A stretch of DNA of 60,814 bases, taken from the IMG/VR virus record IMGVR_UViG_3300037418_000950; one strand, 5' to 3'. The notes below the pieces were generated by a model. The model searched no databases and had not been told where the DNA came from. It saw nothing but the letters and a program-made list of their open reading frames with translations. This document shows, piece after piece, positions 1 to 60,814 of this stretch. The stretch is from a virus. Its lineage: Duplodnaviria > Heunggongvirae > Uroviricota > Caudoviricetes. Each line of letters starts with the position of its first letter. Position 1 is the first letter of the stretch. The position numbers were made by a program, and so were the translations under genes.

Positions 1-415
1 TGGAGATAACCGTTATGACCGTCTTACGTTTTTGATCCTCGGTCTCGGGAAATGCCTTATCGCCTTGCAGCGTTTCAATATCGATGTTACCGACATTGAT
101 GTGTTCAATTTTGTAATCAAAGTTTTGGAAGTTTTCGGCAATGTAGGAATACTCATACTTGTCGAATCCATAGATTGAGTAATCCTGGATCGACTCATAG
201 GTCTCCATGAATTGCTTGGCATCCCACATGGAATCGCAAGGCACTTCTTGGACGAACTGATTTTTGAGGTTCTTGAATTTGCCTTCGTTGGTGGGGGAAG
301 GCACATAAAGGGTTGGTTTATACCAGACTACCTTAAGATCGCGTTTACCCAACGCGTCCTTACCTCGCACATAGAGCTTATTGCCCTTGCGCGAGACGTT
401 CGTGTAATATTGCAT
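1..415 (-). CDS. 43: DNA polymerase gp43, N-terminal part (runs off window edge; missed by ORF track)
   Basis: Hand translation from ATG at 415: MQYYTNVSRKGNKLYVRG...YKPTLYVPS...IYGFDKYEYSYI...NIDIET (ExoI motif); open to position 1; expected T4-like position after regA/hsp20. Confidence 0.92.
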   Translation of the reverse strand, partial: MQYYTNVSRKGNKLYVRGKDALGKRDLKVVWYKPTLYVPSPTNEGKFKNLKNQFVQEVPCDSMWDAKQFMETYESIQDYSIYGFDKYEYSYIAENFQNFDYKIEHINVGNIDIETLQGDKAFPETEDQKRKTVITVIS

Positions 416-428
416 TGATTTCCGATTT

Positions 429-457
429 AATAGAAGGGTGTATTATACCCTACTATT
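429..457. repeat. Imperfect inverted repeat (11-bp arms, 7-nt spacer) over the gp43 -10 box
   Basis: aatagaagggt-gtattat-accctactatt. Confidence 0.7.
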
Positions 458-470
458 GAGAAAAAGGCAA
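442..470 (-). promoter_or_regulatory. Sigma70-type promoter for gp43
   Basis: Minus strand TTGCCT-17 nt-TATAAT. Confidence 0.7.
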
Positions 471-473
471 GCA

Positions 474-500
474 AAAAGGGCGACCGTTAAGCCGCCCTTT
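474..500 (-). terminator. Rho-independent terminator after hsp20 fusion gene
   Basis: Minus strand AAAGGGCGGC-TTAACG-GTCGCCCTTT-TT. Confidence 0.85.
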
Positions 501-506
501 CCGTAG

Positions 507-3005
507 TTATTGAAGGTCTGAGGATGTGTTACTGACCAGCGCTTCGGGAGCTTGTTGCTCAACGGGGGCTGGAGTTTCATCCGCAGGTGTTGTAGCCGTT
601 TCCGCTTCGGGCGCGGTTGGCGCAGGTGGCGGTACGGCGTTTGCGTCAGCGACTGGTGCTGACACTTCTTGAGGAGACGCAGATGAAACATCTGATGTTG
701 TCGGATCAGTGGGTGCAGGTTGAACTGGCACTGGATTGGGAACAACACTTGCTGTATCCGCGGGAGCATCAGAAGATGCTGGAGCTACAACAGGTGCAGC
801 ATCAGCGGGTGCATCGGGCGTTGTGGTTGCGTCAGGTGTTGCGGGCGTTGCGTCAATCACAACTGGAGTGCTGGTTGTGTCAGGCGCGGGAGCCGTTTGA
901 TCAACTGGTGATCCAACATCCGTAGAGGTCACAACTGGTGTACCAGCGGCGACAACGGCGGTTGAAACATCCTTGCTCACATCCACACCAAGTTCACTCA
1001 AAGCCTTATCAGCTTCGGGGGTCGTCGCAACGACGATATCATGTTCATCGGGTGCCGTGACGACAGGCGTCAGAGTGGCATCCGCGGGAACTTGACCTTG
1101 CGTATCCGAGAGTACAACCTTCTTACCACTTTCGTCTTCGACTACATCAGCCTTGACGACGGTTTGAAGGGTGTCAGGAACCGCAATCGTTACAGGGGCT
1201 GCGGTCGCATCGGCGGTCGGTTGAACGACAACATCAGCGGGTGCGGCATCCTTGGTTTCTTCGGTTGCGGGCGGTGGCGGATCGGGAAGCGTCACACCAG
1301 CGGGCGCAAGTTCAATTGCATCCTTGGCTGATTGTAGAACGTCAATGCCCTTATCCTTCATTTCGGCTTGGTGATCGGCGTCAACCGCGACAACAACGTC
1401 TGCATTGCTGTCAGGCGTCTTGGCGACAGTTGTGACCACATTGTCCGAAACGATTTCGTGGGTTGAGTCCGACAGGGTGACCGTTGCTTGAGGTTCGGCC
1501 GATTGTTGATCAACAACGGGCTTCACGTCCGTGACTTCGGCGGTCACGACTTGCGGAAGCTCTTTGGGAATTTCGACAGTGGTTGTGGCCACGACCGAGT
1601 TTTGATCGTTGGTGACGACAGGCACCGTATCAGAGACAGGCGTGCTTGTCACGTCGGGAGCCGCAGCCTGGACCGCTTGCGAAATGGCCGTTGACGGGTC
1701 AACACCAGCGTTTACGAGGGTATCGTGAACTTCGGGCGGGACCGCAGCAACCACGTCGTTTTGGCCAGCCTGTGTAACCACAGGAACCAGAACGCTATCG
1801 GCGGGGATATTGGTGCCGTCCGATGGCGTCAGGGCCACGGCAGGAACCGTGCCTGAATTGTCGGCTTGCACCGCAGTCGTCACGTTGACGACAGGGGTTA
1901 GGGTGTCAGGAACTTGGACTTCGACCTTGGGGGCGTCCACATTGTTGTCTGCCACAGGAACAGGCGTAGTGTCTGTTACGACAGGGGCAGGCTCAACGGG
2001 GGCCACCGAAACGTCGGGATGATCGAGTGCAGCACTGACAGAAGCGGGAATATCAATTCCAGCGGCATTAGCGGCTGCCACTGTATCAGGTGACATTGCC
2101 ACCACCACATCAGGCTTGCCTTCATCGGTTTTTACAGTCGTTAGAGTTGCGTTATCCGATACTTCGTGAGTCGCGTCCTGCAACGTCACGGTTGCCTGGG
2201 GTTGGTCAGATGAATTGCTGACGCTTGGAACCACGTCAGAGACTGTAGCTTCGACAATCGGCGGGACGACAACAGGTGTGTCCACCGTGACCGTAGGTGC
2301 CTTGGCCGTATCGTCATTGACAACAACTTGCGTTGTTTCAGGGGCGGTTTCGACGGGGGCAGGTGCGGGAGTATCAGCTACAGGAGTATCAACAGGCGCG
2401 GGTGCTGGAGGGGTCACCACCGCGGCCTGTTGATCTTCGACCGTTGGGAGTTCCAACGGCACAGCCACTTCACTGTTCGGGTCGGAACCCGTAGGAATCA
2501 TGACAGGCGAACCTGCCGAGTTATATTCCACAGTGTAAGGTACATCGGACTTTGGCAATGGTCCGATAGGAAGCGTTGTTAATTCCCTCGGAGAATTGGT
2601 ATCTGTGAAGACGACACTGAGAATGCCATCATCAAGATTTGCTTCCTTGAAGGCGAGGTTACGAGCAACCAAGAACTTGGCCGAGACCTTACCACCAGCA
2701 AGAATACCTTGATGGAAATAAACGTCGTCGGATGCGCTGGTTGAATCGAAGCCAACATTAGTCGTCGCTTCGATTGTTAGGTGTTTGGGATCAAGGGTTG
2801 CCTTGATATCCTTGCGATCTACCCCTGTAAGGTCAAGCTCAAGAGTATAACCACCGTCTGAGGTTTTCTTGATATTGTAGGGCGGGATCGCGGTTACGTC
2901 TTCGACAGATGTAGCATCATCTACACTGTCAATTAAATCCAGAACTGGATCAAAGCCAATGCCGAGCTTACCGACATATGACTTATATCCTTTACTTTTA
3001 GCCAT
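507..3005 (-). CDS. Hsp20/IbpA-like small heat-shock domain fused to ~700-aa acidic Pro/Val/Ala/Thr/Asp-rich repeat region
   Basis: N-terminal IGFD...PPYNIKK...YTLELDLTGVDRKDI...YFHQGI...ANLDDGILSVVF (alpha-crystallin pattern); four internal ~90-aa repeats. Confidence 0.8.
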   Translation of the reverse strand: MAKSKGYKSYVGKLGIGFDPVLDLIDSVDDATSVEDVTAIPPYNIKKTSDGGYTLELDLTGVDRKDIKATLDPKHLTIEATTNVGFDSTSASDDVYFHQGILAGGKVSAKFLVARNLAFKEANLDDGILSVVFTDTNSPRELTTLPIGPLPKSDVPYTVEYNSAGSPVMIPTGSDPNSEVAVPLELPTVEDQQAAVVTPPAPAPVDTPVADTPAPAPVETAPETTQVVVNDDTAKAPTVTVDTPVVVPPIVEATVSDVVPSVSNSSDQPQATVTLQDATHEVSDNATLTTVKTDEGKPDVVVAMSPDTVAAANAAGIDIPASVSAALDHPDVSVAPVEPAPVVTDTTPVPVADNNVDAPKVEVQVPDTLTPVVNVTTAVQADNSGTVPAVALTPSDGTNIPADSVLVPVVTQAGQNDVVAAVPPEVHDTLVNAGVDPSTAISQAVQAAAPDVTSTPVSDTVPVVTNDQNSVVATTTVEIPKELPQVVTAEVTDVKPVVDQQSAEPQATVTLSDSTHEIVSDNVVTTVAKTPDSNADVVVAVDADHQAEMKDKGIDVLQSAKDAIELAPAGVTLPDPPPPATEETKDAAPADVVVQPTADATAAPVTIAVPDTLQTVVKADVVEDESGKKVVLSDTQGQVPADATLTPVVTAPDEHDIVVATTPEADKALSELGVDVSKDVSTAVVAAGTPVVTSTDVGSPVDQTAPAPDTTSTPVVIDATPATPDATTTPDAPADAAPVVAPASSDAPADTASVVPNPVPVQPAPTDPTTSDVSSASPQEVSAPVADANAVPPPAPTAPEAETATTPADETPAPVEQQAPEALVSNTSSDLQ

Positions 3006-3037
3006 TTTTTCTCCGAGGAAATTTTGAGGGTTGGGAA

Positions 3038-3529
3038 TTACCCTCTATTTATAGAATTGATGTGCTCACCATTTACCCAATCGGCAAACTTCTCATACGA
3101 GAACATGGTCACCACTCGATAGGCATTTGGTCTGTATTCTTGGGTGTTTTCGAGAATGACAGGAAGCGGAAAGCGTTCCGTCTTGCCATACTGGTAAATC
3201 ATGCGACCAACTTGTGTCCAAAGTCGGGCGACTTCGGTTGCCGAGAGCTTGCCATGCTCCACTGAATCAAATCTCTTACCACGCAAAAATGCATAAGCGA
3301 TCTGCGTTTCACGGGCGGCGTTGCGAACGACCGTCTTGCGATGATTCCTGAGTTCAATGAGCTTCCAAGACGCGTAATCATACGCATCTTCCAAGCCTTG
3401 CTTGTGTTTGGTGGCAACCTTGCGTTCGGTTGCTATAGACTCCTCGCGACGGATGATCTTGGCTTCGCCAGCGAGTTCTTTGATTCTTACTTTAAGAAAT
3501 GTACGTGACATGTTTTGAATATTCTCCAT
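3038..3529 (-). CDS. Hypothetical protein
   Basis: 163-aa ORF with GGAG SD upstream. Confidence 0.7.
   Translation of the reverse strand: MENIQNMSRTFLKVRIKELAGEAKIIRREESIATERKVATKHKQGLEDAYDYASWKLIELRNHRKTVVRNAARETQIAYAFLRGKRFDSVEHGKLSATEVARLWTQVGRMIYQYGKTERFPLPVILENTQEYRPNAYRVVTMFSYEKFADWVNGEHINSINRG
3046..3053 (-). promoter_or_regulatory. T4-type late promoter TATAAATA upstream of hsp20 fusion
   Basis: Exact gp55 consensus on minus strand ~40 nt before ATG 3005. Confidence 0.7.
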
Positions 3530-3617
3530 GATTGAAATTAGGGTTTATATGAATTGACCTAATTTCGGGAGGGCCCCTAATATTCTATGAAAATTTATTC
3601 TACCACTTGATTTCCAT

Positions 3618-3869
3618 TTATTCCTTATCCTTTGTGTGTGGGGGACCAAGCGAAAGGTCCCATCCGTAATATGCGAAACCTGAAAGAGGGATTGACACAA
3701 GCAACATTACAGGCCCTGCGGCCAATCCTAAAACACATGCTATTCCTAAATTCTGGCGACGTTCCAGCGGTGAATCCAAAATAGGAAATTTATTCTTGAA
3801 ATAGGCATTCATAAAGCCTGCCCCGAGCAAGCCGCAACTAAACCAGAATAAGAAAAAACCTATCGTCAT
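3618..3869 (-). CDS. Small 2-TM membrane protein (likely start 3869; ORF track start 3893)
   Basis: Two hydrophobic segments; ATG directly after stop of upstream ORF. Confidence 0.65.
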   Translation of the reverse strand: MTIGFFLFWFSCGLLGAGFMNAYFKNKFPILDSPLERRQNLGIACVLGLAAGPVMLLVSIPLSGFAYYGWDLSLGPPHTKDKE

Positions 3870-3870
3870 T

Positions 3871-4002
3871 TTATTCGACTTTCTCATTGTCATCCAACCA
3901 TTTTATCAAGATACCCCATCCTGCTAATACCAAGAATAACAAGAAGGGCGAATAGGAAAACAATTGCCAATAGAAGTCGTAATAGACTTTCAATAGTTCC
4001 AT
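3871..4002 (-). CDS. 43-aa single-TM protein (below ORF-track cutoff)
   Basis: Hand translation MELLKVYYDFYWQLFSYSPFLLFLVLAGWGILIKWLDDNEKVE; fills the gap between tRNA and next gene. Confidence 0.55.
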   Translation of the reverse strand: MELLKVYYDFYWQLFSYSPFLLFLVLAGWGILIKWLDDNEKVE

Positions 4003-4017
4003 GATATATCCGAAAAT

Positions 4018-4092
4018 TGGTGTCCCTGGCCAGATTCTAACTGGCAACCGATCCGTTTAGAGTGGATTGCTCTAACATTGAGCTACGGGGAC
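4018..4092 (-). tRNA. tRNA with CUA anticodon (amber suppressor), encoded CCA
   Basis: GTCCCCG-TA-GCTC-AATGTTA-GAGC-A-ATCCA-CT[CTA]AA-CGGAT-CGGTT-GCCAG-TTAGAAT-CTGGC-CAGGGAC-A-CCA; 75-nt cloverleaf, U33, A15:U48, U19-A56. Confidence 0.85.
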
Positions 4093-4259
4093 TTAAGAGG
4101 TTCAATCGATGATCGTTGCGTGCTGTCAATTTTGACATTCGATGCGCCGAACAACCATTTCAAAAAATCGTCTCGGGATATTTGAATTTTGTTTTTATAT
4201 AACCCATCAGATACTTCAATAGTCATATAGACAGGATCAAAAGTAACCTCGATATGCAT
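4083..4259 (-). CDS. 58-aa hypothetical protein whose TAG stop lies inside the suppressor tRNA
   Basis: GAGGGG SD then ATG at 4259 (MHIEVTFDPVY...); stop equals tRNA positions 8-10. Confidence 0.55.
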   Translation of the reverse strand: MHIEVTFDPVYMTIEVSDGLYKNKIQISRDDFLKWLFGASNVKIDSTQRSSIEPLKSP

Positions 4260-4275
4260 TTTCCCCTCGAAACAT

Positions 4276-4384
4276 TGGAGGCCCGTTAGCACCTAATGGG
4301 TTGTTTCGTTGGATTGAAACAGTGATCCATAAGATACCCCACACGTCTATAGCCGCTACAAGGACTTCTTATACGCGACGGGCC
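4276..4384 (-). ncRNA. Putative 109-nt structured RNA with tRNA-like acceptor stem and 3' CCA
   Basis: 5' GGCCCGT pairs perfectly with 3' ACGGGCC followed by T-CCA; internal hairpin TGTTTC-AATCCAAC-GAAACA; within tRNA cluster. Confidence 0.55.
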
Positions 4385-4397
4385 AAGCGCGTAATTC

Positions 4398-4472
4398 TGG
4401 CACAGGAGGGGCAGAGTCGAACTCCCATCAACGGGTTTGGAGGCCGTTGCTTTACCGTTAAGCTACACCTGT
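4398..4472 (-). tRNA. tRNA-Trp (CCA anticodon)
   Basis: ACAGGTG-TA-GCTT-AACGGTA-AAGC-A-ACGGC-CT[CCA]AA-CCCGT-TGAT-GGGAG-TTCGACT-CTGCCC-CTCCTGT-G-CCA; G73; a few mismatches and a T-stem bulge. Confidence 0.85.
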
Positions 4473-4479
4473 ATAAAAC

Positions 4480-4565
4480 TGGTAGCGGAAGCGCGATTTG
4501 AACACGCGTGGATCACCGTATGAGGGTGCGCTGGGGCCTGATTACCTCTCCAGACTATTCCGCGA
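4480..4565 (-). tRNA. Atypical tRNA with CAU anticodon (Met/fMet/Ile2 unresolved), enlarged D region
   Basis: CGCGGAA acceptor with C1 mismatch, CT[CAT]AC loop, GCGTG-TTCAAAT-CGCGC T-arm, ACCA end; 86 nt. Confidence 0.7.
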
Positions 4566-4570
4566 TAAAA

Positions 4571-4629
4571 GGTGATGACAAGGATACTTCGGTGTGGAAG
4601 GAGGTGATGTGAATATCCCCGTCATCACC
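4571..4629 (-). ncRNA. Late-promoter-proximal 18-bp hairpin displaying anti-Shine-Dalgarno sequence in its loop
   Basis: GGTGATGAC/GTCATCACC (9 bp) plus GGGGATATT/AGTATCCTT (9 bp incl. G-U); loop CACATCACCTCCTTCCACACCGA. Confidence 0.55.
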
Positions 4630-4631
4630 AG

Positions 4632-4639
4632 TATTTATA
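4632..4639 (-). promoter_or_regulatory. Late promoter TATAAATA driving the RNA cluster
   Basis: Exact consensus 2 nt upstream of the hairpin. Confidence 0.75.
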
Positions 4640-4656
4640 ATACCAAATTTTTGGCA

Positions 4657-6054
4657 CTATGTCAAGCTACTTCTGACTTTCTTCTGTAGGCTTGAGAACG
4701 AATGTCTGGCATATACGATGCCTGAGTCATAGACGGCATCGAGCCCCGACGTGATACGACCAGCCTTCGATGCCTTTGACTTATCCGTTGACGGATTTTT
4801 CGATACAGGTTCCCATTCATCCACATTATCAAACGAGATAGCATTGCACTTCATGGCGAAGCTCAGAGTATCACGATTGACTTTTTGAAGTAGAGCCCCG
4901 CCCATACCGAACACCACATTCTCAGCCGACCAGCCTTTTGCTGTTACAGCATAGAGGATATCATCTATGGAGAAGTAATTAATCCCATCACCTTGTATAA
5001 CTCGTACAGAAGGGTGCAGGACTTTGTAACCAAGGGAGTTTGTGGTGTAACCGAAATGGTTGCCAAGTGATGCAATAATACGAGGTACGAGGTCAACAGG
5101 GTCGCCAGAATCAGGACGGACAACAATGCGACCGCCTTTGTCCAAAATTTTGTCATGAAGAAAATCCCCTATAATGTTGTCCACGGCATTCATCGTGTCA
5201 TAGCTATCGATGACAACCGCATAGATTTTTCCTTCACCGCCGAACTGATCAATCATATTCGAGTAGGCATCGGACTCGCGAGTCTGACCCCATGAGGTAA
5301 TGGTGGCGTGCTCGGCCGCGGGAATTGAGTATCCCGCAATGTAATCCGTTATGAATGGACCTTCTGTGCGGTTCTTTGCATCAAAATGGAATTCGGGATA
5401 CCACCGATCCGCATCATATAAAGCTTCTATAGTATCGCTACCATTAAAAGAAAGCAAATGAGCCATGCCCCCGAGGCCAGCGGACTCTGCGCTTGATACG
5501 CCTCTATCACCAAAATCGTGTAGAGCAAAATCCAGAACCCCTTTATTAGCTTCGTCAACAGATTCATCCCAATATCTTTTCATCATCTTCTTGATTGAAT
5601 AGGACAGCGTTGCCACCGTCGTCGGGTACCAGATGGCTCTAAGCATCGCCGTTTCGAGGTAGCTTGTTAGCCACGGCACCTGAGGATCAGTGTTGCGGAC
5701 CTGGACCAGAGGCGTACCGATATCGACAACCGAGCCTTCTGGGATGGATTCAATGAGAAGCGGTAAGCGGCCTTCGTGTTCGGCAAAGATATGCCGCCAG
5801 CCTGCCTCATTGAACGGAACGCCATGCAAGCCTGCCACCTTTTTAGCAAGCTCAATATCACGCGGCAGGAATGTGCCATCCATCAAGTATTTCTTGATGA
5901 ACGCCTGCAATCCAAAGAACACTACCTTGTCGGTACGAATTTCCTTGGGATTGGTTTTACGAGCTTCAATGTAGGAAGAAACGTATTTGGTACCTTCTGG
6001 ATATTGAAGGTAATGACTCCATTTGTACGAGTCACTGTGTTTGATAATATTCAT
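4657..6054 (-). CDS. nadV: Nicotinamide phosphoribosyltransferase (NAMPT/NadV)
   Basis: SDSYKWSH, HDFGDRG, SIPAAEH, VVRPDSGDP, IQGDG, FGMGGALLQKVNRD motifs. Confidence 0.93.
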   Translation of the reverse strand: MNIIKHSDSYKWSHYLQYPEGTKYVSSYIEARKTNPKEIRTDKVVFFGLQAFIKKYLMDGTFLPRDIELAKKVAGLHGVPFNEAGWRHIFAEHEGRLPLLIESIPEGSVVDIGTPLVQVRNTDPQVPWLTSYLETAMLRAIWYPTTVATLSYSIKKMMKRYWDESVDEANKGVLDFALHDFGDRGVSSAESAGLGGMAHLLSFNGSDTIEALYDADRWYPEFHFDAKNRTEGPFITDYIAGYSIPAAEHATITSWGQTRESDAYSNMIDQFGGEGKIYAVVIDSYDTMNAVDNIIGDFLHDKILDKGGRIVVRPDSGDPVDLVPRIIASLGNHFGYTTNSLGYKVLHPSVRVIQGDGINYFSIDDILYAVTAKGWSAENVVFGMGGALLQKVNRDTLSFAMKCNAISFDNVDEWEPVSKNPSTDKSKASKAGRITSGLDAVYDSGIVYARHSFSSLQKKVRSSLT

Positions 6055-6107
6055 TTTCGAAAACTCCTTTCGAGAAAATAACCTTTGGTCTATCCATCGG
6101 TTGTTGA

Positions 6108-6114
6108 TATTTAG
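6108..6114 (-). promoter_or_regulatory. Late promoter variant CTAAATA upstream of NAMPT
   Basis: Same heptamer precedes gp13, gp18, gp19, gp22 and gp23. Confidence 0.5.
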
Positions 6115-6380
6115 TCAGGATAACCAGCCGCGCCCGTTGGTTGAAATTTCGCATCACGATATGTAGTCTTATTCGGATCAATATATCGTTTGAAATATAT
6201 CTGTAGATTATGGGCGCGGTCGTCTCTCTGTAATTCGAAGTAACGCTTGAGTGCATCGCTTTCATTTATAAACGCATAAACCCTACGATCATAAGGGTCT
6301 CGAGCGTCGCCTTCATATTCACATTCAACACAAAAGGCTTCGTTAGTCTCAACCGTAGAAGTTATTGTGAATTTATTCAT
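6111..6380 (-). CDS. Hypothetical protein
   Basis: 89-aa ORF, ATGA-coupled to macrodomain gene. Confidence 0.7.
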   Translation of the reverse strand: MNKFTITSTVETNEAFCVECEYEGDARDPYDRRVYAFINESDALKRYFELQRDDRAHNLQIYFKRYIDPNKTTYRDAKFQPTGAAGYPD

Positions 6381-6838
6381 AGTTCGTAGACTTTCACTTT
6401 GACACCATTTCGTATCAGCGTTGCATTGATAATAGCTTCGATAATGGTCCAGTCGCCACCACCGAGACCCGCGCCGATTTTAGGCATAGCCACTTCAGGA
6501 ATGTTATTATTCGAGATAGCTCGAAAGCACCGTTCGACGGCATCATAAGAGACGAAGCGATCACCATTCTTGCCATAGTAGTCCTGAGTGAAACAATTCA
6601 GAATGTGAATATCGCCATCGGTCCATTCGACTATGCGACCAAGTAAAAGCGCGGAATCTTGAGGTGGCCCTAAATTGTGGTGCTTCTCACAATAATTAGA
6701 GTATGCCTTAAAACATTCGGGATAGAGTTCGCGAACCGTCTTGGCGACACCCGATCCCATGACGCCTTGACAGTTGCAACCATGGGCAATGTATTTGCAG
6801 TCAGTGTCGAACAAATCACCCTTGATGTATTCAATCAT
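6377..6838 (-). CDS. Macrodomain (Appr-1-p processing / ADP-ribose hydrolase-like) protein
   Basis: IKGDLF, AHGCNCQGVMGSGVA, MPKIGAGLGGGDW motifs. Confidence 0.9.
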   Translation of the reverse strand: MIEYIKGDLFDTDCKYIAHGCNCQGVMGSGVAKTVRELYPECFKAYSNYCEKHHNLGPPQDSALLLGRIVEWTDGDIHILNCFTQDYYGKNGDRFVSYDAVERCFRAISNNNIPEVAMPKIGAGLGGGDWTIIEAIINATLIRNGVKVKVYEL

Positions 6839-7173
6839 AGTTTGCCATAGCTCGCGGTTATTTGTGGTTCATCGTAAGTCAGGTTGGGTTTGAATTTTGC
6901 GCGTAGGGCCGAGAGAAACATCTTCGATAGACGCATCTTTCGTTCTTCTTCGTCGGGATATACCGAGAAATCATATTCCCACCATTGATAGGGACACGGA
7001 CCTTCACCACACAAAGGACAGGTGCCTACTTTGTGTGTCCATCCATGTTCGCAATAATGACAAACCTGATAGTCTTCAAGAAGCACCCCGACCGTACAAG
7101 GAACATGTTCCTTATTGATCCAGACGCGTTTCTTGGTGATGGAAGTTGTTTCGGATTTCTTTTTTCGTGCCAT
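6835..7173 (-). CDS. Hypothetical Cys-rich (Zn-binding-like) protein; likely start 7173
   Basis: CHYC...CPLC motifs; TAATG coupling with upstream ORF. Confidence 0.65.
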   Translation of the reverse strand: MARKKKSETTSITKKRVWINKEHVPCTVGVLLEDYQVCHYCEHGWTHKVGTCPLCGEGPCPYQWWEYDFSVYPDEEERKMRLSKMFLSALRAKFKPNLTYDEPQITASYGKL

Positions 7174-7520
7174 TACCGCAATGCCTTCAAAATGTTGATG
7201 CACTCGTTATAGATGCGACCAGAATCGATGCTGTATTCTTGTTGGTTGCGATAGTACATGAGTGTCACAACATCCAACATACGATTGGCATATCCCATGG
7301 CCTGGACGTGTGCGGGACCTTCCCAATTATGTTCACCCTTTTTGACTTCATAATCCCATGGGTCGGACAACGTAATTAATTGATGGTCTTTAAGATAAAG
7401 CGCAAGTTGCTTGTCCATAGACAGCTTCTTGACTTCATCCCGTCGCCGTTTCGCCTCAACAAGAGACGCTTCCAAAGTATCGATATGCTTGGTTAGGCTT
7501 TCATAACTTTCGAGTGCCAT
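7173..7520 (-). CDS. Hypothetical protein
   Basis: 115-aa ORF with GGAG SD. Confidence 0.7.
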   Translation of the reverse strand: MALESYESLTKHIDTLEASLVEAKRRRDEVKKLSMDKQLALYLKDHQLITLSDPWDYEVKKGEHNWEGPAHVQAMGYANRMLDVVTLMYYRNQQEYSIDSGRIYNECINILKALR

Positions 7521-7523
7521 TGT

Positions 7524-7856
7524 CTACTCCATAAAACGAAATGCGATTGGTTTGCCAATGTTGCGGGCGTGCTGAACTTCCATTTCGACTCCCGTGGATT
7601 CATGCCATCCATCGAGCGCCAGAACCCACAATTCTTGACACGCATCAATCATGGCCTTGTCGAAATGTTCCCAAAACGCAAACTCTTTCGGTAAGTCAAA
7701 CTTCGCCGCCAGCGGATGGCAATGCACGATTGGGGAATAGATCACGAACCCTTCATTGATTTTTCGGGCGGTGAATTCCAGAACCTTTTCGTAGCGGTGT
7801 TCGACCACCTTGGGATCGGCATGAGTGTAGGGAGAAGATACAAAAATGAAGCTCAT
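7524..7856 (-). CDS. DUF1937 / nucleoside 2-deoxyribosyltransferase-like protein (likely start 7856)
   Basis: FVSSPYT...YSPIVHCHPLA...MIDACQELWVLALDGWHESTGVEMEV pattern; GGAG SD before MSFIFV. Confidence 0.7.
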   Translation of the reverse strand: MSFIFVSSPYTHADPKVVEHRYEKVLEFTARKINEGFVIYSPIVHCHPLAAKFDLPKEFAFWEHFDKAMIDACQELWVLALDGWHESTGVEMEVQHARNIGKPIAFRFME

Positions 7857-7884
7857 AGGTTTCTCTTGATTACTGCGACGGGTG

Positions 7885-8061
7885 TTATTGGTTTGTAATA
7901 TACAACCACACAAATGCGAACGCGATGGCGATATAAAGGAATAGGTTCCAACCAATATCAAGCCATGCTGCATACAGCATTAGGCCAGTGGCAATTAGAC
8001 AAGTGCCGATGATGGCGAATACGATGCTCCAGGCAAAGACATTGAGAATGTTGAATATCAT
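7885..8061 (-). CDS. 58-aa 2-TM membrane protein (below ORF-track cutoff)
   Basis: Hand translation MIFNILNVFAWSIVFAIIGTCLIATGLMLYAAWLDIGWNLFLYIAIAFAFVWLYITNQ; ATGA overlap with upstream ORF. Confidence 0.6.
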   Translation of the reverse strand: MIFNILNVFAWSIVFAIIGTCLIATGLMLYAAWLDIGWNLFLYIAIAFAFVWLYITNQ

Positions 8062-8309
8062 ACTTGAGGCCCGAGTGTAATTTTTTCAAGAATGTCACGA
8101 AGGGCTGCCAATTCCCCTTGACGGCAACCATTTTCAAAACCGTCTGAGTAACAATCATCGTAATTACCATGACTGTATGGTATACCATCTTCATCTATTG
8201 AAATACCGTAGAAGCTATTCACATGCGGATTTTTTTCCTTGTGTCGTGCAAGTTGTTCCTCAATATCTGCAATATGAAATTTCAAATAAGCGACAATATC
8301 AATAGTCAT
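8058..8309 (-). CDS. Hypothetical protein
   Basis: 83-aa ORF with AGGAG SD. Confidence 0.7.
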   Translation of the reverse strand: MTIDIVAYLKFHIADIEEQLARHKEKNPHVNSFYGISIDEDGIPYSHGNYDDCYSDGFENGCRQGELAALRDILEKITLGPQV

Positions 8310-8331
8310 TCTGTATCTCCTGTAGTTGTTT

Positions 8332-9366
8332 CTAAAGTCCTACCATTGCTTGGATCATGGAAAAATGATCCTCAAAAAACTTGTCACGGTTCAATACGAC
8401 TTCGGCGTAGGGAACCCAGAAAGCCTTATCCGCGTCGTCGCTTCCTTTGACTCGGGGTAAGTCAAAACCATCATTGAGCTTGATATCGAAGCATTCGGTG
8501 ATAGTGCGTCCCCTAGTCGAGCGGTTGGGATTGTCAAAGACTCGGCGGCCTGTAATGCTTCCCTTGATGACAGGTTTGGGCACATCGATTCGGGTTTCTT
8601 CGTAGAGTTCACGTATCACCGCTTCTTCAAGGGATTCGGTTTGATTGACAAAGCCGCCAGGGAGCGCCCATAAACCTTCCCCAGGTTGATCGCGACGCGT
8701 CACTAATAGAAGGTGCCCCGACTGTCTTACAACGGCGTCTACAGTCACAAACGTCGGTGGGTAAGGAGCTTTCTCCCAACCCTTCTTATAATCGCGAATG
8801 TGTTCATATTCTCTTACGAGACGCTTGTATTCATCAGTTTCGTCCCACGCCAAAAGCCATTCATAAACTGCATCCGTGGCACAATACGATTTCCAAACTT
8901 TTAGATTATCTTCAAACAATGCCTTGCGGAAGTCGGTCGCGTTCTGCCCGTTGATAGGCGTGATCGAGACGAATTCATATTGGGGGAATTTCTTGAGATA
9001 GTAAGTGGTATGATCTTTGTCATACCCGATGATGCCGACCGTCTTACCATCGGCGGACCACGGTTCATTGAGAATGAGGGTATTGACCGATGCCTGAATC
9101 GAAGCAATCCAACGGTCATCATTATACATGTAATCGACTTGAGGGACAAAACGAATTCGTTGACGTTCCTCGGGTTTCAGAGACAATGTGATAAGTTTGA
9201 TACGTTCTTTGGTAGAGAAGGGATCGCGAATGTCGGCGGCTTTTTGATCCGAGCCAATGACCATGATCAAGGTTTCACATATTTCGAGAGCTTTGCGAAT
9301 GACGTGAACGTGACCGCAGTGAATAGGTTGGAATCGTCCAATATAGACGAGATAATCGTGTTGCAT
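8332..9366 (-). CDS. Bifunctional NMN adenylyltransferase / ADP-ribose Nudix hydrolase (NadM-Nudix, NatV-like)
   Basis: IGRFQPIHCGH (HxGH) N-domain; Nudix box GGFVNQTESLEEAVIRELYEET; GSDDA motif. Confidence 0.93.
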   Translation of the reverse strand: MQHDYLVYIGRFQPIHCGHVHVIRKALEICETLIMVIGSDQKAADIRDPFSTKERIKLITLSLKPEERQRIRFVPQVDYMYNDDRWIASIQASVNTLILNEPWSADGKTVGIIGYDKDHTTYYLKKFPQYEFVSITPINGQNATDFRKALFEDNLKVWKSYCATDAVYEWLLAWDETDEYKRLVREYEHIRDYKKGWEKAPYPPTFVTVDAVVRQSGHLLLVTRRDQPGEGLWALPGGFVNQTESLEEAVIRELYEETRIDVPKPVIKGSITGRRVFDNPNRSTRGRTITECFDIKLNDGFDLPRVKGSDDADKAFWVPYAEVVLNRDKFFEDHFSMIQAMVGL

Positions 9367-9405
9367 CCAATAAACTCCTTATTGGGATTAGAAGGATTGA
9401 TCTAT

Positions 9406-9693
9406 TCAATCCTTGGGTTTGTAAAACATGTTGTAAATGGTTTCGACGGTCATAATGGCGAGAAAGCCAACGCCCGCCGCGATATACGCACTAACATATA
9501 AAATCCAGAATACAGGCCATATCAAAATGAGCAAAACGTAAGGCATATTTCTTTCGACTATGTCTTGTACGTCTGATTTCTTGGTGCCGTACTTGTTGAA
9601 GCTACGCATTTCTCGGGCATAGTCGTCATATATTATGAAGCAATAAGTGCCGAAACCTATGAGTATATAGGCAATGATAATAAGCGAAATCAT
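9406..9693 (-). CDS. Small 2-TM membrane protein (paralog array)
   Basis: Two hydrophobic helices, Y-x-x-x-G-F and WP motifs. Confidence 0.7.
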   Translation of the reverse strand: MISLIIIAYILIGFGTYCFIIYDDYAREMRSFNKYGTKKSDVQDIVERNMPYVLLILIWPVFWILYVSAYIAAGVGFLAIMTVETIYNMFYKPKD

Positions 9694-9953
9694 TTGCTTA
9701 ACTTTCTACCTAAGAAGTCACGCGTGTATTTGATATAAGCATAGGCCAGTAGAATAAGCATCAGAGGCCATAACCAGAATGTAATGTCGGAATAATACTT
9801 GATTTCCTCAAGCGTCATTCGTTTTTCGTCGGGATCGTAACGAACAACAAAGCGCCATTCGTTACAAAGACCTGCATACACCAGAACGCTTAGAGCGAAC
9901 CCAACAATCAGATAGGTTCCGAGTATCCCAACTAAGCCACCGAGTATGATCAT
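9690..9953 (-). CDS. Small 2-TM membrane protein (paralog array)
   Basis: YLIVGF...WLWP; ATGA coupling. Confidence 0.7.
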   Translation of the reverse strand: MIILGGLVGILGTYLIVGFALSVLVYAGLCNEWRFVVRYDPDEKRMTLEEIKYYSDITFWLWPLMLILLAYAYIKYTRDFLGRKLSK

Positions 9954-10180
9954 TTCTTGCGGCTCATTTTCTTAGAAGCCGCTTCCTGTAAGTCTGTAAT
10001 CAAACCCATCCCAACGTAGAAGACGAGGAAGATAAACAAGGCTGGCCAAACAACAATACAGAGCTTGCTGATTGTATCTACGTCCGCATTAATTTCAGGA
10101 TGGTCGGCGGCCCATGCTCGGAGCCATGCCCCGACATAGAAGCCCACTGTGACATATCCAATCAGAGCAAGGATGATCAT
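9950..10180 (-). CDS. Small 2-TM membrane protein (paralog array)
   Basis: YVTVGF...VVWP; ATGA coupling. Confidence 0.7.
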   Translation of the reverse strand: MIILALIGYVTVGFYVGAWLRAWAADHPEINADVDTISKLCIVVWPALFIFLVFYVGMGLITDLQEAASKKMSRKK

Positions 10181-10317
10181 TTGTCCACCACTAAGATCAC
10201 GGGAGGGGTGACGTTGTTGGCCTTCAAGGCTTCGATAGCCTTGACGGCTTTGGCTCGGTCAGAAAATTCTATAAACAAGGGCACACCACCAGGGGCGGCC
10301 AAAATCAAATAAACCAC
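10177..10317 (-). CDS. 46-aa hypothetical protein (below ORF-track cutoff)
   Basis: AAGGA SD, GTG start, VVYLILAAPGGVPLFIEFSDRAKAVKAIEALKANNVTPPVILVVDK; ATGA overlap downstream. Confidence 0.45.
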   Translation of the reverse strand: MVYLILAAPGGVPLFIEFSDRAKAVKAIEALKANNVTPPVILVVDK

Positions 10318-10320
10318 GTA

Positions 10321-10767
10321 TCATTCCTTTGTAGCTAGATGTTCGTTCAGTGCTTCGATGGTTGGATATTCAGGTATGAACCAACCGTAATGCGGCGTTA
10401 GAGGGTTGACCTTTTCGATTGGCTGATTTTCATCAAGCCATTTGTAGATCGATGAATATCCCTCGGTGATTTCCCGTAGCACCAACAGGAAAGTCGCCGC
10501 GTTGGCGAAGTAGACGGTATAGATTTCCCTATACCATAAGTCGCCAAAAAATATGTCGCTTGTAGCTTCCTGCCACAAGTCGAACTTTGATGGTTTGAAA
10601 ATTAGAGAAAGATAACTAATGACCACATAGAAGTCGTTGGTCATCCCCTTGCGCGGAGTAACGAGCTTGGGACCAACAAGCTCAATTCCATCTGTATGAT
10701 ACACCCCAGGTTTGCCTGATAGCAATACCTCAAATGCAACAATCGGCTTAAAATTTCTTGTACTCAT
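10321..10767 (-). CDS. Hypothetical protein
   Basis: 148-aa ORF starting just after tRNA-Leu. Confidence 0.65.
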   Translation of the reverse strand: MSTRNFKPIVAFEVLLSGKPGVYHTDGIELVGPKLVTPRKGMTNDFYVVISYLSLIFKPSKFDLWQEATSDIFFGDLWYREIYTVYFANAATFLLVLREITEGYSSIYKWLDENQPIEKVNPLTPHYGWFIPEYPTIEALNEHLATKE

Positions 10768-10773
10768 TATAAC

Positions 10774-10852
10774 TGGTAGGGGAGGTGGGGGTCGAACCCA
10801 CAGACGACCCTGATTTTAAATCAGGCGGCGATACCAGTTAGCCTACTCCCCC
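10774..10852 (-). tRNA. tRNA-Leu (UAA anticodon) with short variable region
   Basis: GGGGGAG-TA-GGCT-AACTGGTAT-CGCC-G-CCTGA-TT[TAA]AA-TCAGG-GTCGTCT-GTGGG-TTCGACC-CCCAC-CTCCCCT-A-CCA. Confidence 0.88.
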
Positions 10853-11052
10853 ACTTTTTCGAACCCCCGTATGTATCCTTTGTCATCTGCGAAATACTTC
10901 AACAGATGTTGCCCACAGCGGCAATCTATGTATTTGTCTCCCCCAGGCGTCAGCTTGACTGTACGTCGCGCGCCATAGGGAATGCAAAGAACGTCTTCGA
11001 CAACTTTGACTTGATCGTTCTCGTGAAGATCAGTCAGTAAGAACTTTCCCAA
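10843..11052 (-). CDS. 69-aa hypothetical protein whose TAG stop lies inside tRNA-Leu
   Basis: ORF track; stop equals tRNA positions 8-10. Confidence 0.55.
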   Translation of the reverse strand: MGKFLLTDLHENDQVKVVEDVLCIPYGARRTVKLTPGGDKYIDCRCGQHLLKYFADDKGYIRGFEKVGE

Positions 11053-11170
11053 CCTTGAATTTCTTCCGAGAATATACCTTTTTCGACTTGACTACCTTTG
11101 GTTTGAAAGGTGAGTCTTTCGCGTAAAGTTCAAGGGCTCTATACTTCGGGCGTTTTGAAACTTTTTCCAT
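11030..11170 (-). CDS. 46-aa basic ArfA-like (alternative ribosome-rescue factor-like) protein
   Basis: Hand translation MEKVSKRPKYRALELYAKDSPFKPKVVKSKKVYSRKKFKVGKVLTD; PF(K/R)x(K/R)V-x-K-x-K-K-x-Y-x-R-K resembles the ArfA core. Confidence 0.5.
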   Translation of the reverse strand: MEKVSKRPKYRALELYAKDSPFKPKVVKSKKVYSRKKFKVGKVLTD

Positions 11171-11176
11171 CGCCGT

Positions 11177-11205
11177 AGTATAGACCCTTTCTACTTAAAA
11201 ATCAA
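11177..11205 (-). promoter_or_regulatory. Sigma70-type promoter giving a probable leaderless mRNA
   Basis: TTGATT-17 nt-TATACT-6 nt-ATG. Confidence 0.65.
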
Positions 11206-11402
11206 GCCTTGGGATCGGGTTGAGTAACGGGAGCTACTTGGGCCTGTGACTGAGACTGACCCGCATTATCATGGAACCCGTTGACAAGGTAGTCTTCTAA
11301 CTTCGATGCTGTTTGTAGTAGTCCATGAAGATGGATGTCGCCATCACCCCAAATATCGATGGCTGCCCCGAGGGCGATGTGTCGTACTTCTGTAATATCC
11401 AA
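11202..11402 (-). CDS. Hypothetical protein
   Basis: 66-aa ORF, TTG start 1 nt after upstream stop. Confidence 0.55.
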   Translation of the reverse strand: MDITEVRHIALGAAIDIWGDGDIHLHGLLQTASKLEDYLVNGFHDNAGQSQSQAQVAPVTQPDPKA

Positions 11403-11403
11403 A

Positions 11404-11544
11404 TTATTTTTCCTTATGCTTCTTCATACATTCTTCGATAACTTTTTTGGCCCGTTCAGAGGGCATGTCTCCAATATCGATGTAGAATATTTTCGATTCC
11501 TTGCCGTCCTGAATGCGTTTGATTATTTGAATATCGTTACTCAC
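11404..11544 (-). CDS. 46-aa mini-protein similar to a conserved portal (gp20) segment
   Basis: GTG start overlapping regA end; KIFYIDIGDMPSERAKKVIEECMKKHKEK vs portal RVFYIDVGDMPHAKAQQYVQDIIAKHKSK. Confidence 0.55.
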   Translation of the reverse strand: MSNDIQIIKRIQDGKESKIFYIDIGDMPSERAKKVIEECMKKHKEK

Positions 11545-11956
11545 TAATCTTCTTCTTTCCGCCCATAGAATACTTACTGACCAATTTCCAATTTGGTCGG
11601 TCCTTATAGGCAATCACTTTGATGTGGTTCATCGCTGCCATTGGTTGCAGCATTTCAGGCGGCGAGACAATCTTGCAACCTGGAATCCATTGTTCCAATA
11701 GGGTTGCGATGCGGTTGCGGCGTGCCTTATCTTCTTCGGAAAAATCCGTATCCTTGCCGTCGAGGGCGAACATTTCTTTGAAGTGAACGATGTAGTAGTG
11801 CCCCTGTTTGTGCAGGATATGACAGCTTTGATACAGCGTGTTATCCCTACGGGACGCGATACCTACTCGTTCAAGTGTTTCAAGAATTTTTAGAAAGTCG
11901 TTACGTTCAGCTAATTTCACTTCAATGAACGTAGAAATCAATTCATTATTTGACAT
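11537..11956 (-). CDS. regA: Translational repressor RegA
   Basis: DFLKILETLERVGIAS...LYQSCHILHKQGHYYIVHFKEMFALDGK. Confidence 0.95.
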   Translation of the reverse strand: MSNNELISTFIEVKLAERNDFLKILETLERVGIASRRDNTLYQSCHILHKQGHYYIVHFKEMFALDGKDTDFSEEDKARRNRIATLLEQWIPGCKIVSPPEMLQPMAAMNHIKVIAYKDRPNWKLVSKYSMGGKKKISE

Positions 11957-12341
11957 TTACAATACCACCTTTGGATGAATGCTCTTTTATTGTTTTTATT
12001 TGTGATTCATTCAGAAGTGATAAAGCCTGTTTGGCTTTCGTTGTGTTGTAACCAAAGTATTGCTTAATCAGTTCCAAATTGTCATCGTCTACCTTGGATT
12101 TCTTCAGCCATTTCGCATAACGTTTGCGTGGTTTGACTGCATGAAGTAGGTAGGTGTATTGCCAGCGCTTGGGAACATGGGAATTCATGTTCATTTCATT
12201 GGCCAACATTACTGTATCGGGGTAAAACGATAGCCCCCTATTTATCAAAAAAGGAACGTAAGCATTTTCAAATTCATGGTCATCAAGGTCTCCGAGGGTC
12301 TTAGTCTCGGATACGACTTTCAACATATCCCATGGTGTCAT
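11946..12341 (-). CDS. 62: Clamp loader small subunit gp62
   Basis: YVPFLINRGLSFYPDTVMLANEMN...VKPRKRYAKW...YFGYN..KA..AL. Confidence 0.92.
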   Translation of the reverse strand: MTPWDMLKVVSETKTLGDLDDHEFENAYVPFLINRGLSFYPDTVMLANEMNMNSHVPKRWQYTYLLHAVKPRKRYAKWLKKSKVDDDNLELIKQYFGYNTTKAKQALSLLNESQIKTIKEHSSKGGIVNVK

Positions 12342-12532
12342 TTCGTCTTCTTCTTACCCTCAAGTTTGTCGGCGCATGACTTGCAAATCAACAAGTCTTG
12401 CACGGCCCCATTTCCATATTTCATTTTGATGGTGGCCGCATTGGCGTAATCGTCGGATTTTGACCCACACGTCTGACAGATGAATGAGTTATTGAAGAAT
12501 GACTTCAACCACATCAGAAATCTATACAGCAT
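12338..12532 (-). CDS. Small CxxC-CxxC hypothetical protein
   Basis: CQTC...CKSC; ATGA coupling. Confidence 0.6.
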   Translation of the reverse strand: MLYRFLMWLKSFFNNSFICQTCGSKSDDYANAATIKMKYGNGAVQDLLICKSCADKLEGKKKTK

Positions 12533-12542
12533 GGGAGTCTCC

Positions 12543-13493
12543 TTATTTAAGTTGGCAGTGCCCCATAACTTCTACGAGACAGGCGATGGTATTTATCTCC
12601 TGTATGGGCACAAATGCGGTCTGATACGAATACTTATTCAGGATCAATATAAACTCAGGAATTGATGCTTTTTCGATAAGTTCATCGGCCTTGGTGAAAA
12701 GCGTGTTGAACAGTTCGGCGGGCTCAATGTCGGAATGATCGTGAACCCACTTACGGCAACCTGTAAAATTCTTGACCTTCATCATTCCCGCAAGGTCTGA
12801 AATGTTGGTGTCATTGAAGTTGACCAGGATGCCTGAATCGATCTTCCCAACGGCTTCGGCATAGCCCTGGAGTTCGCCCAGAGCCTTGCGCCAGTCGGGG
12901 AAGTGTTTGTTGATTAGACCTGCGACCGCCATCTTGTCAGCCTCATAGCCTTCCTTGGCTAGGATGGCCAGGAAGCGCTTGAGAAACTGTGCTTTGAGGG
13001 TTTTCTTTTCAGCCGATGGTGTCTTGAATTCGATGGACACACATCGAGATTTCAAGGCATCAAGTATCTTGGCTGAGTAATTGACGGTCAGAATGAAGCC
13101 GCAATACTTGCTGTATTCTTCCATGAAGTTACGCAAGGCGGGCTGAGTTGAGTTGGGATTAAGAAAGTCGGCTTCGTCCAGGATGACATACTTGCGACCG
13201 TCGCCCATGATAGACAGAGACGACGCGAAGTTTCGAATGTCATTACGCAGCGTATCGATGTTACCTTGAAGCGATCCGTTGATTATGATATAGTCACAAC
13301 CAAGTTCCTCTAACATCGCACGGGCAACCGTCGTCTTACCCGTACCACTTGAGCCTGATAGAAGTAGGTTCGGGATATTCTTCTGAGCTACATATTGCTC
13401 AAATGATTGTTTGATGAAAGTAGGAAGGATACAATCCTTCACTCTCTTTGGACGATGTTTTTCAGCCCAAAGATAGTCTAGGTATTCACTCAT
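12543..13493 (-). CDS. 44: Clamp loader large subunit gp44 (AAA+)
   Basis: LWAEKHRP, GSSGTGKTT, ILDEAD, ALKSRC. Confidence 0.95.
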   Translation of the reverse strand: MSEYLDYLWAEKHRPKRVKDCILPTFIKQSFEQYVAQKNIPNLLLSGSSGTGKTTVARAMLEELGCDYIIINGSLQGNIDTLRNDIRNFASSLSIMGDGRKYVILDEADFLNPNSTQPALRNFMEEYSKYCGFILTVNYSAKILDALKSRCVSIEFKTPSAEKKTLKAQFLKRFLAILAKEGYEADKMAVAGLINKHFPDWRKALGELQGYAEAVGKIDSGILVNFNDTNISDLAGMMKVKNFTGCRKWVHDHSDIEPAELFNTLFTKADELIEKASIPEFILILNKYSYQTAFVPIQEINTIACLVEVMGHCQLK

Positions 13494-13507
13494 TACATTC
13501 TTTCAGA

Positions 13508-14173
13508 TTAGTTGCCGAACTTACTCAGGGCGGCGTCGAGCACAATCCAATATTCAACGTCTGGATTCTTGAACCAAGAAAATCCCTTCGACGTAATGCT
13601 GACTTCATAGTCCAGAGGCAACAACTTCAGGTGTTCGCCTTTGATGACGAGTTCGCAGTTGTGGGAGGTTTCACCGATTGTCAGCGTATATCGGTCTTTG
13701 ACAACGTTTTTGGAGTCTCGTGTCTGAATAGACAATTGCTTTCCATCACCGACGACCACCATAAGGTCCGACTGTAGAATAGCCATGGCCTTACGAACTT
13801 CCTGAAAATTCTCGTTGGTGAATGTGAATTGAACTTCACAGTTGGTCAGCTTGGGTTCCTTGTCGGGCGCGACCGTCATGAAGTTTTCGGCAGTGTAAAC
13901 ATACTCTACGCGGTTGTTGTTGCCCTTGATGATACACGAAGTATCCCCGAAAGTAATTTCAGGATTTCCAAAAAGCGACAGAACCGACATGAACTTGTTA
14001 AGTTCACCAATGCAAAATTCGGCTTCTATTTCATCCGTGATGTAGGCTTTGGCCAGAATGGACTTAGAGAGGGGAGAAACCGTTTTGAGAATTTTGCCCT
14101 TGGTGAACTTAATTCCTGGATTAATGGTATAAAAATTCTTGAGTACATCAAGTGTTTTCACGTCAAATTTCAT
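13508..14173 (-). CDS. 45: Sliding clamp gp45
   Basis: TLDVLKNFYTINPGI...KFMSVLSLFGNPEI; position before gp44. Confidence 0.9.
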   Translation of the reverse strand: MKFDVKTLDVLKNFYTINPGIKFTKGKILKTVSPLSKSILAKAYITDEIEAEFCIGELNKFMSVLSLFGNPEITFGDTSCIIKGNNNRVEYVYTAENFMTVAPDKEPKLTNCEVQFTFTNENFQEVRKAMAILQSDLMVVVGDGKQLSIQTRDSKNVVKDRYTLTIGETSHNCELVIKGEHLKLLPLDYEVSITSKGFSWFKNPDVEYWIVLDAALSKFGN

Positions 14174-14209
14174 AGGGAAGTATAGTATCCTTCAATTATT
14201 AGAGTCTGA

Positions 14210-14238
14210 ATTATACTCCAATTTTCACTTTTTTACAA
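14210..14238 (-). promoter_or_regulatory. Sigma70-type promoter for gp45 operon
   Basis: TTGTAA-17 nt-TATAAT. Confidence 0.7.
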
Positions 14239-14563
14239 TCTTGGTTGTCTTCTTTTTCTTAGGTTTTGGGGAAGTTTTTTTTAGAGTCGTAGACACAGCC
14301 TTATCAACATCCACACCTTTCGCCGTGAGGTCGGTCGCAACGTCGTCGGCAACAAAGACTTCGGCGTTGTCTACCTTCTTCTTGGTATAGGTACGCTTAG
14401 GCTTGGCAACTTCGTTTTGATCGGACTTAACGGCTTCGGGTCCACTAGAGGGAGTCGCGTCGAACTTCGAAGTGTTGATCACTAGGGTTCCATATCCACC
14501 ATTTTCAGGTGGGGTTGCGGTATCTTGTTGGCCAGTCATCCAATGCCATAGTTTCTTTAACAT
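14225..14563 (-). CDS. Hypothetical Lys-rich protein
   Basis: 112-aa ORF with AAGGA SD. Confidence 0.7.
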   Translation of the reverse strand: MLKKLWHWMTGQQDTATPPENGGYGTLVINTSKFDATPSSGPEAVKSDQNEVAKPKRTYTKKKVDNAEVFVADDVATDLTAKGVDVDKAVSTTLKKTSPKPKKKKTTKIVKK

Positions 14564-14571
14564 GATTTTCC

Positions 14572-15666
14572 TTACTTCTTATTTGTGAGTGCGTTGGGAT
14601 CGGCAGTTGGCGTGACGCCAAGTTGTGCGAGGTCCAGAAGCGAACCACCAAAGATATAGGTGCCAGTGTGTGTCAGCTTTATCCATGGTAGCAGCCATAC
14701 ATGGCCGCCCGCTTTAGAAAGATACTGACAGAACATATAGTCTTCTGACAGATATCTCATGCTTGCCGATTTCTCCCTATTTAGAAGCTCGGCAAATTGA
14801 TCCTGAACAGCCTCGCCAGAGGCAGCCTTCAGCATCAATTCATGAAGTTCATCGAAAGTGTAACCACGGTCAATGACGCAATCGAAATAGGCCATGATCG
14901 GCCGTGATCCATCGAAGTGCTTGGTGCGGACGTGATCGGGACGATAGTGTTGGTTGGGGAATGTAGCGCGGAACTTTTCGAAGGCTTGGCGTTGGATCAT
15001 CATGAATCCTGTGCCGCCTTCCAAAATCTCCGATGGTTCGTTCAATTTAATGCCAGAGGCATTCTTAGGATTGAACACATAGTCACCGACGAAGCGTTCC
15101 AAAACATTGGCATCTTTTTCAGCAAACCCACGGTCAACGGCAACTTTGATTTTTTCCCAAGCAATGCACTTCTTTGGGTATGGGGCACAAATAACGTCCT
15201 TATCAGTTCCAGGGTCAGCTAGGGCAAGCATAAACAACACGTCCTTGGGGTCAAACCCAATGTCGGAGTCTATGAACAGCATGTGAGAGAAATACGGTCG
15301 ATTGTCAGGCTCGCCTTCAGGTGGCGGATGACCAATACGAGCCCGCATAAACTCGTCGCAACAATAGTTACGCCCTCTTTGGATCAACGATTCGTTGAAT
15401 AGATAATGGACTGTTAATTGTACCCCAATCTCTTTGCACATTTCGACAAGGTTCAACATGCATCGGGTATAGATGCCCGTACACATACCGCCATACATGG
15501 GGGTAGCGACAAACAGCGATTTGCCTTGTAGATTTTCGTAAGGGATTTTTGCGGATATGCCGACGCGATCTGCGAGAACGGGTATATCAATCTTCGGGGT
15601 GTCAGTTGACGGAAGCTTTACGTGACGTTTTTGAGCTTCTTCTTTTCTACGTTCTTTTCGATTCAT
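14572..15666 (-). CDS. Glycosyltransferase-A-like protein conserved in T4-like phages
   Basis: LFVATPMYGG, NESLIQRGRN, MLFIDSDIGF (DxD), YLSEDYMFC. Confidence 0.65.
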   Translation of the reverse strand: MNRKERRKEEAQKRHVKLPSTDTPKIDIPVLADRVGISAKIPYENLQGKSLFVATPMYGGMCTGIYTRCMLNLVEMCKEIGVQLTVHYLFNESLIQRGRNYCCDEFMRARIGHPPPEGEPDNRPYFSHMLFIDSDIGFDPKDVLFMLALADPGTDKDVICAPYPKKCIAWEKIKVAVDRGFAEKDANVLERFVGDYVFNPKNASGIKLNEPSEILEGGTGFMMIQRQAFEKFRATFPNQHYRPDHVRTKHFDGSRPIMAYFDCVIDRGYTFDELHELMLKAASGEAVQDQFAELLNREKSASMRYLSEDYMFCQYLSKAGGHVWLLPWIKLTHTGTYIFGGSLLDLAQLGVTPTADPNALTNKK

Positions 15667-16028
15667 TCAATCTCTTTTGCTCTTTGCTCATTCTGATCAT
15701 GAACATACAGAGCCAATAGTGAATAGTGGATCATCTTGAGAAGGTCTTTGCGATTGTAACCTTCCTTCTTGCCATAGCGTTTGGCATACTTGATTACATT
15801 ACCAAGCGTAAAACCGACGCCATGCCCAGCATCAATGATAATATCCGTCGCCTGATATGTGTCGCCAGCATAGTGTTGTTTATATGTGTCATCAATGTAT
15901 CGAGACAATTCGGATAGCAAGTTGGCTTCATTGAATTTGTAATCGATTGCATTTTCTTCGTCTTCATATTCTTTGTCAGGGTAGATATCCTCAGGAAACT
16001 TGGTTCGTTCCATCTTCACTTTGGTCAT
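15663..16028 (-). CDS. DUF3310 / T7 gp1.7-like (putative nucleotide kinase) protein
   Basis: QHY...GFTLGNVIKYAKRYGKKEG...DLLKMIHY. Confidence 0.7.
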   Translation of the reverse strand: MTKVKMERTKFPEDIYPDKEYEDEENAIDYKFNEANLLSELSRYIDDTYKQHYAGDTYQATDIIIDAGHGVGFTLGNVIKYAKRYGKKEGYNRKDLLKMIHYSLLALYVHDQNEQRAKEIE

Positions 16029-16305
16029 TGCTCACTTCATCGGTATTTATATCAGAAATTTCATTTTCAGAATTCGTTGTTGGAATATCTTGGGCTTTTA
16101 GGTCATATTTCTCAACTCCAACCACATGTTCCACTCCATTGAGTTTTCGGAATGTCACGTATTCGGACAACTTGAATTCCAACACGTTGTAATCACGACC
16201 ATGGTAGCGGTAATGTTTGCCAGTCTCAGGTTCGTAGATGACATACGTGGAAGTCAACTTTTCGAACGTGATACGGACAACATAGCCGCTACCGATCTTG
16301 AACAT
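15991..16305 (-). CDS. Hypothetical protein
   Basis: 104-aa ORF, TAATG coupling. Confidence 0.6.
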   Translation of the reverse strand: MFKIGSGYVVRITFEKLTSTYVIYEPETGKHYRYHGRDYNVLEFKLSEYVTFRKLNGVEHVVGVEKYDLKAQDIPTTNSENEISDINTDEVSNDQSEDGTNQVS

Positions 16306-16865
16306 TAGTCGCTGTCCTTAAGCTCCAGGGCTTCGACATACTTCGCCTGGACGTAACAGTCATCAAGCGTAACTTCAGCCGAGTTCGTGGTGTTGTAGAC
16401 CGACAAGGCATCGTTGATAGCCTTGGAATACTTCAACAGAACCTTGCCGTTATCGACGTTGGAATCGACCCAAACGGTCTTCTTCAAAACCTCGCGGTTG
16501 TCGGTCTTTGTCTTGCTGATATCGACGACCGTGATTTCCCAACGATATGTAAATTTCTTTTCTTTGGCGTTGCAGCCCATATTATCTCCTAATGTAATTG
16601 TGCCATTGCTGATTGGAATGGTGTTTCCAACCCAAATCGCGGCAGCGTTTATTCGTTTTTGATATTCATAGTATTTTGTATCAACCCATGAAGGTAAATG
16701 ATCACCTATGTAATAGGGTCCAGTGGGATCGTAAAAACTTAGAGGGTCACCACATATCGCTTGACCGCCCCATGTTGCTCCACCACCACCGCCTGATGCG
16801 CCTAATTTATCGTTTGCTATTTCGTTTCTCCTTTTTGAACCAGCGTTTCGTTTTTTCCTTTTCAT
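16305..16865 (-). CDS. Hypothetical protein
   Basis: 186-aa ORF in co-directional operon. Confidence 0.6.
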   Translation of the reverse strand: MKRKKRNAGSKRRNEIANDKLGASGGGGGATWGGQAICGDPLSFYDPTGPYYIGDHLPSWVDTKYYEYQKRINAAAIWVGNTIPISNGTITLGDNMGCNAKEKKFTYRWEITVVDISKTKTDNREVLKKTVWVDSNVDNGKVLLKYSKAINDALSVYNTTNSAEVTLDDCYVQAKYVEALELKDSD

Positions 16866-17331
16866 ACCAACTCACGCCGTCATAGAACTTACCGCCGTCT
16901 AAATGTTCAACTTCGTGTTGAATGATGCGGGCGGTCATGCCTGTGTATTTGTTGGTTTCGGTCATACCGTTGGGGTAAGTGAACCGCACGCGAATGGACT
17001 TGGGTCTGGTGACTTTGATAATGAGACCAGGATAAGAAAGACAGCCTTCCTCAAGCTCCACAGTTTCATCTGAGAAGTCCACGATGCGCGGATTGAACAT
17101 GACAAGTATGGGATTGGTAGCGATGGCGCAGACGCGATAGGCGTAACCCAATTGGTTGGCGGCAAGCCCAACGCCAGTCTCCTTCATCATCACTTGCGCC
17201 AAGTGATCGGCAAATTGCACGGGATTGAAGGGAGGGTGAAAGAAATCAAATTCTTCGGTTAGTTTGGTCAATACAGGATTAGAGTAATGAACTAAAGTCG
17301 CCGTTAACCCATCTTGTTCTAAAGTTTCCAC
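16807..17331 (-). CDS. def: Peptide deformylase
   Basis: GVGLAANQLG, EGCLS, QHEVEH (three PDF motifs). Confidence 0.93.
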   Translation of the reverse strand: METLEQDGLTATLVHYSNPVLTKLTEEFDFFHPPFNPVQFADHLAQVMMKETGVGLAANQLGYAYRVCAIATNPILVMFNPRIVDFSDETVELEEGCLSYPGLIIKVTRPKSIRVRFTYPNGMTETNKYTGMTARIIQHEVEHLDGGKFYDGVSWYEKEKTKRWFKKEKRNSKR

Positions 17332-17689
17332 TTTTCTCTACTATCACTAAGTAATATGGTTTGCGTAGTTTATTCATGTGATCCATCATGTTAAGAGACC
17401 CCGATGAATATCCATCCCAAATGATGATGCCAAAATCGCAGTATTCCGCCATCTGTTTATTGCGGATCGGCCCAGCACCCTTGCCGTATTTAGTCCAGTC
17501 GGCGGGAAAGTCTTTGACGGTGATGGCCTTGGTCTCGGCAAACAATTCGCCCGCGGTATCGATGCCTCTTGCTTTTCCCGAGACAACTTCCGTTATCAAA
17601 TCGGTATTGATTTGCGCCTTCTGACAAATCCTATCGATGGTCTTCGGTTTGGCGGCAATGCTACGGGAACCTGCGATGACAAGTTTCAC
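17279..17689 (-). CDS. SLOG-superfamily (YspA/DUF2493-like) protein
   Basis: VIAGSR, VVSGKARGID, FPADWTKYGKGAGPIRNKQM, WDGYSSGS. Confidence 0.8.
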   Translation of the reverse strand: MKLVIAGSRSIAAKPKTIDRICQKAQINTDLITEVVSGKARGIDTAGELFAETKAITVKDFPADWTKYGKGAGPIRNKQMAEYCDFGIIIWDGYSSGSLNMMDHMNKLRKPYYLVIVEKSGNFRTRWVNGDFSSLL

Positions 17690-18066
17690 GGCCTATTCCA
17701 TGTAATAGGGATAGTCACATCCCACTTCATTAAGTCATTAGGCATACCCCAATTGAGGCGAGTGTGTGAAGTGATTTTCTTGGTCGCATAACAAGAACCT
17801 TCCAAGACTTTGACAAGCGATCCTGCCTCATTGAATACTTCCAAGCTCAATGGAAGCTTATCTTGGTATTCTTTCCATTTAGCGATTTGGTTGAAGACAA
17901 AAAAATCTTCTCTTTCATATAGAGACAAAACAACCGAGGTGTCCTGTATCTCAATGGCATAAATGAGAAATGATAGGGCAGCGTCGCCGTCTACTATAAC
18001 TCGAAAGTTCGTGGTTCGAACGAATTCGGTCACTTGTTCTTTGAACTTATTCAAATCAAACGTCAT
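17686..18066 (-). CDS. Hypothetical protein
   Basis: 126-aa ORF, ATGA coupling on both sides. Confidence 0.65.
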   Translation of the reverse strand: MTFDLNKFKEQVTEFVRTTNFRVIVDGDAALSFLIYAIEIQDTSVVLSLYEREDFFVFNQIAKWKEYQDKLPLSLEVFNEAGSLVKVLEGSCYATKKITSHTRLNWGMPNDLMKWDVTIPITWNRP

Positions 18067-19772
18067 ACTAACTCCATTTGGCTAAACTGTTTCTTCTTCT
18101 CAAATTTGATTGTGGTATCGAAGCGGTCGGTGATCGTGTCAGTGTTGTGGCTGATGATGAAGATATTGGTGTCGGTCATCGAATTGATGATGTTCATGAA
18201 GTCATCGCGACCATCTTGATCGAGGGCACTATCCAGGATTTCATCGAAGATTAGAAGATTGGAATGGGCACTGTTGCGGATACGGGCGATGTTTCTCCAG
18301 GCAAACATGATGGCCAGATTGATACGCTTCTTCTCACCTTCCGAGTGGGCATAGTAGGAGTTCAGTTGGTTGTTGTTACCGCCAATGACTTCCTCAAAGT
18401 TTTCATCAAGATTGAAGTCCACAAACAGATTCATCTGACCAAGATATTGCTTGATGATCTTGTTCATGATCGGAATGTATTGTTTGATGATCAGCGACTT
18501 GATACCGCCATCCTTCAACAGGGTAGAGGCAATCGACAGGACTTCGCGTTCCTCAATGATATTCTTGCGGGTCTCGTTGGCCGTTGCCAACTGATTTTGG
18601 AACTCCTCACGGCGGCTGGTGTCAATCGAGCTATACTTTTCCTTCAAGCCTGCTAAGTCAGTTTCAAAGGCGACTTGCAGAGCCTTGGCGGCTGAGATAT
18701 CCAACCGCTTGTTGCTAATCTGACGATCAAGAGCAAATATCTTATCGGTCAGAAGGTCGATTTCCTTGAGCTTGGTATCAAGCTTTTCGCGCCGTTCTCG
18801 AATGGCATCCGTCTTCGCTTTTAGATCATCCCATTGGGCTTGACGGGTTGCGATTTCCTTGGCCTTGGTTTCCTCAGAAATGACCTGAGAACACGTCGGG
18901 CATTCACAAGAATTCTGATAGAAGGCTATCTGAGTTTGATATTTGGTCATGGCACGATTGGCCTTCTGGAGATAGTCAACGCATTTTTTGCGTTTCTCCT
19001 TGGTCTTGTCGTAACCCTTGATTTGGGCTTCGATGGCATCCTTGTCTGAATTCAGAACGGCGATATCTTTTTGAAGCGTGCTTATGGTTTCTTTCGCGTC
19101 AGCAATCTTGTCCGATAGGTCTTTGGCCCGATCCTTGATATCCGTCTTGATTTCCTTCAAGTGGGCTTCGTGAAGCTCCAGGTTAGAGGTAATCAACCGT
19201 ATCTCTTGTTCGATGGAGTTGTGCAGTTCCTTGTTGGATGCAACGCGATCTTTCAGGATAGTGTTCATCGCACTGAACACCTGGAGGTCCAGCAAGTCTT
19301 CAACCACATTACGCCGTTGCAAGGCAGGAAGCTCCATGAACGGCACATAGGTTGCCGTCCCCAGAATGATGATCTGACAGAAGCTTTTGTAATTGATCTT
19401 GAGGATGCTATTTTCGAGATATAGCTGATAGTCACGCGACAGGGAGTCTTGGCGGATCAGTTCGCCATCCTCAAAGATTTCGAAGATGTTCGGCTTGATC
19501 CCCCGTCGAATCAGGAAGTGGCGGGAAGCAATTGTAAACTCGATTTCGACCAATGTATTCTTGTCGAGCAATCGATTCGTCAGGGCAGGCTTGTTGATGT
19601 TGCGGTATGGCTTGCCGAATAGGGCAAACGTGATAGCATCAATCAAGACGCTTTTGCCACTTCCTGATTTTCCTACGATCAAAGTTTTATTGTATTGGTC
19701 AAGGGCAACTTCTGTCATGTAGTTGCCGTATGACATGAAGTTGCACCAGCGGATGGAATTAAATGTGATCAT
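18063..19772 (-). CDS. 46: Recombination endonuclease ATPase subunit gp46 (Rad50/SbcC-like)
   Basis: GKSGSGKS Walker A, coiled coil with CPTC hook, SEGEKKRI signature, LLIFDEILD. Confidence 0.95.
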   Translation of the reverse strand: MITFNSIRWCNFMSYGNYMTEVALDQYNKTLIVGKSGSGKSVLIDAITFALFGKPYRNINKPALTNRLLDKNTLVEIEFTIASRHFLIRRGIKPNIFEIFEDGELIRQDSLSRDYQLYLENSILKINYKSFCQIIILGTATYVPFMELPALQRRNVVEDLLDLQVFSAMNTILKDRVASNKELHNSIEQEIRLITSNLELHEAHLKEIKTDIKDRAKDLSDKIADAKETISTLQKDIAVLNSDKDAIEAQIKGYDKTKEKRKKCVDYLQKANRAMTKYQTQIAFYQNSCECPTCSQVISEETKAKEIATRQAQWDDLKAKTDAIRERREKLDTKLKEIDLLTDKIFALDRQISNKRLDISAAKALQVAFETDLAGLKEKYSSIDTSRREEFQNQLATANETRKNIIEEREVLSIASTLLKDGGIKSLIIKQYIPIMNKIIKQYLGQMNLFVDFNLDENFEEVIGGNNNQLNSYYAHSEGEKKRINLAIMFAWRNIARIRNSAHSNLLIFDEILDSALDQDGRDDFMNIINSMTDTNIFIISHNTDTITDRFDTTIKFEKKKQFSQMELV

Positions 19773-20626
19773 TTCGAATAAGCGATTTGGATGGCCTGAA
19801 CCATCTTTTGAATGTCGGCGTCGTAGAGACCAGAGCTATTGATATTGTTGTATTCAATCACGACAAAATCTGTATAGACAGGATTGAACGTGGCAGGATC
19901 AACCCAAATCATTTTAGGAGTAGTCAGACGGGCAATGTCCATACAGTAGGTTTTGGGGTTATAAGGAACAATTTGTGTGAACCCCGCGGCCTTGCGCGCA
20001 AAGGTAATCATTTCTTCGTCCACAAGCTGACGCGATTGGGTATATTGGTTCCCAACTTTATAGGTTGACCAAGTGACGACTTGATTCTTAACTACCCAAA
20101 ATCGTGCTTCCATGGCGATGGTGTCTTTGCAGGAAGCGATCATCAATTGATCGAGGGGTTTAACATCCATGCCACTGTCATCCCCTTCGCCACATATTTT
20201 CTCAGCCCATTCAATCAATTCCTTGCTGGTTAGGATTGAACCCTTGATAAATTTGGAATCGTCCCTCGGGCGCACAAAATATTCACCCGATTTTGGCCAG
20301 TAGTTTTGGGTGACTTCCTTGAAGCTTATGAACTCGGCATCATTGTTGAGCATCCATGGACCGATACTGTGGTTCCACATATAATGATCGAACATACCGA
20401 GCTTGATCACACCTGGAGTCCAACCGAGGCGTTCGGCCGTCTTGGCTAAGGACAGCGAACCATAGGCCCAGACGTTATGATAACCTTCCGATGCATCAGG
20501 AATCAATTCACCTGAAAACGGCACCAGCTTATGGACGCTATGATCGATATCCAGCCGTTTTAACTGATAAACCAATTCATCCCATTGGCGTTCGTTGGCA
20601 ACGTTCTCTTGAACTATCCAATGCAT
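19769..20626 (-). CDS. ATP-grasp domain protein (DUF4343/R2K-like)
   Basis: FVRP..DSKFIKG, EARFWVV, YCMDIA, VIEYNNINSSGLY. Confidence 0.7.
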   Translation of the reverse strand: MHWIVQENVANERQWDELVYQLKRLDIDHSVHKLVPFSGELIPDASEGYHNVWAYGSLSLAKTAERLGWTPGVIKLGMFDHYMWNHSIGPWMLNNDAEFISFKEVTQNYWPKSGEYFVRPRDDSKFIKGSILTSKELIEWAEKICGEGDDSGMDVKPLDQLMIASCKDTIAMEARFWVVKNQVVTWSTYKVGNQYTQSRQLVDEEMITFARKAAGFTQIVPYNPKTYCMDIARLTTPKMIWVDPATFNPVYTDFVVIEYNNINSSGLYDADIQKMVQAIQIAYSK

Positions 20627-20849
20627 TATATTTCAAATACTCCATCACTACTGCACCCCCATAATCTCTTTTTAGCATAATATAAGGGGAGACGTTATAA
20701 CCATATTTGTATTCGACTATATTATGAGGAAATTCTGGTATATTTCCATGATATAACCACTCCCACGGTTCATCCTTAATACCATACAAAGGAGCTTTTT
20801 CACAAATAAACTTCGCCACCTCCATTTGATATTCAGAGAAACATGGCAT
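20577..20849 (-). CDS. Hypothetical protein
   Basis: 90-aa ORF, TAATG coupling with gp47. Confidence 0.55.
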   Translation of the reverse strand: MPCFSEYQMEVAKFICEKAPLYGIKDEPWEWLYHGNIPEFPHNIVEYKYGYNVSPYIMLKRDYGGAVVMEYLKYNALDSSRERCQRTPMG

Positions 20850-21931
20850 TATGACAGTCTCGCGTTGTTGGCCTCATTGTATAAGGATTGCAGAAGCGTG
20901 TTGAGCTTCGGCTTCATTTCGTCGGCAACGCCAATCTGGTCGCAATACTTGGCCAGCAAGCCGATGGTGTCTTCGACATGAAGGAGTTCGGTTTCATCCC
21001 CGTCAAAGGCCAGATGCCCCATGTCCTCGATGACTTGCACCGAAAGAGGTTCGGCGGCATCGAGCTTGTCGCGGAAGGTTTCAAACCAGAAGGCGTTGTC
21101 TTTGTTCTTGACAACGATGCGCACAAAGGACTTGCGATACTTGCCATAGTCCACCGACAGAACGTCATCCATGGACTTATTCTTGTCGTCGTATTCAATC
21201 TTATAGAATAGACTATATGGATTGGAAATGAAAGTTAAATCATGGGTTTCTAGGTCAAAAATATGAAACCCCTTAGTGTCGCCGTAGTCACCCCAATCCA
21301 TCTGAAACGGGCAGCCCAAGTAATGGATGTTGTTATAGTCGGACTTGTGATGAAAATGCCCCGTCAAGACGGTTCGGAACTTGTCGAGCTTTTCAGGACG
21401 TAGGGCGTCTTCCTTGTTACAGAAGCTCCCCCGATGCATCTGGAACCCGTATAGCTCCAAGTGTCCCATAAGAATCGAAGCATCGGAGTGCGCCATAGCC
21501 GTCATGGTATGGCTTTCGTTCTCGCGGCATATCCAGGGCACCAGACACACAGGAACGCCGTGTATGTCTACGGTCGTGGCTTCGGTGTATATCTTGAAAT
21601 CAGGATACCGATCATAAAGGAGTTCCTGAAGCGAATTGAGTTTGTTAGTATCCTTGAAATACACATCATGGTTGCCAGCGATGATATACACATCCTGGAC
21701 TTGATCCTGAAGCGGTTCAAGGAAGTCTATTCTTAGACGATTGAGTGTGTTATAATTAACGAACTTCCTTCGATCTACAATGTCCCCCAGGTGGACAACC
21801 GTCTTGATCTTATTGCGTTCAAGGTAGGGGAAGAAGATTTCTGAGTAGAAGGATTTCTGGTGATCTAAGAGGTTTTGATTGTCATTGCGGACACCAGCAT
21901 GGGTGTCTGTGATTAAAGCGATACGAGTCAT
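20849..21931 (-). CDS. 47: Recombination endonuclease subunit gp47 (Mre11/SbcD-like)
   Basis: ITDTHAGVR, HLGDIVDRR, IAGNHD, MGHLEL, TGHFH. Confidence 0.95.
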   Translation of the reverse strand: MTRIALITDTHAGVRNDNQNLLDHQKSFYSEIFFPYLERNKIKTVVHLGDIVDRRKFVNYNTLNRLRIDFLEPLQDQVQDVYIIAGNHDVYFKDTNKLNSLQELLYDRYPDFKIYTEATTVDIHGVPVCLVPWICRENESHTMTAMAHSDASILMGHLELYGFQMHRGSFCNKEDALRPEKLDKFRTVLTGHFHHKSDYNNIHYLGCPFQMDWGDYGDTKGFHIFDLETHDLTFISNPYSLFYKIEYDDKNKSMDDVLSVDYGKYRKSFVRIVVKNKDNAFWFETFRDKLDAAEPLSVQVIEDMGHLAFDGDETELLHVEDTIGLLAKYCDQIGVADEMKPKLNTLLQSLYNEANNARLS

Positions 21932-21960
21932 TACATTCCTAAAATTAAAAGCCTATTATA

Positions 21961-22482
21961 TCAGTCTTCGATGAAAGCTTCAATACCTTTTTTGGTATTT
22001 CGTTTCTCTTTTTCTTCAACCAATTTACGTTCGAAGTCGGCAATGATCGTATCAGCTACTTCATTCTCGAAATTGGATTTATAGGTATTGGAATGGAGCT
22101 TATTAAGAAGGTCCATTTCCTGCCGCCCTTTGAGCCTTTTATATTGCTCCTTCTTTTCCGTCTTAATGCGACGGATAAAGGAGTTCTCAATAATCATCGT
22201 GAAATAGGCGTGTGGGTTTGTATACTTCTCAGGGTCAAATGACTTGATCCCATATTTGATGCAATTCTCCACACCATCCCAAACCATTTCCTCTTTCCAC
22301 AATGGTGAGTAGCGATTGTATTTGAAATATTTGGAATACTCGGTGGCGATCTTGATTATGGCCTCACCAATGAAATTCGATGCCTGAGGATCGGGTAATC
22401 CTTTCTCCTTAGCTTCCTTTAATTGTGAGTGATATATCAATAATTCCTGATGAAGCTTTTTATTGTCTAAATAATTTCCCAT
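21961..22482 (-). CDS. 55: Late transcription sigma factor gp55
   Basis: YLDNKKL...IGEAIIKIA...EEMVWDGVENCIKY...FDPEKYTNPHAYFTMII. Confidence 0.93.
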   Translation of the reverse strand: MGNYLDNKKLHQELLIYHSQLKEAKEKGLPDPQASNFIGEAIIKIATEYSKYFKYNRYSPLWKEEMVWDGVENCIKYGIKSFDPEKYTNPHAYFTMIIENSFIRRIKTEKKEQYKRLKGRQEMDLLNKLHSNTYKSNFENEVADTIIADFERKLVEEKEKRNTKKGIEAFIED

Positions 22483-22508
22483 TTAGTCCTAAAATGTCTG
22501 AATAACGC

Positions 22509-22537
22509 TTGACAAGGCGTTTTTTTAGTGGTAGGAT
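22509..22537 (+). promoter_or_regulatory. Plus-strand sigma70-type promoter facing into the non-coding element
   Basis: TTGACA-17 nt-TAGGAT. Confidence 0.55.
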
Positions 22538-22610
22538 TCTTAAAGTTTCCTTCCGTAGATTTATGCCAATCCTTTAGTGATTGGCGACTTAGAGACGATA
22601 GGTAATTACC

Positions 22611-22765
22611 CTTAAGTCTTCCTTACTGAATCCAGCCGAACGTAGTGAGGCTCAGGAAGCGTTAGCTTCCTGCCAAGGTTACTTAAGTAGTCCTTAAGTT
22701 GGACTTAAGTGAACTTAAGTTGTCCTTGGAACCGCTTCGCGGTTGTCGAAACGCTAACGCGTTTC
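22611..22765. repeat. Origin-like element: phased CTTAAGT repeats and three short hairpins
   Basis: CTTAAGT at 22611, 22682, 22693, 22704, 22714; hairpins 22653-22672, 22730-22744, 22748-22765. Confidence 0.65.
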
Positions 22766-22777
22766 TCCTGATTACTT

Positions 22778-23203
22778 TTAATTCACTGAGTTGGATGAAG
22801 GAGAATAAGGATATGACCCGACGTTTGAGGTCTTAAGTACAATAATCTCAGGTTGCTTATTGATTGACCCAAGCATAGACGAAACCTTGGCGATTTCGGT
22901 AAGCTTCGTCGGTTCAATGTAATTCTTAGAGTATTCCACCGAGTTCTTATAGTAATCCTCAATTTCGGGGGCAACATTGGTCATTGTAACGACATGATCA
23001 ACCCTTAGTTTTACTTTATCATCCCCCGTCAAGGTATATTTTGACAGAAAAATACTTGATCTTCCCGTCTCATTATCTTTAACTTCATCAACCACCAAGG
23101 CATCTTGGACCGTGATGAATGCCTTATCCTTACGGATGACCTGACAGAGTATTTCGTCTCCATTCAAAAGTCTTAAGTGAAAAACTGGTTTTGGTTTCTT
23201 CAT
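22778..23203 (-). CDS. Conserved T4-like hypothetical protein (Sm-like pattern) downstream of uvsW
   Basis: LRLLNGDEILCQV N-terminal motif; ATGA coupling with uvsW. Confidence 0.7.
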   Translation of the reverse strand: MKKPKPVFHLRLLNGDEILCQVIRKDKAFITVQDALVVDEVKDNETGRSSIFLSKYTLTGDDKVKLRVDHVVTMTNVAPEIEDYYKNSVEYSKNYIEPTKLTEIAKVSSMLGSINKQPEIIVLKTSNVGSYPYSPSSNSVN

Positions 23204-24702
23204 TTTAATCCTACGGTATACTGTTTGTATTCGAACTTTTCTTGAATATACATGTCAATTCTTTGGCTATAGTGGTCCATGGCGTAGTTCGTCCATTTCT
23301 TCCAAGATAAATCATCCGCAATATCATAGAGCGCACAATGGGTTTTTCCGTCACTTAGACGAAGCCCGCGCCCGATAGACTGCATAATCTTGATGCGAGC
23401 CTTTGACGGGTTGGCGAAAATGATATTGTCAATATTCGGGATGTTCACCCCTTCACTAAAGACACCAGTGCTGGCCAGAATAATTGATTGGTCGCCCTGT
23501 ATAATGAGTTGTCGTATTTCCTCACGTATATCATCCTCTACCTTTCCATACACCAAATGCACAGGCTGATTGCCAGCCTTCGCCTTGATAGCTTCGTGTA
23601 GAGGTAGTCCATGGTCTTCAACTCGGGTAAAGAGTATTAGCGTATTACCCTTGAGACTGAGGGCCAGATTCTTGATGAAGTTATTTCGAGCCTTATAGGC
23701 CAGAATGAACTTCACTTCGTCCTGATAGTCGAACTGTGAAGGAACCTTTTGACCATTCACCTTCTTGGGGTTCTTGGCCTTGTATGCCTTCTCACGAATT
23801 TCATCGGGATAGGATAGAACAAGACAGTGAATCCGTAGAGGTGAGATATGTCCTGCATCCATCAATTCACGAGTCGTGGTGATCTTGTGAATATCACTGA
23901 ACAAGCCCCGTAGAACCATTTCGTTGGTTAGACTGTCATCAAGCGTGCCAGTGAAGCCAACCTTGTATTTAGTTTTCTTAGCGTTGTTCATAATCTTCTT
24001 GAGACTGTCAGCCTTGAAGCCGTGAGCTTCGTCGCCAACCAATAGCTCAAACTGATTGAACCAGTTCGCAGGTTGATTGGTGATAGACTGATAGGTCGTG
24101 ATCGTGAATCGCTTATCCACATCCTTGGTCAGGCCGCCCTTGATCATCTGGAGGTGATTTTCGACAGTATGACTGAGGTCATAGTCGATAAAGTCCTTAT
24201 ACATCTGCGTAACCAAATTGATACGCGGACAAATGATCAACGTCTTACCAGGATAGTAATGGGCCAGCAAATAGATGATGAAAGATTTACCCGACGCCGT
24301 GGGGCTGAGGTAGATGCCGCGCTTATAACGGATGGCCTTGCATAGCGCTTCCACCTGATAGTCGCGAGGTTCGAACTTCAGCGGTCCGAGTGACTTGATG
24401 AAATCCCAGGTTTCCTCAATCGAGAATGACACTTCATCGAAGCATCGTTCTTGTTTGAATGTGTACTTGTTGTCCCGAGCGAAACGCTTGAGTTGGGTAA
24501 GAAGCCCGACGTAGAGCTTGTGGTTGACAGGATTGAATAGACGTATCTTACCATCCCAACCCCCAAACTTGTAGGCGGGCATGTATTGATAGCCTTGCAC
24601 AGTGAACGTGAAATGGTTGGCCAGTTCTTTAGCAATTCCTTCATCACAAACGACGCGCATGTAGACTTCATCGATGTGTCGTACTTCAATATCACTGGCC
24701 AT
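23200..24702 (-). CDS. uvsW: UvsW SF2 DNA helicase
   Basis: PRDYQ, SPTASGKS, VGDEAH, GFTGT, VFSEGVNIP, QSIGRGLR. Confidence 0.95.
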   Translation of the reverse strand: MASDIEVRHIDEVYMRVVCDEGIAKELANHFTFTVQGYQYMPAYKFGGWDGKIRLFNPVNHKLYVGLLTQLKRFARDNKYTFKQERCFDEVSFSIEETWDFIKSLGPLKFEPRDYQVEALCKAIRYKRGIYLSPTASGKSFIIYLLAHYYPGKTLIICPRINLVTQMYKDFIDYDLSHTVENHLQMIKGGLTKDVDKRFTITTYQSITNQPANWFNQFELLVGDEAHGFKADSLKKIMNNAKKTKYKVGFTGTLDDSLTNEMVLRGLFSDIHKITTTRELMDAGHISPLRIHCLVLSYPDEIREKAYKAKNPKKVNGQKVPSQFDYQDEVKFILAYKARNNFIKNLALSLKGNTLILFTRVEDHGLPLHEAIKAKAGNQPVHLVYGKVEDDIREEIRQLIIQGDQSIILASTGVFSEGVNIPNIDNIIFANPSKARIKIMQSIGRGLRLSDGKTHCALYDIADDLSWKKWTNYAMDHYSQRIDMYIQEKFEYKQYTVGLK

Positions 24703-25129
24703 TCTGGAATTTCATAAACTCAATTGCGTTTTTGATTTGATAGCCGCGAATACTGATTTGTCCGATGATGGATTTGAGGAATTCGAGCTTTTCCTTGCTC
24801 ATACCGATCTTGAGGGTCAGTGCAACCAAATCGGAATCGGCGGCGACATAAGGTTCAACGGTCCTATCGTTCATACGTGCGCCGCACTCGGGTAGTTTCC
24901 AACCTTTGGCGCGCGTCTCGGCCGTCTCGCCGTAGCGATAGAACTCAAACTTCTGGACCTTCAGGCTGTCGTATTGGGCTTGAAGTTTGTTGTGTATTAA
25001 TTTTTCGTTGATGTAGATTTTGTAGTATTTGCCATGGAGCATCGCAATATTCAAAGACTCAACCGCAAGGTTAGCAATGTCTATCTTTGAATCGGCTTCC
25101 CATAGCTCAAATATTTCCGTGAATTGCAA
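24692..25129 (-). CDS. uvsY: Recombination mediator UvsY
   Basis: LHGKYYKIY...YVAADSDL...RGYQIKNAIEFMKFQNG. Confidence 0.9.
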   Translation of the reverse strand: MQFTEIFELWEADSKIDIANLAVESLNIAMLHGKYYKIYINEKLIHNKLQAQYDSLKVQKFEFYRYGETAETRAKGWKLPECGARMNDRTVEPYVAADSDLVALTLKIGMSKEKLEFLKSIIGQISIRGYQIKNAIEFMKFQNGQ

Positions 25130-25131
25130 GT

Positions 25132-25161
25132 AAGGACTCCTAATTAAGTCCTTGTATTATA
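25132..25161 (-). promoter_or_regulatory. Extended -10 promoter plus RBS-sequestering hairpin for uvsY
   Basis: TGTTATAAT then AAGGACT-TAATTAGG-AGTCCTT covering the AGGAG SD. Confidence 0.55.
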
Positions 25162-25167
25162 ACACAA

Positions 25168-25692
25168 TTACGGTTGAGGTAAAACAGAAATTGAGTATTT
25201 TTGGAACTTAAATGTAGCAGAACTCATGACTTCGGTGACACTTTCATCGGTCGTCATAAGATTAAATCCCCCGATTGCTATCGGGAAGGCATCCTTAAAC
25301 AAGACTTCGATGTTCGGATTCTTGATGTTGGTAGTAATGATCAATGAAATATCAGTATAGAGACCAGAGCCGATAGGCTGCCCTTTAAGGTCTTTGTATT
25401 GCGAATAGTCGTCGGGATAGCCGAGCCCCTGAACCCAATTGTATAGCTCGATATAGTTCTTTAGGTCTTCGTCTACCTTGAATTGGAATTGAAGGTCATC
25501 ATAGACGATATGGTCGCCTGGAACAGGGATATTGATAAACGGATTGGGTTGGGCGGCAGGCGGCAATTGCAAGGCAGGCACGTTGATCTGTTGGGTAAAG
25601 AACGTGACCGTAGGTAGCTTCTTAATCTGAATTAGGAAGCCATCGGGTTGCAGGTAATTGATATTGAGTGGGGTGCGGTCTAAGGCAGTCAT
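25168..25692 (-). CDS. 3: Tail tube terminator / tail completion protein gp3
   Basis: NYLQPDGF...TFFTQQINVP...YDDLQFQFKVDEDLKNYIELYNW...AFPIAIGG. Confidence 0.88.
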   Translation of the reverse strand: MTALDRTPLNINYLQPDGFLIQIKKLPTVTFFTQQINVPALQLPPAAQPNPFINIPVPGDHIVYDDLQFQFKVDEDLKNYIELYNWVQGLGYPDDYSQYKDLKGQPIGSGLYTDISLIITTNIKNPNIEVLFKDAFPIAIGGFNLMTTDESVTEVMSSATFKFQKYSISVLPQP

Positions 25693-25702
25693 TAGGTCTT
25701 AA

Positions 25703-26143
25703 TCATTGGTTGGGCGATAACTTCTTCTTGATTAGAGTTTTGAGATTTTCGCAACGATTGTCGGGAATCCCCGTCGCACAAATTGCGTCAATGTCTTTAG
25801 TCGTTAGGTTCGGCATTGCCCAGAAGGCATAGGTGTCAGCCCCAACTTCGCTTCCGATGTGGTGAGCATGACCGCATTCGTGTTGGAAAATGAACTTCTG
25901 AACGGTCGCGGAATACTTGGCAAAGTAGGCAGCATCGATCCAGATTTGTCCAGTGGATGAATCAGTCATGGCATTATCGACAGTATCACCACTCGCCAGC
26001 TTGTGCTTGTGTTTGAAGATCGTCAGCTTGGTCATCATATTACACGTTCCAAGGTTATCTTTCCCGATAAACTTAGCATCTGCGGAACCTGCAAACATCA
26101 AAGCAATCATAACAAGGAAGAAGATTGCGAGTAGAATACGCAT
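25703..26143 (-). CDS. Signal-peptide-bearing HExxH metallopeptidase-like protein
   Basis: Hydrophobic N-terminus ending SADA; FIFQHECGH...EVGADTYA. Confidence 0.55.
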   Translation of the reverse strand: MRILLAIFFLVMIALMFAGSADAKFIGKDNLGTCNMMTKLTIFKHKHKLASGDTVDNAMTDSSTGQIWIDAAYFAKYSATVQKFIFQHECGHAHHIGSEVGADTYAFWAMPNLTTKDIDAICATGIPDNRCENLKTLIKKKLSPNQ

Positions 26144-26169
26144 TGAAATCCCCGAAAGTTGTTATGAGG

Positions 26170-26176
26170 TATTTAG
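26170..26176 (-). promoter_or_regulatory. Late promoter variant CTAAATA
   Basis: Immediately after gp23 terminator. Confidence 0.6.
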
Positions 26177-26178
26177 CC

Positions 26179-26214
26179 AAAAAAATACCTCAGAGTTTCC
26201 CCTGAGGTATTTTT
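26179..26214 (-). terminator. Rho-independent terminator after gp23 (bidirectional form)
   Basis: aaaaatacctcag-agtttccc-ctgaggtattttt. Confidence 0.88.
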
Positions 26215-26236
26215 GAAAAAGGACTGAGAAGTCCGA

Positions 26237-27622
26237 TTACATGATATTTTTTACGATAGTTCTACGGTAGAACACGTTGCTGTCTTTAAGGATCGAACCT
26301 TGGTTCGCGGCCGAAAGACCCTGAGCAAACGGGTTAGACGCCATACCGTAACGAGTCATGTAGCCGATCTTCGGATGGAATGATCCTGGATCAACGGCAG
26401 TGAAGCGTTGCAGCGGAACATACGGGCAATAGAACAGACCAGCGTCATAAGGAGTTGCGCCCTTATAACCTACTGTGAAGTAGTTGAGGCCAGGAGTGCC
26501 CGCGAGAATAGCATCAGCATACGGGTCGATATAGACCTTGATCTTGCCGTTCAGGACGCCGACGAAGGTGTTACCTGTGTCGTCAACTTCACCAGAAACG
26601 GTATTCAATGCAGGGGCGTAGTCGAGGACGCCAGCGGCTTGTAGGCACGATGCGATATCTGATGAACAGATAAGGATGTTGCCCTTGCCACGACGGGTTT
26701 CCTTGGCGACACGGTTGCATTCGCGGTCAAGGTGGAACCAAAGACCCTTGAACTTTTCAACCGACCAACGACCGTTAGAGTCGGTGTCGAGGTCGAAGAA
26801 GCCTGCGGTTGTGACGTTTTCTTGAGAACCTTGCTTCGCAGTGAAGTTGATCGTGCGAACAATTTCACGGTTGATTTCAGCAAGAAGTTCCTGAGTGATG
26901 ATCGAGCTAAGTTCTTGATCAGCGTCCAGACCATGGACGGCCTTCAAGTCTTGCGCGATTTGGATAGTGTAGTCGCCCTTTAGGTTACGTTCCTTCGCCA
27001 ACACTTGGTTGCGAGTGATCGTGAACGACATTTCAGGCCATGCAGTATTGCCATCCGTGCCCAAGGCTTCGCCCTGTGCCGTAGACATACCAGAGCCGTA
27101 GTTGTAAAGACCAACTTCGGCAATGTTAGCATCAACGCTGGAGTTACCAGGAAGATAACCAACCTGCTTTTGACCAGCAACGTTAGCGCCCGAAGTAACC
27201 GTTGACCAAGTAGTATCAACTTCATTGAAGAAAGTTTGGTTATAGGTTTGGTTGGCGTAAGTAGGACGTAGAGCGAAGACCAAGCCCGTAGGACCAGTCA
27301 TAGGCTGAACGCCGAGAACGTCATAGGCCATGAGGTTCGGAGCGGTACGACGGACCATGGAAATCATGATCGGGTCGAACGTGTCGATGCCACCAGCACC
27401 TGGGGTAGAAGATGAGCTACCCATGAAGTTCACGGGAATGCCAGCTTCGTTTAGGGTTTGGGGCGCACCAGAGGCACCAGCTTGTGCCAACTCGATTTCG
27501 CTGTTTTCCAGAAGAATGGCAGTTACCTTCTTCTTGTATGGGTCGGTGATCTTAGACTCGTTAGAGTCTTCAAGAACGGGTCCCCATTTCTTTACTAGCG
27601 CTCTAGTATCATATTGTCTCAT
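26237..27622 (-). CDS. 23: Major capsid protein gp23
   Basis: LVKKWGPVL, FDPIMISMVRR, GVQPMTGPTGLVFALR, AQDLKAVHGLDA, GLFYCPYVPLQ. Confidence 0.97.
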   Translation of the reverse strand: MRQYDTRALVKKWGPVLEDSNESKITDPYKKKVTAILLENSEIELAQAGASGAPQTLNEAGIPVNFMGSSSSTPGAGGIDTFDPIMISMVRRTAPNLMAYDVLGVQPMTGPTGLVFALRPTYANQTYNQTFFNEVDTTWSTVTSGANVAGQKQVGYLPGNSSVDANIAEVGLYNYGSGMSTAQGEALGTDGNTAWPEMSFTITRNQVLAKERNLKGDYTIQIAQDLKAVHGLDADQELSSIITQELLAEINREIVRTINFTAKQGSQENVTTAGFFDLDTDSNGRWSVEKFKGLWFHLDRECNRVAKETRRGKGNILICSSDIASCLQAAGVLDYAPALNTVSGEVDDTGNTFVGVLNGKIKVYIDPYADAILAGTPGLNYFTVGYKGATPYDAGLFYCPYVPLQRFTAVDPGSFHPKIGYMTRYGMASNPFAQGLSAANQGSILKDSNVFYRRTIVKNIM

Positions 27623-27670
27623 TTGAAAATTTAACTCCCTTATTCTTCTTTTTATTTTGGGTGTGTCAGT

Positions 27671-27677
27671 TATTTAG
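27671..27677 (-). promoter_or_regulatory. Late promoter CTAAATA for gp23
   Basis: Intergenic, upstream of GGGAG SD. Confidence 0.65.
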
Positions 27678-27690
27678 ATTCTTGATGATT

Positions 27691-28728
27691 TTACCAACCG
27701 CGACGCGTATGGCTTAGAGCATCAACATAACGTTTCATGCTAGGGGAAACCGTAGATTCTTCTTCGGCTTTCTTTTCCTCGGCAACTTGTTCTTCGGTGT
27801 ATTCAATTTCTTCCGAAATCAATTGGGTCTTGCTCTTAGGAGTAGACTTATTGAAGTGATGATTTTTGATTGTTTCGAGTTTCTTCACGAAACCATCAAG
27901 GTCACCGTCGATTTCAAAACCTTCTGTAAGGGTCTTGAATTTGTCAGCCTCAATGTCAGTCAAACCTTCAGACATGACTGTCAGAACATTACTCTTGGTA
28001 AGTTCCTCGATCTTCTTGTCCTTTTCGATGCTTTCAATCAGCGATTGATTCAAAGCGGCTTCGGTTTCATCCAACTTGTCGGCAAGCATATCGACAACTT
28101 CAACTTGATCTTCGGGGATATTGAAGTTGTGTTCGCGGAACAATTGACCGAGACCAGCAATAAAGTCTTCGGCAAGTTCGGCAGAGACTGAACGTTCGAT
28201 GGCAACGATATTATCGACTGCCCATTTCTTGACGGCATCCGAAAGGAACGTGTCTACGGTATCAATCATCGATTCGTAGATAGCTTCCAATTCTTCTTCC
28301 ATCTGTTTTTCGTATGCTTCCTGTAGCTCGGCTTCTACCAGGGCTACACGGGCATTGACGGCAGACTCCAAAAGTGTTGAAGCCTTTTCCTTGAAATCTT
28401 CGGATAGTTCTTGATTGTCGCCAAAGATGGTTGCGAGGTCTTCCTTGACTGCCGATGCAATGGCACCCTTGGCAGCCGTCGAAGCCTTGTTCTTTTCAGC
28501 GGCCCCATCGGGAACGCCTTTGCTATAGTTGCCAACCTGGGCAAGTACAGCATTCATCATTTCGACCCACTTGTTCGGATCGACGGCCGCCATGCCCTTC
28601 ATGACGACGGACATAGCATTGGTTTTTGACATACCGTCCAGGGCCGAAGTGTCAACATGCCCATTAACTGTATCTTCTTCAAGTTTTTCATCTTGAGCCT
28701 TAACAGCTTCTTTTTTCTTTACTGTCAT
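27691..28728 (-). CDS. 22: Prohead core scaffold gp22
   Basis: LSEDFKEKASTLLESAV, acidic coiled coil, MKRYVDALS end. Confidence 0.92.
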   Translation of the reverse strand: MTVKKKEAVKAQDEKLEEDTVNGHVDTSALDGMSKTNAMSVVMKGMAAVDPNKWVEMMNAVLAQVGNYSKGVPDGAAEKNKASTAAKGAIASAVKEDLATIFGDNQELSEDFKEKASTLLESAVNARVALVEAELQEAYEKQMEEELEAIYESMIDTVDTFLSDAVKKWAVDNIVAIERSVSAELAEDFIAGLGQLFREHNFNIPEDQVEVVDMLADKLDETEAALNQSLIESIEKDKKIEELTKSNVLTVMSEGLTDIEADKFKTLTEGFEIDGDLDGFVKKLETIKNHHFNKSTPKSKTQLISEEIEYTEEQVAEEKKAEEESTVSPSMKRYVDALSHTRRGW

Positions 28729-28768
28729 ATAAAAATTACTCCTAGAAGGTTTTAATTCGTGTGAAAGT

Positions 28769-28775
28769 TATTTAG
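28769..28775 (-). promoter_or_regulatory. Late promoter CTAAATA for gp22
   Basis: Intergenic heptamer. Confidence 0.6.
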
Positions 28776-28787
28776 CAAAATTCGAAT

Positions 28788-29447
28788 TTAGCTTTTGAGA
28801 CGAAGGAAATTTTCAAACAAACGCAACTTGGCTTCTTCCAATTCGCGCTTGTTCAATCTCTTGATGGTCTTCTTGGTGGACTCGGCAAGCTCAGATCGTT
28901 TCCAATCGCCTGCAACAGGATCAAAGAACCAATCAACGCCTTCCATGATGCCCGTAACGAAAGCATCGGGGGCGGACGGGTCCATAACAATGTCGGCGGC
29001 AGTAATCAGATGAAAGTCATCCTGAACTTCCTTGAGTCCTTCCTGAATGTCTTTGAGAGTTCCAAGGCCGCGTGACGACACCCCAACTTGCACGCCGCCT
29101 TCGATAAGACCACGGGCATTCATGCCTTCGTGGGTATCCAGAATAAGGGCACGTCCCATGACGTTCTTACCTTCCATTTTCAGGGAAGTGATACGATGGG
29201 AGATACGTGACCCATTGATTTTGGGGTTCGGCGGATGATCGAGTTCACCCACGGCGCGATTGGCGTTGACCATTTCTTTGAGATAGCGGCCAACTTCCTT
29301 ACTCATAGTCGCTTCGGGATAGATTCGACCGTTGCGATTGGGAATGCACTGCATGAAGACGCCTTCAATATACAGCTTCTTCTTGTGTCCTTCCTCGCCT
29401 TCTGTGATGACTTGAACGTCTTCGGATAGTTCTTGTAGTAGCTTCAT
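28788..29447 (-). CDS. 21: Prohead protease gp21
   Basis: NRNGRIYP, AVGELDHP, VGVSSRGLG, DIVMDPSAPDAFV. Confidence 0.95.
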   Translation of the reverse strand: MKLLQELSEDVQVITEGEEGHKKKLYIEGVFMQCIPNRNGRIYPEATMSKEVGRYLKEMVNANRAVGELDHPPNPKINGSRISHRITSLKMEGKNVMGRALILDTHEGMNARGLIEGGVQVGVSSRGLGTLKDIQEGLKEVQDDFHLITAADIVMDPSAPDAFVTGIMEGVDWFFDPVAGDWKRSELAESTKKTIKRLNKRELEEAKLRLFENFLRLKS

Positions 29448-29450
29448 GTG

Positions 29451-29804
29451 TTAGACAGATTCCTTACTGATATCGAGCATGATGGTGCCGCCGCCCGTAA
29501 GCGTGACGACAACATTCGCTGCTTTGTCTTGATTGAGAATCATATTATGAGCCGCGAAATCGAACGTGTAGTTGCCACCACCAATCCAAACTTGATTGGC
29601 CCCGCGTTTGACTTCCCACTGAGAACTATTGTTGACCGTTGCAATTATAATCTTGCGGATCGATGCACCTGCGACGTTCTGAGAAACGTTCGCTTGGTTG
29701 GTGAAACAAACATTACTAACTGAACTATTACCTGCGATAACAAAAGTTGTGGTCGCATTGGCCCATAGAACGGCTTCGTTGAGTGAATTTTTTAATACCG
29801 TCAT
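29451..29804 (-). CDS. Hypothetical virion-module protein
   Basis: 117-aa ORF in head operon. Confidence 0.65.
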   Translation of the reverse strand: MTVLKNSLNEAVLWANATTTFVIAGNSSVSNVCFTNQANVSQNVAGASIRKIIIATVNNSSQWEVKRGANQVWIGGGNYTFDFAAHNMILNQDKAANVVVTLTGGGTIMLDISKESV

Positions 29805-30811
29805 TACTTCTTCTTACCTTTAAGTTGACTAAGGAAGCCGCTACCAGGATTTTTGGCGCGATAGGCGGCAAAGGATTTGTTATAGGCCGCGGTTTGTTTC
29901 ACCCAATCCTGATGTTGTTGCTCGGGTGTGCGCTTGTCATCATACTTTGCGTGCCACTCAGCACTACGCGCCAGCATTGCATCACGTTTAGGATTGTGAA
30001 AATGATTATGAAAAGCATTGTCGTCATCATCCGCTTTGCGAACAGTCTTACGAGTAGTCACCTTCCGTGCTTTCTTAGGTGTGCGATCCACGTTACCGAA
30101 AAGGAAATGAGCCAACCCTTCGTTGACTAGGAATTGTGCGGCTGTCTCCAGAACAGGATCAACTGGTTCCCAATGTTCGAACAGGGTATCAACGTCTTCG
30201 GCGCGCATCTGATAATTGGCGCGCTTCAACTGGCCATTGGGCTGACGTGCCTTATACTTGCCACGCAAGCGATCAAGCGCGCGTTTTTCACCCTCAAGTC
30301 GGTCAGGAAACTTCTTGATATCGTCAAGCGAACTTTCGTGTGATGCGCCGACATAACGTGTCAGCATTTTCTTCGATAGTTCATCTAAAGATTCCACGGC
30401 TTCAAGCTGTAACTTTCCTTGTTTCGTGCGATTCTTCAATTCAGCCTTGGCTTTGGTACGAACTGTCTGCCATCCTGCTTTATGACTATCTAAATGAGGT
30501 TTATATCCATCAGCCGAATATGTGTTTGGAGGATCGCGATCAAAACGACGATAAGTATCGTCAAACCAAGCACCTTTGCGTCCAAGTTGACGTAGATTTT
30601 TGTTAGCTTTTTTAATGCGATTATTTAAATCTGTATCTCTATCTTCTTTATGCCACTTACGGGCATTAATCGCGAATTGGGCACGCTTGCGTTCAAGCGG
30701 TGAGCCCAAACGGGCAGCCGCTTTCTCCTTGGAAAGAGGAATTTTCTTTCCAGAGGCTATACCCAAATCCTTATGGAGTGCGCCCTTCTTTAGATGAAGA
30801 TGGAGTGCCAT
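29804..30811 (-). CDS. Basic putative internal head protein
   Basis: Lys/Arg-rich; carries LDELSKKMLTRYV motif shared with upstream ORF. Confidence 0.6.
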   Translation of the reverse strand: MALHLHLKKGALHKDLGIASGKKIPLSKEKAAARLGSPLERKRAQFAINARKWHKEDRDTDLNNRIKKANKNLRQLGRKGAWFDDTYRRFDRDPPNTYSADGYKPHLDSHKAGWQTVRTKAKAELKNRTKQGKLQLEAVESLDELSKKMLTRYVGASHESSLDDIKKFPDRLEGEKRALDRLRGKYKARQPNGQLKRANYQMRAEDVDTLFEHWEPVDPVLETAAQFLVNEGLAHFLFGNVDRTPKKARKVTTRKTVRKADDDDNAFHNHFHNPKRDAMLARSAEWHAKYDDKRTPEQQHQDWVKQTAAYNKSFAAYRAKNPGSGFLSQLKGKKK

Positions 30812-32046
30812 TACGCTTCTTCTGTATCGTCGTCTTCGGATTCATCATCGGGAAGATCATCGTCTTCGTCGTCATAACCTTCAACGTCGTCGTCTTCGTC
30901 GGATTCGTCTTCGTCGTCGAATTCGGGATGTTCGGTATCGTCGTCTTCGTCATCCAAATCTTCGTCGTCTTCTGGTTCCCATTCATCTTCGTCATCATCA
31001 TTCTTCGGACGGTCTTCGGTGCCAAACATCGTTTGGGCAACTTCATCCTTGATGGTGTCAACGACTTCGGCGGCCTTCGTGACCATAATGTCATTGACAG
31101 CGTTGCGAACGTCTACGGCATTACCCGCCAGCGCCCCCTGAATGAGTTGGTCATAGAGTTCACGCGAAACTTCAAACGGATTCGGCGGTGTTTCGACTTG
31201 CGGTTCGTCTTCTACAAGTGATTTAGTTTTCATAGTGTCTTCCTTTGTCAGTTTCTTTGTAGCTTTACTTATACCCGCCAAGCGCTTCGATGCCTTGAAT
31301 GAGGCATCACGAGCCCGCACAGCATAATTGTGGCGTTGAGTAGGTGATTTACTATCGGCTTCCATGCCACGATAGTATTGCGAGCCACCTGAATGATTGA
31401 CGGCAGATTTGGCTGCCTTGTTAATGTATGAACCGAGAACCTTCTTGGAAATTTCGCTGATTGGTTCAACGTCTTCTTTGGCATGTTTCATTTTACTTAC
31501 GGCTTTGTCTATATAACCAAGTCGTGAATCATTTTTCTTATCAAGCTTCGCATAAACTTTTTTCTTTTCTTCGGGAGTTGCCCCCACTACCCATTTTCGG
31601 GCTCGCGCTTCAACATCATCAGATGCTTTAGAAACATATCTTCCTAATGTTTTCTTGGAAATTTCGCTGATTGGTTCAACGTCTTCCTTCACATTCTTTT
31701 TGAGGTTATGTAGAGCTTTCACACTTACGCCTTGCAAACGCATTTGCGCGTGAGACCGTCCAGTAAGCCTATTGGAAACTTTTTTCTTATTACCAGAGTT
31801 AAAGTGTTTCACGCTATCTTTAGATGCTTTGCTATCATATGACTTGAGTGTTTTTTTCGATAATTCATCGATCTGTTCAACGTCTTCGTAATAGGTGTCA
31901 CGTTTTTTCACGCGCTTGATTTCGGCCTTGGCACTCTTGAATGCCTTGGCTTCACGACGGGATTTTTCACCGAACTTAAGAATCCGAGAGGCAAGCTCAG
32001 GATCGCTAAGTCTCATAATTGCTTTTTCTCGGTCTTTCTTATTCAT
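30811..32046 (-). CDS. Putative internal head / prohead core (gp67-like C-terminus) protein with repeats
   Basis: Three EDVExIxE(L/I)SKKxLxxYxxKA repeats; helical plus very acidic C-terminus; gp67 position after portal. Confidence 0.6.
   Translation of the reverse strand: MNKKDREKAIMRLSDPELASRILKFGEKSRREAKAFKSAKAEIKRVKKRDTYYEDVEQIDELSKKTLKSYDSKASKDSVKHFNSGNKKKVSNRLTGRSHAQMRLQGVSVKALHNLKKNVKEDVEPISEISKKTLGRYVSKASDDVEARARKWVVGATPEEKKKVYAKLDKKNDSRLGYIDKAVSKMKHAKEDVEPISEISKKVLGSYINKAAKSAVNHSGGSQYYRGMEADSKSPTQRHNYAVRARDASFKASKRLAGISKATKKLTKEDTMKTKSLVEDEPQVETPPNPFEVSRELYDQLIQGALAGNAVDVRNAVNDIMVTKAAEVVDTIKDEVAQTMFGTEDRPKNDDDEDEWEPEDDEDLDDEDDDTEHPEFDDEDESDEDDDVEGYDDEDDDLPDDESEDDDTEEA
31442..31686. 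repeat. 35-bp exact direct repeat (31442-31476 and 31652-31686)
   Basis: ttcttggaaatttcgctgattggttcaacgtcttc twice, 210 nt apart. Confidence 0.9.
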
Positions 32047-32078
32047 TGGTATCCTCTTTTGTGCCGTTTCTTTATTTA

Positions 32079-33734
32079 TTATTTCTTACCTTTAGACTTC
32101 CCTTTAGTCTTCGGCGGCGTTGCTTCGGGAAGCGGTGGCGGCAGGGACAATGTAGGTCCCCCACCTTGACCCATCGGCGGTCCACCAGCATCATCGCCCA
32201 TCGGGTCGCCCATGGCGTTCAGGGGTTGTGCAAACTGTGGATTGCCCATTTCAGCGGCAATCTGTTCGTCGTTGCGCTTAATGTCGTCATCAGTCTGACG
32301 TAGGATTGTCTTGCGAGCTTCTTCATTCGAGACAAAGCGCCCAATGTAAGGATCGAGCAATTGCAAAACGGCCAAACGGTTTTGCCAGATTTCTTGATCT
32401 TTCAGTTCGGCAAAGTCATTGTCAGAATGATATTTGAACTTGATGAAATACTTGATTTGGTCCCATTCTTCAGGCGTAACGATACGCTTCAGGACCAATT
32501 GCTTTTCCAAAACGTCAACGAAGAGTTTGTTAAAGCGTTTGCGAAGTCGGTTCACAAATTTGGAAAAGTTTACTTCATCATGATTGATTTGCGTCGACCG
32601 TCCGATATCATAGGCATACTCGGGATTGAGACGCGAGACAGGGACTTGTAGAGAATTGTAGAGTTTGAATTCAAAGTATTTAATATCGTCGATTTGACCA
32701 AGATTACCCGCAGGCGGCAAGGTTTCGATCTGAGTGGACTTACCCCCTTCACGACGCGGGATATAGAAGTCCTCAAGCATCGTCATGAAGCGACGGGCAT
32801 CCTGCGTCTCGCCCGTTTCCGCGTTATAGAGAAGTTTGGACTTGTGTTTGGCGATAATGTCCTGAACGTATTGTTGCGCCTTGGCATGGGGCATATCACC
32901 CACGTCAATGTAGAACACGCGCCGTTCAGGAGCCCGTGACAGTCGATAGATGACACAAGAGTCTTCCATCGAGCGCAGACAGTTCAGAGGTTTGATGGCC
33001 TGATGCAGGAATGACAAGATCATCGTGCCTTGCGAGTTTAGTTCCTCAGAGGTGACGTAGACAATCGCGTCTTTAGCAATCTTCACACCATTGTTAGTCG
33101 GCTGCCATGTAGACAACGGATTGCGGTTCGGTCCCGTCGAAAGAGACTTTTCCGAATAGACGTAAAATTCCTGTTCAACCTTTTGCAGCACCACTCCAGG
33201 CTTGTTCTTGTCCTTGAGGTTTCGCATCTGACGTATCTTGCGAACCTTACGCGGATCGAGATAGCGTAGTTCCTTGATGCCTTCGTTGGGTGCGGCAGGA
33301 TCGACTAGAATGAGATAGTACAGGCGACCATCCACATACCAGCGACGGAAGATTTGGTAATCGCGATGATCGAATTCGAGAAGCCTTAGGACTTCGTCAA
33401 ATTCGTCGGTCATCTTCTTTTTAAGGGAGTCGGGAATAGGACAGTCGTCCAAAAGCATTTCAACGGTCTTTTCACCGTCTTCCGAGACAATAGCCTCATT
33501 GACAATTTCGTTGACAGCCTTGGCGACTTCGGGATGTTGAAGCATGTCCCGATATTTTGAGACAAGTTCGGATTCGTTTTTGACAGAGCCTTCAAGGTCC
33601 AGAAACGTGCCAGTGGCTAACGGACCTGGGGATGAAACAATAATCGCGCCGTCGTCAATATTTGGCGGCGCGATTGAAGGCAAAGGTTCAGATGATTTGG
33701 GTCTATTTAGGATAAACCCAATTAAATCAGCCAT
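32079..33734 (-). CDS. 20: Portal protein gp20
   Basis: GIKELRYLDPRK, LRSMEDSCVIYRLSRAPERRVFYIDVG, MLEDFYIPRREGGKSTQIETLP. Confidence 0.97.
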   Translation of the reverse strand: MADLIGFILNRPKSSEPLPSIAPPNIDDGAIIVSSPGPLATGTFLDLEGSVKNESELVSKYRDMLQHPEVAKAVNEIVNEAIVSEDGEKTVEMLLDDCPIPDSLKKKMTDEFDEVLRLLEFDHRDYQIFRRWYVDGRLYYLILVDPAAPNEGIKELRYLDPRKVRKIRQMRNLKDKNKPGVVLQKVEQEFYVYSEKSLSTGPNRNPLSTWQPTNNGVKIAKDAIVYVTSEELNSQGTMILSFLHQAIKPLNCLRSMEDSCVIYRLSRAPERRVFYIDVGDMPHAKAQQYVQDIIAKHKSKLLYNAETGETQDARRFMTMLEDFYIPRREGGKSTQIETLPPAGNLGQIDDIKYFEFKLYNSLQVPVSRLNPEYAYDIGRSTQINHDEVNFSKFVNRLRKRFNKLFVDVLEKQLVLKRIVTPEEWDQIKYFIKFKYHSDNDFAELKDQEIWQNRLAVLQLLDPYIGRFVSNEEARKTILRQTDDDIKRNDEQIAAEMGNPQFAQPLNAMGDPMGDDAGGPPMGQGGGPTLSLPPPLPEATPPKTKGKSKGKK

Positions 33735-33754
33735 AGTAATGCGATCCTATATTA

Positions 33755-34378
33755 TTAGGCGTCGTCGCCCAATTCCAGTTCAAAGATCGGATTACCATCG
33801 GCTCGGACGTATGGTTCGTACCAATCGTAGGCAAATCGGACCTGGAATTGTTCAATTTCGTTTACAGAGTTCCAATCAAGGGCAATGTCTGTGATCATAG
33901 TCGGGAAGATGCCGTTAAAGAGATACGTCTTAATTGCACCGTCGCCGTCGATATCACCAGGGCCTTCCTTGGCAAACTGTGTGACCAACGCCGTTGTCTT
34001 GTAGGAATTCCCCAAGGCAGGGGCGATGTTGGCAACCCGTGAGTCCAGGCGGTTGGAAATGATGGTATTGATTGAGTTATGCCACGCTTCAAAAGCATTG
34101 CGGATATTAAAGTCTTCGTCGTTCATGACGGTAATATCCCAATCGTCAAACTGACGATTGCCCGCCAACTTGATGGTTCTTCCAAAATACGGAATTGGAA
34201 CTTCACCGATTTGCGATTCAGGAAGTTTCGAGGCGCGAGCTACAAATTGTAGTTGTTGGGAAGCGCCAGGAAGATTGACCAGATCGGGGAACGTTAGCGT
34301 CACCACGAAGTTTGTAGGGCGCGCACCACCGAGAGGCAGCGCGTTAGCTCTAAATGTATTGATGTTAAAACCAGCCAT
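33755..34378 (-). CDS. 19: Tail tube protein gp19
   Basis: GGARPTNFVV, VPIPYFGRTIKLAGNRQFDDWDITVMNDEDF, IEQFQVRFAYDW. Confidence 0.95.
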   Translation of the reverse strand: MAGFNINTFRANALPLGGARPTNFVVTLTFPDLVNLPGASQQLQFVARASKLPESQIGEVPIPYFGRTIKLAGNRQFDDWDITVMNDEDFNIRNAFEAWHNSINTIISNRLDSRVANIAPALGNSYKTTALVTQFAKEGPGDIDGDGAIKTYLFNGIFPTMITDIALDWNSVNEIEQFQVRFAYDWYEPYVRADGNPIFELELGDDA

Positions 34379-34415
34379 GGATGAGCTTGAATTACTCCTT
34401 GTTATTCTTCTATGC

Positions 34416-34422
34416 TATTTAG
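34416..34422 (-). promoter_or_regulatory. Late promoter CTAAATA for gp19
   Basis: Upstream of AGGAG SD. Confidence 0.6.
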
Positions 34423-34703
34423 TTGTTTACACCTGAGGTATCAGAGCCTGATGTGCCTCTAAGTTTTCTCTTTCCAGAGAGAATATCATTGCGCCATTTT
34501 CTAAGATTTTCGGCTTTTTTGGGTCCAATGTTCCCATCAGATGCGTAACCAATAGCTTTACCTGTTGATGTAAGAGCCGCGATCCCTACGCGAAGTTTAT
34601 CTGGGGCATAGGTGCGGACCATATGCTTTTTAATTGCATTGGCCTGAACACCTACGTTGCCCCAGATTCCTTCATCGATTAGGAACCGTTTGAAGGCTCC
34701 CAT
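34419..34703 (-). CDS. Small basic protein with capsid-targeting-like N-terminus
   Basis: MGAFKRFLIDE start; inserted between gp18 and gp19. Confidence 0.55.
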   Translation of the reverse strand: MGAFKRFLIDEGIWGNVGVQANAIKKHMVRTYAPDKLRVGIAALTSTGKAIGYASDGNIGPKKAENLRKWRNDILSGKRKLRGTSGSDTSGVNN

Positions 34704-37042
34704 TAGACACCAGCGCCAAGCTTCCCAACTACCTCGCTGAACGACACCGCAGTACCAACCGCGACGAAGTTCAGAGTGATGTAGTTGATCGAGCGCGCAG
34801 GCTTAATGTAGATATCACCAACAAAGCTATTCGAATCGATAACCGCTGGAGTGTTATTTGTTGCGTCACAAATAACGTCAAAAGCATAGATACCACGACG
34901 GCCTTGAACATCGCGCAAGTATGGGTTGACCATGTTGCGGAATTGGGCGCGAGTGAAGTCATCATTGAATTCAAACAGGCTAAAGTATGAAGCTCTAGCG
35001 ATGGCCTTTTCAAGGACGATGAACAGACGACGGACGTTGATACGGTCGAAGGCTGACGACTTCGTTAGAAGAGTCTTGTCGCCGTTCAGGTACGTGCCGT
35101 TACCTTGTGTCGAGATAACAGGGTTGACGTTATTCTTGTAAAGGAAGTCACGTTGAGCTTGGCGCGGGTTCCAAGATAGTCGGATGACATTCTTGATTTG
35201 GCCACGCGTAAGACCAGCGGGTGACCACCATGGATCGTTGGTAAAGTCGGTACGGGCGCATAGACCAGCCATGTCGCCGTTGAGAGGAATCCAACGGTTC
35301 ACGTCGTTGTACTTGTCATACATGTACTTGTAACCGCTATCGAGCACACCGTATGAGGTGACGCGAAGGTTGTTACGGAAGTCTACAACGTCGTAGATTT
35401 CCTCACCCTTGTTGTTCACAACGTCGTCGTAATCGGGCGAAATGAAAACAACACAGTCCTTGGGATTTCTAAGTTCTGCGACATTATCGAGAATGTAGTT
35501 GGCCATTTGCGTCTTGTTAGAAACAGGATCACCCTTGGCCTTACCAGCGATAAGAAGCGAAACATCTACGTCTTCGCTTGAGGCGAACATATCCCAGGCA
35601 AGGGCCAGCGTACCGACCGACACATCACTTTCATCAGGACCGTTGGAACCACCGATCATTCTCATGTCGAGAGGTGCAACACCTGTAGATGATGTTAGGA
35701 ATTCGGCTGTGTTAGAAACCGCCGTGGTGCGGTCGTTAGCCCACCAGATGTATGCCGACTTTTGGTTGATGACATTCTTGTAGTAGTTTGTTTCACCATT
35801 GTCGTTTTTGGCATCTGTGGCACGCGAGACGTTCTTATAGGTCTCAAGCACTGTGCCTGGAGACCCTGTGAACGCACCGCCTTCGTCAACAACAACTACG
35901 TGCAGTTCGTCATTGGCTGACGTGTTGCCGTGTAGAAGTTGCCAATTGGATTGTGACGGAACAGTTTCGGTTTCACGATAGAATTCCCAGAAACGAGTGA
36001 CGTAACCAAGCGCGACGTTTGACGACAGTTTGACTTCATCGTCAGTTGTAAGCTGGACGGTAAAGACGTTGCCCGATGAGGTAACGTTGCCGACAGTTGT
36101 AATCTTGAGGAATTGGAAACCAACCTTGGTGTTGCCAAGTTCGATAAGATCGTTGACGGCAAGAGTCGCCTGGACCGAACCTGCCAAAGTGTTGGCGGCC
36201 GTGACGTTGGTAGAGTTGGAAGTATCCTTCGGAACGACCGTGATCGTCAGAGTATTCGAACCAACATTGCCAACAAGAAACGTTCCCGTTGCGTTGATTT
36301 GAGCATTGGGTGTCAGTGAGGTGTTGGATTTGAATTGGCTGGCGCTATCGCAGACCGAGACGCGGAGTGAATTGCCGTAATCACCAGGATAACGGGCGAC
36401 ATACAGCGACGCGGGGTCGAAGGCCGCGACGCGTGAGTTATAGTCATCTTCATTTTTGACGACCAGAGAGTCCCAATCGGCAATGTCCGAACCATCGTAG
36501 TTGAGGTCGGATTGTAGAGCCGCGGCAGTCAGGGCGATATCATCGCGGAAGACGACGGCGGCAGATTGGACGTTGGCGCTGGCCGATCCAGAAAGCGTGA
36601 CCGTTGTCGAATTGACAGCCGAAATGGTGGCCCCAATCGGTAGACCCGCGGCGTTTGAGAAGAACAGTTTCATACCAACGTTGAGGTTGGTGGTATTTGA
36701 TAGCTGCATCACATTGTTGCCGCCCGCCATTACGAAGTTAGACGAGTTGCCAGTGTAAGAGGCGGCGATGGTGTTGCCTGTGGTGTCGGCGGCGCGGACA
36801 AGCCAAAGCGTATCAGTGTAGCTTAGGAACGACGCGCCCGAGAACCATGTTTCGGCGTTGAAGTTTGATGGCTTACCAAAAGTGCTTACAAGCGTATCCT
36901 CGCTGTCAACCAGTGTGCGAAATTCAACTGGACCCCATGGAAAGACGCCAGCCATAGCGCCAGGGGATGCGGAGACCGCCTGAATGGCGGTTGTAAGGTC
37001 AAATTCTCTTACTGCTACTCCAGGCGAAACTAAAGTTGTCAT
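34703..37042 (-). CDS. 18: Tail sheath protein gp18
   Basis: LVSPGVAVREFD, FPWGP, WWSPAGLTRG, FDRINVRRLF, IYIKPARSINYITLNFVA. Confidence 0.97.
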   Translation of the reverse strand: MTTLVSPGVAVREFDLTTAIQAVSASPGAMAGVFPWGPVEFRTLVDSEDTLVSTFGKPSNFNAETWFSGASFLSYTDTLWLVRAADTTGNTIAASYTGNSSNFVMAGGNNVMQLSNTTNLNVGMKLFFSNAAGLPIGATISAVNSTTVTLSGSASANVQSAAVVFRDDIALTAAALQSDLNYDGSDIADWDSLVVKNEDDYNSRVAAFDPASLYVARYPGDYGNSLRVSVCDSASQFKSNTSLTPNAQINATGTFLVGNVGSNTLTITVVPKDTSNSTNVTAANTLAGSVQATLAVNDLIELGNTKVGFQFLKITTVGNVTSSGNVFTVQLTTDDEVKLSSNVALGYVTRFWEFYRETETVPSQSNWQLLHGNTSANDELHVVVVDEGGAFTGSPGTVLETYKNVSRATDAKNDNGETNYYKNVINQKSAYIWWANDRTTAVSNTAEFLTSSTGVAPLDMRMIGGSNGPDESDVSVGTLALAWDMFASSEDVDVSLLIAGKAKGDPVSNKTQMANYILDNVAELRNPKDCVVFISPDYDDVVNNKGEEIYDVVDFRNNLRVTSYGVLDSGYKYMYDKYNDVNRWIPLNGDMAGLCARTDFTNDPWWSPAGLTRGQIKNVIRLSWNPRQAQRDFLYKNNVNPVISTQGNGTYLNGDKTLLTKSSAFDRINVRRLFIVLEKAIARASYFSLFEFNDDFTRAQFRNMVNPYLRDVQGRRGIYAFDVICDATNNTPAVIDSNSFVGDIYIKPARSINYITLNFVAVGTAVSFSEVVGKLGAGV

Positions 37043-37092
37043 ATGTTGCTTTATCCTTGTATTTTAATGAACAGCATTGGAAACAGTTCATC

Positions 37093-37099
37093 TATTTAG
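37093..37099 (-). promoter_or_regulatory. Late promoter CTAAATA for gp18
   Basis: Intergenic heptamer after gp17 stop. Confidence 0.6.
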
Positions 37100-37112
37100 A
37101 ATTTTGACGACT

Positions 37113-38867
37113 TTAGAAGAAGATGCGAACCGTATCGGGTTCTTTTTCATCCAATACCCAACCTTCAGGATTATTTGGTCCGATGAGTGCATTGGTTTTT
37201 TCTTCGGGTGTCTGTTGCCCTGTATAAATCGTCGCAAATGGCACCAGGGCATCGCGAGTTTGTTGCTCGGATCGGCCGCGTAGACGTGCCAGAATATCTA
37301 CGTCGGTTAAGTCGCGGAAATAGACTTGTTCGGTAATCCAGCCGAATAGAACCAGCCCCATGACAATATCGTCGGTGGCTCCTTTTTCGGCTTGGTACGT
37401 CTGATTTTTCTTAGAGAAGCGGGTAAACTCATAGATGGTTTGTTCGTCCCAAATCTTGAGTTGTTCCGTTTCGACAAGTATCTTGATCATGCCGCAACCT
37501 TCGGTCTTCACCGTCTTGGTTGTGCGGATGCCAAGTTCATGGGGTTTGTCAGAGAACCCGCGCGAAATTTTCTTGGTTTGGAAGCGTGCCGCCTCGGTGC
37601 GGATTAGGTTCTCATATTCCTTTTCATGATGCAGAATATGCAGCACCTGAGACCCGATGGAATTCAATTCAACCAGGACGGCTGCCCGATTGTAGAAAGC
37701 CCCAATGGCATAGATGACTTCGGCGTAGTCGAGGGGTGTCAATTCATTGGAACGATAGACGCACACCTGTTCGAACGGCTTGGTCGTCACATCAATGACA
37801 CTGAATGCCGAGTAGTCGAGCCCCTTACCTTCCGAAACGTCGGCAATCAGCATGTAGGTGTGACCTTCGATAGGCTTGACGTATTGCTTCAAGCCTTCGC
37901 GTTCGAAGATCGGTTTCTTGACACATTTTTGAGTCAGATGTTGCAGACACGCGCCCGAGAGAAGCGTACTTGTCGAACCGAGAAATTCAACATTGTGTTC
38001 TTGGTCAAACAGACCTTGGTCATTACCAACGGCGGCCAAGGCTTGCTTGCGCCATTTTTCATCGCGACCAGGAACGTCGCGCCATGTGACCTTGATTGGA
38101 TTGAACTCGTTCCATTCATCAGCCACCTCAGGATCGGCGTGACCTTTTTTCTGCGAGTCGTTCCAAAGTTTGTGGAAGTGATTGAGGCCGCGCGGCGTCG
38201 AAACAAGTACAGCCTTCGTGGTGTTGGTTGAGGTAATCGTGTTATAGGTTGACGGCCAGAATTCTTCCCAATTGTCAACGAAGGCCGCTTCGTCCACAAA
38301 CAGCAAGTCCACCGCATAACCACGGATAGAGTCGGGAGACGTTGCTTCGGAAATGGCACGCGAGCCATTGGCCAACTCGAATGAGGTCTTATTCCAGTCG
38401 CGCACCCCAGGCTGCATCCATAGTGGTAGCGACGCATAGGCCACCTGGACCTTGCGTAAAATTTCCATGGCAGTCTTACCCTTGTTGGCAAGAAAGGCCA
38501 CGGTTGGTGATTTACCGTCGAATAGGAGATACCAGAGCACATAGGCGCAAACGACCGTTGACTTACCAGCCTGCCGTGCCGTTGCGAAGATGTTGAAACG
38601 GTTATCCTTCATGTTATAGATCATGTCTTTTTGGTAAGGATAAAGCTTGATTGGAACCAAGCCTTCACCCTTGACCATGATCTTCATGTATTTTTCGGTG
38701 AAGTAGATAACATCATCGGCGCACTTCGCGAGTTCCGCGACCATATCGGGAGTCCATTCAATCTGGACTCCCTCGCGCTTGATCATTCGGTTGCCGCGGT
38801 AGCAGCGGTATTCGATTATCTGATTATCAAAATCTTCATGACCATCGGGTAGATGTATATTACTCAT
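37113..38867 (-). CDS. 17: Terminase large subunit gp17
   Basis: LYPYQ, ARQAGKST, LLFVDEAAF, VSTPRGLNHF, ADVSEGKGLDYSAF, DDIVM. Confidence 0.97.
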   Translation of the reverse strand: MSNIHLPDGHEDFDNQIIEYRCYRGNRMIKREGVQIEWTPDMVAELAKCADDVIYFTEKYMKIMVKGEGLVPIKLYPYQKDMIYNMKDNRFNIFATARQAGKSTVVCAYVLWYLLFDGKSPTVAFLANKGKTAMEILRKVQVAYASLPLWMQPGVRDWNKTSFELANGSRAISEATSPDSIRGYAVDLLFVDEAAFVDNWEEFWPSTYNTITSTNTTKAVLVSTPRGLNHFHKLWNDSQKKGHADPEVADEWNEFNPIKVTWRDVPGRDEKWRKQALAAVGNDQGLFDQEHNVEFLGSTSTLLSGACLQHLTQKCVKKPIFEREGLKQYVKPIEGHTYMLIADVSEGKGLDYSAFSVIDVTTKPFEQVCVYRSNELTPLDYAEVIYAIGAFYNRAAVLVELNSIGSQVLHILHHEKEYENLIRTEAARFQTKKISRGFSDKPHELGIRTTKTVKTEGCGMIKILVETEQLKIWDEQTIYEFTRFSKKNQTYQAEKGATDDIVMGLVLFGWITEQVYFRDLTDVDILARLRGRSEQQTRDALVPFATIYTGQQTPEEKTNALIGPNNPEGWVLDEKEPDTVRIFF

Positions 38868-39228
38868 TCTTTTCTTTTAATTGACGTAGCATTTCAACCA
38901 TGTCCGAGGTTGACCCTACAAAAACCTGATTGGTTGTGTGAGTTTCAGGTGGTGGTTCGGGCGGGCGATTCAGAACGTCTCGCGTTTGGCTGATTTGTGA
39001 TAAATCCTTGATCACTTCGGCCGTTGATCGCATCAACAAGGCCAGCTTTTCGTAATCAACGCGGTCACCCGACTGTTTGCAGACTACGGCAAGTTCAGCC
39101 ACGGCTTCACTGCCCGTCTTTACTATGTCTATGAGTTGTTCGCGACCGAAGCTGAGGTCTTTGTCGAGTTCGGTTTCTTTGATGTTGACGATTTCACCCG
39201 TCTTGATTTCAGTGACTTCATTACTCAT
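38860..39228 (-). CDS. 16: Terminase small subunit gp16
   Basis: TTNQVFVGSTSDMVEML C-terminal motif; position before gp17. Confidence 0.88.
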   Translation of the reverse strand: MSNEVTEIKTGEIVNIKETELDKDLSFGREQLIDIVKTGSEAVAELAVVCKQSGDRVDYEKLALLMRSTAEVIKDLSQISQTRDVLNRPPEPPPETHTTNQVFVGSTSDMVEMLRQLKEKNE

Positions 39229-40058
39229 TACGTGTTACCTGTGAATACGATGCCGTCCAGGGCGCTTTCTTCAACGACAAAACCAAAGTCATCGTTGATC
39301 GCGATGGAATGGACATTGATCGATTGGTTGGCGACGCTGGTTGGGTCGCCGTTGGCGGTCAGACCTGGAGTGATGGTCAATTCACCTACAGGATCGCTGG
39401 TGTCCCCAGGATTGCCAAAGTGAAAGACTTGTTTCGATATCTTGATGATCGGCTTGGTCTTGGTCACCCCGAAGTATTGTGCCTTCATCGTGAACGGGAT
39501 GGTCCAGGTGATCGGGTTTTGAGTTGTTAGACTGCCGTCGTACTTGTCTTCATAGGTTGGCGTTCCGATGATGACGGGTGTGTCGATGACTATGTTCATT
39601 TCGGGGATCAGATTAAGTGTCATATCCCAATTTGGCTTGAAGTTCGGTAAGATTTGATCTATAATCTTGATACCGTCTTCACGGTTTTTCACCCAAATGT
39701 AGAGATTGAATTGAAGGTCATAGCAGACCGAATCGTAGATATAGTTCGCCTTATCGAGGTCCGTCGCCTTGCGAACATAACGATTGAGGGTGTCGAGCTT
39801 TCTACTCCAATTGGGTACCAACCCCATAAGCTCAAAAGACATTATTGGCAGGTTGATTTGCGAGCTTTTCAGTTCCTCGGGATTGGCCTTGACGACAGCC
39901 AACATCTTGTCCTTGCCTGCATAGGTCAGAGGCACCTTGACATATTGAGTGATGTTGCCTTGATCGTCGGTGCGGGCGATGTAAGTGTCATTGAACAGGT
40001 TGCCAAAGGCGATGACGTACTTGCGCGTTAGGGCGTAGTAGTATTGTTGTCCAAACAT
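39228..40058 (-). CDS. 15: Tail sheath stabilizer / tail terminator gp15
   Basis: YYYALTRKYVIAFGNLFND, KVPLTYAGKDK, LPIMSFE, QILPNFKP. Confidence 0.93.
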   Translation of the reverse strand: MFGQQYYYALTRKYVIAFGNLFNDTYIARTDDQGNITQYVKVPLTYAGKDKMLAVVKANPEELKSSQINLPIMSFELMGLVPNWSRKLDTLNRYVRKATDLDKANYIYDSVCYDLQFNLYIWVKNREDGIKIIDQILPNFKPNWDMTLNLIPEMNIVIDTPVIIGTPTYEDKYDGSLTTQNPITWTIPFTMKAQYFGVTKTKPIIKISKQVFHFGNPGDTSDPVGELTITPGLTANGDPTSVANQSINVHSIAINDDFGFVVEESALDGIVFTGNT

Positions 40059-40226
40059 TTAGTGTTCCTTATAAAGCAAATCTTTTTTTGGACAGTGCTT
40101 ACACTTCACCAAGTAATTGGTTTTGTATATAATCCGTCCGCGACCAGGGTCTTCGTGATCATCTTCTTCCTGCCATTCAATTTCCCAATCATGTTTGCCG
40201 AAGAAGCATAGAATTTTGTGTAACAT
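40059..40226 (-). CDS. 55-aa Zn-finger-like protein (DUF1660-like pattern; below ORF-track cutoff)
   Basis: Hand translation MLHKILCFFGKHDW...VKCKHCPKK...; TAATG couplings on both sides. Confidence 0.55.
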   Translation of the reverse strand: MLHKILCFFGKHDWEIEWQEEDDHEDPGRGRIIYKTNYLVKCKHCPKKDLLYKEH

Positions 40227-40999
40227 TAGTATTTTGACTCGCTAAATGGATCGAGGTATGTCCAATCAACGATAGTGTTATTGGCCCCCGATTGTTGATC
40301 AGTTTGAACCCCCGACAGGATTTCTTCTTGGATCGCGTCATTGACTTGATCGGAAACCATGTCAGAGAGGTTGAATTGTTCAGGAAGTAGGTATTGACCG
40401 TCTTCACTTAGAAGCGGTGACCCGTCTTCGGCATAGAGCGCCCAATCCAGAACGTTGGTTGAGTTCTCGGTTTGGATGCGATCAATGGCTTCGATACCTG
40501 TCTCAAACACTTCGTCACTGTAGACGAACAGTTCACACGTCAAATCGTAGGTCACCAACTGCCCAAACTGATAGAAGAAGGGCTTGTAGTTGACATACTT
40601 GATTTGAAACACCTTGTCGTTTTCGGGAAAGTACACAAGATCGCCTTCATCAGGACGTTCCTGCCCGTTGTTGTGTCCGACTTCCTCAAGAAAGGTACGT
40701 TTGGCGACCGTGAAGGTCACTTGATCATTGATCTGGAGACCGAACTTCGACAAGAACACCCCGTCGCCTTCGAACCCGTCAACAGACTTGACGTACATTT
40801 CGATTGGGTAGGCTTGCTTGTAAACTGACTGATCATCCTCGCCAAAGATACTGTCTTCCGACGTGATGACACGCGGAATGTAGAACATTTCTTTACCGAA
40901 GATTTTGATCGCCTCAATAGTGAGGTCTTCAATTAGCTTCTGTTCACCAGAGTATGCGTAATTGTTGAAGTAGATATTTGTGCCGCGACCGAGTGCCAT
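40226..40999 (-). CDS. 14: Neck protein gp14
   Basis: EQKLIEDLTIEAIKIFG..MFYIPR, SKFGLQIND, RPDEGDLVYFP, FYQFGQLVTYDLTCELF. Confidence 0.95.
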   Translation of the reverse strand: MALGRGTNIYFNNYAYSGEQKLIEDLTIEAIKIFGKEMFYIPRVITSEDSIFGEDDQSVYKQAYPIEMYVKSVDGFEGDGVFLSKFGLQINDQVTFTVAKRTFLEEVGHNNGQERPDEGDLVYFPENDKVFQIKYVNYKPFFYQFGQLVTYDLTCELFVYSDEVFETGIEAIDRIQTENSTNVLDWALYAEDGSPLLSEDGQYLLPEQFNLSDMVSDQVNDAIQEEILSGVQTDQQSGANNTIVDWTYLDPFSESKY

Positions 41000-41673
41000 T
41001 ACTGTTTAGGTTTCCCTCTACCAATATCCTGTAAGTTTGCTTTCTTACGAGCCCAAGTTGCTTTCAAAGCTTCGGCACGTTTCGCGATACTTTCTGGTGA
41101 AAACACTTGTTTTGCTCTTGCCTCTTTAATTTTTTGTCGTGCTTCGTCCGTATGACTAGCACCTTTTCTTGGAGAAATGTATCCATCGCGCTTTGACCAG
41201 TGAGTTTCGCCACGCGGAACATTTGTGATATCTCGAATTTTTAACCCTTCCAAGTATTTTTCCCTTATTTCTGGCCTCTGCATAGCTTCTTTAGTCTTGA
41301 TGGAGATTTTTTCTCGTATTGTTTTAGTGTTATCACATGCTCGCCAGTGATTTCGATCTTTATTCAGATTGTAGTATCTGATACACAATTCTTCTTCTCT
41401 GATCATAGCAAGCCACTTATTTTCCTTTTCAAGTAATCCATGATAACTTATCGAGGTGTGTCTTTCCAAGATTCTACGTTTGAAATCATGAGGTCGTCTC
41501 TTATAAGCTGCCTTCATCCAATTCGAAGAACACATATATCCATCGTCTTCCGCACCCCAATGTGAACCTATGTAATATCGCTTGTGCTTTCTATCACGCC
41601 AAATATAGATAAACCCGTTTCTTAGATCGTCTCCGTTTCCGTTGGTGAAATCATTTGATCCAGTAGTTTCCAT
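40999..41673 (-). mobile_element. Free-standing GIY-YIG (Seg-like) homing endonuclease with NUMOD3-type repeats
   Basis: GFIYIWRD...YYIGSH...GYMCSS; KGASHTDEARQKI; AT-rich relative to flanks. Confidence 0.85.
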
Positions 41674-42476
41674 TTATTGTAGTTACCTTTTGCTAATGTA
41701 GACTCAAATTGTTGTCTATTTAGCAAAAGTGTTTTGTAACCTATGAAAAATCCTAAAACTGGTGTCCAAGTACGTTGCATTTCATCTTTCAGACGCAACA
41801 CTTCGGCTTGACCTTCGTCATATATCTGTTGACCGTTGAAGGTGATGCCGCCAAGCAATTGAATGCCGCCGTACTTCTTGAGCACGTTACCATAGGCACG
41901 TTTGATTAGGGCCGTTGAATAGTCAATCAACCATTGATCCTGCCATATCTTGGCATAGGTATTGGGATCGATGACGTTGAAGCATTCAACCATCAAATAC
42001 TGCCCCGCCGCGATCAAGTTCCAATCCCAATCGATGTAGAGCCTGTTGACCTTGCGGTTATAGCGAATGGGTTTCTCCCCAACCAACAACTGATCAATCA
42101 ACTCCAGTTGCTGCATCCCCATGTAGTAGGGCACCATCGAGTAGGAGTTGAACATGAACAGTTCGTTCAACGCCAACTGATACTGCACGCCAAAGAGATT
42201 GTTGATATTGGAAAAGCGATCACCGTAGTTGAAGATTTTGATGACCCCCATGATGTTATCGGGCATCGTGATATACTGATTGGTGATATCAGTGTCAGTG
42301 ACCAGATATTTGTAGTATTGTTTTTCTGAGGCGTCGTAATGGAAGTTCATGTACATGATTAAGGCTTCGTCAATACGATCCTCAATCTGATCGTCATCCA
42401 AGTGACTTTGTAGGACAGGAAGACCTAAGTTACGAAGCACGAAACCTTTGAATTCTTCGCGAGTGGTTGGAATCAT
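41622..42476 (-). CDS. 13: Neck protein gp13 (with apparent 38-aa C-terminal extension)
   Basis: LRNLGLPV, DDDQIEDRIDEAL, QWLIDYSTALIKRAYG.VLKKY.GIQLLGGITFNG. Confidence 0.93.
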   Translation of the reverse strand: MIPTTREEFKGFVLRNLGLPVLQSHLDDDQIEDRIDEALIMYMNFHYDASEKQYYKYLVTDTDITNQYITMPDNIMGVIKIFNYGDRFSNINNLFGVQYQLALNELFMFNSYSMVPYYMGMQQLELIDQLLVGEKPIRYNRKVNRLYIDWDWNLIAAGQYLMVECFNVIDPNTYAKIWQDQWLIDYSTALIKRAYGNVLKKYGGIQLLGGITFNGQQIYDEGQAEVLRLKDEMQRTWTPVLGFFIGYKTLLLNRQQFESTLAKGNYNKWKLLDQMISPTETETI

Positions 42477-42490
42477 GGGAACCTTCTAAT

Positions 42491-42525
42491 AAAAATGCGC
42501 GGACTAAAGTGTATTTAGCCGCGCA
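42491..42525 (-). terminator. Terminator-like hairpin with embedded late promoter CTAAATA (42512-42518)
   Basis: Minus strand TGCGCGGCTAAA-TACAC-TTTAGTCCGCGCA-TTTTT. Confidence 0.65.
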
Positions 42526-42598
42526 CTAAGTTTTAGACTGGTGTTTATTGTTCTTTTTTATGTACACCAGGATTTTTTTGAAGTCTCATGTAACCCTA

Positions 42599-42943
42599 TT
42601 ATTTAGCACCCGTATTCGGCGGGTTTTCTTCATGGACATTCTCGGGATCGCCTTTGATGGCATTGGTGATCATCGCAATCTTCTCCTTGGTACGCTGCCA
42701 AGTATAGACACCGACGATTGGACCCATCGTCAGATGATAGAAGCCACCGTTCTGAAGCGTCAGAGGCACCCATTGCGTCAAGGATTCATGCATCAAGCCT
42801 TGATATCCCGTCCAAAGAATGGGGGCGATGACAAAATCAAACAAACAGACGACAAGATACTGCCACGCCATGGCGGGCCGCCAGAGACGAATGAACCAAT
42901 AGGTTGGTTTTTTGACAGGAACTTGAATCGTAACTTGTGCCAT
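42599..42943 (-). CDS. Small membrane protein, putative holin-like
   Basis: WRPAMAW..LVVCLFDF...PLTLQNGGFYHLTMG.IVGVYTW.RTKEK; hydrophobic segments. Confidence 0.6.
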   Translation of the reverse strand: MAQVTIQVPVKKPTYWFIRLWRPAMAWQYLVVCLFDFVIAPILWTGYQGLMHESLTQWVPLTLQNGGFYHLTMGPIVGVYTWQRTKEKIAMITNAIKGDPENVHEENPPNTGAK

Positions 42944-44226
42944 TAGTAATTGATGAATATCTTGAATGGAGCCGCAAACACCTTCACCACCTGAGAAACA
43001 GTGCCATTCGAACTTAAATGACTACCGTCGCCATTGTATGTAGCTTTGATCGTGTGTGTTCCGACCGAGAGTGTTGACGTGGAGATTTGCGCCTGGGTCC
43101 CCGACATAGCCGACGTGCCAATAGTATTGGCACCGTCCGTGAACGTCACCGTTCCCGTCGTGCCCGCACTAACAGTCGCCGTGAAGGTAACAGGACTTCC
43201 AACTCCACTTGGGCTTCCTGAGGTTGTCACAGACGTTGTTGTGGTTGACTTCGGTGTGTACGAAATCGCGATAAGACCATCACCGCCACCGCCGCCAGTC
43301 AGTGAGTTTATATCGCCGCCGCCCGCGCCCCCACCGCCGCCTCCGTACCAGCCGCCCCAACCCGCGGTCGTGGTGTTGATGCCGCCACCACCGCCACCGC
43401 CTGAACCAACAGAACCGTTGGCAATTCCTGTGCCGTCATCCCCTTGGATGCCAGGGCCGCCGCCAGCCCCACCTACACCACCGTCGCCATCGCCACCGCT
43501 ACCAGGGGTACCGCTTGTACCGACGCCGCCCGTACCACCGTTGAAACCCACGCCATGCGGACCCGCCGCACCACCGCCACCACCGCCAGGACGTTCGGTA
43601 CCAGTATTAGGCCCGCCGTCGCCGCCGTAATTATCACCCCAACCACCTGCACCGCCCCAACCGCCGTTAGCTGCACCTCCGCCTTCACCGCCGCCTCCAG
43701 CGGAGACAACATTTGTTAGATCGGTGTCCTCACCAGGAACACCATTATTTTGAGCCGTGCCACCAGCGCCACCACGTCCAATAGTGTAAGGAATCACCGT
43801 GCCTGGAGTTAGCGCTACGTTTAGGGCTCTTGTCCAACCACCGCCACCAGCGCCCCCGCCACCACCAAAGCCACCACCAGCACCACCGCCACCACCACCT
43901 GCACCAATGGCGTCAAAGCGATTGGACCCATTGTTCCAATTGGCAGGAACCGTCCAGTTGCCCGACGCCGCAGTCAGAAAGACGAACGCCGAATAGGCGA
44001 TGAATTGGGGTTTCTCAGCCTTCTTATTCGTTTCGGCTGAGGATATTTGAACACTCAGTTCATCATTATGATTGAGAGTATATTCAGTTTTTAGGTGAAA
44101 AGTCGCGCCAAGGATACAAAAAGTAGCTACTGAAACGAGGGCCGCTTTGCGCAGTTTCTTGAGGGTCGATATCTTATTGGGAACGTCTAGGACAACCCAT
44201 ATTGGACGCTTATCGTTATCAAACAT
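42943..44226 (-). CDS. Glycine-rich fibre/adhesin-like protein with C-terminal Ig-like domain and N-terminal hydrophobic segment
   Basis: WTVPANW...IGAGGGGGG; VTFTATV...GTVTFTDG...LSVGTHTIKATYNGD (Big_3-like). Confidence 0.7.
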   Translation of the reverse strand: MFDNDKRPIWVVLDVPNKISTLKKLRKAALVSVATFCILGATFHLKTEYTLNHNDELSVQISSAETNKKAEKPQFIAYSAFVFLTAASGNWTVPANWNNGSNRFDAIGAGGGGGGAGGGFGGGGGAGGGGWTRALNVALTPGTVIPYTIGRGGAGGTAQNNGVPGEDTDLTNVVSAGGGGEGGGAANGGWGGAGGWGDNYGGDGGPNTGTERPGGGGGGAAGPHGVGFNGGTGGVGTSGTPGSGGDGDGGVGGAGGGPGIQGDDGTGIANGSVGSGGGGGGGINTTTAGWGGWYGGGGGGAGGGDINSLTGGGGGDGLIAISYTPKSTTTTSVTTSGSPSGVGSPVTFTATVSAGTTGTVTFTDGANTIGTSAMSGTQAQISTSTLSVGTHTIKATYNGDGSHLSSNGTVSQVVKVFAAPFKIFINY

Positions 44227-45248
44227 TATGAAGTTTTAAGCACCTTTAGAAAGATCGTGACTTGCTTTGAAGTAGTAGCCGACGACACGTTGAATGCAAA
44301 AATATCACCTGCCGAGAACGTGTTGGCCGTCCAGCCTGTGGGTGACCCTTGGTTCTTGGTTGCTGATGATAATGTGATTGGCGTGTTGGCACTGATCTTG
44401 TCAGAAGCGACCGAGGGATGCGTTGCACCCGCGTCAAACGCCGTGTACGTCGTTTTTAGAACGTCAATCGAGACTGAACCACTTTCTTGACCGATGATAG
44501 ACCAACCGAGGATGGTGCCACCGTAATCAAACGGTCCTAAGTAACGCCCTGTAAATCCTGTGGTAATAACGTTGGTGCCGTCACCAAGGGCCACACCAAT
44601 ATCAATTGTAGCGGGTAGAATGGCTTTACCATTGACCGACACACCCGTTGAGGTGATCGATGTATTGACTGACGAGTTGCCGAGAAGAATACCACCTGCC
44701 GAAATGGCGACGTTGGACCCGACGCTAATAGATGTACTATTGACGACCGTTGTGCCTATCGACCAACCAAACTGATTGCCGATGGCATTGACTGACGAGT
44801 TGCCAAGAAAAATCTGGGCCGAGTCCATGAACACGTTGGAACCAACACCGATGGCCGTGGTGTTGGATGTGATGATACCAATCTTGAAGATTGTTGAGTT
44901 GGCAAAGGCATTGACTGACGAGTTGCCGACTGTGATACCAACCGCGCTATCAATGACGCACATATTGTTGAGGTTGATCGCCGTGGCGTTGATCGTCGTC
45001 GAGCCGACCACAAAGCCGTTGGCCTGCACATTGGCAGCACCCCCGACACTGATGACCGAGCTATTGGCGATGACATTGACCGACGAATTGCCAATAACAA
45101 GACTATCGTTCTTCAACGCAGCATTGCTGCCCACGAACAACCCCGATGAGTTGCCCGTAACAAAGACGACAGTATTGTTGGAAATTACGAGTGTGTTATT
45201 AGCTTGTAGACCGTTGCGGCCTATGAAAGGTTGTTGAGTGACAGACAC
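44226..45248 (-). CDS. Tail fibre-like protein with (I/V/L)GNSSVN repeats
   Basis: Four or more GNSSVN(A/V/T) repeats, Asn/Val/Ser-rich. Confidence 0.7.
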   Translation of the reverse strand: MSVTQQPFIGRNGLQANNTLVISNNTVVFVTGNSSGLFVGSNAALKNDSLVIGNSSVNVIANSSVISVGGAANVQANGFVVGSTTINATAINLNNMCVIDSAVGITVGNSSVNAFANSTIFKIGIITSNTTAIGVGSNVFMDSAQIFLGNSSVNAIGNQFGWSIGTTVVNSTSISVGSNVAISAGGILLGNSSVNTSITSTGVSVNGKAILPATIDIGVALGDGTNVITTGFTGRYLGPFDYGGTILGWSIIGQESGSVSIDVLKTTYTAFDAGATHPSVASDKISANTPITLSSATKNQGSPTGWTANTFSAGDIFAFNVSSATTSKQVTIFLKVLKTS

Positions 45249-45300
45249 TTTCCCTATCCAGTGTTGTTATGATTTTCATTGTAAGGAAAGTTCACTTACC

Positions 45301-45307
45301 TATTTAG
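45301..45307 (-). promoter_or_regulatory. Late promoter CTAAATA
   Basis: Intergenic heptamer. Confidence 0.55.
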
Positions 45308-45312
45308 GATTT

Positions 45313-45939
45313 TTAGGCACCTACCGAGTCAAGAATTGCTTGAATGTCGGCGGCAGTGTTGGCAGCATCGATTTGAGCTTTTAGAGTCAAGGATTGAGTG
45401 TGCCAAGCTTGGAAGGCCAACGCGGCGGTAACGCCGAACTGAATGACTGTGTTGGCGTCCATTTCTACCTGAGAATTGTCAGCCGCTGTCCAAGACACTG
45501 AATAAGCGGTGTTGGACATGTTAGAAATCAAAGCCATCGATACCGCACCTTCGATGTTGGTGCGTGATATAGGATCGGATTGAAAAACAACATTGGCAAA
45601 CGTAAACCCACTATCTTGCTGGACAGTGCGCCAATCGAGAATACGCGCCTTAGCAGTCGCTTGCATGTCAGCAAGTGGCGGTTCGACGAACAACACCGTT
45701 TCAGTGACTGTGAAAGTATTGGCATCGTAAGAAACGTTTGATCCGTTAGGAACGTGTAGAGGTGTAGGCTGGTTGGACACGAGTATCTTATTGGCAAAGG
45801 TATAAGCACCAAATGTCATGCCAATGTCAGGATTGGCTGTGATTGTGACCTTATCGGGCCAAACGATAAATGGTGGAACTGTGTCGCCGTAGTAACTGAT
45901 AGAAATGTACAGCGGATCAGTAGAAATTATGGCGTACAT
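45313..45939 (-). CDS. DUF4376-type tail fibre assembly/chaperone-like protein
   Basis: FQSDPISR...WTAADNSQVEMDA...LKAQIDAA.T.ADIQAI. Confidence 0.7.
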   Translation of the reverse strand: MYAIISTDPLYISISYYGDTVPPFIVWPDKVTITANPDIGMTFGAYTFANKILVSNQPTPLHVPNGSNVSYDANTFTVTETVLFVEPPLADMQATAKARILDWRTVQQDSGFTFANVVFQSDPISRTNIEGAVSMALISNMSNTAYSVSWTAADNSQVEMDANTVIQFGVTAALAFQAWHTQSLTLKAQIDAANTAADIQAILDSVGA

Positions 45940-46815
45940 TTATTTTCCGATAGCCGTATAATAGACGTTGGTAGTTGCCGTTGAGGTGATCACATTGAAC
46001 CCCGACGTGCTGACAGCGTTGACAAACGTATCGTTGGCCAAGGCTTTACCCTGCGCAGTTACTTGAACTGAAAAAACGGCAGTTGGGAACGTCAAGGGAA
46101 ATGTAAAAGCGCCACCAGCGCCCGTCGTGGCGACGCCAAATCCCCATTGATAGATCAGACCGTTTGGCATATACGAATAACCATTGGCTCCAATAGATGA
46201 CGCACCAAACATGAGTGCAGTAGAATTCAGAGTTGCGGTGACTGAACTATTACCAACAACGAAGGCCAGGGAATTGATGACGGCGTTAACCGTCGAGTTA
46301 CCGATGGAGACAAAATCGGAATTGACCGTGAGATTGCCCGTCAGAACTTCATTTTGCATCGTGACCGTGTTGGTCGTCTTGTCGAAGTTGAATGAATTCG
46401 AACCTGCAAAGCTTCCCGAGTCATCGTATTGAATGTTGGTGTTTGATCCACCAGGGGAACCGCTACCGCCAGCGGGCTTCTTCCACGTGCCATCCGAGGC
46501 AGGAAAATAGCCACCGTCTGAGACCTGGGCCGCAGTCGGTCTTACGACAGACCATGTGACCGTCGAATTGGCGAGAGTAAGGGATGATGAATTGGTAACG
46601 CAATTGACCGTCGTGTTGCCGACTCGGAACGACGCGCCCGCATTGTTGGTAATGGCAAAGTCAACAGTGGTGTTTTGTAGGGCGTCGAAGATTTGGGTCG
46701 CATTGGCTGTGAACAGACGCTTATCGACAAGCTGAACCGCAAGCTCACCAACCGCAAGCGAGCTTGGAACATTGCCACCTATTGTGGAGCTTTTGGTTTT
46801 TACTGTTGTTGACAT
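45940..46815 (-). CDS. Tail fibre protein with C-terminal gp53-like/lectin-like tip domain
   Basis: VPSSLAVGELAV.L.DKRLF N-terminus; NGYSYMPNGLIYQWG...FPLTFPTAVFSV C-terminus. Confidence 0.75.
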   Translation of the reverse strand: MSTTVKTKSSTIGGNVPSSLAVGELAVQLVDKRLFTANATQIFDALQNTTVDFAITNNAGASFRVGNTTVNCVTNSSSLTLANSTVTWSVVRPTAAQVSDGGYFPASDGTWKKPAGGSGSPGGSNTNIQYDDSGSFAGSNSFNFDKTTNTVTMQNEVLTGNLTVNSDFVSIGNSTVNAVINSLAFVVGNSSVTATLNSTALMFGASSIGANGYSYMPNGLIYQWGFGVATTGAGGAFTFPLTFPTAVFSVQVTAQGKALANDTFVNAVSTSGFNVITSTATTNVYYTAIGK

Positions 46816-46826
46816 TTAGCTATTTA

Positions 46827-47882
46827 TTAGTAGTGCCTAAACTGAACCTGATTACCAACACCAGCCGTAGCCAATTTCATTGTGACTTGATTTGTTGTGT
46901 TTATTGTTATAAAATTGGTGTAGGAAATAATGATAACGCCGTTGCCACCGTCACCGCCTATACCTGTTCCTGACGGACCCCATGCAGAACCACCACCGCC
47001 ACCGCCATAAAGGCCACCTTTACCACCTGAACCGCCGCCGCCTGAATCTTGACCGCCACCTGAAGCACCGCCGCCACCAGGACCAGCTATCGAGCTATCA
47101 GAGGATTGAATCCATCCGATACCAGCACCACCGTCACCGCCATTAGTTTTACCTTGACCGCCGCCTCCGCCGCCTGACCCATTGACACCAGGAGAACCGT
47201 TAGAGCCTGATGCGCCGCCAGCGCCACCAGGAGAACCGTCTGTACCTGAGACACCACCAGCTTGGCCACTGGTGCCAGACGAGTTGCCGCCGTTGCCGCC
47301 GCCATCCGCGCCACCACCACCTGTACCGCCATTCGCAGTACCGCCGTTGCCGCCGTTGCCGCCGTTGCCGTGAGGTCCCGCGGCTGCACCACCACCGCCA
47401 CCAGAGTCGGCCGTAGTTGCTGCGCTTCCGCCTTGCCCACCTGTACCTAAAAGGTCACCGTTAATACCCGCGCCGCCCGTGGCCACACCAGCGGGTTCGC
47501 CAGAGTTGCCCCCTGAACCACCTCTCGCACTTACGCTTGCGGTTGCCGCCGATGATCCGTTGAACCAAGTGTTGGCACCATCATTGCCATCACCGACAGC
47601 ACCCGTGTTAGCACCGCCTGTACCACCTAAACCAACTGAATATGAAACAGATGTATTGGGGGTCAAAGATAGATTTAATTTTTTGGCATAACCACCGCCA
47701 CCGCCACCACCTGCCTGATGCCCCGCAGCGGCACCGCCGCCGCCGCCACCGCCACCGCCGATGACTTCAATAGAATTACAGGCAGAGTTCCAATCGTCGG
47801 GTACGGTCCATGCCGTACCTGATGTGAGAAAAATAATTGTGGTGATTGCGACGTTGGCTAAGGGGCTAGTGAGAACCGTCAT
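46827..47882 (-). CDS. Glycine-rich fibre/adhesin-like protein
   Basis: FLTSGTAWTVPDDWN...IEVIGGGGGGGG...GGNGVIIISYT. Confidence 0.75.
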   Translation of the reverse strand: MTVLTSPLANVAITTIIFLTSGTAWTVPDDWNSACNSIEVIGGGGGGGGGAAAGHQAGGGGGGGYAKKLNLSLTPNTSVSYSVGLGGTGGANTGAVGDGNDGANTWFNGSSAATASVSARGGSGGNSGEPAGVATGGAGINGDLLGTGGQGGSAATTADSGGGGGAAAGPHGNGGNGGNGGTANGGTGGGGADGGGNGGNSSGTSGQAGGVSGTDGSPGGAGGASGSNGSPGVNGSGGGGGGQGKTNGGDGGAGIGWIQSSDSSIAGPGGGGASGGGQDSGGGGSGGKGGLYGGGGGGSAWGPSGTGIGGDGGNGVIIISYTNFITINTTNQVTMKLATAGVGNQVQFRHY

Positions 47883-48298
47883 TAGTAGGTGAAGTCGTCT
47901 TTCTTCTTGCGGCGCGGGTTCGCAACTTTGGCTTTGTTGTTGTTTTCACGTTCGGAAAGAAGATTTTCATAGCGTTCATTGGCATCGATCAAATTACGAC
48001 GCAACTCATTGCATTGGTCCTGTAGTTCTATCCGTTGAGCAATGACGGTTGCGAGTTCGGTTTGATATTCATCATTTGCCGCATTAAGGTGTGAAGCATA
48101 ATCATCCTTGACGACATTCAATTGTCCTTCAAAATCCGAACGAAGTTGATTCTCTTTTTCAATAAATTCTTCTTCACGTTGTCGTTCACGTTCGCCAGCC
48201 ATTGTAAGCTGGACTTCAAGGACGATTACTTTTTTTGTTAGTTCACATACATTGTCATTTAATTTTTCGATGTATTTGTTGATCAAGTCAGTTTCCAT
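47882..48298 (-). CDS. Coiled-coil hypothetical protein
   Basis: 138-aa heptad-rich ORF with AAGGA SD. Confidence 0.7.
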   Translation of the reverse strand: METDLINKYIEKLNDNVCELTKKVIVLEVQLTMAGERERQREEEFIEKENQLRSDFEGQLNVVKDDYASHLNAANDEYQTELATVIAQRIELQDQCNELRRNLIDANERYENLLSERENNNKAKVANPRRKKKDDFTY

Positions 48299-48320
48299 TA
48301 CATTCCTTTTTTATTTCAAG

Positions 48321-49619
48321 TTAGAAAGTTCCACAGTCGATTGTTGCGTTCCATGCAACGCCACCGCCCGAGGTCCATTGGATCAAGCTTCCGTCTGTGG
48401 CAGGCACAGAAAGCTTGTTAAAGCCGTTGGTCGAGTTGGCGACCAGGATATCACCCGATGTAAACGACGCGAGTCCTGTGCCGCCCGACGTGCCCACCAA
48501 GGGCGTTGTCAGAGTAATTGAGTTGGCAACCAGCGAAACCGCATATGTTGAGTTCGCGCCAATGAAGACACCCGAGCTATTCGAGATAAGATTGCCAGAC
48601 GCAAGGTAAGCTCTAAGGGTCGCAACCGCGAGAGACGTGTTGGCTGTATCGAGGGTTGTGGTAGGCTCGGCCAACGTATTCGAGAACAGCATGAAGTTGC
48701 CGTTCGACGCGTCATAGACCAAACCACGATAACGGTTGGAACCGTCGTTATAGAGACCATAGAAGCCGATATCGATGGTGTCGGTGGCGTTTTGATCCGC
48801 CAGCTTGATCATCGAGTCCTTGACTTGAAGGTTGGTCGCGTCAACAGTTGTGACCGTGCCAAGCACCGTCAAGTTGCCCGAGACGTTCAGGTCTTTGACC
48901 GCCAGATTGGCGTTCGGGATCGAGACGTTCGCACCCGTGAATGAAATATTCGCAGCCGAGTTGACTTGGGCACCGTAGAGCAATCCTGCACTGACACCCG
49001 TCGCATTGACCGTCTGCACGCCATTGAGGGTTAGGGCGACTGAGTTGACGGTTGCGTTGACCGATGAATTGCCAAAGGATGCCGCGCCGCCATTGAACGC
49101 AATGACCGTGCTATTGGAAACAATGTTGATCGTCGAGTTACCAATGGTTAGGGCTTCGGCAGCCTTATTCCATGCGAATAGCGCATCGGCACCAAACGAC
49201 CCCGAGTCATTGAATTGGATTTGGGTGTTAGAACCACCAGGATTGGTCGTGCCACCTGTGACCTGAGACCAACCACCGCCAGAGTTGGGAAAGTAGTCAC
49301 CCGATGAAACTTGGGCGGCTGTAGGCTTGGTTAGCGAGAATGTAACGGTCGAATTGGCAAGGGTAAAGGCGATGGAATTGACAGTTGCGTTGACGGTAGA
49401 GTTACCGAACAACATCTTATCAATCATGTTGCTGGAGTTCGTGACGACCGCCTGATTGGCAGTCAGAACACCAGGAACACGCTTGCCACCGATTGCAATG
49501 ATAGCACCATTCGAACCGATGTAAAAAACGTCACCATTGGCCGAATAGGCTGGTTCGCCATTGGCCAATGATGCGGGAATTGCGGTGTTTAAGCTTCGCT
49601 TAAGTAGAATGGTAGACAA
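48321..49619 (-). CDS. Tail fibre-like structural protein
   Basis: ILLKRS...PASLANGEPAY N-terminus; DLNVSGNLTVLGTVTTV...VKDSMIKLA; IDCGTF end. Confidence 0.75.
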   Translation of the reverse strand: MSTILLKRSLNTAIPASLANGEPAYSANGDVFYIGSNGAIIAIGGKRVPGVLTANQAVVTNSSNMIDKMLFGNSTVNATVNSIAFTLANSTVTFSLTKPTAAQVSSGDYFPNSGGGWSQVTGGTTNPGGSNTQIQFNDSGSFGADALFAWNKAAEALTIGNSTINIVSNSTVIAFNGGAASFGNSSVNATVNSVALTLNGVQTVNATGVSAGLLYGAQVNSAANISFTGANVSIPNANLAVKDLNVSGNLTVLGTVTTVDATNLQVKDSMIKLADQNATDTIDIGFYGLYNDGSNRYRGLVYDASNGNFMLFSNTLAEPTTTLDTANTSLAVATLRAYLASGNLISNSSGVFIGANSTYAVSLVANSITLTTPLVGTSGGTGLASFTSGDILVANSTNGFNKLSVPATDGSLIQWTSGGGVAWNATIDCGTF

Positions 49620-49640
49620 TTAGTGAATCCTATTTCGGAG

Positions 49641-49808
49641 TTAGAAGGTTCCGCCGTCGATATCACTCGCATCTGCATTGCTTCCATCAAAAATTATCTC
49701 ATTCTTTACTATCTTCGGACTGGTGATCTTGATATTTAGGTTTTTGGGTTTCCCAACTTTGACGTGCTTCTGGCGCGGCTCATTGATTTTAATACGTGGA
49801 TTAGCCAC
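49641..49808 (-). CDS. 55-aa protein ending in DGGTF motif (below ORF-track cutoff)
   Basis: Hand translation from GTG: VANPRIKINEPRQKHV...DASDIDGGTF. Confidence 0.5.
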   Translation of the reverse strand: MANPRIKINEPRQKHVKVGKPKNLNIKITSPKIVKNEIIFDGSNADASDIDGGTF

Positions 49809-50127
49809 GGGTCACCTGCGGAGTTAGAGTAATCTGCCCCTCCATGATGCGATGCACTGTATTCGATACCACATCCGTCAATTCCACATCATAGAAGTAT
49901 CGGCCAGCTACAATGTTTGAGGAAACACTAGCGGCAAGGGATAAGGTCAGAACCGAGTCGGCAACGGTACACACAAACGAATAGGCGTTCGATGACGTGT
50001 AGTTCTTACGCATCATCGCCTGGGCAGTGTATTCGGTTTGATCGGGGTCGCCGTTATCGTCAAAAAGATCGATATCAATGGCAAAATCTGAACCTTGATC
50101 AATGATTAAATCGAAGCGTTGTGACAT
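49801..50127 (-). CDS. Conserved virion structural protein (beta-sandwich type)
   Basis: LIIDQGSDF...AQAMMRKNY.S...AGRYFYDVEL...RIMEGQITLTPQVTR. Confidence 0.75.
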   Translation of the reverse strand: MSQRFDLIIDQGSDFAIDIDLFDDNGDPDQTEYTAQAMMRKNYTSSNAYSFVCTVADSVLTLSLAASVSSNIVAGRYFYDVELTDVVSNTVHRIMEGQITLTPQVTRG

Positions 50128-51053
50128 TAAGCCCCCAGATGCGTGCGCGCCATCGATACCGTTGCATTGGCGACGGTCGGGGTAAACTGAATGATGACGT
50201 GAGTTGAGTTAGTCAGAGCCGAGAAACTACCTAAGTCTTGATCGGAATAAATTTCACCGTATTCCGTCATGAAGGCATTGACACCGTTATGCGTACACAA
50301 AAGTTTGGTCACCATGCCTGTGCCGTTGGCGTTGTCCTTACATGAAAATAGATATTCAACCCCTCGAAACGTCGCCATGGCAAAGCTATCAACGTTTTGC
50401 GCCGTCGTGCCTGTTGTAATCGCATTGGCAAAACGAAACTTGTCATTGAAGAAAGTATTGGAAACCGAGTCACCAATCGCTGCCGTGAAGATGCCCGAGC
50501 TATTTTGCACCGTGAACGCCGTGGTGTTTATCGTGGCATTGACGGTTGAGTTGCCAACCGAAACAAGGTTGGTTGTGATCGAGACGTTGCCGACCGTTAC
50601 ACTGTTGGACACCACACTGTTGGAATTGAGAAGCGTAATGCCGCCAGTCGTGGCATTGACAGTCGTGGCATTGACCGCCGTCGTTAAAATCTTAGACGAG
50701 TTGGCAAAAGTGAAGACCGAGCTATTGCCGATATTCAAGACACTGGTGTTGGCCACAAAGTTCGCGCCGATGCTCAGAGACGTGGTCGCGGTGATGTAAC
50801 CCGTAACATTGACGTTCGAACCAATCGCGAGGTTGTCCGAACTCTGTACGTTGCCGCCTCGGAGCCCCGCCGTCGCAAGTGTGTTGGCGAAAAGAATGCC
50901 CGACATATACGCGTTGCCAGAGGTGACGGCACCGTTGGCATTGTTATTGGCCGTGACGATTTCTGTTGCCAGAGCATTGATTAGGGCGTTCGTTTTGTCT
51001 AACCAGACTTGAAATGTATCGGTGGTTGCGACAGTCGTGAGTGACTTAGCCAT
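50127..51053 (-). CDS. Tail fibre/collar-like structural protein
   Basis: VATTDTFQVWLDKTN N-terminus; GNS(S/T)V repeats; conserved C-terminal EYGEI domain. Confidence 0.7.
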   Translation of the reverse strand: MAKSLTTVATTDTFQVWLDKTNALINALATEIVTANNNANGAVTSGNAYMSGILFANTLATAGLRGGNVQSSDNLAIGSNVNVTGYITATTSLSIGANFVANTSVLNIGNSSVFTFANSSKILTTAVNATTVNATTGGITLLNSNSVVSNSVTVGNVSITTNLVSVGNSTVNATINTTAFTVQNSSGIFTAAIGDSVSNTFFNDKFRFANAITTGTTAQNVDSFAMATFRGVEYLFSCKDNANGTGMVTKLLCTHNGVNAFMTEYGEIYSDQDLGSFSALTNSTHVIIQFTPTVANATVSMARTHLGA

Positions 51054-51258
51054 TTATCTTGTTTATTACCTGCAACAGTAGCGATTTGATTTCTGTGATA
51101 TCAGTTTCCAACTTTTCAACTTTCGCAGTAAGTTCGTTGTTAGACAAAATTTTCGAACGTTGGGCCAAGTAAATCTGATAGTCACCTACATCTTTATTTA
51201 TGACCATTCCTGTTTTCTGATCTTTCACATAACCAGGAATGTTTGTCTTGACGATCAT
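51046..51258 (-). CDS. Small conserved T4-like virion-region protein
   Basis: PGYVKD..TG.VIN.D...Y...LETDITEIKSLL. Confidence 0.7.
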   Translation of the reverse strand: MIVKTNIPGYVKDQKTGMVINKDVGDYQIYLAQRSKILSNNELTAKVEKLETDITEIKSLLLQVINKING

Positions 51259-54017
51259 TATGCACTCACAGCCACGGCGCGAATATCATCGATCTTAGGA
51301 ACTAAGATATCGTTGTTGGATAGGAACACGATCTTAAACTGCATAGTGTCGTAGGTCTCTACCTTGCTTTCGTCATCGGTGAAGTAAGCCATGACGTTGG
51401 CTTCCATGACTGCGTTGAAGGCTTGTTTCGGGAAGTCCACCTTGGCGATTTGCAACCCTACCCCAACCACACCGAGGTTCGCCGTAGGAGCCTGGAGAGT
51501 CAGGAAGGTGTTGTTGGTGACGTTGTTGACCACACCGACGAAGAAGCTATTTTGACTGAACAACGGATTGGTTATAACAACCAAGTCGCCATTCGCCAGA
51601 TCGGTTGTGAACGTCGTACCCGCACCTGCAATTTGTAGGTTTGAGGAGTCGGTAACTGTGACCGAACCGCTGATAACGTGGTTGTTTGGGCAATTGCTGA
51701 AGTTATAAGTCAACTCAACATAATCGGTGTCGTCAATCGCAGACGAATAGACGCCGATGCCGTCAACCTGTTCAAGTAGTGTCCAATCCTTATCATCGAA
51801 GGCATCATTATCCTTCGAGGTGTTTTGCACACGCGCATAGACTTTCAAGTCGGTGCCCGCTGGACGATATGCCGTCACATAGAACAGAAGGTCTTCGGCA
51901 AACTGATCCGTGTTGAGATTGACCTTGGTCGTAACGTGCTTGGCGTAGGCATTGCCGTAGTTGGTGTTCTCAAGCGTATAGTCATTGTTGATGACATACT
52001 TTGAGTAGTGCGAACGGGCAATTTCAGGTTCGATGAACGGACACATGTAGTCATTGTTGGACGATACGTCGAACAAATACACCGCCGCGTTCGAATAACT
52101 CTTGCCGATGACTGCCGAGTTGGCGATTGCCCCGTTGGCAAAAACTGTGACCATTTGATTGGAACGGGAAGGCATACATGTGGCCACCACATCATCATCA
52201 CCAATCGCCGTGGCCTTGAAGATTTTCACAGGAATGTCGGTGACCGAGGGGTTCTCATAAACGAGCGTCGCCCGTCCCGAGGCATTGTTGGCATCGGGCG
52301 TCGAGTAGAACAACCCGCGATGTGTGACTGTAAAGGCTGTGCCGAGTGGATTGTTGACTGTGATTTCAGGCTTGATACGGCTGGCCAACAGATCTGTGCA
52401 GACGACATTGGCAAAAACCACGGAAGGTTCTTGGTCGCAATATAGGTATGAGCCAATTGTGAAACTGATATTTGCGCCTGTACCCGACGATGACCCACCA
52501 GTCGAGTTTGCATAGACGACATTCGCGCCAACGAGTCGGGTAGGATACGTGAAACCGCAGCCTGCATTGGCGACGAAGGTGTTGGTGATGCCGCCTGTTG
52601 AGTTCGTTGTCAGAAGAAGCTTGGCCGCGAAGCCGCCCTTGATGGTTGTCGTGCTTTCGAAACCTGTGATGGTGACCGTATCACCATTGGAATAACCCGA
52701 GCCACCTGCATTGATTGTGGTGCCCGTGATATAGTTATTGACAAATCGCAGTGTCGAGTTGGCATTAGACCGAGTCAGAACAAGGATGTTTTGATCTTGG
52801 CCTTGAATATAGGTGTCCGACAAACCTGCCAAACGTCCAACGGGAGCCTTATAGAATTTCGCGACAGCATTGGCGACAGACGGCGGATGGTCTATAATGA
52901 CTTGGGTATTGGATTGAACACCCACGACTTGGCGCACGTCCACAAATGCGCCGTGATCGATGACGATGTATTCGGGTTGCCCAAGTTGATAGATGGTATG
53001 GAAGCCGTTGGCGTTATTGAACGTCGTCGAATTGGAAAACGTGTAATTTCCATTGGCCGTCACCAGCAATGATGACGTGTTACAACTAATGGTGATCGGC
53101 GTCTTTTGGGATGCAGGGTAATACGGCTGTGGTTGATAGACCAAATCACCCGCAACAATGCGGCTGAATGTCGAGTGAACCACGTCGATTTGGAAATATT
53201 CTTGGGTCTCGGCTGGAGCTGTGATTTGAACCACATTTCCCGCAAGCTTGACAGGCGGGAAGTCGTCCTGGAAACGGTTGGCAAAACGCGGGTCAGCCTG
53301 GATCGAACTGTTGGACGAAACAGGAAACCCACTGTGGAAGTAGCGGGCGACATAGACATTAAACTTCAAATCAACATCGGAAATCGGTTTCCAGTTGGCG
53401 CTTAGGTAAGAACCATCGGGAGTCAGTGTTGGTAGGTTGGCGTTGGTGTTTGTTGAAGTTGTGGCGTTGGTATTGGCGCTTGCCGTTGGCGTCGTGACGT
53501 TGATGTTGACGTTTGGCGGCCCAACATAATCGAATAGATTGCCGACATACTTCGATGACGCACCTGGAGACTTGGTCGTGGTGCCGATCAAGTTATCGTT
53601 TTGACGCGAATACCAAAGCACAAAGTCTTCGGTGCCGTCATACTTGATGGCAATGCCATACTCAAAACCTGTGAGAAGTTGCACAGGATTGTTGAACTTG
53701 AAAATAGTTTCCACCGAGGCGTCGGAAGTCGCGGTGATTTGCCCGTATTCCAGACGTGCGATTTCAAAGCGCGGCGAGAAACGCGCGCCATGTTCGGTCG
53801 GTTCGGGCGGGCGGATGGTGCCCTGTTGTTGAATTTGAGGAATGCCTTGCACGCACGGAACAAGCGATACCTCCACACCAGGATTGACGATGCCAGATTT
53901 GTTATTGATGGCATTCGGTTTGGCGCGGAAGTATAGACCAATCTGCGTTATGCTCGCTTCAGAAGCACTTTTGACAGCGGCTGGATCAAGGAAAAATGTT
54001 TGTATATATTTGAACAA
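51258..54017 (-). CDS. Large baseplate/tail structural protein (resembles C-terminal half of VrlC-type proteins)
   Basis: IQTFFL...ITQIGLYFRAKP...TIFKFNNPVQL...EYGIAI; HVTTKVNL...DLKVYARV...FKIVFLSNN...PKIDDIRAVAV. Confidence 0.75.
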   Translation of the reverse strand: MFKYIQTFFLDPAAVKSASEASITQIGLYFRAKPNAINNKSGIVNPGVEVSLVPCVQGIPQIQQQGTIRPPEPTEHGARFSPRFEIARLEYGQITATSDASVETIFKFNNPVQLLTGFEYGIAIKYDGTEDFVLWYSRQNDNLIGTTTKSPGASSKYVGNLFDYVGPPNVNINVTTPTASANTNATTSTNTNANLPTLTPDGSYLSANWKPISDVDLKFNVYVARYFHSGFPVSSNSSIQADPRFANRFQDDFPPVKLAGNVVQITAPAETQEYFQIDVVHSTFSRIVAGDLVYQPQPYYPASQKTPITISCNTSSLLVTANGNYTFSNSTTFNNANGFHTIYQLGQPEYIVIDHGAFVDVRQVVGVQSNTQVIIDHPPSVANAVAKFYKAPVGRLAGLSDTYIQGQDQNILVLTRSNANSTLRFVNNYITGTTINAGGSGYSNGDTVTITGFESTTTIKGGFAAKLLLTTNSTGGITNTFVANAGCGFTYPTRLVGANVVYANSTGGSSSGTGANISFTIGSYLYCDQEPSVVFANVVCTDLLASRIKPEITVNNPLGTAFTVTHRGLFYSTPDANNASGRATLVYENPSVTDIPVKIFKATAIGDDDVVATCMPSRSNQMVTVFANGAIANSAVIGKSYSNAAVYLFDVSSNNDYMCPFIEPEIARSHYSKYVINNDYTLENTNYGNAYAKHVTTKVNLNTDQFAEDLLFYVTAYRPAGTDLKVYARVQNTSKDNDAFDDKDWTLLEQVDGIGVYSSAIDDTDYVELTYNFSNCPNNHVISGSVTVTDSSNLQIAGAGTTFTTDLANGDLVVITNPLFSQNSFFVGVVNNVTNNTFLTLQAPTANLGVVGVGLQIAKVDFPKQAFNAVMEANVMAYFTDDESKVETYDTMQFKIVFLSNNDILVPKIDDIRAVAVSA

Positions 54018-54020
54018 AAA

Positions 54021-54215
54021 TTAGGTAGCCTTTTTTATGCTTTGCAGATATTCGTCGTATGCTTTCTTTGAAACGGGGAGTCCGTTGACCATGTAGCAGT
54101 CGGCTCGAAAGGAAGTCGCAATGTCTTTTTTAGACACTTGCTTATGAACTTCAGCCTTCAAGTCAAAAACATCCCCCCACTTCTCAAGTAGTTCTTTGCG
54201 TTTGGTATCATTCAT
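54021..54215 (-). CDS. 64-aa hypothetical protein
   Basis: ORF between endonuclease and 919-aa gene; late promoter at 54234-54240. Confidence 0.55.
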   Translation of the reverse strand: MNDTKRKELLEKWGDVFDLKAEVHKQVSKKDIATSFRADCYMVNGLPVSKKAYDEYLQSIKKAT

Positions 54216-54759
54216 ATTTTAAGTGCTTTCGTCTATTTAGTTCTTTGGCTGCCAATGTGTGTTTCTTTCCATAGAATGGATTTTTCTCACCTCGCGTATC
54301 TCTACTCAAACTCTTTGGGTCTTGTAGAGCACGTTTCGCTTTAATTTTAGCAATGGCTTCGGGAGTGTGTTTTCTTCCCTTATTCCAGTGCGCCCAATTT
54401 AGATCATTCTTTTGACGTTCAGAACATCTTTGGCCTATGGACCTACGACTTTCTGATATCGCTGCCCAATGCCATGCTTTATTATTTGCATTGTAATATT
54501 TTCTCCCCAATTCATGATCTTTAATTTTACGCAACCAAATTGTTTCCCATAATATAAGGTCTTTGTATTCAATACTTTCAAATCGCATCAAAATACGCCG
54601 CTTAAAATCAATAGGTCGTCGGCGGTATGCGTCTCTCATTCTATTTGAGGAACAAATATATCCATCGTTTTCACTTCCGAAATGAGAACCTATGTAATAC
54701 ATTTTTCTCAGGCGATCCCGCCAAATATAGATAAAACCGTTTCGTTTCTGTGCCTTCAA
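54208..54759 (-). mobile_element. Second free-standing GIY-YIG (Seg-like) homing endonuclease with NUMOD3 repeats
   Basis: GFIYIWRD...YYIGSHFG..NDGYICSS; NKGRKHTPEAIAKI; GEKNPFYGKKHT. Confidence 0.85.
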
Positions 54760-54766
54760 TTTAATA

Positions 54767-54796
54767 ACTCCAATATTAACTACTGGAGTTATTTAG
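54767..54796 (-). promoter_or_regulatory. Late promoter CTAAATA plus RBS-sequestering hairpin for the endonuclease
   Basis: CTAAATA (54790-54796) then ACTCCAGTA-GTTAA-TATTGGAGT covering the GGAG SD. Confidence 0.7.
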
Positions 54797-54826
54797 ACAA
54801 CTTCTACAGGGTATCTTGCGAGTGCG

Positions 54827-57800
54827 TTACGGATATCCCGCTGGTGTCGTCGGAATGGTTGAACCAGGGAGACGTTGGGCAATCAGCTTGGTCGCAACCG
54901 AGTTTTGAGCCGAAACTGTGATTGTCGAGTAACCCGAGCTACCCCATGATGTTTGGTTGCGCGCGTTGTAAACCGATTTTGCCCAATCACCGCCTGCGTT
55001 TTGGTCAAACAATGACGGTTGGTTCGCCCATTGAGCTAATGGGTTGAGTGCGGCTTTCTTCGGGTTTTCCTGGGCAATCGCCGCCGCAGTCTTAGGCAGA
55101 TTCATCGGCAGATAGAACGCGATGTACATCTTGCCTGAGGCATCTGTCACAAGCGGTTGCCCGACTTTGTTGATGATGGCGATCAAGGCATCGGAGAAGG
55201 CCACGTCAACACCACTGCCGAGTGCGACACCTGTTGCCCACGGAATGGTTTCACACCATGCCGAGTAGTCAACGCCGTCCAGGTAGAACTTGTGGGCAGT
55301 AAGCGGTTTCAGACCGACGACTTGGAAGGTGATTTCGGCAACCTGGATATGGTTGATCGCGAAACTCTTAGAGCATGACCAGCCCTGGAACGCCTTGGTG
55401 ATGTTGATCGTACCGACGTAAGGCACAATCGCAGGTGCCGCCGTCAAGTTAGTGATGACATTGGTGATCACGCACGGATCAACAGTTGTTGCCGTCGTTG
55501 CGGGGTTAGTCAAAGGATATTCGACAAGGTACTGCCATGAGTCTGCCGCCGACGATTGCGCCGTGACTGTGTAAGTCTGTCCGCGCGAGGCGTCATGAAC
55601 GAATTGTAGCTTACCCACCTTATTGACGTAATCGCCGTTGCGGGTAAAGTTGGTTATTGTTGCTGGCAGTTGGAAGCCCGTCTTGTTGCCTGATTGACCA
55701 AGATAGGCTTGATCAGCCTGAGTCAAATTGGTGACAAGGTTGGCGCTGGCGTTTGTCGAAGCAATCAGCGTGTTGCCGAGATAGACCGAATACTTCGTAA
55801 AGTTCGGACCATTGTTGAAGTAGACCGTGGCCGTACCCGACTTCGCACCGAACGTAACTATAGCAGGTTCAGGCTTTTGTTGGTTCGGATTGCTGAAGTT
55901 ATTGAAGGCCGCCGTGAAGTAGCCATTCGTCGCCGCGACCACAACATTGACGGTCTTCGGCACGCATTCAACATTCGAACTTGAATTGGTCGCGTAGGTT
56001 TGCGAGATAATAGACTCGTCAACATAGGCGAGGTTATCCAACACATGGTCCATACTCCACATCATTTTGGGCGGTGTGACGCGGTTGGTTGCCTTTTGAA
56101 CAAGTCCTGTAGGTGACAGAAGCTTGTTGTTCGGGTCAACAACGTCCGAGTTCGCCCAATTTTGTGTAGACAGCGGTGACTTTGAGATACCCCAAGGCTG
56201 TGTGCCTTCAGTTTCGTAAGAGGCCGCATATTGTGGATTGGTGATATCACCATAGTTCATTGTCGAGAAATCATCAGCAAAGAAACCGAATTTGAAACGG
56301 TTCAGTGTGCCATCGATTGACGACGGAATGATCTTGTTGGTGATCGAGGTTTCAAGAATGGACAGTGATTGGTAGTATTCCAAGTCCTTAATACGACGTT
56401 CAAGGTTTGCAATGTCTTCGTTGGTGTAGACCATCGGTTGCGACAACTGGAATTCGTAAGACGACAGAATAGGCGCAATCAGATGCGCCCCTGCCCGCAA
56501 GCCCGCGAAGCGTTCATTGGCAATGCCCGACGCCAGGATATCCATGATGTTCTTTGACAGCGTATTGGTGATGTTCGGATACGCTGGAACATTGATGGTT
56601 TGAAGAAGGAGTGTTTCCTTAGGATGGTTGGCGGGGAAACGCTTGCGCGGATCAACATCAGCCACACCCTTAAGCACATAAATTTCGCCCGTATCGCCTG
56701 CGATGAACACGCTATCCACGCGACCGAGATATTGGGTCATGGTTGTGGTCATCGTGGCATCAGGCAACGGGAACTTTTTATCGTTCGACGGCGATGCTGT
56801 GTTGCCAAAGCTCAAGACATAAGCGGGATTGACGGGAGCCGTGGTAGGATCGCTGGTTGGCGTCACTGTGTTGGCGACGGCAGGACGGAAGTCAACTGCC
56901 TTCAGCAAATCCCAATAGACACCCGCCTTCGTATAGACTTCGGGAACTTCGTATGAAGTCACGGCCGAACCGAGGTTGGCAAATGGCGTTGCGTCTACCG
57001 TGGCGATTTGTGCCGAATTTGAGGTTCCAAGGTAGGAAACTGTATCGAAATATCCATCATCGGCGCGCGTAAGATAATCAAACTCCACCAGCAAATAGTC
57101 AGTGTTGCTTAGGGATGTTTGTTTACGCGGGTTCATCATCAGGTATGAAAGATCAAGATAATCTTCATTCTGATTGGTATCGATGTAGAAGCTCGATGAA
57201 ATGTTAGTGGAGCTTGTGTTGACCGTCGAATTGCCGAGAAACACGCCGCGCATTCTGAGAACATCAGAGACACCAAGGCACCATGGGCCTGCAACACCAC
57301 CTGCATTGTTAGCCAAGCAAATCTTGACGAACTGTGTGCGGTTGGCGGTCTTCGACGTTGAATTGACGTTGGTGCGCTTGATGTTGACGCCCACGGCAGT
57401 GTTGGTTGACGTGGCGCCCGCCAGCGTTAAGGCGACCCCATTGGCATGAGCCAAAGTCAGCTTCAGGACGTTATTGTTGGCGTCCACATTGGCGGATAGG
57501 CCCGCCCGCACCCCGAACGGAATCGGCACGTATTGAGGGAAGACGCGCTTAAAGTTACAGGATGTGTTGGCGAACGACAGGTTGCTATCAACCACGATGC
57601 GGGTTGAGTTGACAATCTGCACAACCTTTTTGATGGTGTTGGCAGTGGCGTTGGCAAAGATGTTGACCCAATCGCCTACGGCCAAGGCACTAAAGAAATC
57701 GGTGCCCGAACCATCAACATTGGCGCTTGTGGAACTAACCGAGACCGTGCCTTCGATATTTGAGTATTGATATAGGGTGTTGGCAATCGGAACGACATAC

Positions 57801-59947
57801 AAATCCTTCATCTGACCAGATGATAGGTTGCCAGCATAGGGGAAGAATTCGTTGGGATTGGCCGCAATCGACTTAGTCAGAATACCGTTGTTGCCAAAGT
57901 TGGTTGTTTGGTCAATGGTGCGGTAAGTGTAAGTTGAGTTCGCCGTAGACTTGACGGATTCGGCACCCGCTGGAAAAATCAGACCGACAATGTTCGTGTC
58001 ACCCAAAACCGCGACATTACCAGCGTTGGTTTGGGTTGGAATTACGTCAGCAATACCCTTGGCCAGCGAACCATTGTAGTAGATCGATTGAACGTTGCTG
58101 AACGAACGGCCCGCATTCATGTTGATGTTGAACAGATACAAGCGGTAGGTTGCGGCGGGATCACCAGGAATACCGTTTTCGAGGACCATCGAACGGATGC
58201 GCGCGGACCCAAGCTTGGTGCCTTGCGGAGTTGTGTTGCTTGTGGCCACCAAATCAGCATTGGACAGGAAGTTCTTAGGTGACGAATATAGATCGATGCT
58301 ATCACCCGTCGAGAACTGGAATACACCCGCACAGTCATTGACGCGAATGTAGTTGCCGAGATTTAGACTGATGGTGTTGTTTGAGGTTTGAGTATCAAGC
58401 CCCTTGTCCACATCGATGTAATAGTTCGACAGGGTTTGGATTGGATAGCCCGAGATATAGGCTTGCCCAGGGTCCACAACCGCCGTGTAGAACAGGGAGT
58501 CGTTGTTTGAATTGGCTGTGTATGTGGTTGCGACTTGGAACGTATCGACGACGAAGTTGCCACTTTGGTCGAACGTTCTTTGAGCCATTTGGTCACCCAA
58601 ATCGCTGTATTGAGTATTTTTATTTTGACGGAACGGATTGCCTTCTGACCATTCAACCAGGATGTTGAAGTCAGTATTGGCGCGGGCGACTTCCGAGGCC
58701 AGAAGCGTTAGCTTCGGCGTCATCTTTAGGCGGTCGGCACCAGGGGCAGTGTAATTCTTGGTTGTGAGGGCATTGTCGAATAGGGTGTCGTCTTCGTTGG
58801 CGTTGACAATCGTTTCGACCGTTGAGAAGCCAACCACGACGTTATTTGGACTTTGGCTATACTTATCGACAATGATAGTCTGACCAGTCACACGAAGCAT
58901 GTAACCGTTTTGGTAGATAATACCGTCACCGATTTGGAAGGCATAGCCCGAGCCTGCCGCGTTGGCCACGGCCGCCACCTTGAACTTGATGTAGTAGTTT
59001 TGGGCGACAAGGTTGAGGGAGTTGATGCCTGTTAGGTTATTAACTGAACGAACCGAAACGGTCGGCGGATACAGATAGCCGTTACCGCGATCAAAGACGG
59101 GAGCCGACGTGATTTTACCGATACCGTTGGTGATGATGCCCGCTTCAAGTCCCGTACCAAACGATTGGACAACGAAGCCTGAAATCGAGTTGGACGGGTT
59201 GGAAATGGAATCGAGAGCATTGATTGTCCAGGCCGCCGAATTGACGGAACCGTTTGCCAAGTCGGCATTGCGAGGCGCAAGAGTCAACAGAACCTGATTG
59301 GCCGAGGCATAGGTTGTATAGTCGGCAGTCAGAACCTTGACGTTGGCATCACCTTGCGTGATGTAGTCGTTATTGGCAATCGTGCCCGTATCGAGAGACA
59401 CCAGGATCGCGGGTAAGACGACGACAGTATCATTGTTGGAAAAGCCCGAGGAACCCGCAACGATATCGATATCGAAGACGGCGTTTTGGGCATCATAGGC
59501 GGTCAACGTATCATCGGCGGCATAGGTCGTCATTGCGCCTGTGTTGCCTGAGTTGGTGTACGCCAGATACAGTGTCTTAAGGTCGGGGTTGGTAGCTTCG
59601 AAACCGTCTTCCGAGTTAATGACAAACGCCTGAAGGTTGGCGGAACTGACAAGTTTCAGACCGACAAGCAATGACGGATCGATGGTTAGACCATTAACAT
59701 CCGAGTCCAGAATTTTGATATAAGGATAGTCGTTATGGAATGTGAAGTTACAGCCATTGATGATTGTGCCGCGCTTGAAAATGTTGTCGGCAAATCGTTC
59801 AATCTGTGTTTGGGTTAAATCTTGTAGCTGGTTAAGCTCACGAACCTGAACGGATTGTCCAGGTCGCCAGATCATACGATAGAAATCCTTGGCAGGATCA
59901 TAATCGTCAAAGTAAGGGCTTACATTGAGGTTTGTGCTTAACGGCAA
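54827..59947 (-). CDS. Very large virion structural protein (VrlC/DUF4815-type)
   Basis: TNLNVSPYFDDYD..KDFYR..WRPG.SVQVRELNQLQ; IANLERRIKDLEYYQSLSILE; RFKFGFFADDF. Confidence 0.85.
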   Translation of the reverse strand: MPLSTNLNVSPYFDDYDPAKDFYRMIWRPGQSVQVRELNQLQDLTQTQIERFADNIFKRGTIINGCNFTFHNDYPYIKILDSDVNGLTIDPSLLVGLKLVSSANLQAFVINSEDGFEATNPDLKTLYLAYTNSGNTGAMTTYAADDTLTAYDAQNAVFDIDIVAGSSGFSNNDTVVVLPAILVSLDTGTIANNDYITQGDANVKVLTADYTTYASANQVLLTLAPRNADLANGSVNSAAWTINALDSISNPSNSISGFVVQSFGTGLEAGIITNGIGKITSAPVFDRGNGYLYPPTVSVRSVNNLTGINSLNLVAQNYYIKFKVAAVANAAGSGYAFQIGDGIIYQNGYMLRVTGQTIIVDKYSQSPNNVVVGFSTVETIVNANEDDTLFDNALTTKNYTAPGADRLKMTPKLTLLASEVARANTDFNILVEWSEGNPFRQNKNTQYSDLGDQMAQRTFDQSGNFVVDTFQVATTYTANSNNDSLFYTAVVDPGQAYISGYPIQTLSNYYIDVDKGLDTQTSNNTISLNLGNYIRVNDCAGVFQFSTGDSIDLYSSPKNFLSNADLVATSNTTPQGTKLGSARIRSMVLENGIPGDPAATYRLYLFNINMNAGRSFSNVQSIYYNGSLAKGIADVIPTQTNAGNVAVLGDTNIVGLIFPAGAESVKSTANSTYTYRTIDQTTNFGNNGILTKSIAANPNEFFPYAGNLSSGQMKDLYVVPIANTLYQYSNIEGTVSVSSTSANVDGSGTDFFSALAVGDWVNIFANATANTIKKVVQIVNSTRIVVDSNLSFANTSCNFKRVFPQYVPIPFGVRAGLSANVDANNNVLKLTLAHANGVALTLAGATSTNTAVGVNIKRTNVNSTSKTANRTQFVKICLANNAGGVAGPWCLGVSDVLRMRGVFLGNSTVNTSSTNISSSFYIDTNQNEDYLDLSYLMMNPRKQTSLSNTDYLLVEFDYLTRADDGYFDTVSYLGTSNSAQIATVDATPFANLGSAVTSYEVPEVYTKAGVYWDLLKAVDFRPAVANTVTPTSDPTTAPVNPAYVLSFGNTASPSNDKKFPLPDATMTTTMTQYLGRVDSVFIAGDTGEIYVLKGVADVDPRKRFPANHPKETLLLQTINVPAYPNITNTLSKNIMDILASGIANERFAGLRAGAHLIAPILSSYEFQLSQPMVYTNEDIANLERRIKDLEYYQSLSILETSITNKIIPSSIDGTLNRFKFGFFADDFSTMNYGDITNPQYAASYETEGTQPWGISKSPLSTQNWANSDVVDPNNKLLSPTGLVQKATNRVTPPKMMWSMDHVLDNLAYVDESIISQTYATNSSSNVECVPKTVNVVVAATNGYFTAAFNNFSNPNQQKPEPAIVTFGAKSGTATVYFNNGPNFTKYSVYLGNTLIASTNASANLVTNLTQADQAYLGQSGNKTGFQLPATITNFTRNGDYVNKVGKLQFVHDASRGQTYTVTAQSSAADSWQYLVEYPLTNPATTATTVDPCVITNVITNLTAAPAIVPYVGTINITKAFQGWSCSKSFAINHIQVAEITFQVVGLKPLTAHKFYLDGVDYSAWCETIPWATGVALGSGVDVAFSDALIAIINKVGQPLVTDASGKMYIAFYLPMNLPKTAAAIAQENPKKAALNPLAQWANQPSLFDQNAGGDWAKSVYNARNQTSWGSSGYSTITVSAQNSVATKLIAQRLPGSTIPTTPAGYP

Positions 59948-59959
59948 AAAAGTGTATCC

Positions 59960-60814
59960 TTAGAAATCGAATATAATTTGTAGGGTTTCGCTGGTGTTGG
60001 CGCTTCGGGTAACTCTATCGATGTTTTCAATGAAGATCACTTCACCAGAATTAAACTCGATTTCAGGTCCATAGCGGGCTGACACCAAAAACGAGGCGGC
60101 AGAGTTTGCACCCGTGATAGTATCGCCACTATTTATGATGCCTATTTGGTTTGAAACATACATGGCGGTCTCGGTATTGGAGACGACAACCGAATGCAGC
60201 AACGCGGTAGCCCCGTGAGTCGTGGTGACAGTTTCGTTTTCATCGAAGCTTCCACTCTCAACAGTTCCTGAATATTTCTGTAATCCAATAAACGTATTGA
60301 AGCCTTTGGAAATACCGCTGCGTTGAACGTCGGTGACCGACATTTTAGCGCCTGAGTTGGTGCCGATGACCAAATCATCGGTTGCAAAAATGCCGTAGAC
60401 GTTGGCCAGTTGGATCGCCACGCCGTTGGTGAAGTAGCAGGTTCCATAGGCAGTCGGATTGGCGAAGTAGACGGTCGCCGCAGTGCTATCGAAAAAGCCG
60501 TTGGTTGTGAGTTGAATCGTTGTTGAGTTCACCACACTGTTGACGGTCGCCAACTGGAAACCAGTGACGTTATCGATGAAAAGTTGATCGCCTTCCTGAA
60601 TGTTATTGTTGTAGGGATCGAGCGCAATCGTGATGGCGTTCGACGTTGTATTAATCGTGGCGTTGGTCGCGATCAAGGATGGCGACACCTTGTAGACGGT
60701 TTCACCTGGAGAGAACGCGCCGACAGAGTTGGCAAGCGACAGCGACACGTTGGCGAATAGAGGGTCCTTAAGAATTCCAAGTTGACGGAAGCCATTGTTG
60801 GCCAGAATGGTGTC
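59960..60814 (-). CDS. 8: Baseplate wedge subunit gp8, C-terminal part (start outside window)
   Basis: Frame open to window edge; FRQLGILKDP and EIEFNSGEVIFIENIDRVTRS...ETLQIIFDF motifs. Confidence 0.85.
   Translation of the reverse strand, partial: DTILANNGFRQLGILKDPLFANVSLSLANSVGAFSPGETVYKVSPSLIATNATINTTSNAITIALDPYNNNIQEGDQLFIDNVTGFQLATVNSVVNSTTIQLTTNGFFDSTAATVYFANPTAYGTCYFTNGVAIQLANVYGIFATDDLVIGTNSGAKMSVTDVQRSGISKGFNTFIGLQKYSGTVESGSFDENETVTTTHGATALLHSVVVSNTETAMYVSNQIGIINSGDTITGANSAASFLVSARYGPEIEFNSGEVIFIENIDRVTRSANTSETLQIIFDF

What the first reader, a model, noticed from the sequence alone, without database searches (positions are those of the whole stretch)
11404..11544. 46-aa mini-protein that copies a conserved portal-protein segment
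Seen: KIFYIDIGDMPSERAKKVIEECMKKHKEK aligns without gaps to this phage's own gp20 segment RVFYIDVGDMPHAKAQQYVQDIIAKHKSK (near nt 32845-32925), 13 identities over about 30 residues, yet it sits after regA in a non-late operon. Known: Avs-type STAND NTPases detect phage portal proteins. Inference: a portal-epitope decoy or anti-Avs inhibitor, or a regulator of portal assembly.
Basis: partly seen in the sequence, partly recalled or inferred. Interest (0 to 1): 0.75.

Follow-up and report, generated by a model that had tools for sequence, protein, structure and literature searches.

The report
Stand-alone copy of portal docking tip
An uncultured soil T4-like phage carries a real, selected 46-codon gene, hooked onto the end of regA, that is a free-standing copy of the portal-protein tip where the DNA-packaging motor and neck dock; it looks like a molecular mimic, but its binding partner is untested.

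Summary
The 46-aa ORF (window 11404-11544, minus strand) matches the phage's own portal (16/40 identical, E 8e-12). It also scores above the Pfam Portal_T4 cut-off (35.3 against 22.9 bits).

It is not a decaying fragment:
- DNA identity to the portal gene is only 49%.
- Homology stops at the ORF borders.
- A related phage contig (L081) has a 48-aa orthologue at the same place, its start also overlapping the regA stop by 8 nt.
- Nonsynonymous change is well below synonymous change (pN 0.30, pS 0.74, Fisher p 9e-5).
- At least about 20 similar small ORFs occur in other metagenomic phage contigs.

Mapped on T4 gp20, the mini-protein covers residues 266-311: the end of stem helix alpha5, clip strand beta1, the tip and helix alpha6. 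Its last 24 residues are collinear with the gp20 288-311 peptide that binds terminase gp17 and blocks packaging in vitro.

The gene is 51% identical between relatives whose portal, terminase and replication proteins are 94-97% identical. No test here separates a packaging or neck competitor, a portal-subunit cap and an immune decoy.

This scan has already noted the same kind of gene in at least six other genomes. Novelty: new variant of a known kind. Interest is moderate to high.

The parts
11404..11544 (-). Mini-gene, 46 codons plus TAA stop; product is a free-standing copy of portal residues 255-300 (T4 gp20 266-311)
   Evidence: ORF list and translation. BLASTP to own portal E 8e-12. Pfam PF07230 at 35.3 bits. 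Orthologue P0003 in L081.
11537..11544 (-). 8-nt overlap GTGAGTAA: the GTG start of the mini-gene sits inside the last codons and stop of regA (translational coupling inferred)
   Evidence: Sequence read directly. L081 has the same 8-nt overlap, with ATG (ATGACTAA).
11537..11956 (-). regA translational repressor gene, immediately upstream and overlapping
   Evidence: PF01818 E 4.2e-42. 97% identical in L081.
11506..11538 (-). Residues 3-13: helix equivalent to the end of portal stem helix alpha5, but without the portal-invariant Y274 and R278
   Evidence: AF2 model has a helix at 3-13. Column comparison of minis and portals.
11470..11496 (-). Residues 17-25: clip strand beta1 (SKIFYIDIG), the most conserved element of the family (Y21 and D23 invariant)
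   Evidence: Alignment A2. Column statistics. Extended in the AF2 model.
11407..11478 (-). Residues 23-46: collinear with T4 gp20 288-311 (tip D26-M27-P28 plus helix alpha6); this is the terminase-binding inhibitory peptide region and part of the gp13 docking site
   Evidence: Numbering from the alignment to solved T4-type portals. PMC4493910. PMC12929587.
32835..32972 (-). Homologous segment of the phage's own portal gene (residues 255-300 of the 551-aa gp20 homologue encoded at 32079-33734)
   Evidence: Portal is PF07230 at E 1e-159.
37113..38867 (-). Large terminase (gp17 homologue), a candidate ligand of the mimic; no binding shown
   Evidence: PF03237 and PF17289.

Best explanation
Shown: this is a real small gene kept by selection. 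Its start overlaps the regA stop, and it encodes a free-standing 'half clip' of a T4-type portal: the end of stem helix alpha5, clip strand beta1, the exposed tip, and helix alpha6. It lacks the wing, crown, tunnel loop and clip strands beta2 and beta3, so it cannot be a portal.

Inferred: translation is coupled to regA, and the protein works as a competitive mimic of the portal's docking surface. The version I commit to is phage-internal. The mini-protein occupies the site on the large terminase (gp17 homologue), and possibly on the neck adaptor arm, that normally grips alpha6 and the tip of the portal clip. The synthetic T4 peptide gp20 288-311 does this in vitro. The effect would be a brake or buffer on packaging and neck docking, acting on the phage's own machinery until proheads are ready, or on the machinery of co-infecting relatives.

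Confidence that it is a selected clip-mimic gene is about 0.85. Confidence in this particular partner is about 0.3. The figure below is for the partner-specific statement.
For: - Homology to the clip segment only.
- DNA identity to the portal gene is 48.6%, with third codon positions near random (16/46), so this is not a recent copy.
- An orthologue sits at the same site with the same 8-nt start/stop overlap, and pN 0.30 against pS 0.74 gives Fisher p 9e-5.
- There is a family of stand-alone ORFs of 43-60 aa. They begin just before the ERRVFYIDVG motif and end just after alpha6.
- Mapping to T4 numbering puts mini residues 23-46 exactly on gp20 288-311.
- PMC4493910 reports that this peptide binds gp17 and inhibits packaging. 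It also reports that tip residues N291/M292 and R295/K296 are needed for packaging.
- PMC12929587 shows the gp13 C-terminal arm inserting between alpha6 helices and a clip strand.
- The family keeps the tip (G, D/N, M/L, P) and the hydrophobic face of alpha6.
- A longer subfamily (P0036, P0004) lies between baseplate and gp15-like tail-completion genes.
- The AF2 model is helix, extended segment, helix, at pLDDT 86.
Against: - No binding was shown.
- The tip and the exposed alpha6 face differ between the two orthologues (D-M against T-L; E-R against E-E), although related contigs show portal and terminase 95% identical. That is unexpected for a ligand of a conserved phage protein.
- The basic patch at positions 294-296 of portals is mostly P-E-K/E in the minis.
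- Strand beta1 is the most conserved part of the family, yet the T4 inhibitory peptide does not need it.
- A phage that inhibits its own packaging motor needs a further explanation.
- The gene sits with replication and accessory genes, not with late genes.
Confidence: 0.3

Rival explanations
1. Immune decoy or shield. Made before the late portal, the mini-protein presents the least mutable portal motif (beta1 plus alpha6). It either saturates a host sensor of unassembled portal without activating it, or covers that surface on portal monomers.
For: - It lies at the border between the conserved replication block and a variable accessory block that holds NAD-salvage genes (NMNAT-Nudix and NAMPT in the syntenic L081).
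- A close family member, P0024, sits among NADAR, YAcAr and DUF4326 genes.
- P0058 sits in a run of small unknown ORFs.
- The gene is 51% identical between relatives whose neighbouring genes are 94-97% identical. A portal and a terminase from a third related contig are 95% identical.
- Family members resemble different portal lineages, which suggests independent origins from different portals.
- Several portal-sensing defences are known: Avs4, Avs11, SpbK and RAZR.
Against: - No sensor is known to read this segment.
- Avs proteins are described as wrapping whole folds over extended interfaces, so a 46-aa piece may bind poorly.
- The host is unknown.
- The longer subfamily sits in structural modules.
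- Synonymous sites are saturated too (pS 0.74-0.83). The high divergence may therefore reflect an old allele exchanged by recombination rather than an arms race.
- Expression timing is not shown.
Confidence: 0.25
2. Portal-subunit cap or assembly chaperone. Strand beta1 and the hydrophobic face of alpha6 dock onto the beta2-beta3 hairpin of a free portal subunit, exactly as a neighbouring subunit would. This delays or guides ring formation.
For: - In T4 the clip sheet is built from one strand of one subunit and two strands of its neighbour. It is the only inter-subunit contact with main-chain hydrogen bonds.
- The family conserves exactly beta1 (V, F, Y, D and G nearly invariant) and the buried face of alpha6 (A297, Y300, L301, V304, Y308). 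The exposed face is free to vary.
- The mini-protein has no partner strand of its own.
- Natural proteins join a half clip to a full clip (P0004) or to another half clip (P0007).
Against: - Blocking its own portal ring would harm the phage unless tightly dosed.
- No complex model with the portal was run.
- Which strand of the sheet crosses subunits was not checked on coordinates.
- T4 and other cultured relatives manage without such a gene.
Confidence: 0.2
3. Non-functional relic: a piece of a portal gene captured by illegitimate recombination, open by chance and carried along behind regA.
For: - It is very short.
- It has a GTG start with only a weak purine-rich stretch upstream.
- No transcript contig covered it.
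- It is absent from 80 IMG/VR regA loci and from cultured phages.
Against: - Homology ends exactly at the ORF borders in all frames.
- The ORF, its length and its start overlap are kept in a relative despite saturated synonymous change, with pN well below pS (p 9e-5).
- The same module boundaries recur in about 20 unrelated contigs and in tandem forms.
- The start is ATG in the orthologue.
Confidence: 0.05

Closest known systems
Clip domain and stem helix alpha5 of the T4-type portal protein gp20 (Pfam PF07230; PDB 3JA7, 6UZC; PMC4493910)
   Same: Clear sequence homology over T4 residues 266-311. Same order of elements (helix end, strand beta1, G-N/D-M-P tip, amphipathic helix alpha6). Same conserved hydrophobic positions.
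   Different: Only 46 aa of about 520-550. It has no wing, crown, tunnel loop, alpha7 or clip strands beta2 and beta3. Portal-invariant stem residues Y274 and R278 are lost. The exposed face of alpha6 is recharged (E/K rich). It is encoded apart from the late genes, behind regA.
Synthetic peptide gp20 288-311 of phage T4 (Lin, Rao and Black 1999, as cited in PMC4493910)
   Same: The last 24 residues of the mini-protein are collinear with this peptide and end at the same position. The tip methionine is kept.
   Different: The peptide is a laboratory tool whose terminase binding was measured. The mini-protein is a natural gene and its binding is untested. The mini-protein adds beta1 and a helix, and has E30-R31 where T4 has R295-K296.
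Unannotated small phage protein families PHROG 12349 and PHROG 23805 (unknown function)
   Same: Relatives of the mini-protein (P0003, P0061, P0004, P0007, P0036) hit these small-protein profiles as well as the portal profile. Stand-alone portal-motif proteins therefore already sit unrecognised in phage databases.
   Different: The window's own protein hits only the portal PHROG 213 at E up to 0.01. No function or name is attached to either family.
Known phage counter-measures against portal- or terminase-sensing immunity (for example anti-Avs ORF55 of phage DruSM1, and Nip against the portal sensor SpbK)
   Same: They would share the general aim if the decoy reading is right.
   Different: The described examples act on the effector (DNA ligase activity proposed for ORF55; Nip binds the NADase domain). 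None is a copy of the sensed protein. No portal-fragment decoy was found in the literature searched.

Membership tests
Pfam PF07230 Portal_T4 (as homologous sequence) | Score above the curated gathering cut-off | tested here: met
   35.3 bits against a cut-off of 22.9, E 7.4e-9. PHROG 213 E 3e-8.
T4-type portal protein (as a functional portal) | Full architecture: wing, two stem helices, three-stranded clip, tunnel loop and crown (about 430 profile positions) | tested here: not met
   Only profile positions 192-235 are matched. No further homology in any frame around the ORF.
T4-type portal protein (as a functional portal) | Portal-invariant stem residues Y274, R275 and R278 (T4 numbering) | tested here: not met
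   The window protein has K9, R10 and D13 at these positions. Across the minis these columns vary, while 16-17 of 17 portal segments keep them.
gp20 288-311 terminase-binding segment | Collinear coverage of residues 288-311 | tested here: met
   Mini residues 23-46, ungapped.
gp20 288-311 terminase-binding segment | Tip residues N291/M292 and basic pair R295/K296 shown to matter in T4 | tested here: inconclusive
   D26-M27 (Met kept, Asn to Asp). E30-R31 (one basic residue kept). The orthologue has T-L and E-E.
gp20 288-311 terminase-binding segment | Physical binding to the large terminase | not testable with these tools
   Needs a binding assay. The one complex prediction gave no verdict (see Tried and rejected).
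Stand-alone portal-clip mini-proteins (unnamed family found here) | Small ORF (43-60 aa) that starts no more than about 20 residues before the RRVFYIDVG strand and stops just after alpha6; core V, F, Y, D and G conserved | tested here: met
   Alignment A2: Y21 and D23 invariant; V19, F20 and G25 at 90% or more. Members listed.
Stand-alone portal-clip mini-proteins (unnamed family found here) | Conserved as a gene in relatives under purifying selection | tested here: met
   P0003 at the same site in L081. pN 0.30, pS 0.74, Fisher p 9e-5.
Stand-alone portal-clip mini-proteins (unnamed family found here) | Match to the small-protein profiles PHROG 12349 or 23805 | tested here: not met
   The window protein hits only PHROG 213 at E up to 0.01. 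Relatives hit the small families weakly.
Anti-defence decoy against portal sensors (Avs4/Avs11-type) | Binds or silences a portal-sensing defence protein | not testable with these tools
   Host and sensor are unknown.
Anti-defence decoy against portal sensors (Avs4/Avs11-type) | Expressed before the sensed late protein, in an accessory or counter-defence region | tested here: inconclusive
   Gene order gp45, gp44, gp62, regA, mini, then variable small ORFs and NAD-salvage genes. No promoter or transcript evidence.

The most novel reading that the evidence does not exclude
Phages of several T4-related lineages have repeatedly carved the same 30-45-residue module (beta1, tip, alpha6) out of their portal gene and kept it as a separate gene. 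The copy would act as a self-mimic, in one of two ways. It could be an early decoy that blinds host receptors recognising unassembled portal. Or it could be a natural packaging inhibitor used against co-infecting relatives while the phage's own motor is spared. Either would be a new class of phage small protein: a structural-protein epitope used as a weapon.
Probability: 0.25. Interest if true: 0.85.

Novelty: new variant of a known kind. Interest (0 to 1): 0.62.

Why it matters
The portal clip is where the packaging motor, the neck and probably host sensors meet the phage head. A natural, selected, free-standing copy of exactly that surface would be a ready-made probe of those contacts.

If it binds terminase, it is a natural counterpart of a 1999 laboratory inhibitor and points to an unknown layer of packaging control or inter-phage competition. 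If it binds a host sensor, it would be the first decoy made from the sensed protein itself.

The protein is 46 residues long and its candidate partners are all encoded in the same window. The question is therefore directly testable with pull-downs, co-expression toxicity assays and structure work.

The module recurs in different portal lineages, in single, tandem and full-clip forms. This suggests a general strategy rather than a one-off event.

Tried and rejected
- Complex prediction of the large terminase (alignment A3) with the mini-protein (A2) gave no verdict: score 0.00, controls not run. It counts neither for nor against binding.
- Contigs of two metatranscriptome runs and two DNA runs were laid on 10800-12600. 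RNA-library contigs lie on regA (11648-11798) and on gp62 and the zinc-ribbon ORF, and none lies on the mini-gene. Contigs cannot show absence, so this gives no conclusion on expression. DNA run X6 is identical to the window, so no polymorphism data came from it.
- An exact-sequence look-up of the protein's contigs found no record. No whole genome is held for the window. Loci from the assembly collection cannot be searched further for cognate portals.
- 80 IMG/VR regA loci (regA no more than 62% identical) carry no portal-like piece near regA.
- An IMG/VR scan with the family motif returned 80 loci, and in all of them the motif lies in a long ORF, consistent with true portals. Cognate mini/portal pairs for a co-variation test were therefore not obtained.
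- tblastn of the window's mini-protein and of two family members (P0058, P0072) against 50,697 phage records hit only portal genes, or unannotated stretches presumed to be portal genes; I read only the megaphage LR756511 hit, which lies inside its true portal. P0004 hit only that megaphage and P0027 hit nothing.
- Foldseek of the 46-residue model against the PDB ranked T4 portal chains first and third, but at E about 7 to 9. The model is too small for significance.
- The T4 late-promoter word TATAAATA occurs only three times, none near the gene or in the structural block, so it gives no timing call. The sigma-70 and terminator scan found no more promoter-like sites than shuffled sequence, and 5 terminator-like sites against 2.3 expected, none read as relevant.
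- The Avs4-portal structure paper (PMC10028730) is not held. I could not check which portal surface Avs4 contacts.
- Pseudogene reading: rejected (see rival explanations).

Full report
**1. What is there**

On the minus strand, regA (11537-11956; PF01818, E 4e-42) is followed by a 46-codon ORF (11404-11544). The ORF's GTG start lies inside the last codons of regA, so the two genes share the octamer GTGAGTAA. The upstream genes are the sliding clamp, the clamp-loader subunits gp44 and gp62, and a small zinc-ribbon ORF. Downstream come small unknown ORFs, a tRNA-Leu and NAD-salvage genes. Every gene I read in the window lies on this strand, including the portal (32079-33734, PF07230, E 1e-159) and the large terminase (37113-38867).

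**2. Is the similarity real?**

Yes.
- BLASTP of the 46-aa product against the phage's own portal gives 16 identities and 28 positives over 40 ungapped residues, E 8e-12.
- The product on its own passes the Pfam Portal_T4 gathering cut-off (35.3 against 22.9 bits), matching profile positions 192-235 of 433.
- It also hits PHROG 213 'portal protein' at E 3e-8.

**3. Not a recent copy, not a relic**

- At the DNA level the two segments are 48.6% identical. Third codon positions are near random (16 of 46), while second positions agree at 29 of 46.
- A low-stringency tblastn of the whole portal against the rest of the window finds only this ORF. The similarity stops at its stop codon and does not continue in another frame.
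- An exhaustive HMMER search of 1.84 billion representative proteins returned small proteins with full-length matches: P0003 (48 aa, 51% identical) and P0005 (45 aa, 45%). It also returned two tandem-double forms, P0004 (103 aa) and P0007 (93 aa).
- P0003 lies in contig L081, which is syntenic with the window (clamp, gp44, zinc-ribbon ORF, gp62, regA, mini-gene, then the same downstream ORFs and NMNAT-Nudix/NAMPT). Its start overlaps regA by the same 8 nt, this time with ATG.
- Between the two phages the flanking proteins are 94-97% identical (89% for the small zinc-ribbon ORF), with dN of 0.01-0.06. The mini-protein is 51% identical.
- Even so, nonsynonymous differences (31.8 over 106 sites) are proportionally far fewer than synonymous ones (19.2 over 26 sites). 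That gives pN/pS of about 0.4, Fisher p 9e-5.

The frame is therefore under purifying selection. Its synonymous sites are more saturated than those of its neighbours. The high divergence may thus be accelerated change, or an old allele brought in by recombination; I cannot tell which. A contig from a third sample (L185) shows that in this phage group the portal and terminase are 95% conserved. Only two substitutions fall in the portal segment homologous to the mini-protein.

**4. A family, probably with several origins**

A profile search among proteins of 18-90 aa gave 78 hits. By their sequences, many continue into the next portal motif and look like broken true portal genes. About 20 are genuine mini-ORFs that begin shortly before the RRVFYIDVG strand and end just after the following helix.

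Their contexts differ:
- P0061 lies downstream of a clamp loader, separated from it by two ORFs and overlapping the second by 8 nt.
- P0058 and P0024 lie in runs of small unknown ORFs, the latter near NADAR, YAcAr and DUF4326 genes.
- P0005 lies in 81-kb contigs of unrelated content.
- A longer subfamily (P0036, P0004) lies between a baseplate gene and a gp15-like gene.

Subgroups resemble different portal lineages:
- P0058 is 55% identical to the portal of jumbo phage Atu_ph07, but only 33% identical to the window protein.
- P0072 is 61% identical, over 33 residues, to the portal of megaphage LR756511. The longer forms share that portal's 'GQLPP' turn, and their C-terminal extension resembles its beta2-beta3 motif. 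They therefore look like whole mini clip domains.
- The window protein, P0003, P0005 and P0021 share an 'I-I/V-K-R' N-terminal helix in which the portal-invariant tyrosine is replaced by lysine.

I read this as at least three independent births of the same module. This rests on short alignments and was not tested with a tree. No stand-alone member was found in cultured phage genomes. Two unannotated PHROG families (12349, 23805) are hit weakly by relatives.

**5. What part of the portal it is**

Aligning the window portal to solved T4-type portals gives window residue n = T4 residue n+11, so mini residue n = T4 residue n+265.

According to PMC4493910:
- Stem helix alpha5 is residues 255-278.
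- The clip domain is residues 279-358, with three strands and helix alpha6.
- The clip projects from the capsid and is the attachment site of terminase gp17 and neck protein gp13.
- N291, M292, R295 and K296 at its tip are needed for packaging.
- A 24-residue peptide, gp20 288-311, binds gp17 and inhibits packaging (Lin, Rao and Black 1999).
- The clip sheet joins one strand of one subunit to two strands of the neighbour, and is the only inter-subunit contact with main-chain hydrogen bonds.

PMC12929587 adds that the gp13 C-terminal arm inserts between alpha6 helices of adjacent clips and contacts a clip strand.

The mini-protein covers T4 266-311, and its residues 23-46 are exactly collinear with 288-311. 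AlphaFold2 with the family alignment gives a helix (3-13), an extended segment (14-28) and a helix (29-45) at mean pLDDT 86.

**6. What the conservation pattern says**

I compared 28 mini units with 17 portal segments.
- The minis keep R282 to K309: strand beta1 (V, F, Y, D and G nearly invariant), the G-D/N-M/L-P tip, and the hydrophobic face of alpha6 (297, 300, 301, 304, 308).
- They lose the portal-invariant stem residues (274, 275, 278-281).
- They turn the exposed face of alpha6 into an E/K-rich surface. Position 305 goes from Met to Lys/Arg, and 294-296 from K-x-K to P-E-K/E.

The selected unit is therefore strand, tip and helix. Its buried face is kept although the rest of the portal is absent. 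This implies a partner, or self-association, that supplies what the portal body supplied.

An AF2 model of the tandem protein P0007 (pLDDT 77) pairs the first unit's strand with flanking segments and leaves the second unit's strand unpaired. I give this little weight.

**7. Mechanism**

All viable readings are forms of mimicry, and they differ in the partner.

(a) Terminase or neck competitor.
- For: this is the only activity ever measured for this exact segment (the T4 peptide), the module covers the known docking elements, and the longer subfamily sits near neck and tail-completion genes.
- Against: tip and surface residues differ between orthologues while terminase and portal are 95% conserved, beta1 is not needed by the peptide, and the basic patch is weakened.

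(b) Immune decoy or shield.
- For: the position at the edge of an accessory region with NAD-salvage genes, the high divergence, and the placement behind regA.
- Against: no known sensor reads this segment, and Avs proteins are described as gripping whole folds.

(c) Portal-subunit cap.
- For: it fits the conservation pattern best.
- Against: it requires the phage to temper its own assembly.

I rank them 0.30, 0.25 and 0.20, give the relic reading 0.05, and leave the remainder for something unforeseen.

**8. Comparison with what is known, and novelty**

The protein is homologous to portals but fails the membership test for a portal. It parallels a synthetic inhibitory peptide.

I found no paper describing natural stand-alone clip copies or portal-fragment decoys. 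Known anti-Avs or anti-SpbK proteins act differently.

Earlier notes of this scan report the same kind of gene in at least six other genomes. They reached the same closest-known comparison, which I had derived independently. These are unchecked AI notes and I do not count them as evidence.

The phage itself occurs in several rhizosphere and soil metagenomes.

**9. Verdict**

- The gene is real and selected.
- The mechanism is open but sharply testable.

Noticed in passing
window 12338-12532 (-): A 64-aa ORF with two CxxC pairs (zinc-ribbon-like; only sub-threshold Pfam hits) sits between gp44 and gp62. It is conserved at 89% in L081 (5010-5201).
   Followed up: partly
window 11202-11402 (-); L081 6140-6560: A 66-aa ORF with a TTG start begins one base after the mini-gene stop and is conserved in L081. 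There, an extra ORF of about 41 codons is inserted between the two, so the junction after the mini-gene is an indel hotspot.
   Followed up: partly
L088 6001-6312; L097 5001-5231: Longer relatives (76-103 aa) add a motif like the portal's beta2-beta3 ('W-L-P-x-R ... T-R-V-E') and look like complete mini clip domains. One is a half-clip fused to a full clip. They lie between a T4 baseplate-family gene and a gp15-like gene in phage contigs, one of them 214 kb long.
   Followed up: partly
L102 1480-4059 (LR756511.1, 595-kb uncultured phage): The portal ORF of this megaphage carries a large insertion that starts with Cys and ends in His-Asn-Cys. It looks like an intein.
   Followed up: no
L183 5001-8150: The mini-gene relative P0024 (60% identical in the core) sits in a run of small ORFs together with NADAR, YAcAr and DUF4326 genes, which are linked to ADP-ribose metabolism. 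This echoes the NAD-salvage genes near the window's mini-gene.
   Followed up: no
window 11648-11798 and 12202-12551: Contigs from two rhizosphere metatranscriptome libraries match regA, gp62 and the zinc-ribbon ORF exactly. This may be transcription of this phage in soil, or DNA carry-over.
   Followed up: partly
window 3046, 4632, 16044 (-): The T4 late-promoter word TATAAATA occurs only three times and never in the 26-60 kb structural block. Late promoters of this phage probably differ from T4's.
   Followed up: no
P0007 residues 51-55 (L091 2396-2677): In the AF2 model of the tandem protein, the segment homologous to the mini-protein's N-terminal helix is modelled as a beta-strand pairing with the first unit's strand. 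This segment may switch conformation.
   Followed up: no
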